DNA from: an uncultured delta proteobacterium
Lineage (GTDB): Bacteria > Desulfobacterota > Desulfobacteria > Desulfobacterales > JAHEIW01
DNA length: 64,000 bases
Assembly: GCA_963706575.1 (NCBI GenBank)
Contig: CAVPNL010000012.1
Coordinates: 64,001 to 128,000 of the forward strand
Direction of reading: 5' to 3'
The notes below the pieces were generated by a model that had not been told where the DNA came from, ran no database searches, and saw only the letters and a program-made list of their open reading frames with translations. The translations under genes and the position numbers were made by a program. This document shows, piece by piece, positions 1-64,000 of this stretch (positions within the stretch are counted from its first letter, which is position 1; every line of letters begins with the position of its first letter).

Positions 1-1566
1 GGCCGTCCATGATTTTCCGGTGACACAGGAAAGAAGCTCGGCAATTTCCGCCATTTCCATACCGTCGTTATGGGGGGGGAATACGCACACGCCCAGGGAA
101 TCAAGGACGGCGGTTTCATCCTGGGTTTCTTTGACCACCTTGCCTTTGCCGTCTATCGCCAGAGGATCAATAAACGGCGGCGCCCCGAAAGTTTCCCTTG
201 CGATGAGTCCGCGCTCATGGCACCCGCCTCTGGGCGAAGTGGCATACTCAATTCCCATGCCTTTGGCGCCACGCGGATCATAGGCAGCCAGCTCCAAACC
301 TTTGGCGTGCATGGCAAATTGTTCGGCCCCTTTGCCGATTTGTTCGGCGGCGCGGCGGACACCTTCGGCCAGCAGATCGCCGATCCCCTGTCGGCTTCCG
401 ATTTTGCGGATCATTTCCACCATGGCCGAATGGTTGCCAAATTTTAAATTCAGCCCGTCCAGCTCCTGGGTTGTGAGGAGTCCCTTTTCAGCGCACTCCA
501 TCGCAAAAGCAATGGCGCTTCCGGTGGAGATGGTGTCCAATCCCAGTTGATCGCACAGGCGGTCAGCTGCGATAATCGCATCAATGGAGCTGTTACCGCA
601 TTGAGCGCCAAAGGCCCAGAAAGTTTCATACTCGGGGCCTTCGGTGCTGATACCCTCATAAGGTCCTTCGGCCGCCCGGGTAAGGTTGCCGCATGCGACC
701 GGACACTTATGACAGGTCACCGCACTTGTGACCCGTTTTTGTTGCTCGACGGCATTTACCTTGTCGATGCCTTCAAACACGCCCTGCTGGAAATTGCGGG
801 TCGGAAAAAGGCCCCGGGCGTTAACGAGGACGAGGTTGTTGGGCGTGCCAAATTTTCCGAACTGCTTAAGGCGCTCGATGGCGGGGACCTTTTTACGGAT
901 GGCCTTTTGAATTTTATTAAACGTTTGCGGATCCGAGATCGGAACATTTCTTGACCCCTTTACGGCAATCGCCTTGAGGTTTTTCGCGCCCATTACCGCA
1001 CCGGCACCGCCACGGCCGGCCGCGCGCCAACCGCTGATGATGCAGGCAAACCGCACGGATTTCTCCCCGGCAGGTCCGATACAGGCCATCTCAATCGACG
1101 GCTGGTTTAATTCTTTGCGGATGGCATCCTGGCATTCGTCTGTTGTCATCCCCCCAAGATGGTTGGCACTGCGAAATTCAACCTCACCATTATCAATCCA
1201 CAGATAGGTGGGCTCATCCGACCGGCCCTCGATGATAAGCCCATCGTATCCGGCAAAGCGAAGATTTGGACCGAAGAAACCGCCGGCTAAGCTCATTAGA
1301 ATCGTTTCCGATAGCGGAGATTTTGTCACGACCGTGTATTTAACGCACCAGGGAGCTCCGGTTCCGAGCAATGGGCCGGTCAAAAACAGCAACTTATTTT
1401 CAGCACTGAGTGCATCCACATGCGGTGCCAGTTCATCAAATAAAATTTTGGCGCCAAGGCCCCGGCCGCCCAAAAATTTATCGATCCAAGATGGGCGGAT
1501 TATTTCCTCCTGTATTTTTTTCTGTGACAGATTTATTCTGAGGATGACAAAACTAAAATCTGGCAT
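1..1566 (-). CDS. Aldehyde:ferredoxin oxidoreductase (tungsten AOR family), runs off window start
   Basis: Not in ORF track; my translation from ATG at 1566 gives MPDFSFVILRINLSQ..FLGGRGLGAK..TKSPLS..CIGPAGE..AAGRGGAGAVMGAKNLKAI..TCHKCPVAC..EGPEYET..CDQLGLDTIS..YDPRG..RGGCH, all AOR-family motifs. Confidence 0.93.
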   Translation of the reverse strand, partial: MPDFSFVILRINLSQKKIQEEIIRPSWIDKFLGGRGLGAKILFDELAPHVDALSAENKLLFLTGPLLGTGAPWCVKYTVVTKSPLSETILMSLAGGFFGPNLRFAGYDGLIIEGRSDEPTYLWIDNGEVEFRSANHLGGMTTDECQDAIRKELNQPSIEMACIGPAGEKSVRFACIISGWRAAGRGGAGAVMGAKNLKAIAVKGSRNVPISDPQTFNKIQKAIRKKVPAIERLKQFGKFGTPNNLVLVNARGLFPTRNFQQGVFEGIDKVNAVEQQKRVTSAVTCHKCPVACGNLTRAAEGPYEGISTEGPEYETFWAFGAQCGNSSIDAIIAADRLCDQLGLDTISTGSAIAFAMECAEKGLLTTQELDGLNLKFGNHSAMVEMIRKIGSRQGIGDLLAEGVRRAAEQIGKGAEQFAMHAKGLELAAYDPRGAKGMGIEYATSPRGGCHERGLIARETFGAPPFIDPLAIDGKGKVVKETQDETAVLDSLGVCVFPPHNDGMEMAEIAELLSCVTGKSWTA

Positions 1567-1612
1567 TTCCCTATCCTAAAGGTTAATGATTGATATTCGT
1601 GAAAACCATATT

Positions 1613-1942
1613 CTAATATGTGCTCCCCCAAACCACCGACTTCTTCTTTTTAGAAGCCAGCTCGGTCATTTCCTCGATCGGACCAAAGTTCATACATTTG
1701 GTCATGCAATGGTGAACACAGGCAGGTTTTTGGCCCTGTACCACCCGACTCATGCAAAAATTGCAAAATTCGGTGGGAATCGGGACATATTCGATAACCC
1801 CTCGCCCATTCACTTTATAGGTACGCTCGATGACGCGAATGCCCCATTGGTCCGTTTTGAGATTATTTTCCTGTTTACAGGCAAGTTCGCAGGTATGACA
1901 GCCGCTGCACCAGTCATAATCGATATACAGTCCGTATTTCAT
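1613..1942 (-). CDS. 4Fe-4S dicluster electron-transfer subunit of the molybdoenzyme
   Basis: CSGCHTCELAC and CNFC..PACVHHC motifs; 4-nt overlap with upstream catalytic subunit. Confidence 0.9.
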   Translation of the reverse strand: MKYGLYIDYDWCSGCHTCELACKQENNLKTDQWGIRVIERTYKVNGRGVIEYVPIPTEFCNFCMSRVVQGQKPACVHHCMTKCMNFGPIEEMTELASKKKKSVVWGSTY

Positions 1943-4200
1943 AAAAGGCTCTCCTTCTGGTATATACCGTTAATGCCTTCTTTGGCTTTGTAGACTTTGC
2001 ACATGATGGACTTATACTGCCCGCCGCCAAAACCACATTTGGCTTCGGTTCCATCCGGGATCAACTGATTGACGTTTACCTCCCACAGGCCGTAGAGCTC
2101 TTCGGCTTTCTTTTCCGGAAGCCACCAACCATGCGGTGTTTGAACGACTTTTGGATGGATACCGTGAAAGTAGCGGGTCTTGCGCTTGCAACGGCCATGG
2201 GGGTTTTCAACCCAGACCCAATCACCGTCCGCGATTCCCAGGGATCGAGCGGTATCCGGATGGATTTCCAGCACCGGATTGGGCTCCAGTTCCCTTAAGG
2301 GCTTAATGTTGCGATGTTCGGCATGAAAATACAGAACACTGCGTCTGCCGGTGGAAAGAATCAAGGGGTATTCTTTCGCGAGTTCGGGCGTGCTGTAAGG
2401 GCTCATGTGGGGCTCCTCATAATAGGGAAGCGGGTCATAGCCCATTCTTTCAAAATGCGTTGAATAGAACTCCACTTTGCCGGTGGGTGTATTAAAACCC
2501 GGCTTTCCGTCCGGACGCAACAGTCCCTTTTCATGTCTGTGATAAGGCTGAGTGGGATGTCCTTGCGGCGGAAACACCCAGCCTTTTTCTTTCAGCTGAT
2601 CATAATTCAGGCCGGACGGCTTTAAAAAATCGTCAAAAAGTTCACGCAGGCTGTTCCATTTTAGATTCGGGTTGAAACGCCTGGCCAGCTCAAAGCACAT
2701 TTCCTCATCGGGCTTGCAATGCGGCACCTCAATGGACTTCTGCATGGCATTCAGCGGTGTCCACCAGGCTCTGATGCCGTCACGTTCAGCCATTGTGGCT
2801 GCCGGCAGGACCACATCGGCCAGCGCCGCAATGGTCGGATTCATAAACACATCTGAAATGACAATAAAGTCCAGGCGGTTGAGGGCCTCATAATATTTTC
2901 TGGGATTTGCGGCCGAAGCCAGCATATTGTTGCCCGCTATCCAGGCGCCCTTCAAGGGATACGGTTTGTCCGTCAACATGGCTTTCAGGATCATGTCGGC
3001 CTGGGCCCGCCAGTGAAATTCCTTTACCACCGGGTACTCCTCCACTCCGATGCGTTTCGCCATTTGCTCGGGAGGCATGACATCACCATAGTACTTGGCG
3101 ATCGCTTCCTGGCTCATGGGATAAGGCGGAACGTCATAGGCCATTCGGGTGATGGCCATCCCCCCCGGGATATCGATATTGCCGGTGATGGTCCAAAGAT
3201 GTATGACGGAATTCGCCACCATAGCGCCCTCCGGAGCCAGGTCCACCGGTACCCCCCAATGGATGGAGGCCGGATGGCTGTTAGCAAAAAGCCGGGCCGC
3301 TTCGACTATTTTTTCCTTCGGAATCCAGGTAATTTCTGAGACTTTGTCCGGAGGATATTCCTGTACGCGTTCGGCCAGTTTGTCGAACCCGTGAGTCCAT
3401 TTTTGGACGAATTCCTTGTCGTATAAATCTTCATTGATAATGACATTCAGAAGCCCCAGGGCAAGGGCGCCATCGGTGCCCGGTCTGATTTGTAGCCAGA
3501 TCGCCGCTTTTGAGGCCACCCAGGTGTAAACCGGATCGATCACAATGGCTTTGGTTCCCCTTTTCATGCAGTCGATGATCCAGTTCGACATGAATCCATC
3601 ATTACAGGTTACCGCCGGGTTCTGGCCCCAGACCATGATGGTCTCGGGCAAAACAAATTCCGGGTGTTCATACCGCTCCTGGAAATATTGAGAACAGTCC
3701 GGTACGGTATAATCTCCCTGGGTCATTCGCATCGTGACCAGCCGGGGATGAAAGCATGAATTGCCGGTCAGGCCTCCTTGAAGCCAATTGGGACTTCCAT
3801 AGGAGTAAGCCACCAGCAGGAGCCAGCCCCCCACATTTCTACCGGTTCCCTGGATGAAAACCATGGATTCGGCGCCGAACTCATCCTTAATTTTATTCAT
3901 TTTATTTTCGATGAGATCGTAAGCTTCTTCCCAGGAAATTTTTTGCCATTTATCTTCTCCCCGTTTGCCAATTCTTTTCAGGGGTGAGCGCAGTCGGTCG
4001 GGATGATAGATAAAGTCTTTGATTGCCAGTGCCCTGGGGCAAAGACGGCCGTTATTGTAAGGATGATCAGGGTTACCCTCCATTTTAATCAGTTTGCCAT
4101 CCTTGACATGCATAAACACGCCGCAACCCCCATGGCATCCAGGACCTGCCGACCATGTTACGGTTCGAATAATCTCATCCGCCACATTATTTTCTTTCAT
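1939..4200 (-). CDS. Molybdopterin (bis-MGD) oxidoreductase catalytic subunit, DMSO reductase superfamily, acetylene hydratase/dehydroxylase-like branch
   Basis: GCHGGC..CPR Fe-S motif, HPDRL, WLQIRPGTDGALALG, TPTGKVE, C-terminal LSTGRR..HAEHR..EIHP..PHGWW binding domain; no Tat signal; start set to ATG 4200 after AAGGGAG RBS. Confidence 0.9.
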   Translation of the reverse strand: MKENNVADEIIRTVTWSAGPGCHGGCGVFMHVKDGKLIKMEGNPDHPYNNGRLCPRALAIKDFIYHPDRLRSPLKRIGKRGEDKWQKISWEEAYDLIENKMNKIKDEFGAESMVFIQGTGRNVGGWLLLVAYSYGSPNWLQGGLTGNSCFHPRLVTMRMTQGDYTVPDCSQYFQERYEHPEFVLPETIMVWGQNPAVTCNDGFMSNWIIDCMKRGTKAIVIDPVYTWVASKAAIWLQIRPGTDGALALGLLNVIINEDLYDKEFVQKWTHGFDKLAERVQEYPPDKVSEITWIPKEKIVEAARLFANSHPASIHWGVPVDLAPEGAMVANSVIHLWTITGNIDIPGGMAITRMAYDVPPYPMSQEAIAKYYGDVMPPEQMAKRIGVEEYPVVKEFHWRAQADMILKAMLTDKPYPLKGAWIAGNNMLASAANPRKYYEALNRLDFIVISDVFMNPTIAALADVVLPAATMAERDGIRAWWTPLNAMQKSIEVPHCKPDEEMCFELARRFNPNLKWNSLRELFDDFLKPSGLNYDQLKEKGWVFPPQGHPTQPYHRHEKGLLRPDGKPGFNTPTGKVEFYSTHFERMGYDPLPYYEEPHMSPYSTPELAKEYPLILSTGRRSVLYFHAEHRNIKPLRELEPNPVLEIHPDTARSLGIADGDWVWVENPHGRCKRKTRYFHGIHPKVVQTPHGWWLPEKKAEELYGLWEVNVNQLIPDGTEAKCGFGGGQYKSIMCKVYKAKEGINGIYQKESLL

Positions 4201-4231
4201 CAGGTAATCTCCCTTAATATAGATAACAAAT

Positions 4232-5398
4232 TCATTTTTCGCCATAAGCCTCCTGGAAGAGGCTAATGGCCTGTTCTTCAGAGACTTCGCGTATGTTCAT
4301 GTAAATCAACCGTTGGCCGGCTTCATGGGCTCTAAGCGCGAGCGCTTTTACCTCCTCCCTTTTTATTCCATAATCTTTGAGGTAAGGTGAAAAGCCAACC
4401 TTCTCAAAAAGGTGCATAAATACCTCGTGGGCTTTCAGGTACGGCTTTTGGGTAGGGAGCCCATCAAGGTTGTCTGCAAGAGCTTTGGCAATATCTGCGT
4501 AAAGCGTTTCGTTGCCAATGCTGTTAAATCGAATCACCCAGGGTGCCAGCACGGCCAGTGATCGACAGTGGGTAAACCCATCCAGGGCATCAATACCCAG
4601 AGCAAGGGCATGTATAGCACCCAGTCCACCATTGGAGCAACCAATTCCGGCAAGTGTTGCCGCGCGGGCCATGGCCTCTCTGGCTTCGAGGTCCGAGCCC
4701 TGCTGATATGCTTTGATAAAATATTTACCGATTAATCGTATGGCCTCCAATGCGTATAATCGGCTCACTGGATTGGCCTGGCGGGATGTGTAACCTTCTA
4801 CCGCGTGCAGAAGCGCATCCAGCCCCGTTTCCGCTGTAAGCCTGGGCGGCATATCCAAAGTTAACTCTGGATCTACAACGGCTGCTTCTGCCATCGTACG
4901 GGGATCCCAGATTGATTTTTTGACTTTTTCCTGCGGGTCTTCGACCACCACTGCCTGGGTGGCCTCGGTGCCGCTGCCGGCAGTCGTCGGCACCAAAATG
5001 ACGGGAATCCCTTTTTTTCTCAAGAGGTTTCTTCCCAGAAGCGGTCGCATGCCATCTTCATGGGTTGCGACCACTGCGGCTCCTTTTGCCACGTCCATTG
5101 GAGAGCCCCCGCCAAGACCGATAATCAGATCAGCCTTTGTTTCCCGGGCCTGGTTGGCACAATCTTCAACAATGGCAATATCCGGCTCCGGTTTGGGGTT
5201 GATAAAGATTTCAGCACAGCCCCTGTAAGCCCCCATGGCCTGCAGCGCGCGATCTACAAGGCCCAGTTTCTCAATCGTCGGGCCGCTGACTAACAGAATC
5301 TTGCGGGGTTCGATTGTTTCGATAACCCACTTAATCTGGCTCAGTGCTCCCGGGCCGATGTATAGGCTTTTGGGTTGGACGATGTTATACATGCGCAT
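4232..5398 (-). CDS. Iron-containing alcohol dehydrogenase
   Basis: GLGGGSPMDVAK, PTTAGSGTE, DALLHAVEG, GLGAIHAL motifs. Confidence 0.92.
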   Translation of the reverse strand: MRMYNIVQPKSLYIGPGALSQIKWVIETIEPRKILLVSGPTIEKLGLVDRALQAMGAYRGCAEIFINPKPEPDIAIVEDCANQARETKADLIIGLGGGSPMDVAKGAAVVATHEDGMRPLLGRNLLRKKGIPVILVPTTAGSGTEATQAVVVEDPQEKVKKSIWDPRTMAEAAVVDPELTLDMPPRLTAETGLDALLHAVEGYTSRQANPVSRLYALEAIRLIGKYFIKAYQQGSDLEAREAMARAATLAGIGCSNGGLGAIHALALGIDALDGFTHCRSLAVLAPWVIRFNSIGNETLYADIAKALADNLDGLPTQKPYLKAHEVFMHLFEKVGFSPYLKDYGIKREEVKALALRAHEAGQRLIYMNIREVSEEQAISLFQEAYGEK

Positions 5399-5508
5399 TG
5401 TTTATTTTTAACTACAAGTTAAAGGTGTTGCTCTCAATCGGCCCGAAACCCCATGGTTTCTGAAACCCAATAATCTAATCCGGTGGAAATCAACATCCGA
5501 AAATCGAT

Positions 5509-6213
5509 TCAGGTTTTTAAATAATCAAGGACATTGATTTGGTATTCACATGCCAGGAATCTGTCCATGCGTTGGTCAATGAGCTCACAGCGGAAATGAG
5601 AGCCATAAATAATTTCATCCGTTAGAACTGGCAGGGTGCCGGAAAATATTACCAGCCCGTCAGCCATGTCGTCGATCATTTTTGATTTCACCAGTTCCAT
5701 AAGTTCTGTTGCTGAGATGATACTTTCTAACGGGGCTTTCTGGTATAAAATGGCTTCGTGCCCATCAGTCTTGGTAACTTTACTTTGCAATATCAACTCG
5801 TCCCAGCCTGATTTGACATCGTCATAATTCCAGACCTGTTTTGAGATTACATTTGGGCATACCTGCTTGGACTTAATAATACTGTGCCTTTCGATATCCC
5901 GATCGGTATGGTCACTGCCCACGGCAACAAAAACGCCGCCCGAATTTAAAAGCAAGGCAAACTCCGCTTCTCCTGAAGTTTTGCGACCGACAACTTCTAT
6001 CTTATCGGCGGTGGTGATGTTGTGGCCTAGTACGGGAAATATCATCGGAACCGATGGGGGAGGAGGGACACCTTCTTTGCTCAGTTCTTCGATGTGATCA
6101 ACAACCGCCTGTCGGTCTCTGCCGACATAGCCGGCATTAATCATTCGCTCGACTTTAAATTGTATTGTTTCCAACCGGTTTCCGCTGACGACCTCTAAAT
6201 CCATTGTTTTCAT
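5509..6213 (-). CDS. DUF2848 family protein (FAH-superfamily-related)
   Basis: AGYVGRD..HIEEL, TSGEAE, GSDHTDR, SKQ.C motifs typical of DUF2848. Confidence 0.8.
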   Translation of the reverse strand: MKTMDLEVVSGNRLETIQFKVERMINAGYVGRDRQAVVDHIEELSKEGVPPPPSVPMIFPVLGHNITTADKIEVVGRKTSGEAEFALLLNSGGVFVAVGSDHTDRDIERHSIIKSKQVCPNVISKQVWNYDDVKSGWDELILQSKVTKTDGHEAILYQKAPLESIISATELMELVKSKMIDDMADGLVIFSGTLPVLTDEIIYGSHFRCELIDQRMDRFLACEYQINVLDYLKT

Positions 6214-6263
6214 AGCGATCCCCGCATAATTTTTATTAAGTCGCTTTACAGCCGAGAACCCAC

Positions 6264-6449
6264 CTACTTTTTATCGCTGAGCAACACCCCACCTGAACCT
6301 GTATTTTCCTTTGGAAATTCGAGCAGATGAATCATAAATTTTTCTTCCGGAATATTGTAGGCGTCGCTTGCGATTTTGGTTATTTTTTCGACAAGGATTC
6401 TCTTTTTATCCAGAGATAATGCTGGGCCTTCGATTGATATGTGCGGCAT
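6264..6449 (-). CDS. 4-oxalocrotonate tautomerase family protein (DmpI-like)
   Basis: 61 aa, Met-Pro N-terminus (catalytic Pro1), C-terminal ENTGSGG; AAGGAGG RBS. Confidence 0.88.
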   Translation of the reverse strand: MPHISIEGPALSLDKKRILVEKITKIASDAYNIPEEKFMIHLLEFPKENTGSGGVLLSDKK

Positions 6450-6487
6450 ATAAAACCTCCTTTATTATTTTCTTCATCCAGAAGCAT

Positions 6488-7156
6488 TTATTGATTTTCA
6501 ACCAGTGATTTTTCGGTTGCTGCTAAATGATATTTTATTGATTCAGCGGCCTCTTGCTTATTTTTCTGCTTAAGCGCCTTAATAATTGTCTGATGTTCTT
6601 TGATCACCTCATGGATTCTCCCCGGACTGGCCAAGGCCTTTTGGCCAAAGATGGCGATCAGGTCACGAATGTTTTCCATAATTGAGGTCAAGAACCGGTT
6701 GCCGTATCTGTGAATCAAATTCATGTGAAATGCTTTGTCAGTTTCTAAAAAGCCATAAATATCGTCTTTATCAGCGCAATTCTTCATCTGAATCATTATT
6801 TCATCAAGTTCACTTAGATTGAGTTCAATGCTAGAGTCGACCAGCTGCTCAATGATATAAGATTCGATCATTTGGCGTGTTTCAAAAAACTCCTTAATTC
6901 GATTTTCAGAAAATTTTTTAATTTTAAATCCGCGGCCCTGCATGGAAGTCAGCAATCCTTCGGCACTGAGTTGTAACAGCGCTTCGCGAACGGGTGTTCG
7001 GGATACTCCCAAGATTTCAGCAAATTGATTAGTGGAATAAATTGAGTCAAAATCCAACTCGCCGCCGATAATAAGACCTTTGATCCTGTCATATGCCAGT
7101 GCCTGCAGCGTCCCGGGCCGTTCAATTTTATTCATATTTTCCATTGTTTTATACAT
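6488..7156 (-). CDS. GntR family (FCD) transcriptional regulator
   Basis: LGVSRTPVREAL wHTH; FCD motifs DKAFH and EHQTIIKAL; first gene of the operon. Confidence 0.92.
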   Translation of the reverse strand: MYKTMENMNKIERPGTLQALAYDRIKGLIIGGELDFDSIYSTNQFAEILGVSRTPVREALLQLSAEGLLTSMQGRGFKIKKFSENRIKEFFETRQMIESYIIEQLVDSSIELNLSELDEIMIQMKNCADKDDIYGFLETDKAFHMNLIHRYGNRFLTSIMENIRDLIAIFGQKALASPGRIHEVIKEHQTIIKALKQKNKQEAAESIKYHLAATEKSLVENQ

Positions 7157-7194
7157 TTATTCGAAGGGATATGGTTGGAGGTTTTAAATGTCCT

Positions 7195-7224
7195 GTATGT
7201 AGTATACCGCATGTAGCATGTCAA
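7195..7224 (-). promoter_or_regulatory. Putative sigma70 promoter of the GntR operon overlapped by four GYATRY repeats (candidate operator)
   Basis: Minus strand TTGACA-17-TACATA; plus strand gtatgt-a-gtatac-c-gcatgt-a-gcatgt. Confidence 0.55.
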
Positions 7225-7505
7225 TTGTTTTTACCGGATTATGCCCTAAAATGCATCATTTTTCTAAGATCTGTGAATTCAATTTCCGACATTAACAAAT
7301 TACGCGCTTTGACGCTTTAGTTACTTTCCTAATTTACCTCCTTTGCGGTTAAAAGGTTTGACATACGCGAAAAGCCGGAGGTAAATTTATGATCGCCATT
7401 TAGTAGGTGCATACAGAACTATTGGCAAAAGTCCACACCTGTCATCTCACGACAGCACCCATACAAGGAACCCTATTCTTAAAGAAGGGGTAAGATCGGG
7501 AAGAC

Positions 7506-8162
7506 GTGCAACGCGATCCAGAAAAAAAGGAAGCGAGATTCATTCGAACGTGTTTTTCAACTGTAGTTTGCAATGCCCTGGAAGTCGGGTGCGGTAACGG
7601 CCGCATGACCAGCGATCTGGCCCAGATTGCAGATAACCTGGTAGCGACAGATCCATATGTTGAAGAATTGAGGTCCGCGCGCCGTCGTGTTGAGATCCCT
7701 GTCAAGTTTGTAGTGGCCTTTGGAGAGTCACTTCCCATTGCGGCAAACAGCCTTGACCTGGTGGCCTTCACCCGCTCTCTGCACCACCAGGAGCCACATA
7801 AAGCCCTCAGTGAGGCGCGCCGTGTATTGAGAGAGGGCGGGCAGATTTTTATCCTTGAACCGATGGGCGATTCTCTGTTTGAAAGACTGTTCGCGGTCTT
7901 TGATGATGAATCCAGGAAGTTTAAACTGGCCGAGAAAGCCATAGACGAAAGCGGACTGAAGGTGTTTCGTTCAGGATCCATTAGGACTTGGTGGGTGTTT
8001 GAGGATTTTACAGAGATGACCGCCTACTTGTTCGACTACTTCGGCTTAGAGCTGGATAGGGAGAAAGAAAACAGTATGGCACAGATTCTGGGCGATCGTC
8101 GGGGGTTAGAACCGCTGCCCATCGAGTATACTACCCGCTTCTGGGTTCTTCGCGAGAGGTAG
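7506..8162 (+). CDS. Class I SAM-dependent methyltransferase
   Basis: LEVGCGNG motif I; SLHH..ALSEARRVLREGG. Confidence 0.85.
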   Translation: MQRDPEKKEARFIRTCFSTVVCNALEVGCGNGRMTSDLAQIADNLVATDPYVEELRSARRRVEIPVKFVVAFGESLPIAANSLDLVAFTRSLHHQEPHKALSEARRVLREGGQIFILEPMGDSLFERLFAVFDDESRKFKLAEKAIDESGLKVFRSGSIRTWWVFEDFTEMTAYLFDYFGLELDREKENSMAQILGDRRGLEPLPIEYTTRFWVLRER

Positions 8163-8239
8163 GAGTCTATCGTAATGCCGCGTACATTTGATATTCCAAT
8201 CCGCCCGCCGGAGTTTTGATTCTGTGGTCGGCGCCGGTG

Positions 8240-9022
8240 TCAGATACCCCAGCCGGCGTCGACGCTCACGTCTTGTCCGGTGATGTTGCGGCTGTCCTCG
8301 CTGACCAGAAAAAGGACGGCATTGGCCGTGTCTTGAGCTTCGGTGGTGCGTTCCAAGACCTGCGATTTTTCGTAATGTTGGTGGACTTCCTCGACGGTCC
8401 AACCCCACAGCTCCGCCTTGCGCTTGCAAAGCATCTCCATGCGCGGGCCCTCGACGGGACCAGGCAATACACAGTTGATGTTGATGTTGTACGGCCCGAC
8501 CTCAATGGCGATGGTGCGTGTTAGCCCGCGAATCGCCCACTTGGATGCACTGTATCCTGCCCGATTCTTGTACCCACGCAACCCGGCAGTGCTTCCGATT
8601 GTCACGATCTTCCCGCTTCTTTGGTCGATCATAGTGGGCAGTACGTACTTAATCGGCAGGAAGGTGCCGACGACGTTGACATCAAGCACCTCACGGAAAG
8701 CTGCGGGCTCGATATCCCATAGCGGCGTTTCGACAGGACCGGGAATGCCAGCCACGTTGACCAGTATGTCGATACGACCGCCAAATACCGACAATGTTCG
8801 TTTGACCATCGCAGCTACCTCAGAGTCATTCGTGACATCGGTACCAACGATTTCAACCCGGCGGCCCAGCGAACGAACTTCGCTGGCGACTTTTTCAAGG
8901 GCGTTGGTGTCACGGGAAGCGAGCACGAGATCGGCGCCTTCCCGGGCCAAAGTTAGACTGATGTCACGCCCCATGCCTTTGGCGCCGCCGGTGACGATCG
9001 AGACTTTGTTTTCCAGTTTCAT
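8240..9022 (-). CDS. Short-chain dehydrogenase/reductase
   Basis: TGGAKGMG, LVNVAG, YSASK catalytic motif, NITGQ. Confidence 0.93.
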   Translation of the reverse strand: MKLENKVSIVTGGAKGMGRDISLTLAREGADLVLASRDTNALEKVASEVRSLGRRVEIVGTDVTNDSEVAAMVKRTLSVFGGRIDILVNVAGIPGPVETPLWDIEPAAFREVLDVNVVGTFLPIKYVLPTMIDQRSGKIVTIGSTAGLRGYKNRAGYSASKWAIRGLTRTIAIEVGPYNININCVLPGPVEGPRMEMLCKRKAELWGWTVEEVHQHYEKSQVLERTTEAQDTANAVLFLVSEDSRNITGQDVSVDAGWGI

Positions 9023-9365
9023 TGAGTGATCATTTCATACACCGAATTTGATGCTCCGGTCATCGGACTGACCGCGCTTTACTGTAACCAAAGTGGCGTT
9101 GCCCGCTTAAATTGACGTTGCTATGGCTGTAAGATAGGAAATTGATTTTTTAGCGCGGATTAATCGAAAAAACTTTAGACAAGATTTTATCTTATGAGAA
9201 CGGTGAATGTGTCAACAACAAATTTGAATCCATATTTTTTTGCTTTCACAATTCCTGTGATATCATATTGTCAATTGAAGTTCTAACTTGCTTTCCAATT
9301 CTGCCAATTCACATATAGGCCAGGGCAATTAAATAGTTGATGGGGATATAAAAAAGCGCTGACGA

Positions 9366-10607
9366 TCAGCCATTTGCCATTGCGCCTTTCAATGCCGGTT
9401 TCAGCAATGCGACCAGCACAAATCCAAGCATAGCGATCACGGTGCAGATCCAGATGGCTCCACCATATCCGCCAGTGACGTCAAAAACGTATCCTGCCAT
9501 AACCGGACCCAGGGCACCGCCAAACATACCGCTGAACATGGTGACGCCGAAAAGTGCTCCATGAGATTTTATCCCGAAAAATTCGGCTACGATGGGGGAA
9601 AAGGAAGTAAAAAATCCGCCGTGAGCAACGCCGTAGACGGCGGCAAAGAGATAAAGCATCCAAAGTTCGGTTGCAATTTGCAGCCACAAAAGCACGGCAA
9701 TCAGCAGGAAAAAACAAAAAATCATAACTCTTTTGCTGCCGATACGATCAATGGCAAACCCGCTGACAAATCGACCCGCCATGCTCACGCCGCCAATGGT
9801 AGAGAGCACGCTGGCGGCCCGGGTCGGAGAAATGTTGAGTTCCTGGGCATAGGGTGCAATGTGCACCATAATCGTCATGAGGCAAAAGACGATTGCCAGC
9901 ATGGCAGCGCACATCGTCCAGAACTGTCGGGTGCGTATGGCTTCGCGCAGGGAAAGGCCTTCAGTGTCCCAATCCGGCGCGTCCGTCGACCCGGCCGCAT
10001 TCCCATCGTGTGAAAGACCCATCCGGCTCGGGTCTCGCCTCAGCAGTTGCGCGATGGCAACAAGTATGATCAATACCGCCACACCGATGATGACACAGGA
10101 ACTGCGCCAGCCGTAGCGAATAATGAGGATGCTCACCAAAAAGGGGATAACCATCTGCCCGGCACCGGTGCCGACTTTGACGATGCCGGTTACAATTCCT
10201 CTTTTTCTGACAAACCAGCGTGCGATGGTGGTCAGGGCAATCACATCGACCGTACTCAGGCCGATGCCGAAAATGATTCCAAAGAACAGGTATAACTGCC
10301 ATATCGCTTCAAGCCTGGACATGAGAAAATAGCCCAGACCGAAGAAAACGCTGGAGACGGTCATCAGCGCCCGCGGCCCGAATCTGTCATTTAATCTGCC
10401 AACGCCAATGCCGAGAAAACCCATCAGTAAAAAAGCCAATGATGCGGCCCCGGAAATCGAGGCCCTTGACCAGCCAAACTCATCGATCAACGGATTGAAC
10501 AACACGCCATAAGAAAAATAGGTGCCGATACCAACGGCCTGGATGCCGAAACACGTGGCCGCAATGACATGCCCATATAGATTTTTACCTTTTGGGTCCT
10601 TACCCAT
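9366..10607 (-). CDS. MFS transporter (OFA/MCT-like)
   Basis: About 12 hydrophobic segments; motif A GRLNDRFGPR and GFAIDRIGSK. Confidence 0.92.
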   Translation of the reverse strand: MGKDPKGKNLYGHVIAATCFGIQAVGIGTYFSYGVLFNPLIDEFGWSRASISGAASLAFLLMGFLGIGVGRLNDRFGPRALMTVSSVFFGLGYFLMSRLEAIWQLYLFFGIIFGIGLSTVDVIALTTIARWFVRKRGIVTGIVKVGTGAGQMVIPFLVSILIIRYGWRSSCVIIGVAVLIILVAIAQLLRRDPSRMGLSHDGNAAGSTDAPDWDTEGLSLREAIRTRQFWTMCAAMLAIVFCLMTIMVHIAPYAQELNISPTRAASVLSTIGGVSMAGRFVSGFAIDRIGSKRVMIFCFFLLIAVLLWLQIATELWMLYLFAAVYGVAHGGFFTSFSPIVAEFFGIKSHGALFGVTMFSGMFGGALGPVMAGYVFDVTGGYGGAIWICTVIAMLGFVLVALLKPALKGAMANG

Positions 10608-10745
10608 AAACAGAATTCCTCAACCGAAATGGTGTTTGAATCGGAAAGGGAAAAGAGGTTTTAGTTTAATCTTGTTGCAATGTAAAACGTGCTACTATTT
10701 TGAAACGAAAAAGGCCTGGCGAGTCAAACTAGCCTGCCCTGCCGT

Positions 10746-11030
10746 TCATAAGCCATTGCAGCCGAGCAACGCTTCAATGCCGGCGCCGGTCTTAATAAGG
10801 GCTTCCTTTTTATGTCTGGGCAGGCGCTTGACTTGGTGTTCCACTTTCAAAGCCCGCCCTTTTTCCCCGACCTGTTTTTTAAAAACCAGTTTCAGGGGAG
10901 CGCGTCCACGAAGGTATTTTGCGCCCTTGCTGGCCAGATGATCGGCAATTCGGCGTTCAACATCGGTGGCAATACCCGTATACAGGCTGCCGTCGCGGCA
11001 TTTTAGGATATAGACGTACCAGTCAGGCAT
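10746..11030 (-). CDS. GIY-YIG nuclease family protein (UPF0213)
   Basis: WYVYIL.C.DGSLYTGIATD.ERR..H...KGAKY; start set to ATG 11030. Confidence 0.9.
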   Translation of the reverse strand: MPDWYVYILKCRDGSLYTGIATDVERRIADHLASKGAKYLRGRAPLKLVFKKQVGEKGRALKVEHQVKRLPRHKKEALIKTGAGIEALLGCNGL

Positions 11031-11038
11031 CAGATAGC

Positions 11039-11521
11039 TTAAGAAGAGCAGGCACAGCCGCTGCCGCACCCCGCCGGTTCCTGGGTCGCCGTGGCGCTGA
11101 TGCCGACAACCTCGATATCAAAGGTCAGCGTCTGGCCGGCCAGGGGGTGATTCAGGTCTACGACCACTTTTTCATCATCCATCTCGGTAATCAGAGCCGG
11201 AACCTGCTGCCCTTCCGGCGAGGAAAGCGCCACTGTCTGGCCCACTTCGGGATTGATTTCGGCGGGAACGTCCGACCGGGGAAAAGAATGGGTAAGGCTT
11301 TCGTCTTTCTGCCCGTAAGCGTCCTCAGGTTCGAGGGTGAAAACCTTTTTTTCGTTTAAAGACATGCCCATCAGCGCATTTTCAAACCCTGAGATGATCT
11401 GCCCTTCGCCGATTTGCACTTCCAGGGGATGACGCCCCTCGCTGGTATCGAACACTTCTCCGTTTTGCAATGTTCCTTTATAATGCACACTGACAAACTG
11501 TCCGGTTTCAACTTTTTCCAT
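11039..11521 (-). CDS. FKBP-type peptidyl-prolyl isomerase (SlyD-like)
   Basis: VHYKGTL.NGEVFD, PEDAYG, DLNHPLAGQTLTF; short Cys tail GCGSGCAC; AAGGAG RBS before ATG 11521. Confidence 0.92.
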   Translation of the reverse strand: MEKVETGQFVSVHYKGTLQNGEVFDTSEGRHPLEVQIGEGQIISGFENALMGMSLNEKKVFTLEPEDAYGQKDESLTHSFPRSDVPAEINPEVGQTVALSSPEGQQVPALITEMDDEKVVVDLNHPLAGQTLTFDIEVVGISATATQEPAGCGSGCACSS

Positions 11522-11779
11522 CGCAATCTCCTTCAATTGAATTGATAACCTGTGAACTTAATTAAATTTAAAAAATATTTCCCTTCGTGAACTTTGTGCC
11601 TTCGTGGTAAAATTTTTGTAGCTCGAAAAGGGATATTAACCACAAAGACACGAAGGGCACAAAGTAGGTTAATAATCACACAAGTCAAGTTTTAATTAAA
11701 GATTGCCTTTACAATTGGGATATACACTGATACAGTGCGCCGCTTAAAAATCGAAAACAGGAATAATCTAAGATAATTT

Positions 11780-13366
11780 ATGGATAGTTACAATCAAAAA
11801 GAAATTAACCGCAGAAGAACCTTCGGTATCATCAGCCATCCGGATGCCGGTAAGACCACGCTGACGGAAAAGCTGCTTCTTTTCGGCGGCGCGATCCAGC
11901 AGGCCGGGGCTGTCAAGGCAAAGGGTGCCGCGCGGCATGCCACCAGTGACTGGATGTCAATTGAAAAGGAACGCGGCATCTCGGTGACAACTTCGGTCAT
12001 GAAATTCAATTACAGGGATTTTGAGATTAATCTTCTCGACACTCCGGGCCACCAGGACTTTTCAGAAGATACCTACCGGGTGCTGACCGCCGTCGACAGC
12101 AGTCTGATGGTGATCGACCATGCCAAGGGCGTGGAACCCCAGACCGAAAAGCTGATGGAAGTCTGCCGCAACCGCAATACCCCCATCATGACATTCATCA
12201 ACAAACTTGACCGCGAGGGTATGACACCGCTGGATATCCTGGATGACATTGAAAACAAACTGCAGATCGAATGCACGCCGTTTTCCTGGCCGATCGGCAT
12301 GGGCAAACGCTTTAAGGGGGTATATAACCTTTTTCACAAACAGCTGCACCTGTTCAGACCCGGCGCCGACACGCGCCAACAGGAAGGCGTCGTTATTCAG
12401 AATTTGTCTGATCCTGCACTCGATCAACTTCTTGGCAGCCAGGCGGATGAGCTGCGGGCAGACATCGAGCTGATCGAGTGCGCCGTCAATCCGTTTGAGA
12501 TCAGCGATTATCTAAAAGGAAGTCAGACGCCGGTCTTTTTCGGAAGCGCCATTAATAATTTCGGCGTTCAGGAGATGCTGGATGCTTTTGTCGAAATGGC
12601 GCCTGCGCCGGGTTCGCGCGCTGCCGTCTCCCGCGAAGTTTCGCCATATGAAAAATCGTTTTCGGGTTTTACCTTTAAAATACAGGCTAATATGAACCCG
12701 GCCCACCGGGACCGCATTGCGTTTGTCCGGATCTGTTCGGGAAAATTCAGCAGGGGGATGAAGGTCATCCACCACCGGATCGGAAAAGAGGTCGCCCTGG
12801 CCAATGCCACCATCTTCATGGCGCAGGACCGCGAGAATGTGGAAGAGGCATTTCCCGGAGACATTATCGGCATTCACAACCACGGAACCATAAAAATAGG
12901 CGATACGTTTACCGAAAAAGAGGTTTTGAAATTCAGCGGCATCCCCAATTTTGCACCCGAACATTTCAGACGCATTCGCCTGCGGAATCCGCTAAAAGTC
13001 AAACATCTTCACAAAGGATTGACCCAGCTGGCCGAAGAAGGCGCTGTCCAGGTTTTTCGGCCGGTTACGGGCAGTGACTATATCCTGGGAGCGGTCGGCG
13101 TGCTCCAGTTCGACGTAACCATGGCCCGGCTCAAGGCAGAATATGGCGTGGATGCCGTATATGAACCGGTGGATTTTACGGTGGCCCGCTGGGTCGGCTG
13201 CGATGACCGCAAAAAAATGGCTGAATTTGAGAAAAGCAATATCGCCAACCTGGCCAGAGATGCCGAGGGACGTCTGTCTTTTCTGGCAACCAGTGAATGG
13301 CGGCTCGGCTACTGCATGGAGCAATGGCCGGATGTAGCATTTTTTAAGGCACGCGATATTAATTGA
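11780..13366 (+). CDS. prfC: Peptide chain release factor 3
   Basis: [45 protein letters not shown]; 528 aa. Confidence 0.98.
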
Positions 13367-13500
13367 TCGAGGGGCGCACGAGGAGAAGTGGCTCACGCAA
13401 AGCCGCAAAGGGCGCAAAGATAAGGTTAAACGAGTTTAAAAAATATCTTCCTTTGTGAGCTTTGTACCTTTGTGGTGAGAAATATAAAGGAAAAAATATA

Positions 13501-14571
13501 ATGAATATCGGACTTATCGGTCTACCGAATTCGGGAAAAACGACCATCTTCAATGCCCTGGCCAAATTTGAGGCCCAGGTTTCATCGTACGCCAATTCCA
13601 AATCGGAGCCCAACCGTGCGATGCTGGAAGTTGCAGATGAGCGCGTTGCGACCCTTTCTGACATGTATCATCCGCAGAAAACCACCTTTGCGGCCATCGA
13701 ACTGATTGATTTTCCGGGGCTGACCCAGGGCGCTGCCAGGGAAGGTCTTTTCTCCAGTTCTTCGATGGGGATGATAAAGACTACCGACGCACTTGCCCTG
13801 ATCGTACAAAATTTCCCGGACGGTCTGACGGACCTCCCCACGCCGCTGCAGGATATCGAACAGCTTGAAGACGAGCTATTGATTTCGGATCTGATCATCG
13901 CTGAAAATCGATTGGAACGAATCGAAAAAGCCGGCCGGCGGGGAAAAAAAACAAATCTTCTTGAAATCGAAGAAAAAATTCTGAAGAAGATTATCGACCA
14001 TTTGAGCAGCAATCGAGCCATCCGCGATCTGAAATTAGAGGGCGAGTCTGAAAAGATGATCCGCGGGTTTCAGTTCCTGACGCAAAAACCGGTCATGATT
14101 ATCGTAAACTCTGATGAAAACAATTTTGGCAAGAACCAGGAACTGTTGCAGGAAATCGAGAAGAGATACCGGGTTATTGAATTTGCAGGCAAATTCGAGA
14201 TGGAATTATCACAGCTAAATGATCAGGATGAAATAGCGCTCTTTCTGGCGGATATGGGTATTAATGAATCCGCCAAGGATCGATTGTGCACCGCCGCCTA
14301 TGAACTGCTGGGCTATATCAGTTTTTTCACGGTGGGCTCCGATGAGGTTCGCGCCTGGAGCCTGCGACAAGGTGAGAGCGTATTAGCAGCGGCCGGTACC
14401 ATTCATACCGATCTTGCACGGGGTTTCATCAGAGCGGAATGCTTCTCATATGATGATCTGATTGCGCATGGATCTGAAAAACATGTTAGTGAAAAGGGTC
14501 TGATGCGCCTCGAAGGTCGGAAATACGTCGTTCAGGATGGCAACGTACTGAATATCCGGTTTAATGTGTAA
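13501..14571 (+). CDS. ychF: Redox-regulated ATPase YchF (OBG family)
   Basis: GLPNSGKTT, DFPGL, FFTVGSDEVRAW, AAGTIHTDLARGFIRAE, RLEG..YVVQDG; start set to ATG 13501. Confidence 0.92.
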   Translation: MNIGLIGLPNSGKTTIFNALAKFEAQVSSYANSKSEPNRAMLEVADERVATLSDMYHPQKTTFAAIELIDFPGLTQGAAREGLFSSSSMGMIKTTDALALIVQNFPDGLTDLPTPLQDIEQLEDELLISDLIIAENRLERIEKAGRRGKKTNLLEIEEKILKKIIDHLSSNRAIRDLKLEGESEKMIRGFQFLTQKPVMIIVNSDENNFGKNQELLQEIEKRYRVIEFAGKFEMELSQLNDQDEIALFLADMGINESAKDRLCTAAYELLGYISFFTVGSDEVRAWSLRQGESVLAAAGTIHTDLARGFIRAECFSYDDLIAHGSEKHVSEKGLMRLEGRKYVVQDGNVLNIRFNV

Positions 14572-14589
14572 AGGTCCTCCGGGTTCAGA

Positions 14590-14634
14590 GGTTTGGGGCT
14601 TCGCGCTCCGCGCTACGGCCCCACAAGCAGGGTT
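14590..14634. repeat. REP-like GC-rich hairpin repeat, copy 1
   Basis: GGTTTGGGGCTTCGCGCTCCGCGCTACGGCCCCACAAGCAGGGTT; near-identical at 23527-23571. Confidence 0.85.
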
Positions 14635-14667
14635 ATTCGATTTTTTCATTAGCAGGTTACCCTAAAT

Positions 14668-15324
14668 ATGCAAAATACCATTGAGATTTACTGGAAACAG
14701 AGGTTAGAAAAATGTAGAAATGCTTTAGAAAATAACAATTTTGATGCTTATCTCGCAGAAGATTCTCTCGAAGCCAATCAAATTATTATTAAAGAAATTA
14801 TTCCAAAAATAGATGTAAAAAGTGCTTCTTGGGGAGACTCTATGACGCTTCACTCAACTGGTGTTTTAAACGCACTTAGAAAAATTCCTGACATCCATGT
14901 CATCGAAACATTTGCGGGCGGTGTGCCTCGAGAAGAAATTCTGGAACGTCGCAGACAGGCTTTATTGGTTGATTTGTTTTTTAGCGGAAGCAATGCGCTT
15001 ACAGAAACTGGCAAGTTAGTGAACCTTGATATGGTTGGTAATCGTATTGCCGGTATTGTTTTTGGCCCACAACATGTCATCATTACTGTGGGTAGAAATA
15101 AAATCGTATCAGATGTTGAAGAAGCAATGAAACGTATCAAAAATTATGCTGCACCACTTAACGCTATCAGGCACACCGACTTTAAAACTCCATGTAAAAA
15201 AACTTCTTATTGTATGGATTGTAAAAGCCCTGACCGTATCTGTAACACTTGGACGATAACCGAAAAATCCTACCCAAAAGGCAGAATAAAGGTTCTTATC
15301 ATTAACAAAGATCTTGGATTGTAA
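14668..15324 (+). CDS. LUD-domain (lactate utilization LutC-like) protein
   Basis: GDSMTL, FFSGSNALTETGKLVNLD..GNR, GP, VGRNKIV, C..C..C..C tail. Confidence 0.85.
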   Translation: MQNTIEIYWKQRLEKCRNALENNNFDAYLAEDSLEANQIIIKEIIPKIDVKSASWGDSMTLHSTGVLNALRKIPDIHVIETFAGGVPREEILERRRQALLVDLFFSGSNALTETGKLVNLDMVGNRIAGIVFGPQHVIITVGRNKIVSDVEEAMKRIKNYAAPLNAIRHTDFKTPCKKTSYCMDCKSPDRICNTWTITEKSYPKGRIKVLIINKDLGL

Positions 15325-15335
15325 AAAGGGACCAT

Positions 15336-15481
15336 TACAACCCATCTCAAAAATGTCTTTTGGCCCCATATCTTTGTTGGTGCCTCGCTTTAAATCCTCA
15401 ACATACAACATTATGCTTCCGGTTTAAAACTCGGCCCCGCCGCGATATTGAACCAAAATCCTATTTTTGAAATGGGTTCTA
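15336..15481. mobile_element. 146-bp MITE-like element, copy 1
   Basis: Terminal inverted repeats TACAACCCATCTCAAAAAT / ATTTTTGAAATGGGTTCTA, TA ends, near-identical copy at 22313-22458, no transposase. Confidence 0.8.
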
Positions 15482-15540
15482 ATATCTGTATTTTTTAAAA
15501 CAACTGCTGGTTCGCCCACCCTTAGGGGATAGGTCAGTTC

Positions 15541-16026
15541 CTAATTGTCTGCCAGGGAGATCTCTGTTTTATTCACCGGAAAATCTTGCAGCTTTTTGAT
15601 ATGGCTGTTCTCTTCGGCAATGATCTTTGCTATATTTTCCAGGGTGCCATTATCTTCGATAAAAGGTAACAGGGTCTCGTAAAACAGGATGGTATCCTTT
15701 TCAAATTCTATAAAAATGGCGATCAAATCATCCAGACGATCTACCCTGGAAAAGTCAACGTCCCTGTGAGAGAAACTCTCGTCGCCCAGTATCCCGCCAA
15801 AAACCTTCCGGCCCATCTCTTCCATAAAGGGATTGATGGAATGCGTTTCAAAATTCTTTTTCACCTCAGAAAACCAGCGCCTATGCTGGGCCTCTTCATC
15901 TGCCATCCATAGCAGTAAAGAAACCAGATCGGGTTTTGTGACCTTAGCGACCGCTTTGCGGTAAACCGATTCGCCATTTTTTTCCAGCTGAATTGCCAGA
16001 TCCAGAATTTCGAGCACGGAAAACAT
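15541..16026 (-). CDS. Ferritin-like/rubrerythrin family protein
   Basis: LAIQLEKNG..Y, EEAQH, EKDTILFY, EENSH diiron motifs. Confidence 0.88.
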   Translation of the reverse strand: MFSVLEILDLAIQLEKNGESVYRKAVAKVTKPDLVSLLLWMADEEAQHRRWFSEVKKNFETHSINPFMEEMGRKVFGGILGDESFSHRDVDFSRVDRLDDLIAIFIEFEKDTILFYETLLPFIEDNGTLENIAKIIAEENSHIKKLQDFPVNKTEISLADN

Positions 16027-16113
16027 GGGCTTCCTCTTTTCTTGGTGTTTTTATGATTGTTAAAAATGTAACAGTAGAAAAAAAGGAAAGCAATAAAAAC
16101 CATGAAGAAGTCA

Positions 16114-16157
16114 GAACCCCGCCTCCCATCGGCAGATGAAAAGCGGGGTTTTGGTTT
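16114..16157. terminator. Intrinsic terminator-like hairpin
   Basis: AACCCCGC...GCGGGGTT stem with inner CATC/GATG pair, just past the stop of 16179-16586. Confidence 0.55.
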
Positions 16158-16178
16158 TCGGTTGGTAAATATCGAAGA

Positions 16179-16586
16179 TTAACTTTTGTCTGTCGAACAG
16201 CAGCTTGACCCCGATGATTGGCCACAGCCTGAACCCGACGATTGGCTTCGGGTTAACTGCTTGAGCTCGCTGTCATAAATGGTCACCTTTGATAAAACAC
16301 GGGCGTTATTAAACCAGGCCCGATACTGATCTTGTTTGTCATAATCGCTGGCGGCCCCGCCGAGTACTTTTTCATTCAGATAGCTGTTGAGAAGCACCTG
16401 GTTTTCAGCAGCCGGTTCAACGGCTGTTTTTACGCTAGGTGTCGGGTTGGATTCAGTTGCGGCCGGATTTGAATTTGTGGCCTGAACTCGATTGTGCGTA
16501 AAAACAAAAATGCTTACGGCAATGAATGCCAGCAAGGGAAGTATGATAACGATTTTATTGGCAGCAATCCATTTAAACAATCTCAT
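16179..16586 (-). CDS. Hypothetical membrane-anchored protein with Cys-rich C-terminal tail
   Basis: GAGGAGG RBS; N-terminal TM helix, low-complexity linker, tail SGSGCGQSSGSSCCSTDKS. Confidence 0.7.
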   Translation of the reverse strand: MRLFKWIAANKIVIILPLLAFIAVSIFVFTHNRVQATNSNPAATESNPTPSVKTAVEPAAENQVLLNSYLNEKVLGGAASDYDKQDQYRAWFNNARVLSKVTIYDSELKQLTRSQSSGSGCGQSSGSSCCSTDKS

Positions 16587-17138
16587 TTCTTAAAACCTCC
16601 TCTTCAAAAACACATATGACAGTAAAATTGATATCATCTGTGCGATCAGGGCAAATGCAAATGTTGTATAGATAAGGAAAAAACCGGCAGGATCAAAATT
16701 GAGTGCTCCAAATTAGGTTCTGAGATTCTTGTAGATATTTATTTTATTATACCCTACTAAAATGGTCAAGTATAATATGCTAATTTGTGTCCGAAATTTG
16801 GGGTGAAATCAACAAAAATACCCCCACTTTTCGAAAAAAAATGGAGGGTTTTGATAATTCTACGGATGTCAAATTACAAAATGATGATTGAATTTATAAC
16901 CTTAGCGCTTAACGCGCTTGATGCGGTGGCAATTTATTTCATATGAATGTGCAACACATTACATATATCATTGAAATTATTAAAATTATTGACAAGGCCC
17001 GTATAAATTTTATATTGTTCTGGACTGAATTCCCCCAGAATTGCTGTCGCAGTCGCAACAACGATTCATAACCAAGTTCCCCAATCATTCAGATTTTCAT
17101 ACAACACAAGACCAGCGAGTGGAGATAGTTTATTAAAC

Positions 17139-17345
17139 ATGCACCACCCAAACACAAAAACAGTAGCCCGCCTGCCGCACAGAAAATTGCTATCAAAAAA
17201 TAATTCGCCCTTGAAACACCATGCAATAGATCGCCGCTCGGGAAAAGATCGGCGCAGATCGTGCGACACCAAGTATTTTCTAAACGGCGGAATTGAAAGA
17301 AGGAGTTGGAGGGAAAGAAGATTTTTATGGTATATGACGGAATAG
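17139..17345 (+). CDS. Small (D/E)RR-repeat arginine-rich protein
   Basis: DRRSGKDRR..YFLNGGIERRSWRERR; paralogous to 23759-23962; upstream TTGACA(16989)-16-TATATT and GGAG. Confidence 0.7.
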   Translation: MHHPNTKTVARLPHRKLLSKNNSPLKHHAIDRRSGKDRRRSCDTKYFLNGGIERRSWRERRFLWYMTE

Positions 17346-17380
17346 GCCAGTGTCTTTTTTGATGATTCTTGTAAAATCAA

Positions 17381-17575
17381 ATGAGAAAAATAAGAGAATT
17401 AAATAAACGCCTGAGATCTGACAAAAAACCGGTCGTGAACAAGCCGTCAGATACCGATTTTGTTGAAAGGCGTTCAGCGGCGGCCGATCGGCGCAAAATA
17501 CATACCTTCATTGCAAATGACAGACGCAGTGGAATTGCTGACAGACGCCAACAAAATCGTAAAATCAGACCTTAG
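17381..17575 (+). CDS. Small (D/E)RR-repeat arginine-rich protein
   Basis: ERRSAAADRR..DRRSGIADRR. Confidence 0.65.
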   Translation: MRKIRELNKRLRSDKKPVVNKPSDTDFVERRSAAADRRKIHTFIANDRRSGIADRRQQNRKIRP

Positions 17576-17826
17576 ACGCGCCCGGACGATATCATCTGCC
17601 GTTTAAGGATACCACTTCCTGTGATTTAATCCATCGTATCAGTTTAGTTATTTTTAACTACATCATTATTACTATAATACTTAAGTATTAAGCATATAGC
17701 ACTTTAGTATTATGAAACGCATACCACAGAATTAACGACTTCTTTCCATATATTCGAATCCCGTATATTCCGCAACTCTCTGTCTATCCTTCTGTATATA
17801 TTCAATATTCATTTGTCTTCACATTT

Positions 17827-17841
17827 TGGCATATGTCTTGC
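17827..17841 (+). promoter_or_regulatory. Sigma54 (-24/-12) promoter upstream of tandem PilZ gene
   Basis: TGGCATATGTCTTGC matches GG-N10-GC; AT-rich upstream region. Confidence 0.7.
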
Positions 17842-17974
17842 TCCTTTCACATTTATATTCTGATCTTTATCTTTTTTCATTTCAGATTAATCGAAATGAC
17901 TAGATGAATGACAGGATTGCATTCAATTGCGCAATCGTATTCTCTTCATGTCTTTACTCCAGAGGAGACGAGCA

Positions 17975-18646
17975 ATGACTCGATTTTATGAAAAAAGATC
18001 TGATAGTCGTACCGATTTTAAATCGCCCATTATGGTGGAAGATTCGAAAGGTATTATCTATAAAGCCCGAATGGTTAACTATAGTGGAAACGGCTTGTGC
18101 ATTGAAACGGATTGGTTATTGCGACCGGGAACCGAGATCTATATTGAGATGGAACAATCACCCTACGCATCCCATTCATTTGATCTGCCCGAACGATATC
18201 GGGCGGTGATATTATGGCATGCCAGATTGGAAAACTCCTTCTACAGTTATGGCTATGGGGTTAAATATACACCCGAGGTAGATACGCAGATCCCGCAAAT
18301 CAAAATATTGCAAGAAACAAAAATTAGTGAAGATTTGAGGCGGTATCCGAGGAAGCATTTTTCTAACTCGGTATTTTTCACTTCGCGAAATGGATACTTT
18401 GAAGGCCTGATCAACAACATCAGTAAGAATGGCGTCTTCATCAAAACGCAAGATGATTTTACTGTCGGACAGGTGGTCAGGATAGTCATTCCGGGCACAA
18501 AAATTGATAACGGTACGATGCTAAAAGGTGAAATTCGGCATCGAAGCAAAAAAGGAATCGGAATACAGTTTAAACAGCTATTGAAGGCCAAATTAGATTC
18601 TAACCAGCAAGTCCAAAAAAAATCCTCTTGTGTGGTAACGCGCTAA
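17975..18646 (+). CDS. Tandem PilZ-domain protein (c-di-GMP receptor)
   Basis: Two repeats of RxxxR (KRSDSR, RRYPR) plus NxSxxG (NYSGNG, NISKNG); AGGAG RBS before ATG 17975. Confidence 0.88.
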   Translation: MTRFYEKRSDSRTDFKSPIMVEDSKGIIYKARMVNYSGNGLCIETDWLLRPGTEIYIEMEQSPYASHSFDLPERYRAVILWHARLENSFYSYGYGVKYTPEVDTQIPQIKILQETKISEDLRRYPRKHFSNSVFFTSRNGYFEGLINNISKNGVFIKTQDDFTVGQVVRIVIPGTKIDNGTMLKGEIRHRSKKGIGIQFKQLLKAKLDSNQQVQKKSSCVVTR

Positions 18647-18686
18647 GATATGCATCCGCCAGAGTATATAGGGGGGCTCAGAGTAT

Positions 18687-19505
18687 ATGATGATGCGAAT
18701 TCTAAAGATTTTTTTATTTCTTTTCCTGCTTTCGGCACAGGTCGATGATGTTAATAGCGCCATATTCCAATTAGACCCCGATAATTTCAGTTCACGAGCT
18801 CATAACACCGGAATATATAGCTATGATTTCAGAGTTAATGTCATCGAGCATGACGGGATTCTGATGGATGCGGTTTCCGTCACCCCCCGCAGCACGCAAA
18901 GACCTTTCGTACCGTTTGACAATGGCGGCCATTTACTTTTCATTTCGAGAAATGTATTCCTGAATGTCACCAAAGGCATGATCGCAATGAACCTCCCGAC
19001 CGCTAAAGGAAGGTTGATCAGATTGATAGCCGGTGCCGGCAGTGATATTGAATTCGAACCGGATTCCTTTACAATCACTTCCTCTGTTTCTAACCCCAAT
19101 GCAGTAAAAGCGATCCTTGAGGGTATCGAGTTTATCATCCGGCCGGGTGAAACGACCCGCTTTATTGAAACGAATATTATCCCGGCAAGTGTAAATGTTG
19201 CTTTTAACCAAAACACAGGGGGATTAATTTCGGTTGCCATATTCGGCAGCGCTTACCTGGACGTAAATCAGATTAAAATTAACAGCCTGTTGCTCGAAAG
19301 CCCTGTCTTAAAGCAGAATGCAAAATCCGAGCGTCCCGCGACCATCGCTCACCTTAATGATGATTCATATCCGGACCTGATGGTTGAGTTTGAAGCAAAT
19401 AAAGGCCCCTCCAACGACAATTTCAGCCATGCCATACTACTTAAAGGCCGATTGTCCGACGGCACCATAATCAAAAGCATATCCGCAATGGACTTCATAT
19501 TTTAA
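18687..19505 (+). CDS. Hypothetical secreted protein
   Basis: N-terminal signal-like segment; C-terminal part with HLNDDSYPDL (possible Ca-binding-like loop). Confidence 0.7.
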   Translation: MMMRILKIFLFLFLLSAQVDDVNSAIFQLDPDNFSSRAHNTGIYSYDFRVNVIEHDGILMDAVSVTPRSTQRPFVPFDNGGHLLFISRNVFLNVTKGMIAMNLPTAKGRLIRLIAGAGSDIEFEPDSFTITSSVSNPNAVKAILEGIEFIIRPGETTRFIETNIIPASVNVAFNQNTGGLISVAIFGSAYLDVNQIKINSLLLESPVLKQNAKSERPATIAHLNDDSYPDLMVEFEANKGPSNDNFSHAILLKGRLSDGTIIKSISAMDFIF

Positions 19506-19567
19506 ACAAATAGAGCGGCAGAGAATCGGGGGATCGCTTGCAGACATATCGGGGAAAGCCATCCATT

Positions 19568-19993
19568 TCAGGGCTTTTTGAGCCTGCCGAATTTCAGCGC
19601 TTTTTCGGTTGCTTCACTGTCTATCACCAGATTAGCGCCTTCCATGCGGATGCTGCGGGCTTTTTGCAGGGCAGCGAAAAAACGCTCTTCCTGGTCCATT
19701 ACCACCAACGGGCAAATTCGCCGGGTCGAACTGATGGGACCCACTTCGAAAAATTTAAAGCCTGAACGAACCGTGGCGAAATAGCGGTTACATCCACCCC
19801 AGCCGACAATCCGATCATTTCCCTGGAACCGTAAGGTCGATTGCACCCGGTCGATCACAGCCCTGCCGTCGATTTCCTCCAGCATCCAATCGGTGCTGTT
19901 AAACTCTTCGACACCCATGCGCAACCTCTCGGTTTGACTGCAGGCACCGATCAGAAACAAAGCGAAGATGAATAGCACAACCTTGGGCTTCAT
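19568..19993 (-). CDS. META-domain (HslJ-like) lipoprotein
   Basis: Lipobox IGAC; GWGGCNRY, STRRIC, DQE motifs; GGAGG RBS before ATG 19993. Confidence 0.85.
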   Translation of the reverse strand: MKPKVVLFIFALFLIGACSQTERLRMGVEEFNSTDWMLEEIDGRAVIDRVQSTLRFQGNDRIVGWGGCNRYFATVRSGFKFFEVGPISSTRRICPLVVMDQEERFFAALQKARSIRMEGANLVIDSEATEKALKFGRLKKP

Positions 19994-20015
19994 CGACAGG
20001 GCCTCCATTTTTTGT

Positions 20016-20801
20016 TTACCATTCGCTGGTCAGCCGCCTTTTCACCTCACTCCATTTTGCATCCATATTTTTTACGGCATCAAAAGCGAGATCCAGATGC
20101 GGCTCCATGTACTTTGAAAAAACCTGGTTCTGTTTTTTCTTATCCTTGATTCCTCTTCTTTGAAGCGGCATATCGGATACCAGCATGATGGATCCAATCG
20201 GAACCCCGTAATGGTAGGCCACGGAGAACAGGGTGGCCAGTTCCATGTCGATGGCCAGTATGCGTTGATGGCGTAAATAGTCGACAAATTTTTTATCGAA
20301 CTCCCATAAGCGCCGATCGGTCGTATACATAATGCCGCAGCGGGGAATCAGCCCGATTTGCCGAACCGCCCCGAGGCAGTAAAGATTTACCGAAGAAGCC
20401 GGTATGGCGGGAAACTCCGGCGGCAGATAATCATTGCTGGCCCCTTCGCCTCGAATCGCGGCAGAAGGAACAATGAAATCCCCCTCTTCAAGAACATCGT
20501 CGATCCCTCCGCACATCCCCAGCATGATGACGGTTTTGAGATTCTCCAGGTAAGCCAGGCAGTTGATCACCAGCGCCGCCTGCGGTGAGCCGATACCAAA
20601 ATCGATCATGGTACAATTGATATCTTTGGCGTTGACGATGCGAAAATTTCCCTCGGCGTATTTTCCTTTGGTTCTCTCTTTAAACCGCATGATATATTTT
20701 TTGAAATTCGTAATAACGATATGATCGCAGATCTCTTCAATGCTGCAATTGGTATATCTTTCCAGTGTCTGCTTTACGTATTCATGTTCTTTGATTGACA
20801 T
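20016..20801 (-). CDS. amn: AMP nucleosidase (short type, PNP/UDP phosphorylase family)
   Basis: TLERYT, TNF..Y, FGIGSPQAA, LGMCGG, AIRGEG.S.DY, RRLWE, IDME.ATLF, LVSD.P; start set to ATG 20801. Confidence 0.85.
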   Translation of the reverse strand: MSIKEHEYVKQTLERYTNCSIEEICDHIVITNFKKYIMRFKERTKGKYAEGNFRIVNAKDINCTMIDFGIGSPQAALVINCLAYLENLKTVIMLGMCGGIDDVLEEGDFIVPSAAIRGEGASNDYLPPEFPAIPASSVNLYCLGAVRQIGLIPRCGIMYTTDRRLWEFDKKFVDYLRHQRILAIDMELATLFSVAYHYGVPIGSIMLVSDMPLQRRGIKDKKKQNQVFSKYMEPHLDLAFDAVKNMDAKWSEVKRRLTSEW

Positions 20802-20955
20802 ATTCGGCTCCTTAGCTTCCGATACACTGAGCAATTCGGTGAAATTGAGTTTCATCCGTCCATCACGGATCATTTGCTCCCATGAGAATTTTTGTCTACC
20901 ACACGCGACGGGTAATAAATCAATTCGGCGAAAAGTAATAACATCTTTTATGGTC

Positions 20956-22062
20956 TCAGGACAGATGCGCAAGCTTTTCAAGTTCCTGATCATAGCGATC
21001 GATGAGATTCTCCCAGGCATACCTGGTCATTTGCTCTGAGAGGTCGCCACGAAGCTTTTCGAACTCGGAATAATTTGTAATCAGCCGGCCAAGCTTGTCC
21101 ACCAGGTCGCCCGGATCCTTGTAAAAAACCTGCGGATGGAAACGCTGCGGAATGATTTCCGGGTATGCCAGCCTGGCAGGCAGCAGCGGCACACAACCGT
21201 AACGGACTGCCTCGATTACGGCAATTCCAAAGTTTTCCTGCCGGGCGGTACTGATCACAATCGATCCGCGTTTCAGCCACTTAATATATTCCGCCCGTGA
21301 TTCCACATAGCCGTATTGAACGATGCGCTCCCCGTAACGATCGCGAGCGCCCATAAACGCTTTGGGAATCGCCTGATAGTTTTCGCCAAGCAGCGCAAGG
21401 CGAAACGCTGTCCCGCTTTCCATCAATGTATCCAGGGCTCGAAAAAAATCATCCGGATTTTTGTCAAACTCCCAGCGGTGGTTCCAGATAATCAGGGGCG
21501 GAACCTCCTGTGAAAATTCAGCGGCGGATAGCACCTGCGCAGGGAATCGGCAGCCGGGATAGAGAACGCCGGCCTTTGAGCGGATGGCTTCCACCACCCA
21601 GTTGGGCCGATACTCCGGCATCATCTTTAAAAAGCCCGGCAATTTTGAAAAAAAAGAATCGCTGTGGGTCCGGGAATTAAACAAAACCCGTTCCGCCGCA
21701 AGAGCCGTCGTTATATCCGTGAAGCCAAACTGATAGTCCATGTGCTCGCCGGGTGCCAGGGGATAGGTGAGCTGTGTTTCGTGAAAATAAGCCAGGGCCG
21801 GCGGACATTGGCCTTTTGAAAGTACCTTGTAATCCGACAGGCTCATCAAACCGGTTGTGATCAATCCGTTATAGGCCTCGAGGGAAGGAATTTTTTTAAC
21901 AAAATAAAGTGCCGCTCCTCGCATGCGCCATTTCCAGAAACGGGCGGGCATGGTCACCAGATCTATGTGGTGTTTTGAACGGGAAACCAGACCTTTTGCA
22001 AATTCCCGGTGTGACCCACCAAAAAACGGTTCCAGGAACAGAAATTTTAGCTTTGTCTTCAC
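20956..22062 (-). CDS. DUF3524-containing GT4 glycosyltransferase (GTDC1/QTMAN-like)
   Basis: LEPFFGGSH, PARFWKWRMRG, YFHETQLTYP, WNHRWEFDKNP, QENFGIAVIEA, RLAYPE. Confidence 0.85.
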   Translation of the reverse strand: MKTKLKFLFLEPFFGGSHREFAKGLVSRSKHHIDLVTMPARFWKWRMRGAALYFVKKIPSLEAYNGLITTGLMSLSDYKVLSKGQCPPALAYFHETQLTYPLAPGEHMDYQFGFTDITTALAAERVLFNSRTHSDSFFSKLPGFLKMMPEYRPNWVVEAIRSKAGVLYPGCRFPAQVLSAAEFSQEVPPLIIWNHRWEFDKNPDDFFRALDTLMESGTAFRLALLGENYQAIPKAFMGARDRYGERIVQYGYVESRAEYIKWLKRGSIVISTARQENFGIAVIEAVRYGCVPLLPARLAYPEIIPQRFHPQVFYKDPGDLVDKLGRLITNYSEFEKLRGDLSEQMTRYAWENLIDRYDQELEKLAHLS

Positions 22063-22312
22063 TTTGAGGCAATGAGTACGAATCGTAACGCTTGTTAAAG
22101 CCGGAATGGAGAAGTGACCCTTTAAATGTATCCTGTTTTATCTAAGTCGTTGTCAAAATCGAAATTTGTTCAATTAATCCTATCAGAGCGCTTATGTCAA
22201 TCCCCATCAAAATCGACCGACAAGGACCCCGCAAGATCGAGACAAAGACGCGCAAAATCAATCCCGCTTTTGTCCGGATCTGACAATCTGCCATGCTATG
22301 CTCTAAACAATA

Positions 22313-22458
22313 TAGAATCCATCTCAAAAATGTCTTTTGGCCCAATATCTTTGTTGGAGCCTCGCTTCAAATCCTCGACATACAACAGTATGCCTCCGGT
22401 TTGAAGCTCGGCCCCGCCGCGATCTTGAACCAAAATCCTATTTTTGAGATGGGTTCTA
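22313..22458. mobile_element. 146-bp MITE-like element, copy 2
   Basis: TAGAATCCATCTCAAAAAT...ATTTTTGAGATGGGTTCTA; same length and sequence family as 15336-15481. Confidence 0.8.
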
Positions 22459-22486
22459 AACCCATGGATTTTAGAAAGGAAAAAAA

Positions 22487-23017
22487 ATGATGCCTGGCAG
22501 TAATGTGGATTCAACCAACGCCGTATTCAAACTCAAAAATACCATCTGGGCATTTCCCTACCTTGCGGTGATGGGACTGATCTGGGGCTATCTGGCGGGC
22601 GCGTCTTCAGGTGCAATCGTCGGCCTGGCGGCCGCCGTGGCGATCTGCGTATTGATCGGTTCGGCAACACCCATCTTTAACGGACCGCGGGGCGGCAGCG
22701 CCGTTAGCACCCGTTCCAAACCGCCAAGAAACAACATGATTGTACGGAAACAGCTGGCTTCAGATCTGAATGCCGTGCGCTACCACAAACTATGTCATCA
22801 ATTCGATGATGCCCTGTTAAAAATCGAGGAAGTCCTCGCCAAAGATCCTGATTTTGTCGAAGCCTTGCTTTTAAAAGCCCAGATTCTGTGGGAGGGATTT
22901 GAGGACTGTCAAGCGGCCAGAGCCTGCCTGTTAACAATTTTAGCGGTAGTACCTGATGAAAAGGATGTGTTTCACAGCTGGGCGCTGAATATGTATAAAG
23001 AACTGTATCAGAAATAG
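22487..23017 (+). CDS. Membrane protein with C-terminal TPR-like region
   Basis: Two hydrophobic segments then AL..IEEVLAKDPDFVEALLLKAQIL. Confidence 0.75.
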   Translation: MMPGSNVDSTNAVFKLKNTIWAFPYLAVMGLIWGYLAGASSGAIVGLAAAVAICVLIGSATPIFNGPRGGSAVSTRSKPPRNNMIVRKQLASDLNAVRYHKLCHQFDDALLKIEEVLAKDPDFVEALLLKAQILWEGFEDCQAARACLLTILAVVPDEKDVFHSWALNMYKELYQK

Positions 23018-23106
23018 CCGGTCACGATTTTAAGCCGGTCAGCCGCAGGCGGATTGAGCCCGTTAGAAGAAGATGGAGATTATTATCGACAACTAATGGA
23101 GGTAAT

Positions 23107-23523
23107 ATGCATCGTAAAAAGCTAAGTAAAAAGGAAGCGGTAACTGTTTTCGCAAAAGCCTGGAACAATCTGGATGCATCTTTGATCGAACCTTACATTG
23201 CCGAAGACATTATTTACTGGTCCCAGCAGGTGCTGACCGACATGACCGGTAAAAAGGCAGTCATGAAATACTTAACAGATAAAATGGAAACCATTCGCAA
23301 ATCACCCGGTGATCGGATATTCGCCGAACTGGGAGAAACGAAGCCTTACCCGATGGCACCCGATCCGATCGAACCCTGCGTTATTCTGGCCCAGGGCCAT
23401 AAAGACAATGTCGGCGCTCTGGCCCTGCTTAGAATTGAATCCAATAAAATTAACAGTATCGGCATTTGTTCTGATGCGCCACATCCTTCAACCGCCAAAC
23501 GCTCGGGAGAGTATCCGCTGTAA
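23107..23523 (+). CDS. NTF2/SnoaL-like fold protein
   Basis: GGAGG RBS; FAKAWNNLD...IAEDIIY...GK.AV..Y pattern. Confidence 0.7.
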   Translation: MHRKKLSKKEAVTVFAKAWNNLDASLIEPYIAEDIIYWSQQVLTDMTGKKAVMKYLTDKMETIRKSPGDRIFAELGETKPYPMAPDPIEPCVILAQGHKDNVGALALLRIESNKINSIGICSDAPHPSTAKRSGEYPL

Positions 23524-23526
23524 GCG

Positions 23527-23571
23527 GGTTTGGGGCTTCGCGCTCCGCGCTACGACCCCACAAGCAGGGTT
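23527..23571. repeat. REP-like GC-rich hairpin repeat, copy 2
   Basis: One mismatch versus 14590-14634; lies just after a stop codon. Confidence 0.85.
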
Positions 23572-23604
23572 AAAAGGTTCAAAGGTTGGACAAAAAATTG
23601 GAAC

Positions 23605-23641
23605 AAAAAACCCCGATTCTCGAATTGAGCATCGGGGTTTT
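23605..23641. terminator. Bidirectional intrinsic terminator
   Basis: AAAAAACCCCGATTCTC-GAATT-GAGCATCGGGGTTTT between convergent genes. Confidence 0.75.
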
Positions 23642-23758
23642 GGCTCTTACAGAATAGGTACAAAATGAATCTACCGAATGAGGTCACAGAAAAATATTTT
23701 GTAGGACCTGAAAGTCGAAAAGGCAACAATTGCTGCTTGAAAATGGGTTTAAGGTAAA

Positions 23759-23962
23759 TCAATTAGAATCCGGACAAACGCTGGACCAATCGCTGACCCG
23801 GACGCAGCTATCCCGCCGTTCGTCCTTTTGCCTGCGATCCCCGCCGTGCCTTCTTTCCACGCCGCTGTTTTCAAAATAATCCGAGTCATAGACAGCCCGT
23901 CTGTCTTCTCCGGATCGGCGATCCATATAAGGGTCTCTTACTCTTGCATTTTGCGAAGTCAT
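23759..23962 (-). CDS. Small (D/E)RR-repeat arginine-rich protein
   Basis: GAGGAGG RBS; DRRSGEDRR..YFENSGVERRHGGDRR..DERR. Confidence 0.78.
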   Translation of the reverse strand: MTSQNARVRDPYMDRRSGEDRRAVYDSDYFENSGVERRHGGDRRQKDERRDSCVRVSDWSSVCPDSN

Positions 23963-24147
23963 GATGGTACCTCCTCAATTAAAATATATATTAATCATCC
24001 ATAGCCATAAAGCAATGGGTCGCATAAAAACCGATATTACGCGAGGGCGTTCATTATTTTTCTCGGGCATTGTTTGTAATTTGATTGATTTTGCGATACT
24101 GAATCGGGAAATAGAATTCGCTGACCGATAATTATCGGGGAGGTAAA

Positions 24148-24600
24148 TTGATGTTTCTCTGGAAATATATGACCATTATTTTTGCTTTCGGGGCGCTCGG
24201 CGGAGTTGTCAATGCGCTGCTGACGGACAATGGGTTTATTCTTCCTAAAAAGGAGCGGCAGGATAACACCAGAATTATTCGTCCCGGGTTTTTAGTGAAT
24301 ATTTTTATTGGCGGAATTGCCGCTCTGGTTTCCTGGGGCTTATACGGGCCGTTTGCAGCGGTCTTTATTATCGGCGGAACCAATGATCCCGGCGTCGGCA
24401 GCACCGGACTCAGCCTGTCTTCTGTGATCGGCGGATTGCTTGTCGGCGTCGGCGGAGCGCGCTGGTTGACAAATGAAGTCGACAAGAAATTACTGCGCGC
24501 AGCTGCCAGCAAGGCGGCTTCCGGCCAGCCCAGCGATCAAAAAGCGATTCGAATATCAGCCGCCCCTCCGGCAGAGGCATTAAGAATCGCAGCAGAGTAA
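24148..24600 (+). CDS. Hypothetical membrane protein (DUF4257-like)
   Basis: GGAGG RBS; GALGGVVNAL, three Gly-rich TM segments. Confidence 0.75.
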   Translation: MMFLWKYMTIIFAFGALGGVVNALLTDNGFILPKKERQDNTRIIRPGFLVNIFIGGIAALVSWGLYGPFAAVFIIGGTNDPGVGSTGLSLSSVIGGLLVGVGGARWLTNEVDKKLLRAAASKAASGQPSDQKAIRISAAPPAEALRIAAE

Positions 24601-24620
24601 GCAGCCAGCGGCTCGCGCCT

Positions 24621-24868
24621 GGTTCAAAGGTTCAAGGTTCAAAAGTTCAGGGTTGAAGTAAAAAGTCCAAAAGGCCGGTTTCATTGGTCTGATTCGTTCA
24701 ATTGGTTTGATGGGTTAATTGTCGAGTCCTTCAGCCGGCTTCATTGGTTTAATCGGTTCGCTTTAACAAATAAAACCAATTAAACCAATCAAACAAATAT
24801 AACACTTGTTTTAACCCCTAACCTTGAACAGAGAACTCTGAACCCAGAACCTCTGAACCTTGAAACTT
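24621..24868. repeat. Nested inverted tandem-repeat element
   Basis: GGTTCA(A) units on the left mirrored by TGAACC units on the right, enclosing ATTGGTTT/AAACCAAT units. Confidence 0.75.
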
Positions 24869-24920
24869 GATATTCTCTGCCAACCCATTTACAAAGTATA
24901 TAGAAAGGAAGAGATAGACA

Positions 24921-25808
24921 ATGTCTAAAGCTTCAAAAACGGTAGATGGTTTTCTTTTCCTGCCCCCGGCCCTGCGTGCCTGGATCAGCAAAGATATTCC
25001 GAATCAACCGTTCAGCGGCAAGATCCCGTGGACGCCGCTTGACAAATCGATCAGCGAAGCAACTTTTACCCTGATGACCAGCGCCGGCATCAGCATGAAA
25101 TCCGATCCGCCTTTTGATATGGAGGGCGAAAAAGCCGAACCGGCCTGGGGCGATCCGAGCTATCGCCAGATTCCGAAAACAGCGACTGAAAACGACATCG
25201 AGGTCAATCATCTCCACGTCAACACCGCATTTATCAAACAGGATATCAATGTCATGCTTCCGCTGGCGAGGTTCCAGGAGTTCGAGCAAGAAGGCCTTAT
25301 CGGGAAGCTTGCCCCGACCTGTTACTCGTACTATGGCTACCAAATGGATCCTACAGCCCTTTTGACTGAAACCATGCCGCAGGTGACCGAAAGAATGCGG
25401 CAGGAAAATGTAGAGGCTGTATTGCTCACCCCGACCTGACCGTACTGCTGCCTGTCCGGGGGACAGGTTGCACGTTATTTAGAGAAAAATGGATTTTCAA
25501 CCGTAATCCTGGCCAATACGCCGGAGTTTAACAGGCAGGTTGGAATTCCGCGGGTGGCGGCCATCGAATATCCCTATGGCCGTACGGTGGGGCAGGTTCA
25601 CGATAAAGACGGGCAACGAAAAGTGCTCAAGGCGGCACTGTCTGTTTTAGAAAATGCGGAAAAACCCGGGCAGATATCTCACCTGCCGTTTACCTGGCCC
25701 GAGGAGCCCAAAGAAGTCGATTGGCAACCCCCGGAAATTTCGCCTATCGTAAAAATTAATCTGGATGAAATTAAGCGGCTGGGGGCTGAAGCCCGCAAAA
25801 AAAAGTGA
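24921..25808 (+). CDS. GrdB/PrdB-like reductase selenoprotein B (Sec encoded by UGA 25437-25439)
   Basis: ORFs 24921-25439 and 25554-25808 are in frame with no other stop; read-through gives LLTPT-U-PYC..QVARYLEKNGFSTV..PRVAAIEYPYG; family motifs WTPL, GDPSYR, D.NV.LPL; hairpin 3' of UGA. Confidence 0.88.
25446..25472 (+). promoter_or_regulatory. Bacterial SECIS-like hairpin
   Basis: TGC-TG-CCTGTCC-GGG-GGACAGG-TT-GCA; G-rich apical loop about 19 nt after the UGA. Confidence 0.75.
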
Positions 25809-26021
25809 GCCCCAAAGAGAAAGCGGAATCAAAACTTTTTTATATTGTTATCACGCAAAGCCGCAAAGATTTTTTATATAAGAAATATCTTCTGGTATCT
25901 TAGCGCGCGTGTTTTTTTGCGTCTTGGCGTGAGGCCCAAGTCAACAGTTCACTTTATCATTTGCTGGTTTTGGCGCCAGAATCTGAAACCAAAGGCCTAA
26001 CCGAACTTTTTGAGGTTTGAA

Positions 26022-26825
26022 ATGCCAATAGCGAAGACAGAAAACCTCGACATTTATTATGAAATAATCGGGCAGGGTGAGCCCCTGGTGATGATCAGGG
26101 GCATCGGCAGCAATGTCGATCACTGGTATGAGCAGGTTCCGATTCTATCCAAAAAATATCAGCTCCTGGTTTTTGACAATCGGGGGATTGCCCGCTCGTC
26201 GGATCCTGGCGGTTCTTTTTCCACCAAGGACATGGCCGCAGACACAATCGCACTGATGGAAGCGATGGGGATAAAAAAAGCTCACGTCCTGGGCTATTCC
26301 ATGGGGGGCATGATTGCCCAGGAATTGGCCCTGGCCTATCCCGAAAAAATAAACGGGCTGATCCTGGTGGCGACAGATTGCGGTATTAGCCTGCGGATCA
26401 AAGCCCGGCCGGAATACTCCAGGCTTTTCAGCGAGATGATCCGCCTGGGCACAAATGAGGCCAAAACAGCTGCCGCCGGCTGTTTATTCGCCAAACAAAC
26501 CTTTGAAAGCAGGCCGAACATTATTGAGCGCTATGCTGAAGTTTCCCTGCGCTTTCCCGCTCCGCAGAAAACGCTTGAAAGGCAATGGGAGGCAATCACC
26601 CGGCACGACGCCTGCGACCGGTTGCAAAACATTACTGCGCCGACCCTGGCGATCACTGGTTCCGAGGACGTGCTTATCCCCCCGGAAAACTCCAGGGTGC
26701 TGGCAGAACGGATTCCGGATGCCCGGGTGCGCTCTATCGACGGCGGCGGCCACCTGTTCGTGGTTGAACAGGCGCAACAGTTTAATGAAGCCGTATTCGG
26801 TTTTCTGGAAGGTCTGTCGCACTAG
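26022..26825 (+). CDS. Alpha/beta hydrolase
   Basis: FDNRGIARS, GYSMGG nucleophile elbow, GSED, GGGH. Confidence 0.92.
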   Translation: MPIAKTENLDIYYEIIGQGEPLVMIRGIGSNVDHWYEQVPILSKKYQLLVFDNRGIARSSDPGGSFSTKDMAADTIALMEAMGIKKAHVLGYSMGGMIAQELALAYPEKINGLILVATDCGISLRIKARPEYSRLFSEMIRLGTNEAKTAAAGCLFAKQTFESRPNIIERYAEVSLRFPAPQKTLERQWEAITRHDACDRLQNITAPTLAITGSEDVLIPPENSRVLAERIPDARVRSIDGGGHLFVVEQAQQFNEAVFGFLEGLSH

Positions 26826-26850
26826 AAAATAAGTCCCGCCCGGGGCGAAC

Positions 26851-27052
26851 TAAAGTGATCCCGCTGTAGCGGGATTGAGGAATTCTGTCTATTTTAATTT
26901 CCTGTTCACGCAAAGCCGCTAAGCCGCAAAGAATTTTAGTTTAAACAATAAAAAACCATCGGGTCTTTGCGGCTTTGCGTGAGGCCCAAGCTTTAGTTTA
27001 CTTTAGGCACTTTAACCCTTGAACCTGAGCTGGGATTTTGAAACCACTTCTA
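26851..27052. repeat. About 200-bp composite palindromic repeat, copy 1
   Basis: Homologous to 36771-36959 and to the reverse complement of 44285-44580; core CACGCAAAGCCGCTAAGCCGCAAAG..CTTTGCGGCTTTGCGTGAGGCCCAAGC. Confidence 0.85.
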
Positions 27053-27090
27053 AACGAGCGGGGTTAGCGTTGACGCGGCAGCGGGAAGCT

Positions 27091-27618
27091 TCACTCGCTG
27101 AGCAACCAATTATAGGCTCGCGAAAAACCCCTTAATGAAAAGGTAGGCTTTTGGGCCGTACCCGGATAAGAATCGTATTCAAACTGGATTTTTAGACCTT
27201 TTTTCATGGTTTTAATCAGTTCACTATTTTTGGGAATGAAATCTACAAGACAATTGGACTCACAGCCCTTTATGGCCGAGCGAATCGCCAGAGTATCTAC
27301 CGCGTCAATCCGATAAGAAAAATATACAGAGACAATCTTTTTTTCGGATTCTAAAGTCAACTCAATATTATCCCCGCCGCTGTCCGGATCCGACAGCCAC
27401 AAGGTGCTGATGCCGTCTTTTGCGAAAGTGCCTATTTGCCTGCTTTTCTTATTTGATGCCGCATCCGCTTTTTCGATCGCTACCCAATCGCCAAATCTGA
27501 TCTGTTCGGCCGGGCAGTTGGCAGAAAAAACCATTAACCATACGACGATGACCATAACGACGCGAAGCGAATACACACCTATACGAAATCTTCCCATGAT
27601 AAAGTCCCTTTCAGCCAC
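27091..27618 (-). CDS. Secreted protein, invasion-associated locus B (IalB)-like
   Basis: Signal-like segment; FGDW start of mature domain; C..C; LIKTMKKG..FSLRGFSRAY end; true start may be downstream. Confidence 0.6.
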   Translation of the reverse strand: MAERDFIMGRFRIGVYSLRVVMVIVVWLMVFSANCPAEQIRFGDWVAIEKADAASNKKSRQIGTFAKDGISTLWLSDPDSGGDNIELTLESEKKIVSVYFSYRIDAVDTLAIRSAIKGCESNCLVDFIPKNSELIKTMKKGLKIQFEYDSYPGTAQKPTFSLRGFSRAYNWLLSE

Positions 27619-27701
27619 GGTCTATAAGATTTATCTTAAATTAGCTTGGCGTACATGGCAAGAAAGAAAATCGGTAACACAAAGACAAGGGGATTTTCAT
27701 T

Positions 27702-28589
27702 TTATTCGGAGGAGTTGCCTTCCTTCCAGAGCGCTATAAAACTTCCCAACGGAGCCTGAATGAACCGGTGGATCGGGTCGCATTTCACTTTAAAAAGAAA
27801 AAAAACAGGCGGGGCAATATTTTTAGGATAGATAGCCTCAAAATTGGCCATGCCTTTGGCAATGATGAGATCTGAAGATGCGACCAGGCCTAAGAATTCT
27901 TTTGAGGCATTATCCCAATCGATTCCGACGCCGTCTGATCCTGTGTCCGCCACTTCACTAAAAAAATCACCCAGATCAGCAAACTGCATCTCGTCGCGGG
28001 TTAAATCGTTAAGCGAGGGCCCCCCTTTTACCACCAGAATCGTATTTTGAGCGCGCGCTTTGATATATTCGTACAACCGAATGTCGAAGAAAATTTCGCC
28101 GGCATTGTCTGAAAAGTATAAAACCCGTTCAGGTTTTTTTTTGATAAACGCTGCCAGACGATCGATATCATCGTAAAAATAAGAGATCCCCGTATTCAAT
28201 TGCGTCGGAATTTCAGCCAGGGCCTCGGCGGGATTTTTGAAAAAATCGAGGCTGTTTCCCAGAATCGCGAGACTCGCGCAGGATCGTAAATCAAGTAAAT
28301 TGCTGCTTTTAATTTGAGCAAAAATCTTCCGGGCCAGAGCCATCTCCTGCGCTTTAAACTGTTTGTAAGGATCCGATACCCCTGTGAGGCGCTTAATTTC
28401 CTTGAGGATTTGTCCGGCTAGCTGATGCGAACTCAGGCGATTGTCTCTGGCATTTTCAAGGATTTCACGGGTGATCGCTTCGGCTTTTTTTACGAGGTCG
28501 GAATCATCAGCACCGGCTAAAGCGGTTAAACTTTTTGCCAGCGACATGAGACAATCCATACATTGAGGAATCGGCTGCAACCTTTTCAT
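27702..28589 (-). CDS. ARMT1-like (DUF89) damage-control phosphatase
   Basis: CMDC, DPYK..K, GNSLD, DNAGEI.FD, P.LND.T, KGMANFE, FKVKC; start set to ATG 28589. Confidence 0.88.
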   Translation of the reverse strand: MKRLQPIPQCMDCLMSLAKSLTALAGADDSDLVKKAEAITREILENARDNRLSSHQLAGQILKEIKRLTGVSDPYKQFKAQEMALARKIFAQIKSSNLLDLRSCASLAILGNSLDFFKNPAEALAEIPTQLNTGISYFYDDIDRLAAFIKKKPERVLYFSDNAGEIFFDIRLYEYIKARAQNTILVVKGGPSLNDLTRDEMQFADLGDFFSEVADTGSDGVGIDWDNASKEFLGLVASSDLIIAKGMANFEAIYPKNIAPPVFFLFKVKCDPIHRFIQAPLGSFIALWKEGNSSE

Positions 28590-28622
28590 ATCTGAAGACT
28601 CGGAGAAATGTGGCTGAGACAA

Positions 28623-28664
28623 AAATGAAAAGGGCACCCCTTCAGAATTCAACGGGATACCCTT
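28623..28664 (-). terminator. Intrinsic terminator of csp copy 1
   Basis: Minus strand AAGGGTATCCC...GGGGTGCCCTT followed by TTCATTTTT. Confidence 0.6.
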
Positions 28665-28683
28665 ATTCAGTTTAGAAATGCAG

Positions 28684-28884
28684 TTACACTAGGGTGACAT
28701 TGACTGCAGACGGCCCTTTTTGGCCTTCCTCGATTTCAAAAGTCACCTGGTCGCCTTCATTAAGAGATTTGAATCCGGCGGTATTAATACCTGAATAATG
28801 CACAAATACATCCGGACCATCTTCCTGCTCGATGAAGCCATAGCCTTTGCTGCTATTAAACCATTTTACAACCCCATTAGCCAT
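28684..28884 (-). CDS. csp: Cold-shock domain protein
   Basis: [23 protein letters not shown] (RNP1/RNP2); AGGAGG RBS. Confidence 0.96.
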
Positions 28885-29190
28885 AATAACACCCTCCTGT
28901 AAAAAGTTTTTCAATGTTTCATACTGCAGGGTGCCACTTTGACAAATGGATCTTTCCCCTAAGATGAAACCGGCCTGCCGATAAAGCCATAGCCTTTATT
29001 GAATGATTGAACGATAGCAAGTTTAAAAAAAAAATCAAGCACATTATTCGATTTTTTTCAATACAAGTAAGGGTCCCAGGTAAGGCCTATGGTTATCATC
29101 ACCTTAAGCCGCTATTGTAAAGCCGTGCCCTGAGGCCTCTGACACGCTTGGCACCAGAATATATAAAAAATACAGTTAGATATCAGTCTA

Positions 29191-29219
29191 TTGACAAACC
29201 TGAGGCGCTACTCTATGGT
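29191..29219 (+). promoter_or_regulatory. Sigma70-type promoter of ABC transporter operon
   Basis: TTGACA-17-TATGGT. Confidence 0.6.
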
Positions 29220-29466
29220 ACCTTGATACCTTTATAAAAAACATCTCACCTTAATGATTCCCGGGAGCGTTGCGGCCATGAAATCGCTTAATTTTCGTAA
29301 GAGATGGAAGTATTTCAGTAAATCTCCCGCAATCGTTTCCTTTGAACAAAGCATTTATCGCGTCTTTCATGACACTCCGGACCCGATCCTACTTCACCCA
29401 AAACGAAGCAAGCAAAAGCAATGATAACATCTGCATTATAAACCAAAAAAAGAAAGGAGAACGTGC

Positions 29467-30453
29467 ATGAAAAAAGTATTATGGATGACATTGATTGTGG
29501 TGTTTTCAATTTTATTTGCCTTCAGCGCCAGCCAGGCAAAACCATTTAAAATCGCGGCCATTTTTCAGACGGCCATTGAGGAGCCGTGGGATGGGGTGAT
29601 CCATCAGGCCTGTCTGCAAGCCAAAAAAGAAATGGGCAACATCGAATATGAATTTACCGAGAAAATCGCGGCAGCTGATTTTGAAAAAGTTCTCAGGGAG
29701 TATGCTGAAAGAGGGTTTGACCTGATTGTGGGCGATGCCTTCCTCGCTGGTGAAGAACCCGCCAGAAGAGTGGCTAAAGATTATCCCAACATCGCCTTTG
29801 CTTTCGGATCCGAGTTCGGGCCGGTTTCACCGAATTTTTCAGTCTTCGACAACTGGATTCACGAGCCGGCTTACCTGTGCGGCGTCATCGCCGGCCGGCT
29901 AACTAAAACCAACACCCTCGGTGTGGTTGCGGCCATACCTATCGGAGAGGTAAACCGGCTGGTAAATGCCTTCACAGCCGGCGCGCTCAGCGTCAATCCC
30001 AAGACCAAGGTAAAAATCTCTTATATCGGCGGCTGGTTTGATCCACCCAAAGCCAAGGAAGCGGCCATCGCCCAGATCGAGGCCGGTGCGGACCTGATCT
30101 TTGCCGAAAGATTCGGTGTTTTTGAAGCCGCCAAAGAAAAAGGTGTGCTGGCTTTCGGAAATATGTCGGATCAGAATGCGCTGGGGCCCAATGTGGTCAT
30201 CAGTGGGCCGGTATGGGATATGTACCCCACCATCAAGTTCGCTATTGAGATGGTCAAGAAAAAAGCCTGGGTATCCATGGATTTAGGCGAATGGTCCATG
30301 ATGGCAAAGGGCGGTGCCCGTCTGGCCCCATTTCATTCATTTGAAAAAACACTGCCCGGGGCGGTCGTTAAAGAAGTCAGAGATCTTGAGCAGAAGATTT
30401 TAAACGGAACATTCCGGGTGCCGGTGGATGAGCAGAAGCCGGTCTCAGATTAG
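29467..30453 (+). CDS. BMP family ABC substrate-binding protein (nucleoside/nucleobase)
   Basis: Signal peptide; HEPAYLCG.IAG, WFDPPKAKEAA, AGAD, GN..DQ. Confidence 0.92.
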   Translation: MKKVLWMTLIVVFSILFAFSASQAKPFKIAAIFQTAIEEPWDGVIHQACLQAKKEMGNIEYEFTEKIAAADFEKVLREYAERGFDLIVGDAFLAGEEPARRVAKDYPNIAFAFGSEFGPVSPNFSVFDNWIHEPAYLCGVIAGRLTKTNTLGVVAAIPIGEVNRLVNAFTAGALSVNPKTKVKISYIGGWFDPPKAKEAAIAQIEAGADLIFAERFGVFEAAKEKGVLAFGNMSDQNALGPNVVISGPVWDMYPTIKFAIEMVKKKAWVSMDLGEWSMMAKGGARLAPFHSFEKTLPGAVVKEVRDLEQKILNGTFRVPVDEQKPVSD

Positions 30454-30637
30454 CACCTCAATTGAGCCAGACTCAATTGAGGTATCAGGTATTTGGTATT
30501 CGGTATTAGTTTAACAAAGGGTGTTTCAGGCTGTCGGGTATGCGCCCAGAGCTTGAAACACCTTTCATGTCTTCGTGTGCAATTCTGATCTGTTTGGGCT
30601 AGGCCATTTTGAATGAAACAGAGCCTTGAGGTGGTTG

Positions 30638-32152
30638 ATGGCAAATAATGACCAGCCGGCCGTAAGGATGTCTTCCGTTACCAAGCGTTTTTTGGACGTT
30701 ACGGCCAATAAGGATGTGTCTTTCAGTCTCTATTCAGGGGAAATCTGTGCGCTGCTGGGTGAAAACGGAGCGGGCAAAACCACGCTGATGAATATCCTAT
30801 TTGGCTATTACGCCTGCGATGAGGGAGAAATATTTATAAAAGGTAAAAAAGCCGACCTTTCCTCTCCGAAAGACGCGATTTCACGCGGTGTGGGCATGAT
30901 TCATCAGCATTTTGCCCTGGTTCCTTCTCAAACCGTACTTGAAAACATTATTGTGGGTGCGGATTCGGGCATTTTTCTTGACCTTAAATCAGCCCGGCGG
31001 GAACTTCTGGGGTTGCAGGAACGTTTCGGCCTTAAAATCGATCCTGACGCCTGGGTATGGACCCTGTCGGTGGGCGAGCAGCAAAAAGTTGAAATTCTCA
31101 AGGCTTTGTACAGAGACGTCGATATTCTCATCATGGACGAACCCACGGCGGTGCTGGCCCCGGCTGAAACAGCGGAGCTGTTTAACACTCTGAGGTCGCT
31201 TGTAAAAGAAGGCCGTTCGGTCGTTTTCATATCCCACAAGCTAAATGAAGTCATGGACATTTCAGACCGCATCGTGGTTTTACGAAGCGGCCAGGTGGTG
31301 GCGGAACGTCAGACGGCCGCAACCAATGCCAGAGAGCTGGCCAATCTGATGGTGGGGCGGGAGCTTCTGGAGACCATCGAAAAGAAAGAGCTGCCTGCAG
31401 CTGAGCCCGTCCTTAGAATCAAAAGCCTCTCAGCGTTGAATGACAAAAAGCTTGCGGCGCTAAAAAGCGTTGATTTGATCGTACGGCATAATGAAATTCT
31501 GGGGATGGCCGGAATTTCCGGAAACGGACAGAAAGAACTCTCAGAGGTGCTTTTCGGGATACGCTTTCCCACAGACGGTTTTATTCAAATAAACGACAAG
31601 CCCCTTAAATTCGGCAGCCCGACAGCATCGATTAAATCGCATATGGGAAGAATACCGGAGGATCGCATCGAAACCGGCCTGCTGATGGATCTTTCCGTTG
31701 AGGAGAACCTCATTTTAGAAAATCATTCTTCGGATGATTTGCAGCATTACGGGCTGATGAGATCGAAAAATATCCAGCAGTTCAGCGACGATCTGATTAA
31801 TAGATACAACATACAGACAGCCGGCCGCGATGCCGTCACCAAAAGCCTATCCGGCGGCAACCTGCAAAAGGTCATGTTGGCCCGGGAACTGGCCGGAGAA
31901 CCGTCACTGATCATCGCCTCGCAGCCCACGCGCGGCCTCGATGTGGGTGCCATGGAGTATATTCACCAGAGACTTCTGCAGGAAAGGGAAAGAGGCGCGG
32001 GTATTCTTCTAATTTCAGAAGATCTGGATGAAATATTGGCGTTAAGTGACCGGATCGTCGTGTTGTTTGAAGGCGAAATCATGGGAGAGGCCCCGGGAGC
32101 AACGGCTTCAAGAGAACAGATCGGTCTTTGGATGAGCGGAGTGAAAGCGTGA
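30638..32152 (+). CDS. ABC transporter ATP-binding protein (duplicated NBD, nucleoside/CUT2 type)
   Basis: GENGAGKTT, IHQHF, LSVGEQQKVE, MDEPT, LSGGNLQK, QPTRGLD, SEDLDE. Confidence 0.95.
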   Translation: MANNDQPAVRMSSVTKRFLDVTANKDVSFSLYSGEICALLGENGAGKTTLMNILFGYYACDEGEIFIKGKKADLSSPKDAISRGVGMIHQHFALVPSQTVLENIIVGADSGIFLDLKSARRELLGLQERFGLKIDPDAWVWTLSVGEQQKVEILKALYRDVDILIMDEPTAVLAPAETAELFNTLRSLVKEGRSVVFISHKLNEVMDISDRIVVLRSGQVVAERQTAATNARELANLMVGRELLETIEKKELPAAEPVLRIKSLSALNDKKLAALKSVDLIVRHNEILGMAGISGNGQKELSEVLFGIRFPTDGFIQINDKPLKFGSPTASIKSHMGRIPEDRIETGLLMDLSVEENLILENHSSDDLQHYGLMRSKNIQQFSDDLINRYNIQTAGRDAVTKSLSGGNLQKVMLARELAGEPSLIIASQPTRGLDVGAMEYIHQRLLQERERGAGILLISEDLDEILALSDRIVVLFEGEIMGEAPGATASREQIGLWMSGVKA

Positions 32153-33210
32153 TCCGATTCAGAATCATAAAACGTGAACCGTTGCCGGGCTGGGCAAGAG
32201 TCGTTATTCCGATCGCGGCCATTCTCGTGACGCTGATTCTTTCGGCCATTCCGATTCTTTTGGCCGGCGGCCATCTCTGGAAATCTTATTTTTACCTGTT
32301 TCACGGCGCACTGGGAACCCGCTACAACCTTTTAGAAACCTTTGTAAAAGCCAGCCCCCTCTTACTGACCGGGTTGGCGGTGGCGTTCGCCTTCAGAGCC
32401 AAATTCTGGAATATCGGCGCCGAGGGCCAGCTACTTGCCGGCGCAATGACCGCCACGGTTTTCGGGGTTCATATGGGCAGCTTTCCGGCATTTCTGGTTT
32501 TGCCGACAGTCATTATCGCCGGGTTCCTGGCGGGGGGCATCTGGGCTTCGATTCCGGCGCTTTTGAAAACAAAGCTCAAAGTCGATGATGTGGTTTCCAC
32601 CCTGCTTTTAAACTATGTGATGGTCCACATCATGGGAGCGCTGCTTTTCGGCCCGCTGCAGCAGCCCGGCTCCAGCTGGCCGCGATCATCGGCAATCATC
32701 GAGGCCGCGCAGTATCCCATTCTGGTGGCGCGCTCGCGATTTCATATGGGTATCATTATCTCCTTTGCAGCCGTATTGATCATATGGTTCATTAACAAAA
32801 AAACAACCTTCGGGTACCGGTCAAAGGCCGTCGGCACAAATATTTGCGCTGCCCACTTCGGCGGAATCAATACGACTTCCGTAATTCTGTGGACGGCGCT
32901 GATCTCCGGCGGCCTGGCGGGTCTGGCAGGCGTCGGCGAGCTGTGCGCGCTTCAGTACCGGCTGATCATGGATATCTCACCCGGCTATGGCTATTCGGGG
33001 ATCGTGATCGCCATGCTGGGCAACCTTCATCCGGTGGGCGTGCTTTTTTCCTCACTCTTTTTCAGTGTCATTATCGTGGGCGCCCAGACCATGAGTCGCA
33101 TGACCGGTGTCCCCACCTACATCGCCGAAGTCATTCAGGGCATGGCATTAATGGTGATGCTTATTTTCCTGCTTTTTACAGAATATAAAATCAGGGTGAA
33201 ACGCAAATAA
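32149..33210 (+). CDS. Nucleoside ABC transporter permease
   Basis: WNIGAEGQ, STLLLNY, GGLAGLAG, GYGYSGI; GTG start overlapping upstream stop. Confidence 0.93.
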   Translation: MIRFRIIKREPLPGWARVVIPIAAILVTLILSAIPILLAGGHLWKSYFYLFHGALGTRYNLLETFVKASPLLLTGLAVAFAFRAKFWNIGAEGQLLAGAMTATVFGVHMGSFPAFLVLPTVIIAGFLAGGIWASIPALLKTKLKVDDVVSTLLLNYVMVHIMGALLFGPLQQPGSSWPRSSAIIEAAQYPILVARSRFHMGIIISFAAVLIIWFINKKTTFGYRSKAVGTNICAAHFGGINTTSVILWTALISGGLAGLAGVGELCALQYRLIMDISPGYGYSGIVIAMLGNLHPVGVLFSSLFFSVIIVGAQTMSRMTGVPTYIAEVIQGMALMVMLIFLLFTEYKIRVKRK

Positions 33211-34157
33211 TGAGTGAAATTTTTGATATCGCATTTATCTCAGGACTCATCGGGGCAACCATGCGAATGGCCACGCCGATCATTTTTGCAACCCTGGGAG
33301 AGATTCTATCCGAACGCGCCGGCGTACTGAATCTGGGGATCGAAGGCATCATGCTGATGGGCGCCATGACCGGGTTTCTGTTCACATTTTCCACGGGTTC
33401 CATCTGGTTTGGCGTGTTCGCCGCCGCCTGCGTGGGCATGCTTTTAGGGCTGCTCATGGCACTGCTTTCCGTGAACCTGGGATTGAGCCAGCATGTTTCG
33501 GGGCTGGGTATTACCCTGTTTGCAACCGGTCTGGCCATGTTCATCTACCGGCTGCATTTTGGCTCCCCGACCGTGCCCCCGATTGTCGAGCCGTTTAAAC
33601 AGATCACGCTTCCCGTGCTTTGCAAGATTCCGCTGATCGGCCAGGCCCTTTTCACGCAATATTCACTGACCTATTTCGCCTGGCTGCTGGTGCCGGCAAT
33701 GTCGATTCTGCTCTACAAAACCAATATCGGATTGAAGATCAGAACGGTGGGAGAGAACCCGGTGGGCGCCGACACGGTGGGCGTAAATGTGACCCTGACC
33801 CGCACCCTGTGTCTGGTGTTCGGCGGCGCCCTTATGGGGATCGGCGGAGCATTTCTGACGCTAGCCCATCAAAACATGTTTCTCATCGATGTGATCGGCG
33901 GCCGCGGCTGGGTTGCCATTGCCATGGTCATTTTCGGAAACTGGGACCCGCTCAAAGGCACCATCGGAGCCCTGATTTTCGGATTCCTGGATGGGCTGCA
34001 GCTCAGGCTGCAAAGCGTGGGGCTGGTTATTCCTTTTCATATTTTCCTGATGATTCCCTATCTTTTAACGATCGTTGCACTGATCGGCGTTTCGCGACGA
34101 GCAGCGGTTCCTGCCGGTCTGCTGAAACCCTATCGCCGGGAGGAGAAAGGCGGGTAA
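33210..34157 (+). CDS. Nucleoside ABC transporter permease
   Basis: GE..SERAGVLNLGIEG, GENP..ADTVG, GRGWVAIAMVIFG.W.P, PY.LT. Confidence 0.93.
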   Translation: MSEIFDIAFISGLIGATMRMATPIIFATLGEILSERAGVLNLGIEGIMLMGAMTGFLFTFSTGSIWFGVFAAACVGMLLGLLMALLSVNLGLSQHVSGLGITLFATGLAMFIYRLHFGSPTVPPIVEPFKQITLPVLCKIPLIGQALFTQYSLTYFAWLLVPAMSILLYKTNIGLKIRTVGENPVGADTVGVNVTLTRTLCLVFGGALMGIGGAFLTLAHQNMFLIDVIGGRGWVAIAMVIFGNWDPLKGTIGALIFGFLDGLQLRLQSVGLVIPFHIFLMIPYLLTIVALIGVSRRAAVPAGLLKPYRREEKGG

Positions 34158-34355
34158 GAAAAAAGTGCCTAAAATGCCTAAAGTTAAAAAGAGGAATAAA
34201 TCCATTTTATATTCATCCTCACGCAAAGCCGCAAAGACGCAAAGTTTAAGATTTAATCCTTGGTATCTTTGCGCCTTTGCGGCTTTGCGTGAGACTTAAA
34301 ACTTCAGATCATTTTAGCCTTTTCTTAATTTTGAGTACTTTTATGAGAGGAAACT

Positions 34356-35630
34356 ATGCTTGATCTTTTGATTCGAAATGTGAACCTACCCGATGGACAA
34401 AAAGGCATTGATATTGCCATTAAAAACGGTTCCATTGTAGAGGTGGGTCCGAAACTCGATATCCAGGCGACTCGGGAGATCGATGCAACCGATCGGCTGG
34501 CAACGCCGCCTTTTGTAGACAGTCACTTTCATCTGGATTCGACGCTGTCCTACGGCCAGCCCCGCGTCAATGAAAGCGGCACGCTGTTAGAGGGTATCGA
34601 ACTGTGGGGAGAGTTGAAACCGCATCTTACGGTTGAAAGTATCAAGGCCCGCGCCATCCATCTCTGCCATTGGGCAATTGCCCGCGGTACTCTGGCGATT
34701 CGCAGTCACGTGGATGTCAGCGATGATCGTCTGTTGGCCGTCAATGCGCTTTTGGAGGTCCGTGAGGAGGTCAAACCATATATCGACCTGCAGCTGGTGG
34801 CCTTTCCGCAGGATGGTTATCTTCGATACCCCGGAAGCGCCGCCAACCTGAAGCGCGCTTTAGATCTGGGCATCGAAGTGGTTGGCGGAATTCCCCATTT
34901 TGAAAGAACAATGGAGCAGGGAACCGCTTCCGTAAAGGCACTGTGCGAAATCGCCGCCGATCGCGGGCTGCGCGTTGACATGCACTGCGACGAAAGTGAC
35001 GATCCCCTGTCCCGCCATATTGAAACCTTGACTTTTCATACGCAACGATTAGGCCTGCAGGACCGTGTCACCGGATCGCACCTGACATCCATGCATTCCA
35101 TGGATAATTACTATGTGAGCAAACTGCTGCCGCTCATGGCAGAGGCCCGCATCCACGTGGTGGCCAACCCCTTAATCAACATTACCCTGCAGGGACGCCA
35201 CGACACCTACCCCATACGACGCGGGATGACGCGGGTAAAAGAACTCATGGCGGCGGGGATCAATGTGGCCTTCGGCCATGATGCCCTGATGGATCCCTGG
35301 TACAGCTTCGGAACTTACGACTTGATTGAGGTGGCCCATATGGGATTGCATGTGGCCCAGATGACCGGCGTTAGCCAGATGCGGCAAATCTTTGAAGCCA
35401 TCACCACCAACGGAGCCAGAGCACTGGGGCTTGAAGGCTATGGACTTGAACCCGGTTGCCACGCAGATATCGTTATCCTGCAGGCCAGAGACCCGCAGGA
35501 AGCCTTGCGATTGAAGCCGGTCAGATTGTATGTGATTCGCCGCGGCAGGGTCATCGCAGAAACAGCGCCGGTGCTCAGTCGGCTGGAAATTGAAGATAAG
35601 ACAATCGAGGTGGATTTTACTTCTGGTTGA
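34356..35630 (+). CDS. codA: Cytosine deaminase (amidohydrolase family)
   Basis: DSHFHLD, NESGTLLEGI..W, RSHVD, AFPQ, GGIPHFE, HCDESDD, SH.TSM, GHD..DPWY. Confidence 0.9.
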   Translation: MLDLLIRNVNLPDGQKGIDIAIKNGSIVEVGPKLDIQATREIDATDRLATPPFVDSHFHLDSTLSYGQPRVNESGTLLEGIELWGELKPHLTVESIKARAIHLCHWAIARGTLAIRSHVDVSDDRLLAVNALLEVREEVKPYIDLQLVAFPQDGYLRYPGSAANLKRALDLGIEVVGGIPHFERTMEQGTASVKALCEIAADRGLRVDMHCDESDDPLSRHIETLTFHTQRLGLQDRVTGSHLTSMHSMDNYYVSKLLPLMAEARIHVVANPLINITLQGRHDTYPIRRGMTRVKELMAAGINVAFGHDALMDPWYSFGTYDLIEVAHMGLHVAQMTGVSQMRQIFEAITTNGARALGLEGYGLEPGCHADIVILQARDPQEALRLKPVRLYVIRRGRVIAETAPVLSRLEIEDKTIEVDFTSG

Positions 35631-35645
35631 GCGGCTACCGCTCAA

Positions 35646-36641
35646 TCAGGGAGAGAGGTAGCGCCCGACCTGTTTAAAGACATCCGGGTGTGCGCCCTGC
35701 AGCCCGGCGCAGAACTGCTCTGAGCGCACGATCGGACTCCAGAGCGAAAAGTCTTCGCGCTCAAAATCCATCCCCACCACGAGCATATCGCAGAGCGTTT
35801 CCATCAGGTATTCTTCGGGTTTATAAATTGAGTCGCCGATGTCACCCACCCAGCAAAGCGGTGTTCCCTGATAGCGATCCTGCAAGTCCTGGTAGAAGTG
35901 CTGCGTAACGATGGTACGGGGTTGAAGACCCAGGTCGGTGAAAGGCAGTGACACTCCTTGTTCTGCCACTTCAATGAGTGCCCCGTTGAAGACCGGGATA
36001 AGTTCGACGCTGTGATCGCTGCATATCGAGTAGATTCCCTCAAGACCCTCGAGGCTGGCACAAACCGGAAAAAGGAATATTTTCTTGGGTCGGTGATGTC
36101 GCAGTGCCTCCTCGACGAAGTAATTTAATGTCTGGCCCGAAGCGATGCATTCTTCCATGATAATCCAGGTGTCATCCTGCCACCATTCACCCACAAAAGA
36201 ACTCTCCACGATGTTCCAACCGCGAAAACCCGAGTTGTCCTCAACCCGGGTGAGCTTTATATAGGTGGTATCGGGAAGCCCGGACCGCTGAAGGGGAGGA
36301 TTGGCGTCCAGCAGGTCGAGCGGACGTCCGCCCCATAAAATGACAAACTGCGCCACCTTGCCGTCGAACATCCGTTCGAAGAGACGAATCATGTCGTGAC
36401 CCACTTCTTTTATCATCAGAAATTTTTCAGGCCCACAGGCCTGTCGGCTGAGTAGAAATTCCTCCCCTGCTCCCCGGCCGGGAAAATCAACCACGTAAAT
36501 CTTATCAGGCAGGCATCTGTCCCGGAAGGCCTCGTGCCGGGTAATTGCCTTCACAAGCCATATGTCCCTGCCGCCGCGTGACATAACAATTTCACCAACA
36601 TCTTCGAGGAATATACGGCTCGCATCCGTATCCATATTCAT
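35646..36641 (-). CDS. Hypothetical protein, divergent phosphoribosyltransferase (UPRTase-like)
   Basis: AAGGAG RBS; PRPP-loop-like IIMEECIASGQT; ILWGG and WVGDIGD resemble Upp motifs ILRAG and GDAGD. Confidence 0.55.
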   Translation of the reverse strand: MNMDTDASRIFLEDVGEIVMSRGGRDIWLVKAITRHEAFRDRCLPDKIYVVDFPGRGAGEEFLLSRQACGPEKFLMIKEVGHDMIRLFERMFDGKVAQFVILWGGRPLDLLDANPPLQRSGLPDTTYIKLTRVEDNSGFRGWNIVESSFVGEWWQDDTWIIMEECIASGQTLNYFVEEALRHHRPKKIFLFPVCASLEGLEGIYSICSDHSVELIPVFNGALIEVAEQGVSLPFTDLGLQPRTIVTQHFYQDLQDRYQGTPLCWVGDIGDSIYKPEEYLMETLCDMLVVGMDFEREDFSLWSPIVRSEQFCAGLQGAHPDVFKQVGRYLSP

Positions 36642-36770
36642 AGAGCTTCTCCTTTGGCGGTTATTGCGGTATCAGTGAGGTGGATTGAATATTGCTGGGG
36701 GGGAGTATAAGATAAGGACAAGGATGTGTCAAACTTTGTCGTTCATCTTGCCGGAAAAGGAATGCTGCCC

Positions 36771-36959
36771 ATTTTAATTTCTTGTTCACGCAAAGCCGCT
36801 AAGCCGCAAAGGATTTTAATTTAAACAATAAAAAAACTTTGAGATCTTTGCGACTTTGCGTGAGGCCCAAGCCTTAGTTCACTCTTGTCCGATTAGTATT
36901 TTGGCAGATCAGACACTTTTAGCCCTTGAACCTAACCTGTGATTTTGACATCACTTCAA
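36771..36959. repeat. About 200-bp composite palindromic repeat, copy 2
   Basis: Same core as 26851-27052 with a different internal insertion. Confidence 0.85.
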
Positions 36960-36989
36960 GTAAATTAATGGGGGTGTAAAATAAAGGCA

Positions 36990-37031
36990 TAAAAAAAGGC
37001 AACCCTTCAAATTATGAAGGGTTGCCCTTTT
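36990..37031 (-). terminator. Intrinsic terminator of csp copy 2
   Basis: GGCAACCCTTCA-AATTA-TGAAGGGTTGCC with poly-A on plus strand (poly-U in minus transcript). Confidence 0.85.
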
Positions 37032-37048
37032 CAGGTTTAATCAGATTG

Positions 37049-37249
37049 TTAAACGGGTTTTACATTTACAGCATGCGCGCCTTTGGGCCCCTCTTCAATG
37101 TCAAACGTAACCTGATCGCCTTCGTTGAGAGACCTGAATCCTTCTGAATCGATTCCGGTGTGATGTACGAAAACATCCGGACCATCCTCTTGCTCAATAA
37201 AACCATAACCCTTACGATCGTTGAACCATTTCACAACACCATTTGCCAC
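37049..37249 (-). CDS. csp: Cold-shock domain protein
   Basis: GTG start; [20 protein letters not shown]. Confidence 0.96.
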
Positions 37250-37851
37250 AGTGACACCCCCTTTGTTTCTGTAATTGCCATAGTCCCATACTGCAGGATG
37301 CCACCCTGACGAATGGATCTTTCCTTCAGAATGAAACCCGCCTTCAATTAAGGCAGACCCTTAGTTATCTTTTAAATTATAAATATTTTTTCCCGTCAAA
37401 ATCAAGTAATTTATTTTACGGATCCCTTTTCGGCCCAAGTTTTGGTCTGAAACTAAGGTCGAGCAAACCGGATTCAATCGCATCATGCAAATCAAAGTGA
37501 CGGCCGATTGGGTAAACAGTTACCCATTGCTTGGCTATTTTTTTTCATAACCGCCGGGCGCAAATCTAATGATAAAAACATTAAGACCTTGTAATCATTG
37601 GTATTTTTATTCTGCCTGCATGTTTTGCACGGATATTGCAGCATCGTTCATGTAAATGGACAAGCGAACGAGCCAGTGTTTCCAACCTGGATTCGAATCC
37701 GCTCCCCTGAGGAATTTATTACAAATATCCGCCCTGATGCCCGCCGGCCAGCACTCTGGATTTACAATTTTATTTTAAAATTTCTAAAGGCCAGAAATAG
37801 TTTTTTTGGCGAGTGTCTTGCGTTTTTACCACTTGCGTCCGGACCACTAAA

Positions 37852-38040
37852 ATGAATGAACCGCGTCGCCCCAAGAACGATCAGCATTCAAAACGGCCCC
37901 AAAAATTTTCCCGGGATCATAAATCGGAAAGAAGAAATGGCCGTGATCGCAGAAAAGGGGTTGATCGCAGGAGCGGATTCGACCGCAGGCGGAGCCAGGA
38001 CCGCGAGGCGACGGAACGTAAAAACCTGACCCGGGAGTGA
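37852..38040 (+). CDS. Small (D/E)RR-repeat arginine-rich protein
   Basis: ERRNGR-DRRKGV-DRRSGF-DRRRSQ-DR, 6-aa period; start set to ATG 37852 (weak RBS). Confidence 0.65.
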   Translation: MNEPRRPKNDQHSKRPQKFSRDHKSERRNGRDRRKGVDRRSGFDRRRSQDREATERKNLTRE

Positions 38041-38122
38041 GACTCAAACATGAAACACACGGATTTTAAATCAAACATTAACAAAAATTATTTAGAACCC
38101 ATCTCAAACAGAAAGGAATAAA

Positions 38123-38563
38123 ATGGTTCAACATATTATCGCCGGCAATCCGATCGAGAACAAATATCAGCACTTAAGAAAAATCGATAACCACCTGAGG
38201 GCTGAAATAAAAATAAGCAGAGACGGCCTTGGATACCAGTTTAAGCTGAGGGAAATCGATGCCGATCAAGGGTGTTTTTTTATCAGCGAAAACTCCGCGA
38301 TCTTAAAAATTCTGGATAGCGGCTCGATTCTGGACATGAAATATTGGACGGCTGACAAAACCAGAACGGTCAAATATGTCACAGCGAAAATAAATGGTAT
38401 TGCCAAACAAAGCCATGAGCCGTTTAAGGGACATTATAAGGTCGGATTATCCATTTTGAAGACGAAAGGCTTGAAACTGGTGAATCCAGTCGCTGGGTTG
38501 TTAAAAACACGGATCGAAGCCGAAGGTCTGGGCAAAGCACAATCAGCGCAGCACGGTCTTTGA
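38123..38563 (+). CDS. PilZ-like beta-barrel protein with degenerate c-di-GMP motifs
   Basis: AAGGA RBS; YQFKL..I....GCFF..S.IL..L..G..LDMKY..FKGHY.VGLSI resembles deltaproteobacterial PilZ-like proteins; RxxxR and D/NxSxxG not conserved. Confidence 0.5.
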   Translation: MVQHIIAGNPIENKYQHLRKIDNHLRAEIKISRDGLGYQFKLREIDADQGCFFISENSAILKILDSGSILDMKYWTADKTRTVKYVTAKINGIAKQSHEPFKGHYKVGLSILKTKGLKLVNPVAGLLKTRIEAEGLGKAQSAQHGL

Positions 38564-38663
38564 TAACAGGCACAGCTCGCCTTACCCCGGCTGGTGGACT
38601 GTAGCCAAAGGCGAACGAAACAACCGTCCAGCCTACATTTTTTCAAGCTGGACTAAGGGGGGA

Positions 38664-38801
38664 TTGACCATTATTAAACTAATACTCATTGTCGCAATAA
38701 TAGCCACTGTCTATTGCATAGCTGCTGCCGTCATCTGTCTGATCGCCGCTTCTAGAGAAATTGAATTGCCCGATATTGAAGATATCGAGATCGGAGAATA
38801 A
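38664..38801 (+). CDS. Small single-TM protein (45 aa), not in ORF track
   Basis: AAGGGGGGA then TTG; MTIIKLILIVAIIATVYCIAAAVICLIAASREIELPDIEDIEIGE. Confidence 0.55.
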   Translation: MTIIKLILIVAIIATVYCIAAAVICLIAASREIELPDIEDIEIGE

Positions 38802-38931
38802 GTTCGAATCACCCTACACCGGATGGATCCTGCTCTATCCTTCGGCATATCATCTGCTTTTTCAAATCCAAAAAGACGACCCTCTAACTTCTTGACTCCA
38901 AAATGGGTTTTTTGGTAGATGTTATTCTCCA

Positions 38932-39234
38932 ATGCAACTCAGGAAGTTGAGATGCGAACGGTTTTCCTTTACGTCACCAATATTGCCGTCGTTTTATGTC
39001 TCTGAGTTCAATCACTATGGTGAAATTGTCGTCAAAAAAAAGGATATCGCCAATATCCATATGCGCGGGATTCAATTTAAAACCGACCAGATCATTACCC
39101 AGGATTTAAATCGATTTAAAGGGTCCCTTCAGCAGCCAACTATCCGGATAAAATTAATGGACGGCCAAAATATTGAGGTAACCAAAAATAAAATTAATAC
39201 GATGATGATGCTCACAAATTACCAGCCCGCTTAA
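38932..39234 (+). pseudogene. Possible 5'-truncated gene fragment
   Basis: C-terminal about 75 aa looks protein-like (YGEIVVKKKDI..DGQNIEVTKNKI internal repeat); no convincing RBS or start. Confidence 0.3.
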
Positions 39235-39281
39235 TACGAATACGGATTGGCACCGCTTATCGAAAGGTTTGAGTGGCTATT

Positions 39282-39611
39282 ATGAGAGGTATCGTAAACG
39301 TCATGTCCGGAATCTGCGGTATGATCACAGAAATCCGGGCCACATCGGATGACCAGTCCGGGATGGTCAATCTTCAAATTAATACCAGATGCGAAAGTAT
39401 CCAGAAATTGGCCGGCGATTTAAAGGCTGTAAATCCGACCGAAGAAATCTCTTTTCGCGGGGACGGCCCCAAAACGCTCCGCATGGCGGCGAAGCACTGC
39501 AAGCATACCGCATGTCCTGTGCCTTCAGGTATTGTCAAAGCAGTGGAGGTGGCATCCGGGCTGGCATTGCCGAAAGACGCCAGTATTAAAGTGTCGCTAG
39601 AAAAAGATTAG
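39282..39611 (+). CDS. DUF6951-like Cys-containing protein
   Basis: GICG..T.I, C..I, CKHTACPVPSGI.KAVEV..GLALPKD. Confidence 0.7.
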   Translation: MRGIVNVMSGICGMITEIRATSDDQSGMVNLQINTRCESIQKLAGDLKAVNPTEEISFRGDGPKTLRMAAKHCKHTACPVPSGIVKAVEVASGLALPKDASIKVSLEKD

Positions 39612-39614
39612 CAG

Positions 39615-39791
39615 ATGACGTATAATTTTGACCCGGACAGATGGTACGATGACGAACGCGGCATTCTTGAGACCCGTTTTAAAGCAGGAGAGGTGAATCC
39701 GCAGGAATATGAAGACGCCCTTTGCGATTTGGAACGGCGGTATGATGAAATGCTGAAGGGCCTGGACGGAACGTATCAGATTCCCAAATAA
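39615..39791 (+). CDS. Small acidic hypothetical protein (58 aa), not in ORF track
   Basis: Starts 3 nt after previous stop; MTYNFDPDRWYDDERGILETRFKAGEVNPQEYEDALCDLERRYDEMLKGLDGTYQIPK. Confidence 0.7.
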   Translation: MTYNFDPDRWYDDERGILETRFKAGEVNPQEYEDALCDLERRYDEMLKGLDGTYQIPK

Positions 39792-39825
39792 GCACCTTTA
39801 TTCGGATTCACCCCGTGACCAGAAC

Positions 39826-40335
39826 TTAAGCCTTTGCGGCTACCCGTTTAACCCTATCATCTGTTTCGAAATCACTTCGCGCTTGCCTGGATTTTCCATT
39901 TGCATGCTTGATGGCTCCAACCGCTTCGACCAGTTGAATCGGCTCCATCTCTTCGTAATCATCATCCTCGGGATCGGTGATGTAATAATCCACCCTATTA
40001 TCCCGATTGCCGAGGATGGAAAAATCCTCTAATTTCTGCAGATACAGGTCATCCGGCGCTTTTGGTACGTTAAACTGATAAGGTGCCCTCAGGGTAACCA
40101 TGTCAGATTCATTTCCCAGTTCATCTACAGCGGTGACACCGAATTCAATTGGCCCGCCATTGGGTTTGAAAGACTTGATATCATCGGGCAAAACAATTTC
40201 AGTAACATTTCCCAGCATCAACCATTGGGACTCATAATTTAATTCACCGTTTTCAGACCAGTATAATTTATATCCAACGACTTGAGGGGAACTGGATGCG
40301 ACCCACTTGAGTCTTCTTCTTTTTATTTTGGCCAT
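39826..40335 (-). CDS. Hypothetical protein with fibronectin type III-like domain and acidic tail
   Basis: AAGGAG RBS; LKW.AS....VGYKLYW..FGVTAVDELGNESD..P.AP. Confidence 0.7.
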   Translation of the reverse strand: MAKIKRRRLKWVASSSPQVVGYKLYWSENGELNYESQWLMLGNVTEIVLPDDIKSFKPNGGPIEFGVTAVDELGNESDMVTLRAPYQFNVPKAPDDLYLQKLEDFSILGNRDNRVDYYITDPEDDDYEEMEPIQLVEAVGAIKHANGKSRQARSDFETDDRVKRVAAKA

Positions 40336-40577
40336 GCTGTTGCTCCTTATGGACGAATAAAAAGAGGGTTGTCAGCCTGAACATGGATCATGGAGCATGC
40401 CGCCGTTTCATCAGCGTCCCACCCTGATCCAAAGAGTTGAGCGAATGACTTCTTTGATAAGCAAACGAAAAACAAAGCAACGCCTGCCGACAGGCATCAT
40501 CATTCGGGCATGTCAGGGCTGTTGTAACGATCTATCTTTTTGCTCACCGGGCCTGCGGTTCTGTCCTCTGGTTATAT

Positions 40578-41279
40578 TTACCAGGAAGGCTTGTCACCGT
40601 AAACATCATGAGGTTCTGTATAGGAATACGGTTCCGGCGTGATGGGTTCTTCTGCTGTTTCCTCAAGGGTGAGCTCATCACAAAGGCTTTCAATTTCACC
40701 AGCCGCTTTGCTGCTGGGTGCATATTGCATTACCGAAACCCCGGAGGTCATGGCGTCGATATAGGCAACTCTCTGGCACAGTTCGGTGTCCAATAAATCC
40801 ATATCAAATATCGATAACGAATCGCGTGCTTCACGCCCTACCCGGGTTCCCGGTATTTTTCGATTGATCAAGAGTTTGACGTCCAGATCAGGGTTTTCGA
40901 CCTGGGCTTCATCTATCATATCCAATGTTCCCTTGCAGGACCAGATGTCAAGAGAACTGGGGCTCAACGGAATTATCGAAAGGTCCGTTACAGCCAATAT
41001 TGATTTTGTTATGTCACCAATTGCCGGGGGCGCATCAATCACCAAAAAATCGCAATTTTGTGAGAGCTCCTCGATATCGCTCTTTGTAATCGGTTGGGGA
41101 TGATGCACGACTTCAAACGCGTTGTTGCTTTCCACGGCCTGCCAGTGACTGGCGCTGCCCTGAGGGTCTGCATCAATGAACTTGACATCATAATTCCTTC
41201 TTTTCAAACTGGCGGCAATGTTGATCGCAGAAGTGGTTTTCCCGACTCCCCCTTTCTGGTTAACAAAACTAATAATCAT
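40578..41279 (-). CDS. ParA/MinD family ATPase (orphan)
   Basis: Deviant Walker A NQKGGVGKTT, DADPQGS, IDAPP; no parB adjacent. Confidence 0.93.
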   Translation of the reverse strand: MIISFVNQKGGVGKTTSAINIAASLKRRNYDVKFIDADPQGSASHWQAVESNNAFEVVHHPQPITKSDIEELSQNCDFLVIDAPPAIGDITKSILAVTDLSIIPLSPSSLDIWSCKGTLDMIDEAQVENPDLDVKLLINRKIPGTRVGREARDSLSIFDMDLLDTELCQRVAYIDAMTSGVSVMQYAPSSKAAGEIESLCDELTLEETAEEPITPEPYSYTEPHDVYGDKPSW

Positions 41280-41465
41280 CTTGGCCCCTCCTTTCTAACA
41301 TTAAGCTAAGTGTGAAGTGTGGCTTCGCTTATCCGGTCATCATTCACCTTTTACCAACTGAGGCAGTTTCCCCCTTATTAATTTTGAATACCTAAAACTG
41401 CCTCAATTTTGCGATTGAGCTATCGGACTCCCATACACTGCCAGATAGACACTGTCAATAGAAAA

Positions 41466-41512
41466 ACACATTATATAGTATAAATCGAGATTTGTTCATC
41501 AACATATTGTAG
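41466..41512. promoter_or_regulatory. Tandem NrdR-box-like sites upstream of the ParA gene promoter
   Basis: ACACATTATATAGTAT (41466) and CATCAACATATTGTAG (41497), 31 bp apart; minus-strand TTGACA-17-TATGGG at 41458-41430. Confidence 0.65.
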
Positions 41513-41660
41513 ATATTATGATGCCGTTAAGATTTGAATCCGGTTCGTTAAGTGTTAACGGTGATCACTTGCGAAGAGAAAGGATTGTTAAAACGGAAAA
41601 TCACATGAGGAATTTTTTATTATGATGTTCATATCTTGTCGCTTACGAGATTTTAGATTT

Positions 41661-42758
41661 TCATAGACCAATCTTGTCTTTCTTTAGGCGGCCAAGAGCA
41701 GGTGCAACCAAGCTGCCCACATAGATATAATCTTTCGTTTCCGTTACGCCAGTGTTGATCGGGTAGCTGCCATCAGGATCTTGAAAATCTGCCAGTACCT
41801 TGCCGTTGTCATCAACGGCGATAATATGACCATAAGGAACTGCTTTGGGCCTCATAAAATTCGGCATGCGCCAGATTACTTTCCGCATGAAGGGCTTGTC
41901 TGCAAGTTTATCCATCAACGGGTTGCGCGGCGAAACGAAAGCTACCCAAAAACGCCCCTCATGACCGGTAGATATGTTATCCGGAAAAGAAGGCAGCGAT
42001 CCGATAAGGATTTCAGATGTTCCCTTTTTAGGACCGGCAATCCAGAAGCGGATGACCCTGTATTCCCCCATATCATTCACCAGCACAAAGTTTTGATCGT
42101 GGCTCACCGCGACACCGTTGGCGAAATTCAGACCATCCAGCAGTGTTTTGGCCACGCCGGTGGCGGGGTCATAGACCAGCAATCGCCCGTGGCCGCCATG
42201 CTCCATTAAATCAAGCCGCGCCGCTTCGTAAGGCCCCCCCCATTCTTTCGCGTGAAACTTGGTTGAGGCGTCCGAAAAATAGATCTTGCCATCGGCAGCC
42301 ACGTCTACATTGTTGGCAAAGCCGATCGGCACACCGTCTGCCTTGGTCGCCAGCTCCGAAATTGAGCCGTCCGGTGCGATTGAAATGAGACCCCGAAAAG
42401 CATCCGCCACAATTAAATTGCCATTACCGTCAAAGTCAATTCCCAGAGGCCGGCCCTTGGTGTCTACCCAGTTTTGCGGGTTGGAACAATCAGGGTTCAA
42501 GCGCACGATTCGCCCTTCGTGAGAAGTTGTGTAAATACGTCCCTGAGCGTCCACCGCAATATCTTCGGGACCATGATTGTCAGCAATTGAAAAGGTCTCA
42601 ATACTTTTAAGCCGTTCGTTCACTGCAAATGAACCGGTATAGCCCAGGTTGGGTGGGGCCTCCCAGGCAACCGGATCAATGGACACCGGCCAGGCCAGGA
42701 AGTAAATAATAATAACGATGATGATTAGGAATAGTGACCATAGAATCCTCTTAATCAT
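41661..42758 (-). CDS. SMP-30/strictosidine synthase-like (APMAP-like) beta-propeller enzyme
   Basis: N-terminal TM; GPEDIA, GRPLG, ADA..GL, YFSDAS, GRLL.YDP, L.FANGV, P.FPDNI; start set to ATG 42758. Confidence 0.9.
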   Translation of the reverse strand: MIKRILWSLFLIIIVIIIYFLAWPVSIDPVAWEAPPNLGYTGSFAVNERLKSIETFSIADNHGPEDIAVDAQGRIYTTSHEGRIVRLNPDCSNPQNWVDTKGRPLGIDFDGNGNLIVADAFRGLISIAPDGSISELATKADGVPIGFANNVDVAADGKIYFSDASTKFHAKEWGGPYEAARLDLMEHGGHGRLLVYDPATGVAKTLLDGLNFANGVAVSHDQNFVLVNDMGEYRVIRFWIAGPKKGTSEILIGSLPSFPDNISTGHEGRFWVAFVSPRNPLMDKLADKPFMRKVIWRMPNFMRPKAVPYGHIIAVDDNGKVLADFQDPDGSYPINTGVTETKDYIYVGSLVAPALGRLKKDKIGL

Positions 42759-43076
42759 GGTTCCCTCCTTTGCATAATATTTCTTTAGAAAGACCACAAA
42801 CATCTTTCGGTCATGGCGAAGGTAGTCACACTTTGAGGAGTTTCTCCATCTTAATCTTTACCTAAATTGTTAAGCTACTGTTCAAGTCGAGAAATCGTCC
42901 AACAGGTGAATATGAAATGTAGAGAGAATTGAGAATAAAAATGAGTCTTAGATATGGAAATGAGCATCAGGAAGCGTACCACATGCAATTTAATATTTAG
43001 AAAATGGTTATTAATGTCAAGAAAAATCGATTTGTCGCTTCGATAGCAAAGACAGTTTACTTCAGGGCTCCGGACC

Positions 43077-43565
43077 TTACTCGGGTTCGCGGTAGAGCGC
43101 CAGGATTCCGGATCGTGCCAGTTTTTTTATACCCATGGGTTCCAGCAGCCGGATGAGGGCGTCTATCTTTTGCAGCCCGCCGGTGACCTCGATAATGAAA
43201 TGAGTTGATCCGGTATCCACAATCCGACCTCTAAAGGTCTCCACGATACTTAATATTTCGCTGCGGTCTTTTGGGCACGCCTTCACACAGATCATGGCCA
43301 TTTCACGCTTGACGGCTTCCTCACCGGTCATATCCCGGACTTTGATTACGTTAATTAGCCGGCGCAGCTGCTTCATGATTCTTTCAAGCATCTCCGGGTT
43401 TGCCCGAGTCGATATGGTGATGCGCGACATTTTCGGATTGGCCGTCGGTGCGCCACAGATGGTTTCGATATTGTAACCTCGACTGGCAAAAAGTCCCGAA
43501 ACCCTGGCAGTCACACCGGGTTCATTCTCAACCAGCATTGTCAGAATGTGCTTTTCTTCTTTCAT
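43077..43565 (-). CDS. ilvN: Acetolactate synthase small (regulatory) subunit
   Basis: LVENEPGV.ARVSGLF..RGYNIE, SRITI, KQL..LI.VIKV, RE..MI.V, ARSG..A. Confidence 0.9.
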   Translation of the reverse strand: MKEEKHILTMLVENEPGVTARVSGLFASRGYNIETICGAPTANPKMSRITISTRANPEMLERIMKQLRRLINVIKVRDMTGEEAVKREMAMICVKACPKDRSEILSIVETFRGRIVDTGSTHFIIEVTGGLQKIDALIRLLEPMGIKKLARSGILALYREPE

Positions 43566-43780
43566 TTCTCCCCCTCGAGTCGACAACCGGATAAAATTCC
43601 GCGCTCAAAAACTCTTTTAGCAGATACAGGAGGAGAGATCAATTTAACAAGAACCCATCTTAAATCGTTTAAGCCAAAAAAAGATGTCAAGAAGAGGCTT
43701 GAAAATAAAAGATTCTTGTTACATAAAGAGAGGATCGGGAGTAAAACGCTTAGCGTAAAGCAAACGAAAGGCTAAAAAAG

Positions 43781-44266
43781 ATGTTATCAGAATTTTACAA
43801 CGAGGTCTTAGGGTATGGTCCTGTTGCCGTTCTGCCGCAAAATCTGAACGACAAATGGATTCAGCGGCTGCAAAAAATGGCGGATGATTTTTTGGACAGC
43901 AATTTCAACCTGCATGCCTGTACCGACGCACGCGAGATCGGCGATCCGGTCCTGGCCGCCTGTGTTTATGAAATACTGCGCTATCAGTATAGCGATAAAT
44001 ATGATCTGACCCCCAAAGAAATGGCGGAAAAAATCGTCATATATGCCCTCTCAATTACGATGGAGTCGGTGAATAGACGGGCCGGCTATGGATTGGAGCC
44101 GCCCAGTCTCGACAATATCCTTTCGATGGAGCGGATTCTCTCCTATAAACAGACAAAACCGGAATTTGTGGAATTGCTCAAAGAAGCCTGTATCATCCGT
44201 GAGTCGGAAAAAGGCTGGTTTCAGAATATTAAAGAAAAACTGATTTCAGGGATAAAGGGCAGCTGA
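43781..44266 (+). CDS. Hypothetical protein
   Basis: 161-aa ORF with normal composition; no recognised motif. Confidence 0.7.
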   Translation: MLSEFYNEVLGYGPVAVLPQNLNDKWIQRLQKMADDFLDSNFNLHACTDAREIGDPVLAACVYEILRYQYSDKYDLTPKEMAEKIVIYALSITMESVNRRAGYGLEPPSLDNILSMERILSYKQTKPEFVELLKEACIIRESEKGWFQNIKEKLISGIKGS

Positions 44267-44284
44267 AACAATCCGCCTGCCTGA

Positions 44285-44580
44285 TAGAAGTGGTTTCAAA
44301 ACCTCAGATCAGGTTCCCCGCTTTAACGCGGGATTGCACGTCTTTATTTTAACAAATTAATGTGTGCATCAAGGGCTAAAAGTGCCTAAAGTAAACTAAA
44401 GCTTGGGCCTCACGCAAAGCCGCAAAAAAACACGTGCGCAAAGACCCGAAGGTTTTTTATTGTTTAAACTAAAATTCTTTGCGGCTTAGCGGCTTTGCGT
44501 GAACAAAAAATTAAAATAGATCGTTCGACCGAGGCTCTCGACGGGCAGAATTCCACAACTTTAGTCACTTTAGATCACTT
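44285..44580. repeat. Composite palindromic repeat, copy 3 (inverted, extra insertions)
   Basis: Reverse complement of 26851-27052 with three additional short inserts. Confidence 0.85.
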
Positions 44581-44623
44581 TCTAATGAAAGATCTGATCT
44601 GATGCCCATAAGAGGACTGTGAG

Positions 44624-45262
44624 ATGGTTAATCTTAAAGACACCGTTGATTTTTACTGGGATCCGGTCTGCCCCTGGTGCTGGATCACTTCACGCTGGAT
44701 GATTGATGTCGGCCGCCAAAAACGGATTCAGGTTAACTGGAAATTGTTTAGCCTTAAAAAAATCAATGAAGGCCGTGACATCCCCGAGCATTTTAGAATA
44801 TTGCATAAAATGGGCCTGCAGGCCTTGCGGGTGGCCGCCGCCGTGAGCAAGTCGTATGGAAATGACGGTCTTGCAAAGCTTTACACGGTGATGGGGACCC
44901 GCTACCATCACGATAATGAGGATATCGATGATCCCGAAGTTTTAGATGAAATTCTAAAAACCTGCGGCTTTCCAGCCCGGCTGAAAGATGCGCTTGAGGA
45001 CGAAAGCTTGGATCAAAGAATTGCAGCGGACATGGATCAGGCGGTTGCCAAGGTCGGCAAAGACGTGGGTGTGCCGCTCATCGTTCTTGACGGTGGCAAA
45101 GGGCCGGGTTTTTTCGGTCCGGTCTGCAGCCCGGCACCAACCGGAAAAGCAGCCGTCGAGCTGTGGGATGCAATCATCATCGCCGGCAGGACGCCCGGTT
45201 TTTACGAGCTCAAGCGCAGCCGGGAAACCGAACCCCTGTTTGCCGAGCGCCCCAAAATTTAA
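44624..45262 (+). CDS. DsbA-like thioredoxin-fold protein (Rv2466c-like)
   Basis: FYWDPVCPWCWITSRW, DVGVP, FFGPV, GFYELKR. Confidence 0.85.
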   Translation: MVNLKDTVDFYWDPVCPWCWITSRWMIDVGRQKRIQVNWKLFSLKKINEGRDIPEHFRILHKMGLQALRVAAAVSKSYGNDGLAKLYTVMGTRYHHDNEDIDDPEVLDEILKTCGFPARLKDALEDESLDQRIAADMDQAVAKVGKDVGVPLIVLDGGKGPGFFGPVCSPAPTGKAAVELWDAIIIAGRTPGFYELKRSRETEPLFAERPKI

Positions 45263-45421
45263 GCGTCATTTCAAAAATCAGCCTGCCACATAAACCTGTA
45301 ATTCCCACCTGACAAATGCCGGTTTGACATCTGCCGACCACCGACTATGTTACTATAAACGAACAGCTAAACTGAAGCTGTATCGTTTCCTGAATTGCAT
45401 AAATAAGGAGGAAATATTCCC

Positions 45422-45637
45422 ATGACCGATATGCCAAGAAGAGATATAACCGGGCATTGTGAAGGCGATTGCAAGGATCGCGTTTTGGGGGGCGAAAAAG
45501 AACGGCAGAAAAAAATCGCCAAATCGAGATTAAGAGCGCAGGCTCCTTTCCGACTGCCCCCGGTGCGAAATTCCGCAACGATCCACCAGGTTGGTTGGGC
45601 GCGCACGTATAAAGCGGCGGTGTTTAACGACAGATAA
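45422..45637 (+). CDS. Stand-alone small basic protein (71 aa) with HCEGDC motif
   Basis: TTGACA(45324)-16-TATGTT, TAAGGAGG RBS, and a strong terminator at 45693-45720. Confidence 0.65.
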   Translation: MTDMPRRDITGHCEGDCKDRVLGGEKERQKKIAKSRLRAQAPFRLPPVRNSATIHQVGWARTYKAAVFNDR

Positions 45638-45692
45638 GAAAACCAGATACCGCCGGTTACCCGGTTTGGGTAGCGGTGAAAAACAAAATTAT

Positions 45693-45720
45693 AGGGAGGC
45701 ATTCGCCTCCCTCTTTTTTT
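45693..45720 (+). terminator. Intrinsic terminator
   Basis: AGGGAGGC-ATTC-GCCTCCCT followed by C and seven T. Confidence 0.88.
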
Positions 45721-46111
45721 CCAAAAAGCGTCCGATCTTTTGCACAGCACAACCTTAAAAATTGTAAATACATATGCAAATCCCGGTTTAAAAATTGTAA
45801 ATTTATCTACAATTAGAAGCGCGGACGAAATAACGCTAGCCTCACACAAACCGGCCCGCCTCGCCTTGCTCACATAGCGGGCGTGGGACGCAAAGATACT
45901 TTGGGATATAGAACCAAAATATATCTTTGCGGGCTTTGTCCGCCGTCACTTTAGCTAAGGCGCGGCACACGACATTGGTTGCGAATCATCGGAACTGATC
46001 AGTTTGCGATGTAATCACTTTAAATCAATAAGGATTCTAAAAAACTAGCTCCGAACTAGGCAACGGTCTAGTATTTTAGACTTCTTTTTAGGCAATAGAC
46101 TAGTTTGTTGT

Positions 46112-46882
46112 TCAGGTTTTTTTCTTCGGCCGATCTTTGTCCAGCAGCGCAACCAGCTCTTTTTGGTTTAAAACCGGGTATCCGTATTCTTGCGCAATCT
46201 TTTCATCCCGGGGACCGGTGTACCCCCAGGAGGCCAGTAGCAGCCTGATCATCTTATTTCCCGCATTTGCAGAATTTTCGAGCTCCTGTAGGTTTTTAAC
46301 CGAATCGTCAATAAAATAAAATGGTTGATCTGCGAATCGCTTCTGAATCTGTCGCATGTTTTCGACTTTGCTGGCTCCATGATCGCCGCTGTAAACATCA
46401 ACCGCATGAATGTTGAGGCCAAAGTGCCGGCACAGCTGTAAGGTTGCATCCCGGTTTTTGTTCGTTAAAATGACAAACGGATATTTTCGGCGCTGGAGCA
46501 GATGGCCCCACAGCGGTTGATAGGGTCGATGAAGCGCTAACCAGCATTCCGGATCGCTGGCGATAAATTGACCGCGCGTTTCATAAATTCGGAGGGTTCG
46601 ATCGGTTATGGAGGCCGTTGCGTCGGAAATTAAGGCTTCATATTCATGTGGATTTAAAATTTGTTCGAATTTGTTGCGATAATTATTCAGGCACCAGTTC
46701 ATCAGTAAAATCGCATCCCCGATGGCTTGAACATGGAAGCGGTTATGTTGAAACAGTCCGACCAGCGCCGTGGGCAAATCGGCCAGGGAAGTAACCTGTT
46801 TGCCGGTGACCGCGTTGTAGGCCGTTAAGGTGACTTCATCGAGTGAATTGATCAGCACGCCGTCAAAATCAAAAATCAGCAT
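46112..46882 (-). CDS. HAD superfamily hydrolase
   Basis: FDFDGV motif I, LTNK, K, FIDD, ASWGY. Confidence 0.88.
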   Translation of the reverse strand: MLIFDFDGVLINSLDEVTLTAYNAVTGKQVTSLADLPTALVGLFQHNRFHVQAIGDAILLMNWCLNNYRNKFEQILNPHEYEALISDATASITDRTLRIYETRGQFIASDPECWLALHRPYQPLWGHLLQRRKYPFVILTNKNRDATLQLCRHFGLNIHAVDVYSGDHGASKVENMRQIQKRFADQPFYFIDDSVKNLQELENSANAGNKMIRLLLASWGYTGPRDEKIAQEYGYPVLNQKELVALLDKDRPKKKT

Positions 46883-47182
46883 GTTTTCGTTTCCACTTCT
46901 GTTTTAGATTCTGCAAGCTTACAGACGCGATTGCCGCTTTAACTGCTGTCTGGTGGTTAATGTACCTTTCCGATTAAATACAATTCACCACGAAGGCACA
47001 AAGTTCACGAAGGGATTTTTTATATTTATTTAACCTTTCTTGGTGTCCTTTGTGTCTTTGTGGTTAATATCTTTCTATTTATTGAAACTTTGCGTCTTTG
47101 CGGCTTTGCGTGAGACCCTATCCTTCGTTCGCTCCTCGTTCAATTTTCTTTGTGTTCTTCGCGTTTTTACTGAAAAAAGTTC

Positions 47183-47210
47183 TAAAGTTTTTTTAAAAAA
47201 TGACCGATAT
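47183..47210 (+). promoter_or_regulatory. Sigma28 (FliA)-type promoter
   Basis: TAAAG-N15-ACCGATAT versus consensus TAAAG-N14/15-GCCGATAA. Confidence 0.6.
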
Positions 47211-47219
47211 ATATATTAT

Positions 47220-47305
47220 GCGTGTTTCGGGAGACACGCTAAGTCACCTTCTTTTACTAACTTCGGAACCTGGGGCGGTCCTTTTAGGGCGGCCCCAGTT
47301 TTTTT
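47220..47305 (+). ncRNA. Candidate small regulatory RNA
   Basis: 5' hairpin GCGTGT..ACACGC, pyrimidine-rich linker TCACCTTCTTTT, terminator CTGGGGC..GCCCCAG plus seven T; preceded by sigma28-like promoter; no credible ORF. Confidence 0.6.
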
Positions 47306-47380
47306 GGATCCACCGATCCCGCCAATTCCATTCTACTCTTATTCAGTGTTCCCACTCAAAAACGAGTCTTAAGCGCCGGC

Positions 47381-48277
47381 TTATTTGCGGTTAACGATAT
47401 AAATCCCGATACTGACCAGTATCAGGCTGACAATTAACTGCAGCGTCAACGGTTCGTTGAGCAGGCCCACCCCGGCAAGCGTTGCAAACACCGGCGTCAA
47501 AAAGCTGAAACTGGAGAGTCGACTGACCGCATAGCTATGAACCAGAAAAAACCACCCCAGGTAGCTGAAAAACGCGACCACAATCCCCTGGTAGGCGACG
47601 GTGAGCAAAATCAGCCAATCAACATGAGAAACCGGGGTTTCCTGAAAGACAAAACTGAGTAAAAACAGAATGGGGATCGAAAACAGGATCTGGTAAAAAA
47701 GGGTATGATAGGGCGATATCGCGGCCACCAGCCGGCGCTTGATATACACTGTGGTCAAAGCCCAGAGCACGGCAGCGCCGATGGCCAGAAGATCTCCGGT
47801 TAATTGCTGCATTGAAGGCAGGCCCAGATGTTTGCTCAGCAAGATCAAAATTCCGGCAAAGGACAGGACCAGCCCGGCGGCTTTGTTCCAGGACAGGCGG
47901 TCGCCGAATAAAAAGAAATGGGCGCCGAGGGCATGGAAGAAAGGTGAGGTGAACAGCAGAATCCAGGCTGAGGAAGCAGTGGTGTATGAAAGCGCTAAAT
48001 ACAAAAGACCGAATTCGGCTCCGAACAAAAATCCGATAATCAGACCGTCCATAAGCCGACCCGGAAACAATTCGAGCCGCTTGCGGACCATCCAGATCAC
48101 CAGACAAACCGTTGCAATAACCGATCTGAGACCCGCGCCGAAAAGAGGAGCAATACCTTCGTTACTGATTTTAATGGCAACTGCATTCAATCCCCAGATC
48201 AAACACAGCGCCATCAGCAGAGTGGCCGCTTTGGCATCAAGTCTGTCACCCACTACGGAATCGGTATCCATCATCAT
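47381..48277 (-). CDS. DMT/EamA family transporter
   Basis: About 10 TM; IWG.N, FTSP, GDLLA, F.FLTPVF..L.EPL. Confidence 0.92.
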   Translation of the reverse strand: MMMDTDSVVGDRLDAKAATLLMALCLIWGLNAVAIKISNEGIAPLFGAGLRSVIATVCLVIWMVRKRLELFPGRLMDGLIIGFLFGAEFGLLYLALSYTTASSAWILLFTSPFFHALGAHFFLFGDRLSWNKAAGLVLSFAGILILLSKHLGLPSMQQLTGDLLAIGAAVLWALTTVYIKRRLVAAISPYHTLFYQILFSIPILFLLSFVFQETPVSHVDWLILLTVAYQGIVVAFFSYLGWFFLVHSYAVSRLSSFSFLTPVFATLAGVGLLNEPLTLQLIVSLILVSIGIYIVNRK

Positions 48278-48493
48278 ATCTCTCGGTTAAAATGCGGGCC
48301 AGGAACACGCGCATGCTCGCCTTTCATACAATAAATATTGCTATTTGTCACAGTGTAAGCGAATATAAAAATATCTGTTCAAAATTATGATGGATGACGG
48401 ATAATTCGATTTTTTCCGCAAATAGTTCACCCGGGGAAATCTCCAATGGAGCGGTCACCATTCCAAAGCGTCTGTCTTTGATAGGAGGGTAAA

Positions 48494-49255
48494 ATGAGGG
48501 TGAGAGCCGTTTTGGTCGTTCTTTTTATGCCGGTGCTTGCGTTTGCCGGAAGTATTGAAAATACGCAACATCTGGAATTATCCATAAAAGATATCCAGTC
48601 AATACAGATCATATGCGGGCCGGGCTCGCTGGACGTATTCGGGGTCGAGAGAAGTGACCGAATAAAAATCACGGCCACCGTCAAAATCAATGGCATTACC
48701 CAAAACAGGCTCCAGGATTTTTTAGACAAACACGTGCTGTTGTCACTAAAAAAACGTAACCGTAAGGCCGTCTTGCAAAGTGAATTCAAAAATCAGAACC
48801 TGATGAAAGCAGATGCCAAAATCGATTTAACCGTTGAGGTCCCTAAAAGCCTCAGTGTAAAAATAGATGATGGCAGCGGCTCGATATTCGTTACCGATCT
48901 ATCTACAGATTTGAAAATAGTAGACGGCTCCGGATCGATTGAGATTCGAATGACTGCGGGGCCTGTATCCATTTCGGATGGTTCCGGTAAAATTGAACTG
49001 ACGGACATCACCGGTAACCTTGAAGTTAAAGATGGGTCCGGCATGATTAATATTAGTCGTGTCAGGGGCAATGTTCATGTGGTCGACGGCTCCGGCAGCA
49101 TGACCATTAAGGATATCGACGGCAGCTTGACGGTTACGGACGGCTCCGGCAGCATTGAAATAAGCGATGTGACCCAAAACGTTTTTATCAAAGACGCCGG
49201 CAGCGGCATTCTTGAGATTGAAGGGGTTAAGGGAAAGGTAATAAGGAGAGAGTAA
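48494..49255 (+). CDS. Secreted DUF4097-like beta-strand repeat protein
   Basis: Signal peptide; DLTVEVP followed by DGSG repeats every 19 aa. Confidence 0.85.
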   Translation: MRVRAVLVVLFMPVLAFAGSIENTQHLELSIKDIQSIQIICGPGSLDVFGVERSDRIKITATVKINGITQNRLQDFLDKHVLLSLKKRNRKAVLQSEFKNQNLMKADAKIDLTVEVPKSLSVKIDDGSGSIFVTDLSTDLKIVDGSGSIEIRMTAGPVSISDGSGKIELTDITGNLEVKDGSGMINISRVRGNVHVVDGSGSMTIKDIDGSLTVTDGSGSIEISDVTQNVFIKDAGSGILEIEGVKGKVIRRE

Positions 49256-49257
49256 AA

Positions 49258-49415
49258 AAGTGACTAGAGTGAGCTAAAGTGACTAGAGTGCCTAAAGTTA
49301 AGGTGTCACTCGCGCAGCGCAGGCGCTTGTGCCGCGTGTTGCTCCTTCATTAATAAAAATGAAAGAATTCCATAACTTTAGTCACTTTAGATCACTTCCA
49401 ACTTTAGTTCACTTG
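49258..49415. repeat. Inverted tandem-repeat element (AAGTGACTAGAGT / ACTTTAGTCACTT units)
   Basis: Units mirrored across a spacer between convergent genes; related units at 34162-34340 and 44378-44580. Confidence 0.7.
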
Positions 49416-49479
49416 CTTTTTGGGCCCCTTTTTCAATAATAAACAGCAAGATTGAGTGCTGGGAATTAGGTAATTGAAA

Positions 49480-50679
49480 TCAATTATCAGAATTGATGTC
49501 TTCTCGAATAACATAATTCAAATAGTCTAAAAACTCCGGATCTTCACACATCCCCTTGTCTTGGCTGTCGCTGATTTTGGCAACCGGTTTGCGGTTGCAC
49601 TCCACCATCTTAATCACTATCTGGGGCGCAACAAACCCACAGTCATTGGTCAGGTTGGTTCCGATACCGAAGGAAGTTTGAATCTGCTCATGGAAGCGCT
49701 TAAAAATATCAACCGCTGATTCAAGCGTGAGGCCGTCGCTGTAAACGGCCGATTTGGTTTTCGGATCAATTCGCATCTCTTTGTAATGCGCAATGAGTTT
49801 TTCGGTCCACACGACGGGATCACCTGAATCCTGACGGCAGCCGTTAAAGAGCAAGGAGAAAAAACGGTCAAAATCTTTTAAGAACTTATCAAAACCCATG
49901 GTGTCGGAGAGCGCAATTCCCAGCTCTCCCCGATATTCATCCGCCCAGCACTGCAGCGCAACCTTCTGGCTGTCAACCAGCCGGGGCCCCAATTGCTGGT
50001 GGGCCTGAAAAAATTCGTGAGCCATGGTTCCGATCGGTTTTATCCCGAGCTTCATCGCAAAGTGGACATTGCTGCTACCAACCAGATTCCGGTTACAGTT
50101 GTCGATCAGGTAACTGAGGACTTCTTCCTGCCATGAATATGAGGCCCGCCGCCGGGTGCCAAATTCTGCAAATTTGAACCGCGTGTCCGCAATTGTGGCC
50201 TTATTCAGAAAGCGAACTTTGTCTTTCAGCCGTTTGCGGCCATCTTGCATCCAGATATCGTCATCAACACCGTGCGAACTGGAATAAAGTTCGCTGATGA
50301 TCGCCAGAACGGGAAGTTCATATAAAATTGTATTTAACCAGGGCCCCTCAATATCAATTTTCAACTGGCCCGCTTCGATACCGATATTAATATAATTTCG
50401 ATTCAGCTGAAACAATCTCAGATATTCGATAAAATCCGGTTTAAAAAAGCGGATGGAGGCCAGATAGTTTATCTCCGCTTCAGTAAACCGGAGCTCACAG
50501 AGCCGGTCGATTTCTGTATCAACTTTGCTTTTGAAATCCTGCAGAGAGACTGTTAAACACATTTCATCCCAATTTCGCCACTTAAAGGTATAGCGCACCC
50601 AGGCGCTGGCATACTGGTGAAGAACCACCTGCATCATGGTCAGCTTATAAAAATCGGTATCGAGCAAGCTGTGTATCAT
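49480..50679 (-). CDS. pncB: Nicotinate phosphoribosyltransferase
   Basis: SLLDTDFYKLTM, EFGTRRR, GSSNV, GTMAHE, RQDSGDP, YSDGL, FGIGTNLTND, VAKISD. Confidence 0.97.
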   Translation of the reverse strand: MIHSLLDTDFYKLTMMQVVLHQYASAWVRYTFKWRNWDEMCLTVSLQDFKSKVDTEIDRLCELRFTEAEINYLASIRFFKPDFIEYLRLFQLNRNYINIGIEAGQLKIDIEGPWLNTILYELPVLAIISELYSSSHGVDDDIWMQDGRKRLKDKVRFLNKATIADTRFKFAEFGTRRRASYSWQEEVLSYLIDNCNRNLVGSSNVHFAMKLGIKPIGTMAHEFFQAHQQLGPRLVDSQKVALQCWADEYRGELGIALSDTMGFDKFLKDFDRFFSLLFNGCRQDSGDPVVWTEKLIAHYKEMRIDPKTKSAVYSDGLTLESAVDIFKRFHEQIQTSFGIGTNLTNDCGFVAPQIVIKMVECNRKPVAKISDSQDKGMCEDPEFLDYLNYVIREDINSDN

Positions 50680-50740
50680 GCCGTATCCCTTTCGCGGAAG
50701 ATTGGAAAAAAAGCTGGGAGTAGCCGCGTTCTGCCCTAAT

Positions 50741-50797
50741 TAGAATCCATCTCAAAAATAGGATTTTGGACCAAAAAAAATTTTGAGACGGATACTA
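50741..50797. mobile_element. Internally deleted (57-bp) derivative of the MITE
   Basis: TAGAATCCATCTCAAAAATAGGATTTTGG is the reverse complement of the MITE right end; closes with TTTTGAGACGGATACTA. Confidence 0.65.
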
Positions 50798-51058
50798 CAG
50801 TGTACAACCTAGCATGCAACGTTTAAAGCGCTTTCATATAAGATCTAATTAAATTAATCAAATTAATAAATACGATACCGAATGCAGGGAAGAAATGGTT
50901 ATCGGACAACCGCCACGACCTGCTTATCGTTCAGTAGGATTTACAAAAAAAAACGATATCGCTTGCTTAACATCTCTCATTCGCTAATTATAATATAGGA
51001 ATGATTTAAAAATAATCTGCACATATGATTCAAATTTTAAATTTAATCGGAGGGCGAC

Positions 51059-51361
51059 ATGGCAGTGAAAATTTTTATTAAACGATATGTTAAACAAGGC
51101 AAGACTCAAGAGGCCGTAGAATTACTGAAAGACGTCCGCAGCCACGCGCTCAAACAGCCGGGATATATTTCCGGCGAGACCCTGATCAATCATTATGATC
51201 CCTGCAACATAACGGTGGTCTCAACCTGGCAAACGATAGACGACTGGATCCGCTGGGAGGAAAGCGATGAGCGCTCCGCCAAAGAGAATCAACTGGAAGG
51301 TTTGCAGGAAGGGCCGGCGGATTTTGAGATATACGATTTGGGGTTGGTTTCCAGCAGCTAG
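51059..51361 (+). CDS. Antibiotic biosynthesis monooxygenase (ABM) family protein
   Basis: QPGYISGETL, VVSTW, W..S.ER; paralogue of 57494-57784. Confidence 0.85.
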   Translation: MAVKIFIKRYVKQGKTQEAVELLKDVRSHALKQPGYISGETLINHYDPCNITVVSTWQTIDDWIRWEESDERSAKENQLEGLQEGPADFEIYDLGLVSSS

Positions 51362-51514
51362 CAAAAATTCTGTGACTTTATTTCAAGTTAATATAATACT
51401 CACGCAAAGCCGCTAAGATCGCAAAGAATAATGATTAAAATAACTAAAAGTCCTTGGCGTCTTTGCGACTTTGCGTGAGACTTTCTCACCTCTTTCATTT
51501 TAGGCACTTTGCAA

Positions 51515-52213
51515 ATGGGTTATATTTTATTAGCGGGCGGCGCTGAATTTAGCGGTCGGATGGCAAAACCGGACCGCAGGGCCATTGAACTCGCCGGCGG
51601 GTTCGGTGCCAGCATCAGCATTATTCCGGCGGCGGCGGCACCGGATAACAATCATCAACGCGCCGCCCACAACGGGATTCGCTGGTTTAAAAAACTAGGT
51701 GCCGTCAATGTCGCTGCCCTGCCGCTCATCGATCGCAAATCCGCAGATGACCTTGCCGTGGTCGAAGCTCTGCAGCAGTCCAACATGATCTATCTGCTGG
51801 GTGGATTTCCGCGACATCTGGCGCAATCCCTGGTCGGCAGCGATAGCTGGCAGGCCATCCTGGCCGCCCATCAAGCCGGCGCGGTCATCGCCGGCAGCAG
51901 CGCCGGCGCCATGATTCTCTGTGATCATTATTACGATCCCTACGAGAAAAATATTTTAGACGGACTGGGGCTGATACCCGCCGCCTGTATTTTGCCGCAT
52001 CACGACACCTTCGGCAAAAGCTGGGCTAAGGAGCTGAAGCAATGCCTGCCCGGTGTGATTTTAATCGGTATCGATGAGCAAACCGGCATGCTCAATGACG
52101 GCCCGACCCACCTGTGGCAGGTGTATGGTGGGGGTACCCGCGGGGTAACCCTTTATAAAAACGAACGCCAGATGCATGTTGCACCCGGCACGCACTTTAA
52201 CCTGAAATTTTAG
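51515..52213 (+). CDS. Peptidase S51/cyanophycinase-like protein
   Basis: LAGGAE, IIPAA, YLLGG, AGSSAGAM, PHHD, GIDEQT. Confidence 0.85.
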   Translation: MGYILLAGGAEFSGRMAKPDRRAIELAGGFGASISIIPAAAAPDNNHQRAAHNGIRWFKKLGAVNVAALPLIDRKSADDLAVVEALQQSNMIYLLGGFPRHLAQSLVGSDSWQAILAAHQAGAVIAGSSAGAMILCDHYYDPYEKNILDGLGLIPAACILPHHDTFGKSWAKELKQCLPGVILIGIDEQTGMLNDGPTHLWQVYGGGTRGVTLYKNERQMHVAPGTHFNLKF

Positions 52214-52456
52214 GCGATCCTGAAGAGCGGTGCAGATCTTGGGCAACGATCCGCGTAACCCCGCTCCGACCAATTTAATCGATTTGAGCCGGATTCCCGC
52301 CGTAAACACCTCTCACTTGAAAGCAATGGCGATCTTTGATATCGGTTACCATCACAATTTTTCCATTTTCCGGTCTATTCTTTAAATTTTTGATATTTCC
52401 GGATACTGAATCAGGGCCCAATGGATTTTTGTCGTTTGACTCAAAATTAAGGAGGA

Positions 52457-52786
52457 ATGCCGATGCGGATCGAACTCAGCAAAACCTTGGTGGAATTCAC
52501 GCCCGAGGCCGATTACGAAAAGACCATGTTAGAAGGGTTATGGCGCATGCTGGTAGACTGTGCGCGCTTCAATCAGAAGCTGGTACCCGTGGGTGAATAT
52601 GTCCCCGCAAAAAACAACACGGCCAGCTTTGCCGTCGAAGGCGACAAAGACGAAGAGGAATATCCAGCGGTCTATGTGGACAAGGACTGCACTTGCTATT
52701 GCCAGACCTGCAACAAGTTCGTCAACCTCAAGGCTGGCGACCGCATCCCACCGTGCTGCGGTAAATTGATGGAACTGCTGGACTGA
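52457..52786 (+). CDS. Hypothetical protein with C-terminal CxxC..CC metal-binding ribbon
   Basis: AAGGAGG RBS; YCQTC..PPCCGKLM tail (desulforedoxin-like spacing). Confidence 0.75.
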   Translation: MPMRIELSKTLVEFTPEADYEKTMLEGLWRMLVDCARFNQKLVPVGEYVPAKNNTASFAVEGDKDEEEYPAVYVDKDCTCYCQTCNKFVNLKAGDRIPPCCGKLMELLD

Positions 52787-52848
52787 CGGGATACCTGCAG
52801 GATACGCTTTTACTTGAGATGGTATCGGTTGGAAAAACTGGCATTACT

Positions 52849-53559
52849 TTATTGAAGTTTACCGGTTCCCATCCCCACCGCCAGGCGGGTAATGGCAATT
52901 TTTCCTTCATCAAAACAGACGGCAACGTCTTTGCCCGAGTCCCGGGGGCGTTCGTGAATCGTTCCCTGATAGATGAGTTCGTCCCCATTTTGATGATACA
53001 CATAGCTGTGCGGAAGGGTATCCAGTTCGCAAAATTCATAGGCAAGTTCGGAATCTTTGCGGATCGGGTGGGGCAGATTGACATTCCAAAAATATCCCGG
53101 CGCCAGATCCCGACTCAGCAGCATGTGTAAAAGCGGGCCGGCATGATCACCGCTGACCGACCAGTCCACCTTCTGGTCTTTGGCGATATACTGAGAAACG
53201 GCAATTGCCCGATATCCTAAAATCGCTGCCTCCCGTGCTGCTGCTACCGTACCGGAATTATAGACATCGGAACCCAGGTTGGCTCCCGCGTTGATTCCCG
53301 AAATCAACCAGTCGGCATCCGGCGCAATGACTTTCAAAGCAATGCGTGTGCAATCGGCAGGCGTGCCATCGATGCTGTACCGATTCGTCCCGAGCTGGTT
53401 TATGCGGATGGGGTCACGGGTGGTTACGCGATGCGCAATGCCGGATTGCGCGTGTTGCGGCGCAACGACGGCAAAATCACCCAGACGCCGCACACACCGA
53501 GCCAGTGCTTCAAGACCGGGGGCATCAATACCATCGTCATTGGTTATCACAATTTTCAA
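52849..53559 (-). CDS. surE: 5'/3'-nucleotidase SurE
   Basis: ITNDDGIDAPG, AP...QSG, GTPADC, SGINAGANLG, SGTVAAARE, NVNLP. Confidence 0.95.
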   Translation of the reverse strand: MKIVITNDDGIDAPGLEALARCVRRLGDFAVVAPQHAQSGIAHRVTTRDPIRINQLGTNRYSIDGTPADCTRIALKVIAPDADWLISGINAGANLGSDVYNSGTVAAAREAAILGYRAIAVSQYIAKDQKVDWSVSGDHAGPLLHMLLSRDLAPGYFWNVNLPHPIRKDSELAYEFCELDTLPHSYVYHQNGDELIYQGTIHERPRDSGKDVAVCFDEGKIAITRLAVGMGTGKLQ

Positions 53560-53874
53560 AATGTCTTTTCAGGTCTCCTTGTCGGTTGACAAACATTCCG
53601 GCCGATTTGAAAACGAAGGCTCAGTCTTACCCACAAGCGTACACGGATGTGATCCGGTCAATATGGTTGTGTTCAAAAAAAGCAATGCAGCCGATTCACC
53701 ATGTGCATGTTGCCGATTACCAAAAAATCCGTTTTTCAATATGATATCATTGAGTTAAAATACCAGGATTGACTTTTGAGCAAATTAAATGATAATCTAT
53801 TGAAAAAGAGAAAATAGTGTTGTTTTGCCGTAAAGATCTCCCGATATTCAATATAATCCCGGAGTTGACCGCAT

Positions 53875-54213
53875 ATGGCCAGAATAACAGATCTGGATGT
53901 ACAGGAAATCCGTCAGTTTTTTGAAGACGGCTTGAACCAGGCGCAGGGCGCAGACAAGCGCCTGAAGATGCGAATGCGCCGAAAAATACGCGACGAGGTT
54001 TTCAACCTTTTAACCTGGGAAAAACCAACCCCCACCGCGATTATGAACCGCTGGGAAGAACGCCTTAGCGACGCGTTCAATGTGATGCCTTACGGTTTCA
54101 AAGAAGAACTATTCAAGATGCTGGTAGACAAGATGCAGCATCCGTTAAAGATGCGCAAATCCGACCAACAAGATAGTTTAAAAACCAACCGTCCTTTCAA
54201 TCCTTTCAAATAG
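53875..54213 (+). CDS. Hypothetical helical protein
   Basis: GGAG RBS; 112 aa; no recognised motif. Confidence 0.65.
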   Translation: MARITDLDVQEIRQFFEDGLNQAQGADKRLKMRMRRKIRDEVFNLLTWEKPTPTAIMNRWEERLSDAFNVMPYGFKEELFKMLVDKMQHPLKMRKSDQQDSLKTNRPFNPFK

Positions 54214-55591
54214 AACCCATCTTAAATTTGCTCAACTGTTCCAGCAGCATGCCATAGGCCAGTTGGGCGCGCGAAAAACTTTTCAGCCGGAAAAACTCAT
54301 CCGGCCCATGGATATTTTCATCTTTCAAGCCAAAAGCAAAATTAACCGTATAGGCACCCAGCTCTTTTAAAAAGATACCGCAGACCGGAATACTGCCCCC
54401 CATGCGCGCATAATACGGCGCCTTACCGAAAAGTTCTTTGTGAACCTCCACTGCCGCCTGATTGCCCGGATGATCAAAAGGTATCAGGAATGGATCCGCC
54501 GTGCTGGGGTTGGGGGCAACCTCCACTTTCACGCCTGGCGGTGTATGTTTTTCGATATGCGTGCTGAGCAGTTTCAGGATCTGGGCGGGATTCTGGTCGG
54601 GCACCAGCCGGCAGCTGATTTTGGCGTGGGCGCTGCTCGGCAAAACGGTTTTAACACCTTCACCCTGAAACCCGCCCCAGATGCCGTTTACTTCCAGAGT
54701 GGGCCTGATCCAGGCCCGCTCATAGGTCGAATAGCCGGGCTCACCGAAAAGTTCCTCGACCCCCAGCTCGGCCTTGTAATCGGATTCGTCAAAGGGAATT
54801 TCGGCGATCTGATCCTGGTCGCTTTCGCTGAGCGGCCGCACGGCATCATAGAAACCATCCACCGCGATCCGGCCCTGCGGCGTGTGCATCGTATCAATGA
54901 GGCGCACCAGGGCATGAATCGGATTCATGATGGTTCCGCCGAAAGTTCCGGAATGGGTATCGCTTCTGGCAGACTGGACATCAAGCTGAAGGTTGCAAAG
55001 GCCCCTGAGTCCCATCATCAGCGCCGGCTGGTCTTCATCCCATTGGCCGCCGTCTGCGCTGAAAATGAAATCACAGGCCAGCAGCTGCCGATTGGCGGAA
55101 ATAAATTCGGGCAGCTGAGGGCTGCCGATCTCCTCCTGTCCTTCGAAAAAGCATTTTAGATTGACGGGCAGCCGGCCTTCGCTGCTCAGCATCGCCTCAA
55201 CGGTTAAAATCGGTGCCAGCATGTTGCCCTTATCGTCGGAGGACCCCCGGGCATAGACGCAATCGCCTTTTACCGTCGGTTCAAACGGCGGCTGGGTCCA
55301 GAGCTCAAGCGGATCGACCGGCTGGGTATCAAAATGCCCATAAATCAAAACAGTCGGCTTGTCGGGTGCATGCATCCAGTCCCCATAAACGACCGGATGC
55401 CCTCCGGTCGGCAGTACCTGAATATTTTCAATGCCGGCCGCCTGCAGTCGGGCGGCGACCCATTCAGCGGCTTTGGCAACATCTGCTTTGTGCTCTTTGA
55501 GGCTGGAAACACTGGGAATGCTCAAAAATTCGATCAGCTCCTTAAGGTATCGATCCTGGTTCGCTGCCAGATAATGCTTCCACGCAGTCAT
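54206..55591 (-). CDS. M20 family dipeptidase
   Basis: YGHFDTQP, ARGSSDDKG, EGQEEIGS, HSG..GG, GGSIP, HGPDE. Confidence 0.93.
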   Translation of the reverse strand: MTAWKHYLAANQDRYLKELIEFLSIPSVSSLKEHKADVAKAAEWVAARLQAAGIENIQVLPTGGHPVVYGDWMHAPDKPTVLIYGHFDTQPVDPLELWTQPPFEPTVKGDCVYARGSSDDKGNMLAPILTVEAMLSSEGRLPVNLKCFFEGQEEIGSPQLPEFISANRQLLACDFIFSADGGQWDEDQPALMMGLRGLCNLQLDVQSARSDTHSGTFGGTIMNPIHALVRLIDTMHTPQGRIAVDGFYDAVRPLSESDQDQIAEIPFDESDYKAELGVEELFGEPGYSTYERAWIRPTLEVNGIWGGFQGEGVKTVLPSSAHAKISCRLVPDQNPAQILKLLSTHIEKHTPPGVKVEVAPNPSTADPFLIPFDHPGNQAAVEVHKELFGKAPYYARMGGSIPVCGIFLKELGAYTVNFAFGLKDENIHGPDEFFRLKSFSRAQLAYGMLLEQLSKFKMGSI

Positions 55592-55649
55592 GAATAAAAT
55601 CTCCTTCCTTCGATCATATCATTGTTATACGGGGGTTTTGAAACCAACT

Positions 55650-56123
55650 CTATTCCTTGCCAAGATAAAAGCCCTCATATTCCCCGGTGGTCAGGGGGGG
55701 CCCTTCGGCTAAAACGCCGGCATCGATCACTTCTCCGATAAAAAGGGTATGATTGCCGGGCTGGTAACGCATTTTAAGCTCGCATTCCAGATATGCCATG
55801 CAGTCGCTCAGTATGGGACAACCGGTTTTCCCTGCTGTCCAATTTAAAGTTGAAAATTTGGCTTGCGGGTCCTTTCCTTTGAAGCGGGACAGAAAATTCT
55901 GCTGGGATTTGGCCAGCACGTGCAGCGCGAAGCGGCCGCCTTTTTCAATGAGTTGATGCGAATAACGGTGGGTGTGAACAGCCACCATGATCTGAGGGGG
56001 TAAATAAGATACCTGTGAAACCCAGGACGCAATCATGCCGTTGATTTCCTGCTGATGACAGGATGTCAGAACATAGATGCCGTAAGTCATTTTGCCAAAA
56101 GCGTTTATCCATTCAGCTTGCAT
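55650..56123 (-). CDS. Flavin reductase family protein
   Basis: YGIYVLT, NGMIASWVSQVS, TGCPIL, GNHTLFIGEV. Confidence 0.9.
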   Translation of the reverse strand: MQAEWINAFGKMTYGIYVLTSCHQQEINGMIASWVSQVSYLPPQIMVAVHTHRYSHQLIEKGGRFALHVLAKSQQNFLSRFKGKDPQAKFSTLNWTAGKTGCPILSDCMAYLECELKMRYQPGNHTLFIGEVIDAGVLAEGPPLTTGEYEGFYLGKE

Positions 56124-56448
56124 CGCCAGAAGGTCCTTTCTGATGGTTTAAGGCCATGTTTATGTATACGTTTTAGCGGTTTGAAAATCAACCTTCTGCT
56201 GCGGACACGGTTAACCATCATGCAGTAGTTGACTTTCCTTCTGATTTTCCTTAACGTTATTTGGCTTTTTATTTTTCACCACAGAGTTCAAAGAGATCAC
56301 AGAGAAAAAATAAAAGATTAATATAATATAAAGATATCCACCATAAAAAATCTCTGTGAGCTCTGCGTTCTCTGTGGTAAAATAAATTCTACATCTGGGC
56401 TGCTGAATATGTTGCCGATAATGAGATGCCACTGACGAGGTTATCATT

Positions 56449-57435
56449 ATGCCAACAAACCTGCCTCCCGAATATTTCGACTCCGAAAAGCGTTACCGCA
56501 CAGCCAGTACCTCCGCGGAAAAGCTCGCCTGTATTGAAGAAATGCTTGCCATCATTCCCAAACACAAAGGAACCGACAAGCTGAGAGCCGATTTGCGCAA
56601 GCGGGTTTCTAAATTGAAATCAGCCGCGCAGGCCAAAAAAAGCCTTGCCAGACATGAATCGGCCTATCACATCAATAAAGAGGGCGCCGGTCAGGTGGTG
56701 ATCGTCGGTGCAACCAACGTCGGCAAGTCCGCTCTGGTCTCCAGGCTGACCCACGCCGCACCGGAAGTGGCCGATTTTCCCCATACCACCTGGAAACCGA
56801 CTCCGGGAATGATTCCGATGGAAAATATTCAGATCCAGCTGATTGATACGCCGCCGCTGAGCAAAGAATATGTAGACCCGGAAATGATGGATCTGATCCG
56901 ACGTTGTGATCTTGTACTTTTGATGGTAGATCTACAGACCGACCCGCTGCAGCAGCTCGAAGATGCGGTTGCCTTACTCGGGAAACATGGCATCGTTCCG
57001 CTGCGCTTAAGGGATCGATACAAGGACCAGCGCGGCATCAGCCTGGTCCCGTTTTTGATCATGGTGAATAAAAACGACAGCCCTGCAACCGATGAAAATT
57101 TGGATATCTTTCGTGAGCTGCTGAGCGATAACTGGCCGATGATAGCGGCTTCGGTCACTACCGGCCGCCATCTGGATCTTCTCAAAGCGACCATCGTGGA
57201 ACGGTTGAATATCATCCGGGTATATTCGAAATCACACGGGAAAAAGCCCGACCGCTCCTCGCCATTTGTGCTAAAGAAAGGCAGCACCATCGCTGATTTT
57301 GCCGGCAAAGTTCACCAGGATTTCGCTCAAAAATTAAAAGCCGCAAAAGTATGGGGCTCTGCCGTATTCGACGGCCAGATGGTTCAGCGGGATTATGTCT
57401 TGCAGGAGGGCGATGTTATCGAATTGCAGATTTAA
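56449..57435 (+). CDS. OBG-family GTPase with TGS domain (DRG-like)
   Basis: MPTNLPPEY, PKHKGTDKL, GATNVGKS, FP.TT..P.PGM, IQLIDTP, NK.D, IRVYSK, VH.DF, VWG TGS. Confidence 0.88.
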   Translation: MPTNLPPEYFDSEKRYRTASTSAEKLACIEEMLAIIPKHKGTDKLRADLRKRVSKLKSAAQAKKSLARHESAYHINKEGAGQVVIVGATNVGKSALVSRLTHAAPEVADFPHTTWKPTPGMIPMENIQIQLIDTPPLSKEYVDPEMMDLIRRCDLVLLMVDLQTDPLQQLEDAVALLGKHGIVPLRLRDRYKDQRGISLVPFLIMVNKNDSPATDENLDIFRELLSDNWPMIAASVTTGRHLDLLKATIVERLNIIRVYSKSHGKKPDRSSPFVLKKGSTIADFAGKVHQDFAQKLKAAKVWGSAVFDGQMVQRDYVLQEGDVIELQI

Positions 57436-57493
57436 ATAAAAACACGAGCCGGAAAATTTTTCCACTCATACAATCAACGAAAAGGAGCCAGAC

Positions 57494-57784
57494 ATGACGG
57501 TGAAAATTATCATCAAACGGAAGGTACCCAAAGACAAGGAAAAAGAATTGCTGCCGCTCATCAAACAAATAAGGATCGCTACAACCCAGCAGGCGGGCTA
57601 CATTTCAGGTGAAACATTGCAGCGCATCGACAAACCCGGTGAAACGGTAGTGGTCAGCACCTGGGAAAGTGCTGAAGATTGGAATCGATGGATCACCAGC
57701 CCGGAGCGTTCTGTCCTGCAGATCAAAATTGATAACCTGCTGGGCCAGGAAACGGAATATGAAATATACAGCCATTCCAATTAA
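57494..57784 (+). CDS. Antibiotic biosynthesis monooxygenase (ABM) family protein
   Basis: QAGYISGETL, VVSTW, W..SPER. Confidence 0.85.
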   Translation: MTVKIIIKRKVPKDKEKELLPLIKQIRIATTQQAGYISGETLQRIDKPGETVVVSTWESAEDWNRWITSPERSVLQIKIDNLLGQETEYEIYSHSN

Positions 57785-58112
57785 TCGACGGGTCAGGGAG
57801 TTTTTTCGGTTGTATTGATAGCGGAAAAATCGCCCGCTCGCCATAAGGGTTTGAATAGAACCCGCTCCATCAATTCATACCAGCTGTGAACAAAAGTATA
57901 CAATTATTATATGTTTTTCTACACATGTAGTTAAATCCCCCTCACGGCTAAACATAGAATAAATAATTGATTTTATTTAAATTAATAAATAATGTAGCAA
58001 CTTTGCATGGTTTTTGCAGCGGTTATCCATGGGCTCGACCGCATTTTTCGACGCAAAATGCAAAATTAAATATGGGCCCGTATGCTTATATCGCTCACAA
58101 AGGGGAGATCCT

Positions 58113-58181
58113 ATGGATAAATATGATGTTATCGGTCTGGCGATTGCCATACTTGCGGTTTCTGTGGTTTTGATGCATTAG
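58113..58181 (+). CDS. Putative 22-aa single-TM peptide, not in ORF track
   Basis: AAGGGGAG RBS then ATG; MDKYDVIGLAIAILAVSVVLMH. Confidence 0.5.
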   Translation: MDKYDVIGLAIAILAVSVVLMH

Positions 58182-58332
58182 TTTGAAGCTCGTCAGGCAT
58201 CTTCCCCCAAGAACGCCTACCGCCATTTCCGCTTTCCCGGGAAAAACCTGCTCAAAAAATCCATTATATCAATTTCTTGTTGCCCATTATTCCCAAATGG
58301 TTAATTAATGGTTAGGTTTAAAACGTAAGTCT

Positions 58333-58731
58333 ATGGCTCCAACTCTGACAGATCAGGAAATGGGTATAATGGAAGAAAAGACGAATTTTCGATCGACCGC
58401 TTTTGACGGCGCCTGTCGGACCATCCTAACCACATACCCGGAAGCCATCGGGGTGGCCTTTAAATTTTTAGATTGCGGATGTTCGTTGCTTTGCGGTGTT
58501 TCAGCCCAGGGCAATCCCATCGGAGAAATGATCCATGTTTCCGGTCAGCCGGCACGCAAGGGCAAAAAACCGCCAATTTGCTTTACCTGCAAAAAAGACG
58601 ACAGCATGGAGCGGGTTGTTTGGGAGGCGATTCACTGGCCCGGAGATGAAAATGAACTGCCGGACAAAGAATTGCGGCTTTCTATCGGAAAAAATGTTTT
58701 CGGCCCGGGTTACGTCGAACCTGACGCTTAG
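58333..58731 (+). CDS. Hypothetical Cys-rich protein (possible Zn binding)
   Basis: C, CGC, C and CFTC residues; start may be 58360 or 58369. Confidence 0.7.
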   Translation: MAPTLTDQEMGIMEEKTNFRSTAFDGACRTILTTYPEAIGVAFKFLDCGCSLLCGVSAQGNPIGEMIHVSGQPARKGKKPPICFTCKKDDSMERVVWEAIHWPGDENELPDKELRLSIGKNVFGPGYVEPDA

Positions 58732-58784
58732 AAGTGGTTTTTCTCAAACCGTGAATTCGCGTAAAAATTACTTTTGGCGCCTGC

Positions 58785-59141
58785 TCAAGTCAGTATGGTT
58801 TTGGCAATCGGCTCCAACCAGGCCTCCTGGCCGAAAGCCTCCTTCAATTTCTTTGATAAGGTCTCCAGTTCCGACGGACTGCGGGTCTCTACGACCAGAT
58901 CATAATCATCCAGCACTTTGAGTTTCCCGTGCTGCAGAATGATGTCGATGGCCTTATTGACATCGACCGTAAACCAGCCCTTCATGCGACGCAACATCTC
59001 CTCACCGCGAAACGGCCGCTCGATCAACAGATCGACTTGCCGCTGTTTTGCTTCCCAGCCGAGAACAGCGGGCTGTTTCAATACCGGCCGCACCGGATCT
59101 AGAACCGCCGCGCACTTAAACCACAACATCGCTCTTTCCAT
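58785..59141 (-). CDS. Hypothetical protein
   Basis: AAGGAG RBS before ATG 59141 (MERAMLWFKC...). Confidence 0.7.
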   Translation of the reverse strand: MERAMLWFKCAAVLDPVRPVLKQPAVLGWEAKQRQVDLLIERPFRGEEMLRRMKGWFTVDVNKAIDIILQHGKLKVLDDYDLVVETRSPSELETLSKKLKEAFGQEAWLEPIAKTILT

Positions 59142-59336
59142 GATTTCTCCTTGTTGACATATGCCGAAAATTAAGGAAAATATAATCATCCCCGGCACCT
59201 GTCAAGACTCACGGTGTTGTTATTGGTTAATGGTTATTTGTTATTAGAGTCGATCAGCGTTTGTGTTCAGCATGGGCTTGTTTCAGATTCCTTGACAAAT
59301 AACCCATAACGAATAACTTTTTTTGGGGGTAAGGAT

Positions 59337-59990
59337 ATGAATGTGTTTTCCGCCATGAAAGGCCGTCAAAGTACCCGGGCATACCTTTCGAAGGCTGTCG
59401 CGCGCGCCGATATCGAAGACCTTTTAAAATATGCCGGCATGGCGCCCTCAGCCATCAACTTACAGCCCTGGGAATATGTGATTGTTTACGGAGAAGAAAA
59501 AGATCGCCTGGTGCTGCGGTTAAAACGCGCGTATGCCGAGCGCAATATCTCATGCGGCCCAGGAACCGAAAATCCGCTGCCGGATATATTTAAAGCCCGC
59601 AGCCGCCGCGCCTCACAGGCCATGGCGCCTAAAGTGGCTGAGATGGGTCTGGAATTTAACCGGTTTGTCGAGGAGGGCAGCTGTTCTTTTTACGGAGCGC
59701 CAATAGCGATCATCGTTATCCTGGATCGTCTGTTTCCAAAAATTCGCTATCTGGACGTGGGCCTGAGCGTATCCTACTTGCTGCTGGCCGCACAGGCCAA
59801 AGGCCTGGCGACCTGTCCGATCGGCCTGGTGACCGCCTATGGAGATCAAGTCGCAGACGCCCTTGATATCCCCCCTAATAAAGAAATCGTTCTGGGCATC
59901 GCGCTGGGATATGCCGACCCCCAATCGCCCATCAACTGCTTTAAAACCGAGCGCGAAAACCTGGCTGCTTTCCGTTTCTGGTATGAATGA
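59337..59990 (+). CDS. Nitroreductase family protein
   Basis: RQSTRAY, APSAINLQPW, FYGAP, LAA.AKGLATC, ALGY. Confidence 0.92.
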   Translation: MNVFSAMKGRQSTRAYLSKAVARADIEDLLKYAGMAPSAINLQPWEYVIVYGEEKDRLVLRLKRAYAERNISCGPGTENPLPDIFKARSRRASQAMAPKVAEMGLEFNRFVEEGSCSFYGAPIAIIVILDRLFPKIRYLDVGLSVSYLLLAAQAKGLATCPIGLVTAYGDQVADALDIPPNKEIVLGIALGYADPQSPINCFKTERENLAAFRFWYE

Positions 59991-60000
59991 CTTGTCTTGG

Positions 60001-60143
60001 TTTCAGGCTTCAGGTTCTGGGTTCAGCGTTCAAAGGTTCAGGTGTTCAGGGGTTCAATGTTTTTGGCCGCTGGCTTCTCGCTTCTGCCAGCTGGCCAGCA
60101 GCTGGCGACCTCTCAACCTTTGAACGCTGAACCTTTGAACCCG
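60001..60143. repeat. Nested inverted tandem-repeat element
   Basis: GGTTCAG/GTTCA units mirrored by TGAACC units around a CTGGC/GCCAG core; same family as 24621-24868. Confidence 0.75.
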
Positions 60144-60179
60144 ATGACTGACACCTAATCTAAACTTTAGGAGGAGCGC

Positions 60180-60764
60180 ATGAAAAAATTAATGCTACCC
60201 ATCATTTTGTTGATGATGATATATGCGTGCACCACTTTCGACACCATAGACCACAATGCCTCTGTCAGCGATTCCGATCAGGCAATTAAACGGGTTGCCG
60301 TGGTTGACTTTGATTTTGCCAGACCCGAAAGAGGTAGAACCGATCGGGGAAGAATTGTCAGACCCATGAATGCCGGATCGCTTATGGCAGATATTTTCAC
60401 AGAGCATTTGCTGGAATCCGGTCTATATGAGGTTGTCGAAAGAAAGAAGATCGTCCGGTTGTTGAGAGATTTTGAGATTGATACCGGCGACCTTTTTGCC
60501 GCCGATCATATGAAAAAATTACAAGACGTCCTGAATGTGGACGGATTAATCGTCGGGGTGGTCATGGAATATGGTGATTGGCGCGGAACAATCAATTGGG
60601 GTGGCGTGGTCGGATTTAGCGCCAGGCTGGTTGAAGTCGACTCCGGATCGCTGATATGGGCAACCAGCGCCAACCGGAATATGGCCATGACCAATTCCAG
60701 TGTGGTCGCTCATGCGGCATCGCAGGACGCCCTCAAAGATCTTTTAACCCAGCTTGGCAAATGA
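60180..60764 (+). CDS. Lipoprotein, CsgG/GNA1162-like
   Basis: Lipobox IYAC; VAVVDF, YEVVER, VDGLIVG.V.EY, ARLVEV.SG.LIW. Confidence 0.75.
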   Translation: MKKLMLPIILLMMIYACTTFDTIDHNASVSDSDQAIKRVAVVDFDFARPERGRTDRGRIVRPMNAGSLMADIFTEHLLESGLYEVVERKKIVRLLRDFEIDTGDLFAADHMKKLQDVLNVDGLIVGVVMEYGDWRGTINWGGVVGFSARLVEVDSGSLIWATSANRNMAMTNSSVVAHAASQDALKDLLTQLGK

Positions 60765-60771
60765 GGTGAAA

Positions 60772-61659
60772 ATGAGAATTGCACTGATTGCCAATTCACG
60801 CTCTAAAGAAGTCAAAAATCAAAATATAAGCCCTGGTCTGGCAAACAAATTATCAGAGCGCAATATCCGATTTGAACTGTTCACCACCCAATACGACGGA
60901 CACGCCTTTGAAATGATGAGGCAGATCTCCATCGCTGAATATGACGCCATCGGCATCATGGGCGGAGATGGCACCAATTATCAGGTGCTCAACGGTCTAT
61001 TAAAATACCACGGGGACAGGCAATTGCCGCCACTGAGCATCCTACCGGTGGGTCGTGGAAACTCTTTTGCCAGGGATTTGCAAATTTTCAGTATTGAAGA
61101 CGGGCTTGCCGCCCTAAGCCGTCAGGCCACCCGAAAAGTTGATGTGTGCCGGTTTTCACAAAACGATGACGTCTATTACTTCGTTAATCTGATGGGATTC
61201 GGATTCGTTACCGATGTGGCCAAAACCGCCGCCCGATTTAGATGGGCCGCTGATTTCAGCTATGTGATCGGCGTATTTCATCGCTTGCTGGGGTTGAATT
61301 TTCATGAAATGGTACTGGAAATTGATGGGAAGGTCATCAGCGGTAAAAACTGCTTTGTGGAAATCTGTAATTCCAGATATACCGGCGGCAACATGCTGAT
61401 GGCACCCGAAGCGCAGATCGATGACGGGCTGTTCGACGCGGTCGTGCTCGCACCTCTGAGCCGCCTGAGTCTGATTTCAACATTTCCCAAAATATTTAAA
61501 GGAACTCATTCAGAAAATCCGGCAGTACAATTTATCCAGGCAAAATCGGTCAAAGTGCACACGCAACCACAAAAAATTTTACTGCCGGACGGTGAAATAT
61601 TTGGAACCACACCCACCGAAATCAATATTTTGCCGCATCTGGTCAGGTATTTTTCATAA
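60772..61659 (+). CDS. Diacylglycerol/lipid kinase family protein
   Basis: GGDGT, PVGRGNSFARDL, YTGG, DDGLFD, DGE. Confidence 0.9.
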   Translation: MRIALIANSRSKEVKNQNISPGLANKLSERNIRFELFTTQYDGHAFEMMRQISIAEYDAIGIMGGDGTNYQVLNGLLKYHGDRQLPPLSILPVGRGNSFARDLQIFSIEDGLAALSRQATRKVDVCRFSQNDDVYYFVNLMGFGFVTDVAKTAARFRWAADFSYVIGVFHRLLGLNFHEMVLEIDGKVISGKNCFVEICNSRYTGGNMLMAPEAQIDDGLFDAVVLAPLSRLSLISTFPKIFKGTHSENPAVQFIQAKSVKVHTQPQKILLPDGEIFGTTPTEINILPHLVRYFS

Positions 61660-61792
61660 GGCCGTCCTTGCGTCCTGCCTCGACTGGACAAGGCGGGCCT
61701 TGACCTTACCGTTCCCATTCATTATTTTGTAACATAGCCCCATTCGGATTCACCCCAGATTCGGATAATTTCAGAGCGGATAGGAAAACGAT

Positions 61793-62875
61793 ATGTTCGA
61801 AGTCGATACCGTTGCCCGTCAGACCCTCAACAACTGCGACATTAGTGATGCCCAGCATGCCGGACTGTATTCCACCTGCGGTCTGGCCCTGCGACTGCGG
61901 GATCTTTATAAGTGGGAACACCACCTGAATCCCTGGGAAGAAAAAGATTCATCTGAAATACTGGATTGGATTGGTGAAAAGGAAGCGCTCTGGGAAAAAC
62001 TGGCAGATGCAAAATACACCGACCTATCGATCGAGGGTAAACGCTACGACCCCTTTGACACACCCGGAATCAATGCGGCACTGGAGCCCCACGGCCTTTT
62101 CTACGGAGCCGGGTATGCCTTCCGTTTAAAACCGACTTTTTTCCTGGCCGAGATCGAAAATAAAGCGCAGAGCAATGGTTACACCGTTTATACCCTCGGG
62201 CACGAATTGGCCCGTGACCTGCTTACCTTGCCGGCGCTTTCGCAGGACCAGACGATTCTGCTGCGAACCGATTCCGCGAGGCTGTATTTGTGGGATCAGA
62301 TGGCATACATAAAAAAATCAGGCCGTGCGGCACTGCAATTTACCCTTGAACACTTCGGAATGAAAAACCAGCAACCTGAAGTCTTGCAGCAGCATCTACC
62401 CCAAATTCTGGCCGTCCAAAAGGACAACTACATATATCATGAGATCGGAGAACTCAGCGATTCTACGTTTAATCCGACAATCTGGCGCGAATTAATTGCC
62501 GCCTTTCCGCATTCACCCGTAGAGCTGCTCGCCAGAGGTCTCAAAGACCTGCTGGCGGACACCAGCCCAAAAGGAACGCTGCCCTATCTGATAAAAACCC
62601 GCAAAACGGCCGCTCTGGGACTGTATGCCGCTTTTTTGGATGGAATGCCAGCGGAACTTTTCCCCGAATTGAGAGACGCGTTTAATCACTTTACCAAAAC
62701 CCGCAATTGGCGTATGATTAAAGAAGCGGCTGCCGAAGGCTATCGCCGTGCCACGAATTATACCTCTGAGATGGTTCACCTTTTTCAGACGGCTAACAAA
62801 AAGCAGCAGATGCAGTGGGCCAAAGATGAAATCGAGAAACGCCTGCTGGATAAAATCAAAAGAAGGGATATTTGA
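61793..62875 (+). CDS. Conserved hypothetical protein (Sfum_1244-like family)
   Basis: NCDISDA.HAG.YS.CGL.LRLRDLYKWE, YGAGY...KPTFFL, ELARDL, HEIGE, R..KDLLAD; family name from memory. Confidence 0.7.
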   Translation: MFEVDTVARQTLNNCDISDAQHAGLYSTCGLALRLRDLYKWEHHLNPWEEKDSSEILDWIGEKEALWEKLADAKYTDLSIEGKRYDPFDTPGINAALEPHGLFYGAGYAFRLKPTFFLAEIENKAQSNGYTVYTLGHELARDLLTLPALSQDQTILLRTDSARLYLWDQMAYIKKSGRAALQFTLEHFGMKNQQPEVLQQHLPQILAVQKDNYIYHEIGELSDSTFNPTIWRELIAAFPHSPVELLARGLKDLLADTSPKGTLPYLIKTRKTAALGLYAAFLDGMPAELFPELRDAFNHFTKTRNWRMIKEAAAEGYRRATNYTSEMVHLFQTANKKQQMQWAKDEIEKRLLDKIKRRDI

Positions 62876-62900
62876 GGCTCATAAAACCGGGAGAGGTTGC

Positions 62901-63641
62901 ATGAACTACGACGCTGAATTCTGTCAGCAGATTCGGGTAAGTGAAGAAGACAAGCGTCAATGCCTGGCGCTGATTTCTAAAATCCTATTTTTGGCCACCA
63001 ATGCGCGCAATTACGGTTTGCTGTCACTGGGCCAAGAAGCCGAAGAAAGCACTTCATTTCTGCTGGGCAAGGGACTTCAGCTGGCAATGGACGGGGTCAA
63101 AAGCCATACAGCCAGAACGATACTGGAGCTTTATATCTTTACCGGGGATTACACGGGCAAGGATTTGCTGGGACGCTGCATCATCCTGGAAGGGGTAATG
63201 GGCATCCTGGAAGGCATGCATCCGAAGCTTCTCAAAGAGCTTCTGCTCTCATTCCTTGGTGAATCCGGTCACAGCATGTACAAAGAAGAATTTGAAGCCA
63301 GGGAAAAGGAAAAACTGGAATCCTATCTTCAGCAAATTGAAGAAAAACCCGCCGCATCCGATTCATCCGCCAAACTGGGCAACGTTATCGCCCGCCTCAA
63401 CGGCAAGGCCATTAAACAATTTTTGCAGATCATCAATATCGAAGACCTGGCAAAGGCCATAAAAGATATGGATGGCAAAGTGCAAATAAAACTGTTCAAC
63501 CTGCTGCCGGAAAGAGGCGCATCTCTGCTGCTGGAATCCGTTGAACAGATGGATTCGATTGGGCCGGGTGAAATCCTTGAGGCCCAGAATAAGGTGGTGG
63601 CAATTATATCCGAGCTGAAAGAGCAGGGGCGGATCGGTTGA
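62901..63641 (+). CDS. Soluble fusion of MotA-like cytoplasmic segments and a FliG C-terminal domain
   Basis: GGAGAGG RBS, ATG 62901; ARNYGLLSL..FLLGKGLQLAMDG and IILEGV.GI..G.HPKLL.E.L.SFL (MotA-like); DLAKAIK..K.F..L.ER.A.LL.E..E.M..I.EAQ.K.V.II..L...G.I (FliG_C). Confidence 0.7.
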   Translation: MNYDAEFCQQIRVSEEDKRQCLALISKILFLATNARNYGLLSLGQEAEESTSFLLGKGLQLAMDGVKSHTARTILELYIFTGDYTGKDLLGRCIILEGVMGILEGMHPKLLKELLLSFLGESGHSMYKEEFEAREKEKLESYLQQIEEKPAASDSSAKLGNVIARLNGKAIKQFLQIINIEDLAKAIKDMDGKVQIKLFNLLPERGASLLLESVEQMDSIGPGEILEAQNKVVAIISELKEQGRIG

Positions 63642-63655
63642 AAAGCGGAACTATT

Positions 63656-64000
63656 CTATTTGCCGGCAAAAACTTTCTGCAACAAATCGGTTACCCGGGC
63701 TGCCGGCTGGGTGCGGATTTGTCTCTCCTGCTCGGCCAGCATTTTAAAAAGCCCTTTAAGGCCGCCATCGGTTACATACTGATCCAGGTCAAAACTCAAG
63801 CTTTTACCAAAGGGTATGCTTTGCGCCTTGGCATTCAAATCCTGAAACGACCGCGTAACCCCGACCTCCCCCATCGCGTCTTGAACAATGGGTTTAAAAA
63901 GCTCCTCGAGCCGGCCTGATGTTTTATCCTCAAAATAAAGCGTGGCCTCATTATCCCGTCCGTTGAGAATTTTGCCAGCATCCTCAAAACTCATCTGCCG
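63656..64000 (-). CDS. DUF4197 family protein, 5' end outside window
   Basis: M.F.DA..IL.G...AT.YF, F.PIV, DLD.YVT...L.GLF, E..IR..P.AR.T.LL.KVF. Confidence 0.85.
   Translation of the reverse strand, partial: RQMSFEDAGKILNGRDNEATLYFEDKTSGRLEELFKPIVQDAMGEVGVTRSFQDLNAKAQSIPFGKSLSFDLDQYVTDGGLKGLFKMLAEQERQIRTQPAARVTDLLQKVFAGK

Follow-up and report, generated by a model that had tools for sequence, protein, structure and literature searches.

Four short open reading frames in the window (the whole 64,000-nucleotide stretch analysed here) are conserved predicted genes belonging to a multi-copy family of microproteins built from (D/E)RR repeats, whose abundance in genomes follows that of PilZ genes. 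The reading that we prefer, to which we give a probability of about one half, is that these are disordered peptides that would bind c-di-GMP and fold on the ligand, and that they are likely to act as adaptors more than as pure sinks.

Four small genes and their repeat family

An earlier note had picked out the four frames as encoding 62–68 aa proteins with (D/E)RR units, and its positions and sizes proved right: the proteins have 68, 64, 67 and 62 aa, with four, four, five and four units. They lie among the following features of the window.

16989..17016, + strand: sigma-70-like promoter, 11 of 12 consensus matches (the number of such sites is not above chance)
17139..17345, + strand: DRR microprotein 1, 68 aa, four (D/E)RR units spaced 6-16-6, conserved aromatic C-terminal tail
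17381..17575, + strand: DRR microprotein 2, 64 aa, four units spaced 7-11-7, second-to-fourth Asp span of 18
17827..17842, + strand: sigma-54-like site (pattern match only), ahead of the double-PilZ gene
17975..18646, + strand: double-PilZ protein, Pfam PF07238 at E 2.7e-24 in two stretches, domains at 17990-18280 and 18335-18580
23759..23962, - strand: DRR microprotein 3, 67 aa, five units spaced 6-16-6-6, net charge 0, conserved Cys/Trp C-terminal tail
37852..38040, + strand: DRR microprotein 4, 62 aa counted from the ATG, four units spaced 6-6-6 (an exact six-residue register)
38123..38563, + strand: degenerate PilZ-like protein, with PilZ homology and a predicted barrel, lacking both c-di-GMP motifs

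Genome-wide, the paired (D/E)RR pattern is in modest excess over chance (29 occurrences, against 17 when the DNA is reversed and 7-13 when it is shuffled); arrays of three units are far above it (18, one of them in an unrelated repeat protein, vs none in reversed DNA and 0, 1 and 1 in shuffled DNA). Full-length orthologues of 17139, at 53-91% identity, are present in 15 of the 21 other genomes of the genus, matches to 17381 in 12 of these 21, and a full-length search with 23759 gave 124 homologues. The median pairwise dN/dS is 0.28 for 17139, 0.27 for 17381 and 0.19 for 23759, with dS near 1 (sets of 14, 9 and 10 sequences respectively, saturated pairs excluded and 37852 outside the set); judged from these alignments, the three genes are under purifying selection. 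For all four, the coding frame is the sole frame open in every orthologue (14 of 14 in the case of 17139). The ribosome-binding site is strong ahead of 23759, and a GGAG conserved in orthologues lies 14 nt before the ATG of 17139; there is no clear site ahead of 17381 or 37852. A TTGACA hexamer occurs at about the same distance in 11 of 14 upstream regions of 17139 orthologues. Low-depth metatranscriptome contigs from four runs map to parts of 16500-19500, but they span intergenic DNA too, and so do not demonstrate transcription of the region. A twin-arginine export signal was ruled out by inspection, there being no hydrophobic segment after the Arg pairs.

A profile built from 18 paralogue cores of the source genome (E<=0.01, one iteration) found 19 ORFs in that genome and none in a reversed-protein control. 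Fifteen of the 19 stand alone and four are fusions, in which the partner is PilZ in one, HTH_17 in another, and in the other two a Cys-rich N-terminus and an uncharacterized C-terminal region respectively; one weaker paralogue precedes DUF5658. All 18 congeners scanned have between 4 and 22 copies; of 121 genomes from the order, 62 contain at least one copy, as do 13 of 250 others sampled from the phylum, and the family comprises 1512 clusters at 50% identity. Its expected invisibility to standard annotation was borne out: Pfam and NCBIfam hold no model for the repeat across the 19 paralogues, none of the four window ORFs has one in Pfam, and their close homologues are labelled 'hypothetical protein', Desulfobacterales. 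A PDB sequence search with the profile and two single members gave no meaningful match, and no solved c-di-GMP peptide among the matches. In the ESM Atlas, 23759 retrieved three unnamed hypothetical clusters at 0.90, and a second member no usable named match; a single query of viral contigs did not find the family, nor was a description of it found in literature that excludes most subscription papers. There were no Rfam riboswitches in the window or at 14 paralogue loci, and sigma-54 control of the family is unsupported (2 of 21 members have a site, against a background of 4-5%).

Among 245 homologues, which have 3-11 units each, the commonest spacings between units are 6 (821 times) and 12 (289 times), followed by 14, 18, 13 and 16. 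The grammar is thus a six-residue (D/E)RR-S-G-x repeat, broken at one place by an aromatic linker. Ten Arg columns of the 23759 set contain 4 Lys among 1270 cells, and other basic columns mix freely; the mean net charge of this family is +0.5. Each subfamily has its own conserved tail. An AlphaFold2 model of 23759 (127 alignment rows) has pLDDT 66.6, pTM 0.25, a single 4-residue helix and no defined fold, which is consistent with disorder in the unbound state.

Several family members outside the window combine the repeat with other segments. Two in the source genome (G000) are candidate ligand-gated regulators, one with an excisionase-type HTH_17 domain (G000:C9:62462-62752) and the other with the Cys-rich N-terminus (G000:C8:356228-356542). 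Candidate membrane-anchored forms, with a C-terminal hydrophobic segment after the repeat, are found at L060:154-633 and L064:1834-2214, and in P0206 the repeat is followed by a membrane segment and by an sCache domain.

Resemblance to CleD and to the PilZ switch loop

In Hee et al. (PMC7382256), the c-di-GMP-binding motif is given as DRR-x11-(R/K)RxxD and the ligand contacts of CleD as D154, R155, R156, Y163, R168, R169 and D172; the R169A change abolishes binding, and each single loop deletion weakens it 2- to 11-fold. The Cle motif is a tandem [YF]xGP[DE][RK]R according to Nesper et al. (PMC5677366), which lists 302 ARR homologues, 294 of them alphaproteobacterial and 5% of the 302 without known domains.

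The protein encoded by 37852 matches DRR-x11-(R/K)RxxD exactly, as do 8 of 12 orthologues (the triple Arg is invariant in all 12; the final residue of the motif is Asp in 8 and Asn in 4), with no aromatic at +9. As the six-residue repeat alone places an Asp at +18, this match is partly built in. The exact motif is present in 6 of the 245 homologues and absent from 17139, 17381 and 23759. In the main subfamily, 168 of 217 cores have an Asp-to-Asp span of 18, like that from D154 to D172 of CleD, with Phe at +4 (CleD F158), His or Tyr at +9 (CleD Y163) and Arg at +13 and +14, and an ungapped comparison gives a counterpart for six of the seven ligand-contact residues; the departures are Ser (75%) at +15, in the place of R169, and Pro at that of G165. 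The span of 18 is kept in 17381 with the register shifted, and 17139 and 23759 keep Tyr at +9 with a linker four residues longer. The motif [YF]xGP[DE][RK]R occurs in none of the four window ORFs and at least once in 5 of the 245 homologues; one paralogue elsewhere in the source genome has a single exact copy.

Thus, the features that define Cle proteins (the receiver and the tandem YxGP) are mostly missing, and by defining motifs the family would lie outside Cle/ARR, although the chemistry could work alike. Cle/ARR sequences share with the family short tandem Asp-Arg-Arg motifs, an aromatic linker, predicted disorder and portability onto other domains. They differ in that the Cle proteins of Caulobacter have an N-terminal CheY-like receiver domain, of which there is none among the 19 paralogues, whereas family members are mostly stand-alone genes of about 50-130 aa, with up to 22 per genome. 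Their six-residue repeat runs to as many as 11 units, the R169 place is taken by Ser, and YxGP is absent in most cases; and the family belongs to Desulfobacterales, whereas the ARR homologues published in PMC5677366 are mostly alphaproteobacterial. Cle peptides are unfolded until they bind, and hold a c-di-GMP dimer with nanomolar Kd.

There is also a likeness to the N-terminal RxxxR switch loop of PilZ domains (PF07238), the family's partners in genomes and in fusions, which often starts with (D/E)RR and reads guanine through Arg. Unlike PilZ, the microproteins combine a register of 6 or 12 residues, instead of RxxxR, with no (D/N)xSxxG and no six-stranded beta-barrel, as judged by Pfam, motif and model.

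Association with PilZ genes

The source genome has 37 PilZ genes, vs 7 strong GGDEF, 1 EAL and 7 HD-GYP genes, an excess of receptors typical of the genus. Across 121 genomes, microprotein copies per Mb are correlated with PilZ genes per Mb (rho 0.63; 0.62 over 75 families and 0.61 without the source family), figures to be read with the provisos that kin genomes are not independent, that the profile favours near relatives, and that, as it was made from the source genome, shared ancestry may inflate the correlation. The corresponding rho is 0.01 with GGDEF (with candidates capped at 27) and 0.13 with genome size. All six genomes without PilZ lack the family; exceptions to the trend are 6 of the 25 genomes with at least 15 PilZ genes that have no copy, and 4 of the 22 with three or fewer that have one.

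Physical proximity is real but partial. In the source genome, 6 of 17 hand-listed loci have one of the 37 PilZ genes within 2.5 kb, where 0.85 would be expected for size-matched genes and 1.54 for size- and GC-matched genes (p<=0.0013; GC-matched p 0.001). This list contains two weak members, of which one belongs to the six; it excludes the PilZ fusion and does not score 38123 as PilZ. Such proximity was seen for 11 of 62 loci in five relatives (fusions and one weak match included), against 1.73 expected, and for 4 of 28 in five further genomes, against 0.56; of these 28, the 11 loci from the two best-assembled distant genomes all fell outside. Proximity is therefore about 4-7 times above expectation, yet limited to 14-35% of loci. 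No GGDEF, EAL or HD-GYP gene is found within 5 kb of any of the 17 source-genome loci. The predicted enrichment near c-di-GMP genes thus extends to PilZ, in both density and proximity, and not to the enzymes of c-di-GMP turnover; the suggestion that the microproteins tune nearby PilZ effectors could apply only to a minority, as 11 of the 17 loci, and 24 of the 28 in the five further genomes, lack a Pfam-type PilZ gene within 2.5 kb. Of 20 loci from beyond the order, one has its copy directly adjoining an MshEN ATPase gene, a second is close to two PilZ genes and at a third the copy forms part of a cNMP-binding protein, but most have no c-di-GMP gene.

Fusions of the repeat to PilZ take three forms, with a canonical PilZ, a pentapeptide-PilZ and a 38123-type PilZ domain, and of the four proteins longer than 150 aa in the set of the 150 best representatives, three contain PilZ. 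The family proposed in the earlier note has turned out to be real, unannotated, multi-copy and linked to PilZ both statistically and through fusions.

The two PilZ-associated loci of the window differ in tightness. At the first, the double-PilZ gene, both of whose domains carry RxxxR and (D/N)xSxxG, begins 399 bp past 17381, and its sigma-54-like site suggests that it may be separately transcribed. The genes 17139 and 17381 form a stable pair, adjoining in 9 of 16 loci. The tandem pair upstream of a double-PilZ gene is indeed the arrangement seen here, but this gene adjoins 17139 in just 5 of the 15 orthologous loci with enough flank and is missing in the other 10, so that the three genes are not a fixed module. 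Similar intergenic stretches at 15109-15411 and 22296-22514 of the window, with near-identical short shadow ORFs, suggest a small repeated element.

The association of 37852 with 38123 is tighter: a DRR ORF lies directly upstream of 38123 in 12 of 17 orthologous loci, including the window (one of the five misses has no upstream sequence), and the adjacency to a PilZ-like gene that had been noticed here thus recurs at most of these loci. Although 38123 has no Pfam match, it shares 40% identity across 91 residues with a relative whose own PilZ score is borderline, and its model (pTM 0.63) has MotI, Alg44 and MrkH among its top Foldseek rows (E about 2e-3, probability 1.0), mixed with flavin-binding barrels; on predicted structure and homology it is a PilZ-type barrel. 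Both RxxxR and (D/N)xSxxG are replaced in all 17 aligned orthologues, and more distant paralogues keep both motifs and bear the repeat as a tail. A predicted complex of 38123, 37852 and two c-di-GMP molecules scored 0.02, giving no answer either way. A sigma-54-like site before 37852 was discarded, being absent from orthologues. In two congeners (L088:2026-2235 and L089:2047-2277), a further DRR ORF, ending in a Trp-Ser-Ser-Val tail, lies between the orthologues of 37852 and 38123, and in the window a cold-shock protein gene (37049-37249, - strand) is divergent from the pair. The remaining microprotein gene, 23759, is 5.1 kb from the nearest PilZ gene; divergent from it is a gene for a three-helix membrane protein (24148-24600, + strand) with weak DUF4257/YLATT scores, and at least two congeners share this neighbourhood.

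At least eight c-di-GMP-I riboswitches (from the scoring of 150 of 647 candidates) were found in the source genome.

c-di-GMP-I riboswitches, G000: C18:11050, C18:184997, C3:507424, C9:43569, C4:354681, C4:289042, C4:311824, C22:43990

They precede genes resembling pilin-type, surface and peptidase genes, and one is separated by a 254-aa gene from a DRR paralogue 2 kb downstream.

What the repeats may bind

In the reading that we prefer, Arg/Asp hexad-repeat microproteins, expanded together with PilZ genes, would be disordered when free and would fold around an intercalated c-di-GMP dimer, as the CleD peptide of Caulobacter does. Asp and Arg pairs would read guanine edges, and arrays with more units could accommodate more than one dimer. 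That Arg is in effect never exchanged for Lys, and that the 23759 family is neutral, fits guanidinium-specific recognition. Sensor or adaptor modules seem favoured over a plain sink by the way in which copy number follows receptors and not cyclases, by the conservation of subfamily tails and by the grafting of the repeat onto output domains. More speculatively, subfamilies with conserved tails (the 17139, 17381 and 23759 types) might be ligand-gated adaptors towards partners; the same module might have been grafted onto DNA-binding, membrane and PilZ proteins; and pure hexad arrays such as 37852 might buffer c-di-GMP or lend arginines to a PilZ barrel without its own. The fuller proposal, that these are genome-encoded stand-alone disordered peptides holding several c-di-GMP dimers each, serving both as sponges and as ligand-folded adaptors, with 37852-38123 a split receptor whose arginines are supplied by the peptide, we regard as possible but doubtful. 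The phage proteins Tad1 and Acb2 are sponges for cyclic nucleotides, folded oligomers directed against immune signals. Family members would resemble them as small proteins lowering the free level of a second messenger by binding it, but are chromosomal and predicted to be disordered.

The repeats might instead bind proteins, docking on PilZ barrels or on the targets of these barrels through a likeness to the (D/E)RR with which the switch loop begins, and hold no c-di-GMP alone. The dependence of copy number on PilZ and not GGDEF, the repeat-PilZ fusions and the position of 37852 beside a motif-less barrel would all accord with this, as would the fact that 19 of 40 PilZ domains in the source genome start with [DE][RK]RxxxR; but 38 of the 40 retain both their own motifs, most copies of the repeat are distant from PilZ, its spacing differs from RxxxR, and it is also fused to non-PilZ domains. 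We consider docking improbable, though the least so of the alternatives. Slightly less probable is that these are small basic proteins binding nucleic acids or ribosomes, their link with PilZ arising from shared AT-rich regulatory islands and ancestry. A net charge of +12 or +13 in three of the four window proteins, the paralogue with an HTH_17 domain and the lower-GC context of both DRR and PilZ genes (0.45 vs 0.48) would suit such a role, which is hard to reconcile with the intolerance of Lys, the retention of Asp or Glu before each Arg pair and the neutrality of the 23759 family; and proximity to PilZ holds against the GC-matched control (6 vs 1.54).

It seems unlikely that the ligand is another guanine nucleotide, most plausibly 3',3'-cGAMP or (p)ppGpp, with the change at the R169 position altering base preference. 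The main subfamily does differ from CleD at that one guanine contact, and a GGDEF protein of the source genome (G000:C4:336597-337070, - strand) has at its specificity position the Ser that marks cGAMP-making enzymes (PMC9140294). Against this, six of the seven GGDEF proteins retain Asp, the CleD peptide bound none of the other nucleotides tried (PMC7382256), and the genomic link of the family goes to PilZ. The gene for this candidate 3',3'-cGAMP synthase is about 1 kb from a PilZ gene (C4:338088). Finally, that the ORFs are chance or shadow frames without protein function, for which the lack of a clear ribosome-binding site ahead of 17381 and 37852 and the frequency of a single paired pattern by chance might be invoked, is largely refuted by dN/dS ratios well below 1, the uniquely open coding frame and the size of the family, and is scarcely credible.

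If the repeats do not bind c-di-GMP, they would still constitute a large undescribed microprotein family, co-expanded with PilZ, in abundant sediment relatives of sulfate reducers. If they do, they would represent a class of c-di-GMP receptors invisible to domain annotation, with some 19 members in this genome in addition to its 37 PilZ genes, vs 7 cyclases. The engineered peptide that sequesters c-di-GMP would then have natural stand-alone counterparts, synthetic 20-60-mers would offer a cheap test of the buffering of free c-di-GMP, and the family would provide a library of natural variants for sensors.

Follow-up and report, generated by a model that had tools for sequence, protein, structure and literature searches.

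A soluble protein combining the cytoplasmic domain of MotA with the torque subdomain of FliG in an uncultured delta proteobacterium

When the bacterial flagellum turns, the foot of the stator protein MotA and the tip of the rotor protein FliG are the surfaces that are normally in contact. A gene from an uncultured delta proteobacterium, located at positions 62901..63641 on the forward strand of a window of 64,000 nucleotides, raises the question of why a bacterium would place both surfaces on a single chain of 246 residues (P0001), and whether such a protein acts on the motor from which its parts are known. A preliminary description had seen in it a membrane-free, single-chain mimic of the stator-rotor interface with partly degenerate torque charges. 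Here we define the gene product from the list of open reading frames, profile matches, an AlphaFold2 model and its relatives, and weigh the functions it may serve.

Domain organization and predicted fold

Our analysis confirms that the protein is small and soluble, contains no membrane helices and consists of MotA's cytoplasmic domain followed by the C-terminal torque subdomain of FliG. In the N-terminal half, residues 13-81 match five NCBIfam models of MotA, MotP and PomA with E-values between 3.5e-12 and 6.2e-8, while PF01618 gave no match to the protein at E 1. In a phmmer comparison with PDB sequences, C. sporogenes MotA (6ysf, 8ucs) is matched in two pieces, with residues 22-81 corresponding to MotA 78-137 and residues 85-127 to MotA 214-256, and about 75 MotA residues including the second membrane hairpin are thus replaced by a few residues. 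In the C-terminal half, the Pfam FliG_C model matches residues 163-245 (E 5.8e-13, 49.5 bits, cut-off 23.3), and the match to the FliG model TIGR00207 spans only model positions 244-326 of 338 with 38.5 bits compared to a cut-off of 226.7. Profiles for either half therefore return the family initially named for it, and the MotA-like loop is indeed joined directly to a MotA-like C-terminal helix.

The chain, whose segments are all given on the forward strand, starts with a family-specific extension (residues 1-21, 62901..62963), which stands in place of TM1-TM2 of MotA, carries a C-S-x-x-E-K motif conserved in alignment A1 and lies mostly outside the MotA matches that begin at residues 13-22. 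It is followed by the helices of the MotA cytoplasmic loop (residues 22-81, 62964..63143), in which profiles and structural offsets assign R36 as the retained equivalent of R90 in E. coli and G44 as the position of the lost E98, with D64 also kept. A short turn (residues 82-90, 63144..63170), delimited by the two-piece MotA match and conserved at 90% or more at G86, L89 and L90 in alignment A1, is found where MotA has TM3-TM4 and leads into the MotA C-terminal cytoplasmic helices (residues 91-127, 63171..63281), which correspond to MotA 214-256. A linker made up of a long helix and a loop (residues 128-156, 63282..63368; model helix 121-146), weakly conserved by column counts, connects to the helical C-terminal subdomain of FliG (residues 157-246, 63369..63638), which covers Pfam model positions 24-106 of 108 and superposes on 1lkv 237-324 and 8umd 234-322. 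Within this subdomain, the model helix, the offset to 8umd_B and conservation define an equivalent of the torque helix (residues 204-216, 63510..63548), where R205 and E212 are kept as counterparts of R281 and D288, and D289 is lost to S213. The FliG portion comprises only the subdomain after ARM_C, and the parts that bind FliF and FliM and that mediate ring stacking are missing.

The AlphaFold2 model, calculated from an alignment of 94 rows, is all helical with a pLDDT of 94.3 and a pTM of 0.75. Residues 16-132 superpose on C. jejuni MotA 70-255 (Z 15.2, rmsd 2.2, 111 aligned), which takes in both cytoplasmic segments with the short turn replacing the membrane hairpin, and residues 158-246 superpose on T. 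maritima FliG 237-324 (Z 14.7, rmsd 1.0, 88 aligned). In a search of 48,161 chains, all ten rows with Z of at least 8 are MotA/PomA or FliG (Z 12.7-15.2) and the best row that is neither reaches Z 5.8, and the predicted structure thus matches both halves to their motor counterparts. The highest 19-residue Kyte-Doolittle mean is 1.21, compared to 2.05-2.77 in six canonical MotA proteins, and none of 93 family rows reaches 1.9, in line with the absence of TM helices noted at the outset. Without these helices, and hence without a MotB channel, the protein cannot conduct ions, and it cannot polymerise into the C-ring since ARM_C, FliG_M and FliG_N are missing. By the defining features tested, it is neither a MotA nor a FliG.

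Genomic context, selection and relatives

A purine-rich run resembling a ribosome binding site (62889..62896, forward strand), recognized by inspection, is located 4 nt 5' of the ATG. The upstream gene (61793..62875, forward strand), a member of the Sfum_1244/DUF6866 family to which no function is assigned, ends 25 nt before this ATG, and the two genes are probably co-transcribed. Its stable position upstream of the fusion holds only within the genus, and on the basis of this synteny it would be a candidate partner at most. The neighbours of the fusion gene, which besides the DUF6866 gene include a convergent DUF4197 gene, a lipid kinase and a nitroreductase, are syntenic in the genus and none is flagellar. 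A gene for a CsgG-like lipoprotein (window 60180-60764) overlaps that of the YegS-type lipid kinase. On the contig that holds the window (C12), tblastn with 19 flagellar proteins from the cluster of the same genome on contig C3 gave no match at E 1e-5, which agrees with the initial remark that flagellar genes are absent nearby. There is also no motB match on C12, leaving the fusion gene without an adjoining cognate motB. Motifs resembling sigma-54 or sigma-28 promoters, searched with consensus patterns, were not found upstream of the fusion, the DUF6866 gene or a paralogue located elsewhere in the genome (44% identity, G000:C15:355180-355929). The paralogue is preceded by an extended -10 box, conserved in all six aligned loci, and by an AT-rich box conserved in the genus. 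Contigs from sediment RNA libraries (four runs) cover the fusion ORF piecewise, mostly at less than 95% identity, along with its neighbours, although this coverage is no proof of expression because the material may originate from DNA.

Close relatives number at least 120 among the matches listed, with 71-94% identity; 118 of these 120 are 245-247 residues long or within a few residues of it, and those that are named belong to the Desulfobacterales. The gene is under purifying selection, with dN/dS values of 0.10-0.27 towards eight orthologues. One of these eight (L002) contains two internal stops, and internal stops are also found in the orthologue G548.

Host flagellum and co-occurrence

The host genome is flagellated, with a cluster on contig C3 that includes a full fliG, and the lack of flagellar neighbours is therefore no argument against a link to the motor. 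The motA of this cluster (G000:C3:250728-251511) is split by a single-base gap, probably a sequencing error since it is intact in relatives, and fliH also appears split. A second, more distant motA/motB pair is located outside the cluster (G000:C6:51955-53581).

The fusion is carried by 20 of the 24 genomes of the host family, ten of which contain two or three copies, and by 7 of 251 genomes in a sample of the order. In a sample of the phylum (301 genomes), the host's own genome stands alone among the 150 listed of 438 matches, and a search of the 301 phylum and 301 class genomes, with 150 of the 438 phylum matches listed, yielded contiguous TM-less MotA domains in the host family only. The co-occurrence with flagella, suggested as a check in the preliminary description, holds in all 21 carrier genomes tested: 18 contain fliG, and the other three, all fragmented, have flhA above the cut-off. 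This association is weak, however, because these carriers represent two lineages only, one family and one single genome. In the order sample, fliG is present in 141 of the 251 genomes, 134 of which lack the fusion, and none of the 110 genomes without fliG carries it. Identity of the FliG half is 25% to FliG of the host and at most 43% to other FliG proteins (98 canonical rows), and the half therefore neither derives from the host's fliG nor owes any fit to the host motor to common descent. We infer that the fusion arrived by transfer.

Conservation of contact residues

Residue equivalences were derived from structural offsets (56 to 6ysf, 76 to 8umd), by which R36 and G44 correspond to R90 and E98 of E. 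coli MotA, and K188, R205, E212, S213 and G221 to K264, R281, D288, D289 and R297 of FliG. Of these FliG residues, R281 and D288 crosslink to MotA and K264, D289 and R297 do not (10.1101/2021.01.07.425829). In 8UCS, the named pairs are those of MotA R89/R93 with FliG E292 and of E100 with R285 (10.64898/2026.09.09.750262). The three charges on the MotA side correspond to T33, N37 and G44 in P0001 and are all absent.

In the close clade (46 non-redundant of 121 sequences), a basic residue at 205 and an acidic residue at 212 are kept in all 46 members, as is the charge class of R36, D64 and K109, whereas E98 is lost throughout with an invariant G44. Position 37 is mostly Asn, and the equivalent of D289 is acidic in a single member. 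A different pattern is seen in the divergent set of 125 rows, which retain R/K at 36 in 107 cases, E/D at 44 in 114, D/E at 64 in 103, R/K at 205 in 86, E/D at 212 in 89 and E/D at 213 in 74, with the equivalent of R297 mostly gone (kept in 28 of 125). The degenerate motifs quoted at first, GLLSLG and MDSIGPGEI, are thus present as stated, but the degeneracy is selective and clade-specific: MotA E98 and FliG D289 and R297 are lost, while the equivalents of R90, R281 and D288 are kept. This retention is supportive rather than decisive, because about a quarter of the polar positions in the clade are equally conserved. From the structural offset and the surrounding motif, D64 and K109 would correspond to Asp117 and Arg235 in Borrelia, which are named as FliG contacts (10.64898/2026.10.14.759253).

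Two cross-domain charge pairs are co-retained above most others (64-205, top 1.5%, and 36-213, top 3.3%, of 3380 pairs), while 44-205, 37-212 and 36-212 show no co-retention. Mean-field DCA (296 rows, effective 133) recovers plausible pairs within the domains and, across them, 17-163, 13-190, 64-205 and 44-203. The top cross-domain scores (z 5.7-6.0) are at the level of 24 neighbour-swap controls (5.0-7.5), which were run in a reduced alphabet, and in that alphabet the interface pairs vanish.

The wider family

Among 1.84 billion representatives searched, 930 match at E 0.001, a figure that may include canonical MotA or FliG. Of the best 150 of these, 118 contain both domains, 14 a MotA-like domain alone (some of them maybe fragments) and one a pair of MotA-like domains, with the other 17 being partial. 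One layout, a MotA domain followed by the FliG tip, has about 245 residues, and a longer one of about 340 has additional sequence and terminates in a near-canonical FliG. Tandem arrangements occur in the same best 150, with three MotA repeats followed by FliG in two proteins and two MotA repeats in one. For one three-repeat member that ends in FliG_C (P0260), the model (pLDDT 81, pTM 0.51, 56-row alignment) shows folded domains with no confident packing between them. An AraC head is present on 20 of 54 proteins scanned, a set chosen for odd length, and the full AraC-MotA-FliG layout is found in 46 of 120 AraC-profile matches listed, including Wukongibacter baidiensis, Paenibacillus kobensis and Clostridia; many GyrI-type fusions are also among these matches. 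One family protein has a HicB head. Look-alikes in the atlas are mostly from Bacillota and Spirochaetota. In a weak tree of the FliG half (88 columns, 8 of 64 branches starred), 4 of 41 fusion rows are placed with canonical FliG proteins, a hint that fusion may have happened more than once, though a single origin may equally apply.

Members also occur on mobile elements. Three viral contigs encode a TM-less MotA domain, either as full fusion or on its own (L057:3003-3743; L058:4998-5345; L061:3920-4303), and in one of them the full fusion directly follows terminase and portal-like genes. The L061 record holds a second, frameshifted copy, and on a viral contig of 543 kb, a gene for full-length FliG lies amid phage-like genes (L056:4353-5369). 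Viral pattern matches on L059, L178 and L181 were rejected as chance. No GenBank phage matched one divergent family member that was searched, and no plasmid matched P0001. Four matches are located on plasmid pTS2 of Treponema saccharophilum, where a same-strand array of small ORFs (L055:1982-14112) includes several such domains, a PARG-like gene and LRR proteins. One MotA domain of this array is fused to a weakly beta-clamp-like N-terminus (Pfam E 0.008), and an apparent likeness of pTS2 ORFs to FtsZ was rejected as Pfam gave no support. In appearance, the array is a collection of mimics of host-protein fragments. A FliM-N-like motif, which occurs once in the six frames of the host genome (in FliM itself) and in one of 194 family proteins, is found twice, in two ORFs, within 16 kb of the pTS2 MotA copies. 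In a metagenome scan of 80 loci, a MotA-like domain was detected in one only; on the contig concerned, a TM-less motA of 225 residues directly follows fliG and carries a soluble insert at the position of the membrane hairpin (L112:785-1462). The family is real and wide, apparently undescribed and built from known motor parts.

Functional interpretation

We tentatively favour, at somewhat less than even probability, the prediction that the fusion is a soluble, unpowered copy of the stator-rotor contact that acts on the host motor by mimicry. It may serve as a putative decoy that slows or uncouples the motor. In such a mechanism, the free FliG tip with its retained equivalents of R281 and D288 would dock into the cleft that lies between a pair of MotA subunits in real stators and keep these stators off the rotor, resulting in a brake or a clutch. 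That isolated FliG_C can occupy this cleft is indicated by an engineered MotA1-262-FliG239-333 fusion (8UCS), in which FliG_C docks between adjacent MotA domains and only there (PMC11302681). As FliG_C sits between two MotA domains, one chain cannot rebuild the interface alone, and an interface formed by the fusion would need an oligomer, a tandem repeat or a stator of the host. The initial idea of a single-chain mimic thus has the right anatomy, but the native contact is not 1:1. The MotA-like half might oligomerise, or it might cap the FliG tip and thereby hold the protein in an auto-inhibited form. Where family members retain E98, this half may in addition mask FliG within the C-ring. Here, with E98 and the arginine that follows R90 both missing from the clade, the MotA-like face would be weaker, and the protein would be mainly a decoy that binds stators.

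Counted in favour of mimicry are the folds and the missing parts, the kept contact charges, the flagellated carriers together with the lack of the fusion in genomes without fliG, the fliG-adjacent TM-less motA, the FliM-N-like motifs near the pTS2 copies and the precedent of the Borrelia protein FapA. Counted against it are the restriction of carriers to two lineages, the many fliG-bearing genomes of the order without the fusion, the lack of flagellar linkage and of sigma-54- or sigma-28-like motifs by consensus patterns, with the paralogue having an extended -10 box instead, the low identity of the FliG tip to host FliG and the absence of the 8UCS charges on the MotA side. The AraC fusions, which are likewise counted against motor mimicry, point to a sensing role.

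The close and main rival is a self-contained module, in which the halves would bind across subunits, with two MotA domains gripping one FliG tip, to form an oligomer or switch reused outside the motor, for example as an effector or dimerisation domain of AraC proteins. We regard this as a genuine possibility, though one that falls short of probable. The frequent presence of both domains together in many layouts would be expected from such pairing, as would the weak hint of repeated fusion, the co-retention of 64-205 and 36-213 and the missing linkage to flagellar genes, but 44-205, 37-212 and 36-212 are not co-retained and the charges on the FliG side persist in the clade even though E98 is gone. 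N-terminal AraC heads are readily fused to many domains, as is also seen from the GyrI-type fusions among our matches, which diminishes the weight of the AraC layouts for such a module. The tandem MotA repeats would fit the 2:1 grip described for the engineered fusion (PMC11302681). Conversely, MotA-only genes, which need an outside partner, exist on viral contigs and the Treponema plasmid, and all 21 carriers tested are flagellated.

Two further readings appear improbable. In the first, the fusion would act as a sponge whose two surfaces titrate c-di-GMP brakes and clutches of the YcgR, MotI, EpsE and FapA types, so that motility is protected rather than braked. This is conceivable because in vitro YcgR binds FliG as well as the cytoplasmic domain of MotA in isolation (PMC10140304), which are exactly the pieces that the fusion displays. 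However, the host genome (92% complete) gave no match to PF12945, the N-terminal domain of YcgR/MotI-type proteins, for which the control matched B. subtilis and T. maritima, and conservation falls on the torque charges themselves. In the second, to which we likewise assign little probability, the protein would aid assembly by holding new stator units or FliG ready, or by spacing stators at the motor. The anatomy and charge retention invoked for mimicry would serve it equally, and the TM-less motA adjoining fliG on one metagenome contig is in accord with it, as is the finding on FapA of Borrelia, a clutch that masks the same MotA face and whose loss lowers motility, so that masking proteins can be supportive (10.64898/2026.10.14.759253). 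Such a role is at odds with the absence of the fusion from most flagellated genomes of the order, with its location outside the flagellar cluster and with its presence on viral contigs. Finally, a decayed remnant or assembly artefact without function, to which the internal stops of two orthologues and at least one single-base indel elsewhere in the assembly (in motA) might point, is largely refuted and very improbable in view of the low dN/dS, the near-full-length relatives across many data sets, the retention in most genomes of the family, in ten of them in two or three copies, and the confidently predicted fold.

Returning to mimicry, a more doubtful extension would make the membrane-free contact copies of bacteria, plasmids and some phages a new class of motor regulators in the form of stator-uncoupling decoys, together with motor-state sensors in the form of AraC proteins that signal the supply of free motor parts to the transcription machinery. 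Should the fusion act on the motor, it would be a brake assembled from pieces of the motor itself, which sets it apart from every brake described, and its phage-borne versions would mean that viruses control the motility of their hosts. Irrespective of its function, it offers a natural, soluble and, by prediction, well-folded stand-in for a MotA-FliG contact that has so far been captured via an engineered membrane fusion, and charge-complete members could make the torque step easy to study by binding assays, charge swaps and structure determination.

Relation to known systems

Our literature search, confined to sources other than subscription papers and bioRxiv supplements, turned up no account of a naturally occurring TM-less MotA or MotA-FliG fusion. 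The only prior trace of the family that we found is the NCBIfam model NF047717, built on LIC10244 of Leptospira, whose positions 8-250 of 252 are matched by residues 9-244 of P0001 (E 2.8e-22). With 79.3 bits compared to a cut-off of 475, the protein is a distant relative and not a member by NCBI definition, and 92 of the 94 rows of alignment A1 likewise match below the cut-off. LIC10244 itself is recorded as encoding a hypothetical protein to which no domain is assigned, is regulated by PerRA and PerRB and, in implanted chambers, reaches about 42,000 reads per sample, with 6.6-fold higher levels in the wild type compared to the perRA/B mutant (PMC8638967). A strongly expressed gene regulated by host conditions thus gains a domain assignment.

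With MotA and PomA (PF01618; 6ykm, 6ysf, 8ucs), the fusion shares the cytoplasmic fold, R90 and the loop motifs, but it lacks all four TM helices, the MotB channel, rotation and an adjoining motB, has lost E98 in this clade and is fused to FliG. With FliG (TIGR00207, PF01706; 1lkv, 1qc7, 8umd), it shares the fold of the torque subdomain and the equivalents of K264, R281 and D288, whereas it lacks FliG_N, FliG_M and ARM_C, and hence binding to FliF and FliM and ring stacking, as well as D289 and R297. The brakes and clutches YcgR and Borrelia FapA act on the MotA-FliG contact, which is the site proposed for the fusion, as reportedly do MotI and EpsE. The folds of these proteins (PilZ, glycosyltransferase-like and beta-solenoid) are unrelated to that of the fusion, and none of them is described as a copy of a motor part. 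A counterpart in design is the engineered 8UCS fusion, which combines the same parts in the same order with a nearly identical FliG fragment (PMC11302681). That construct is man-made, retains the TM helices and MotB and forms a pentamer in the membrane, whereas the natural protein described here is soluble.
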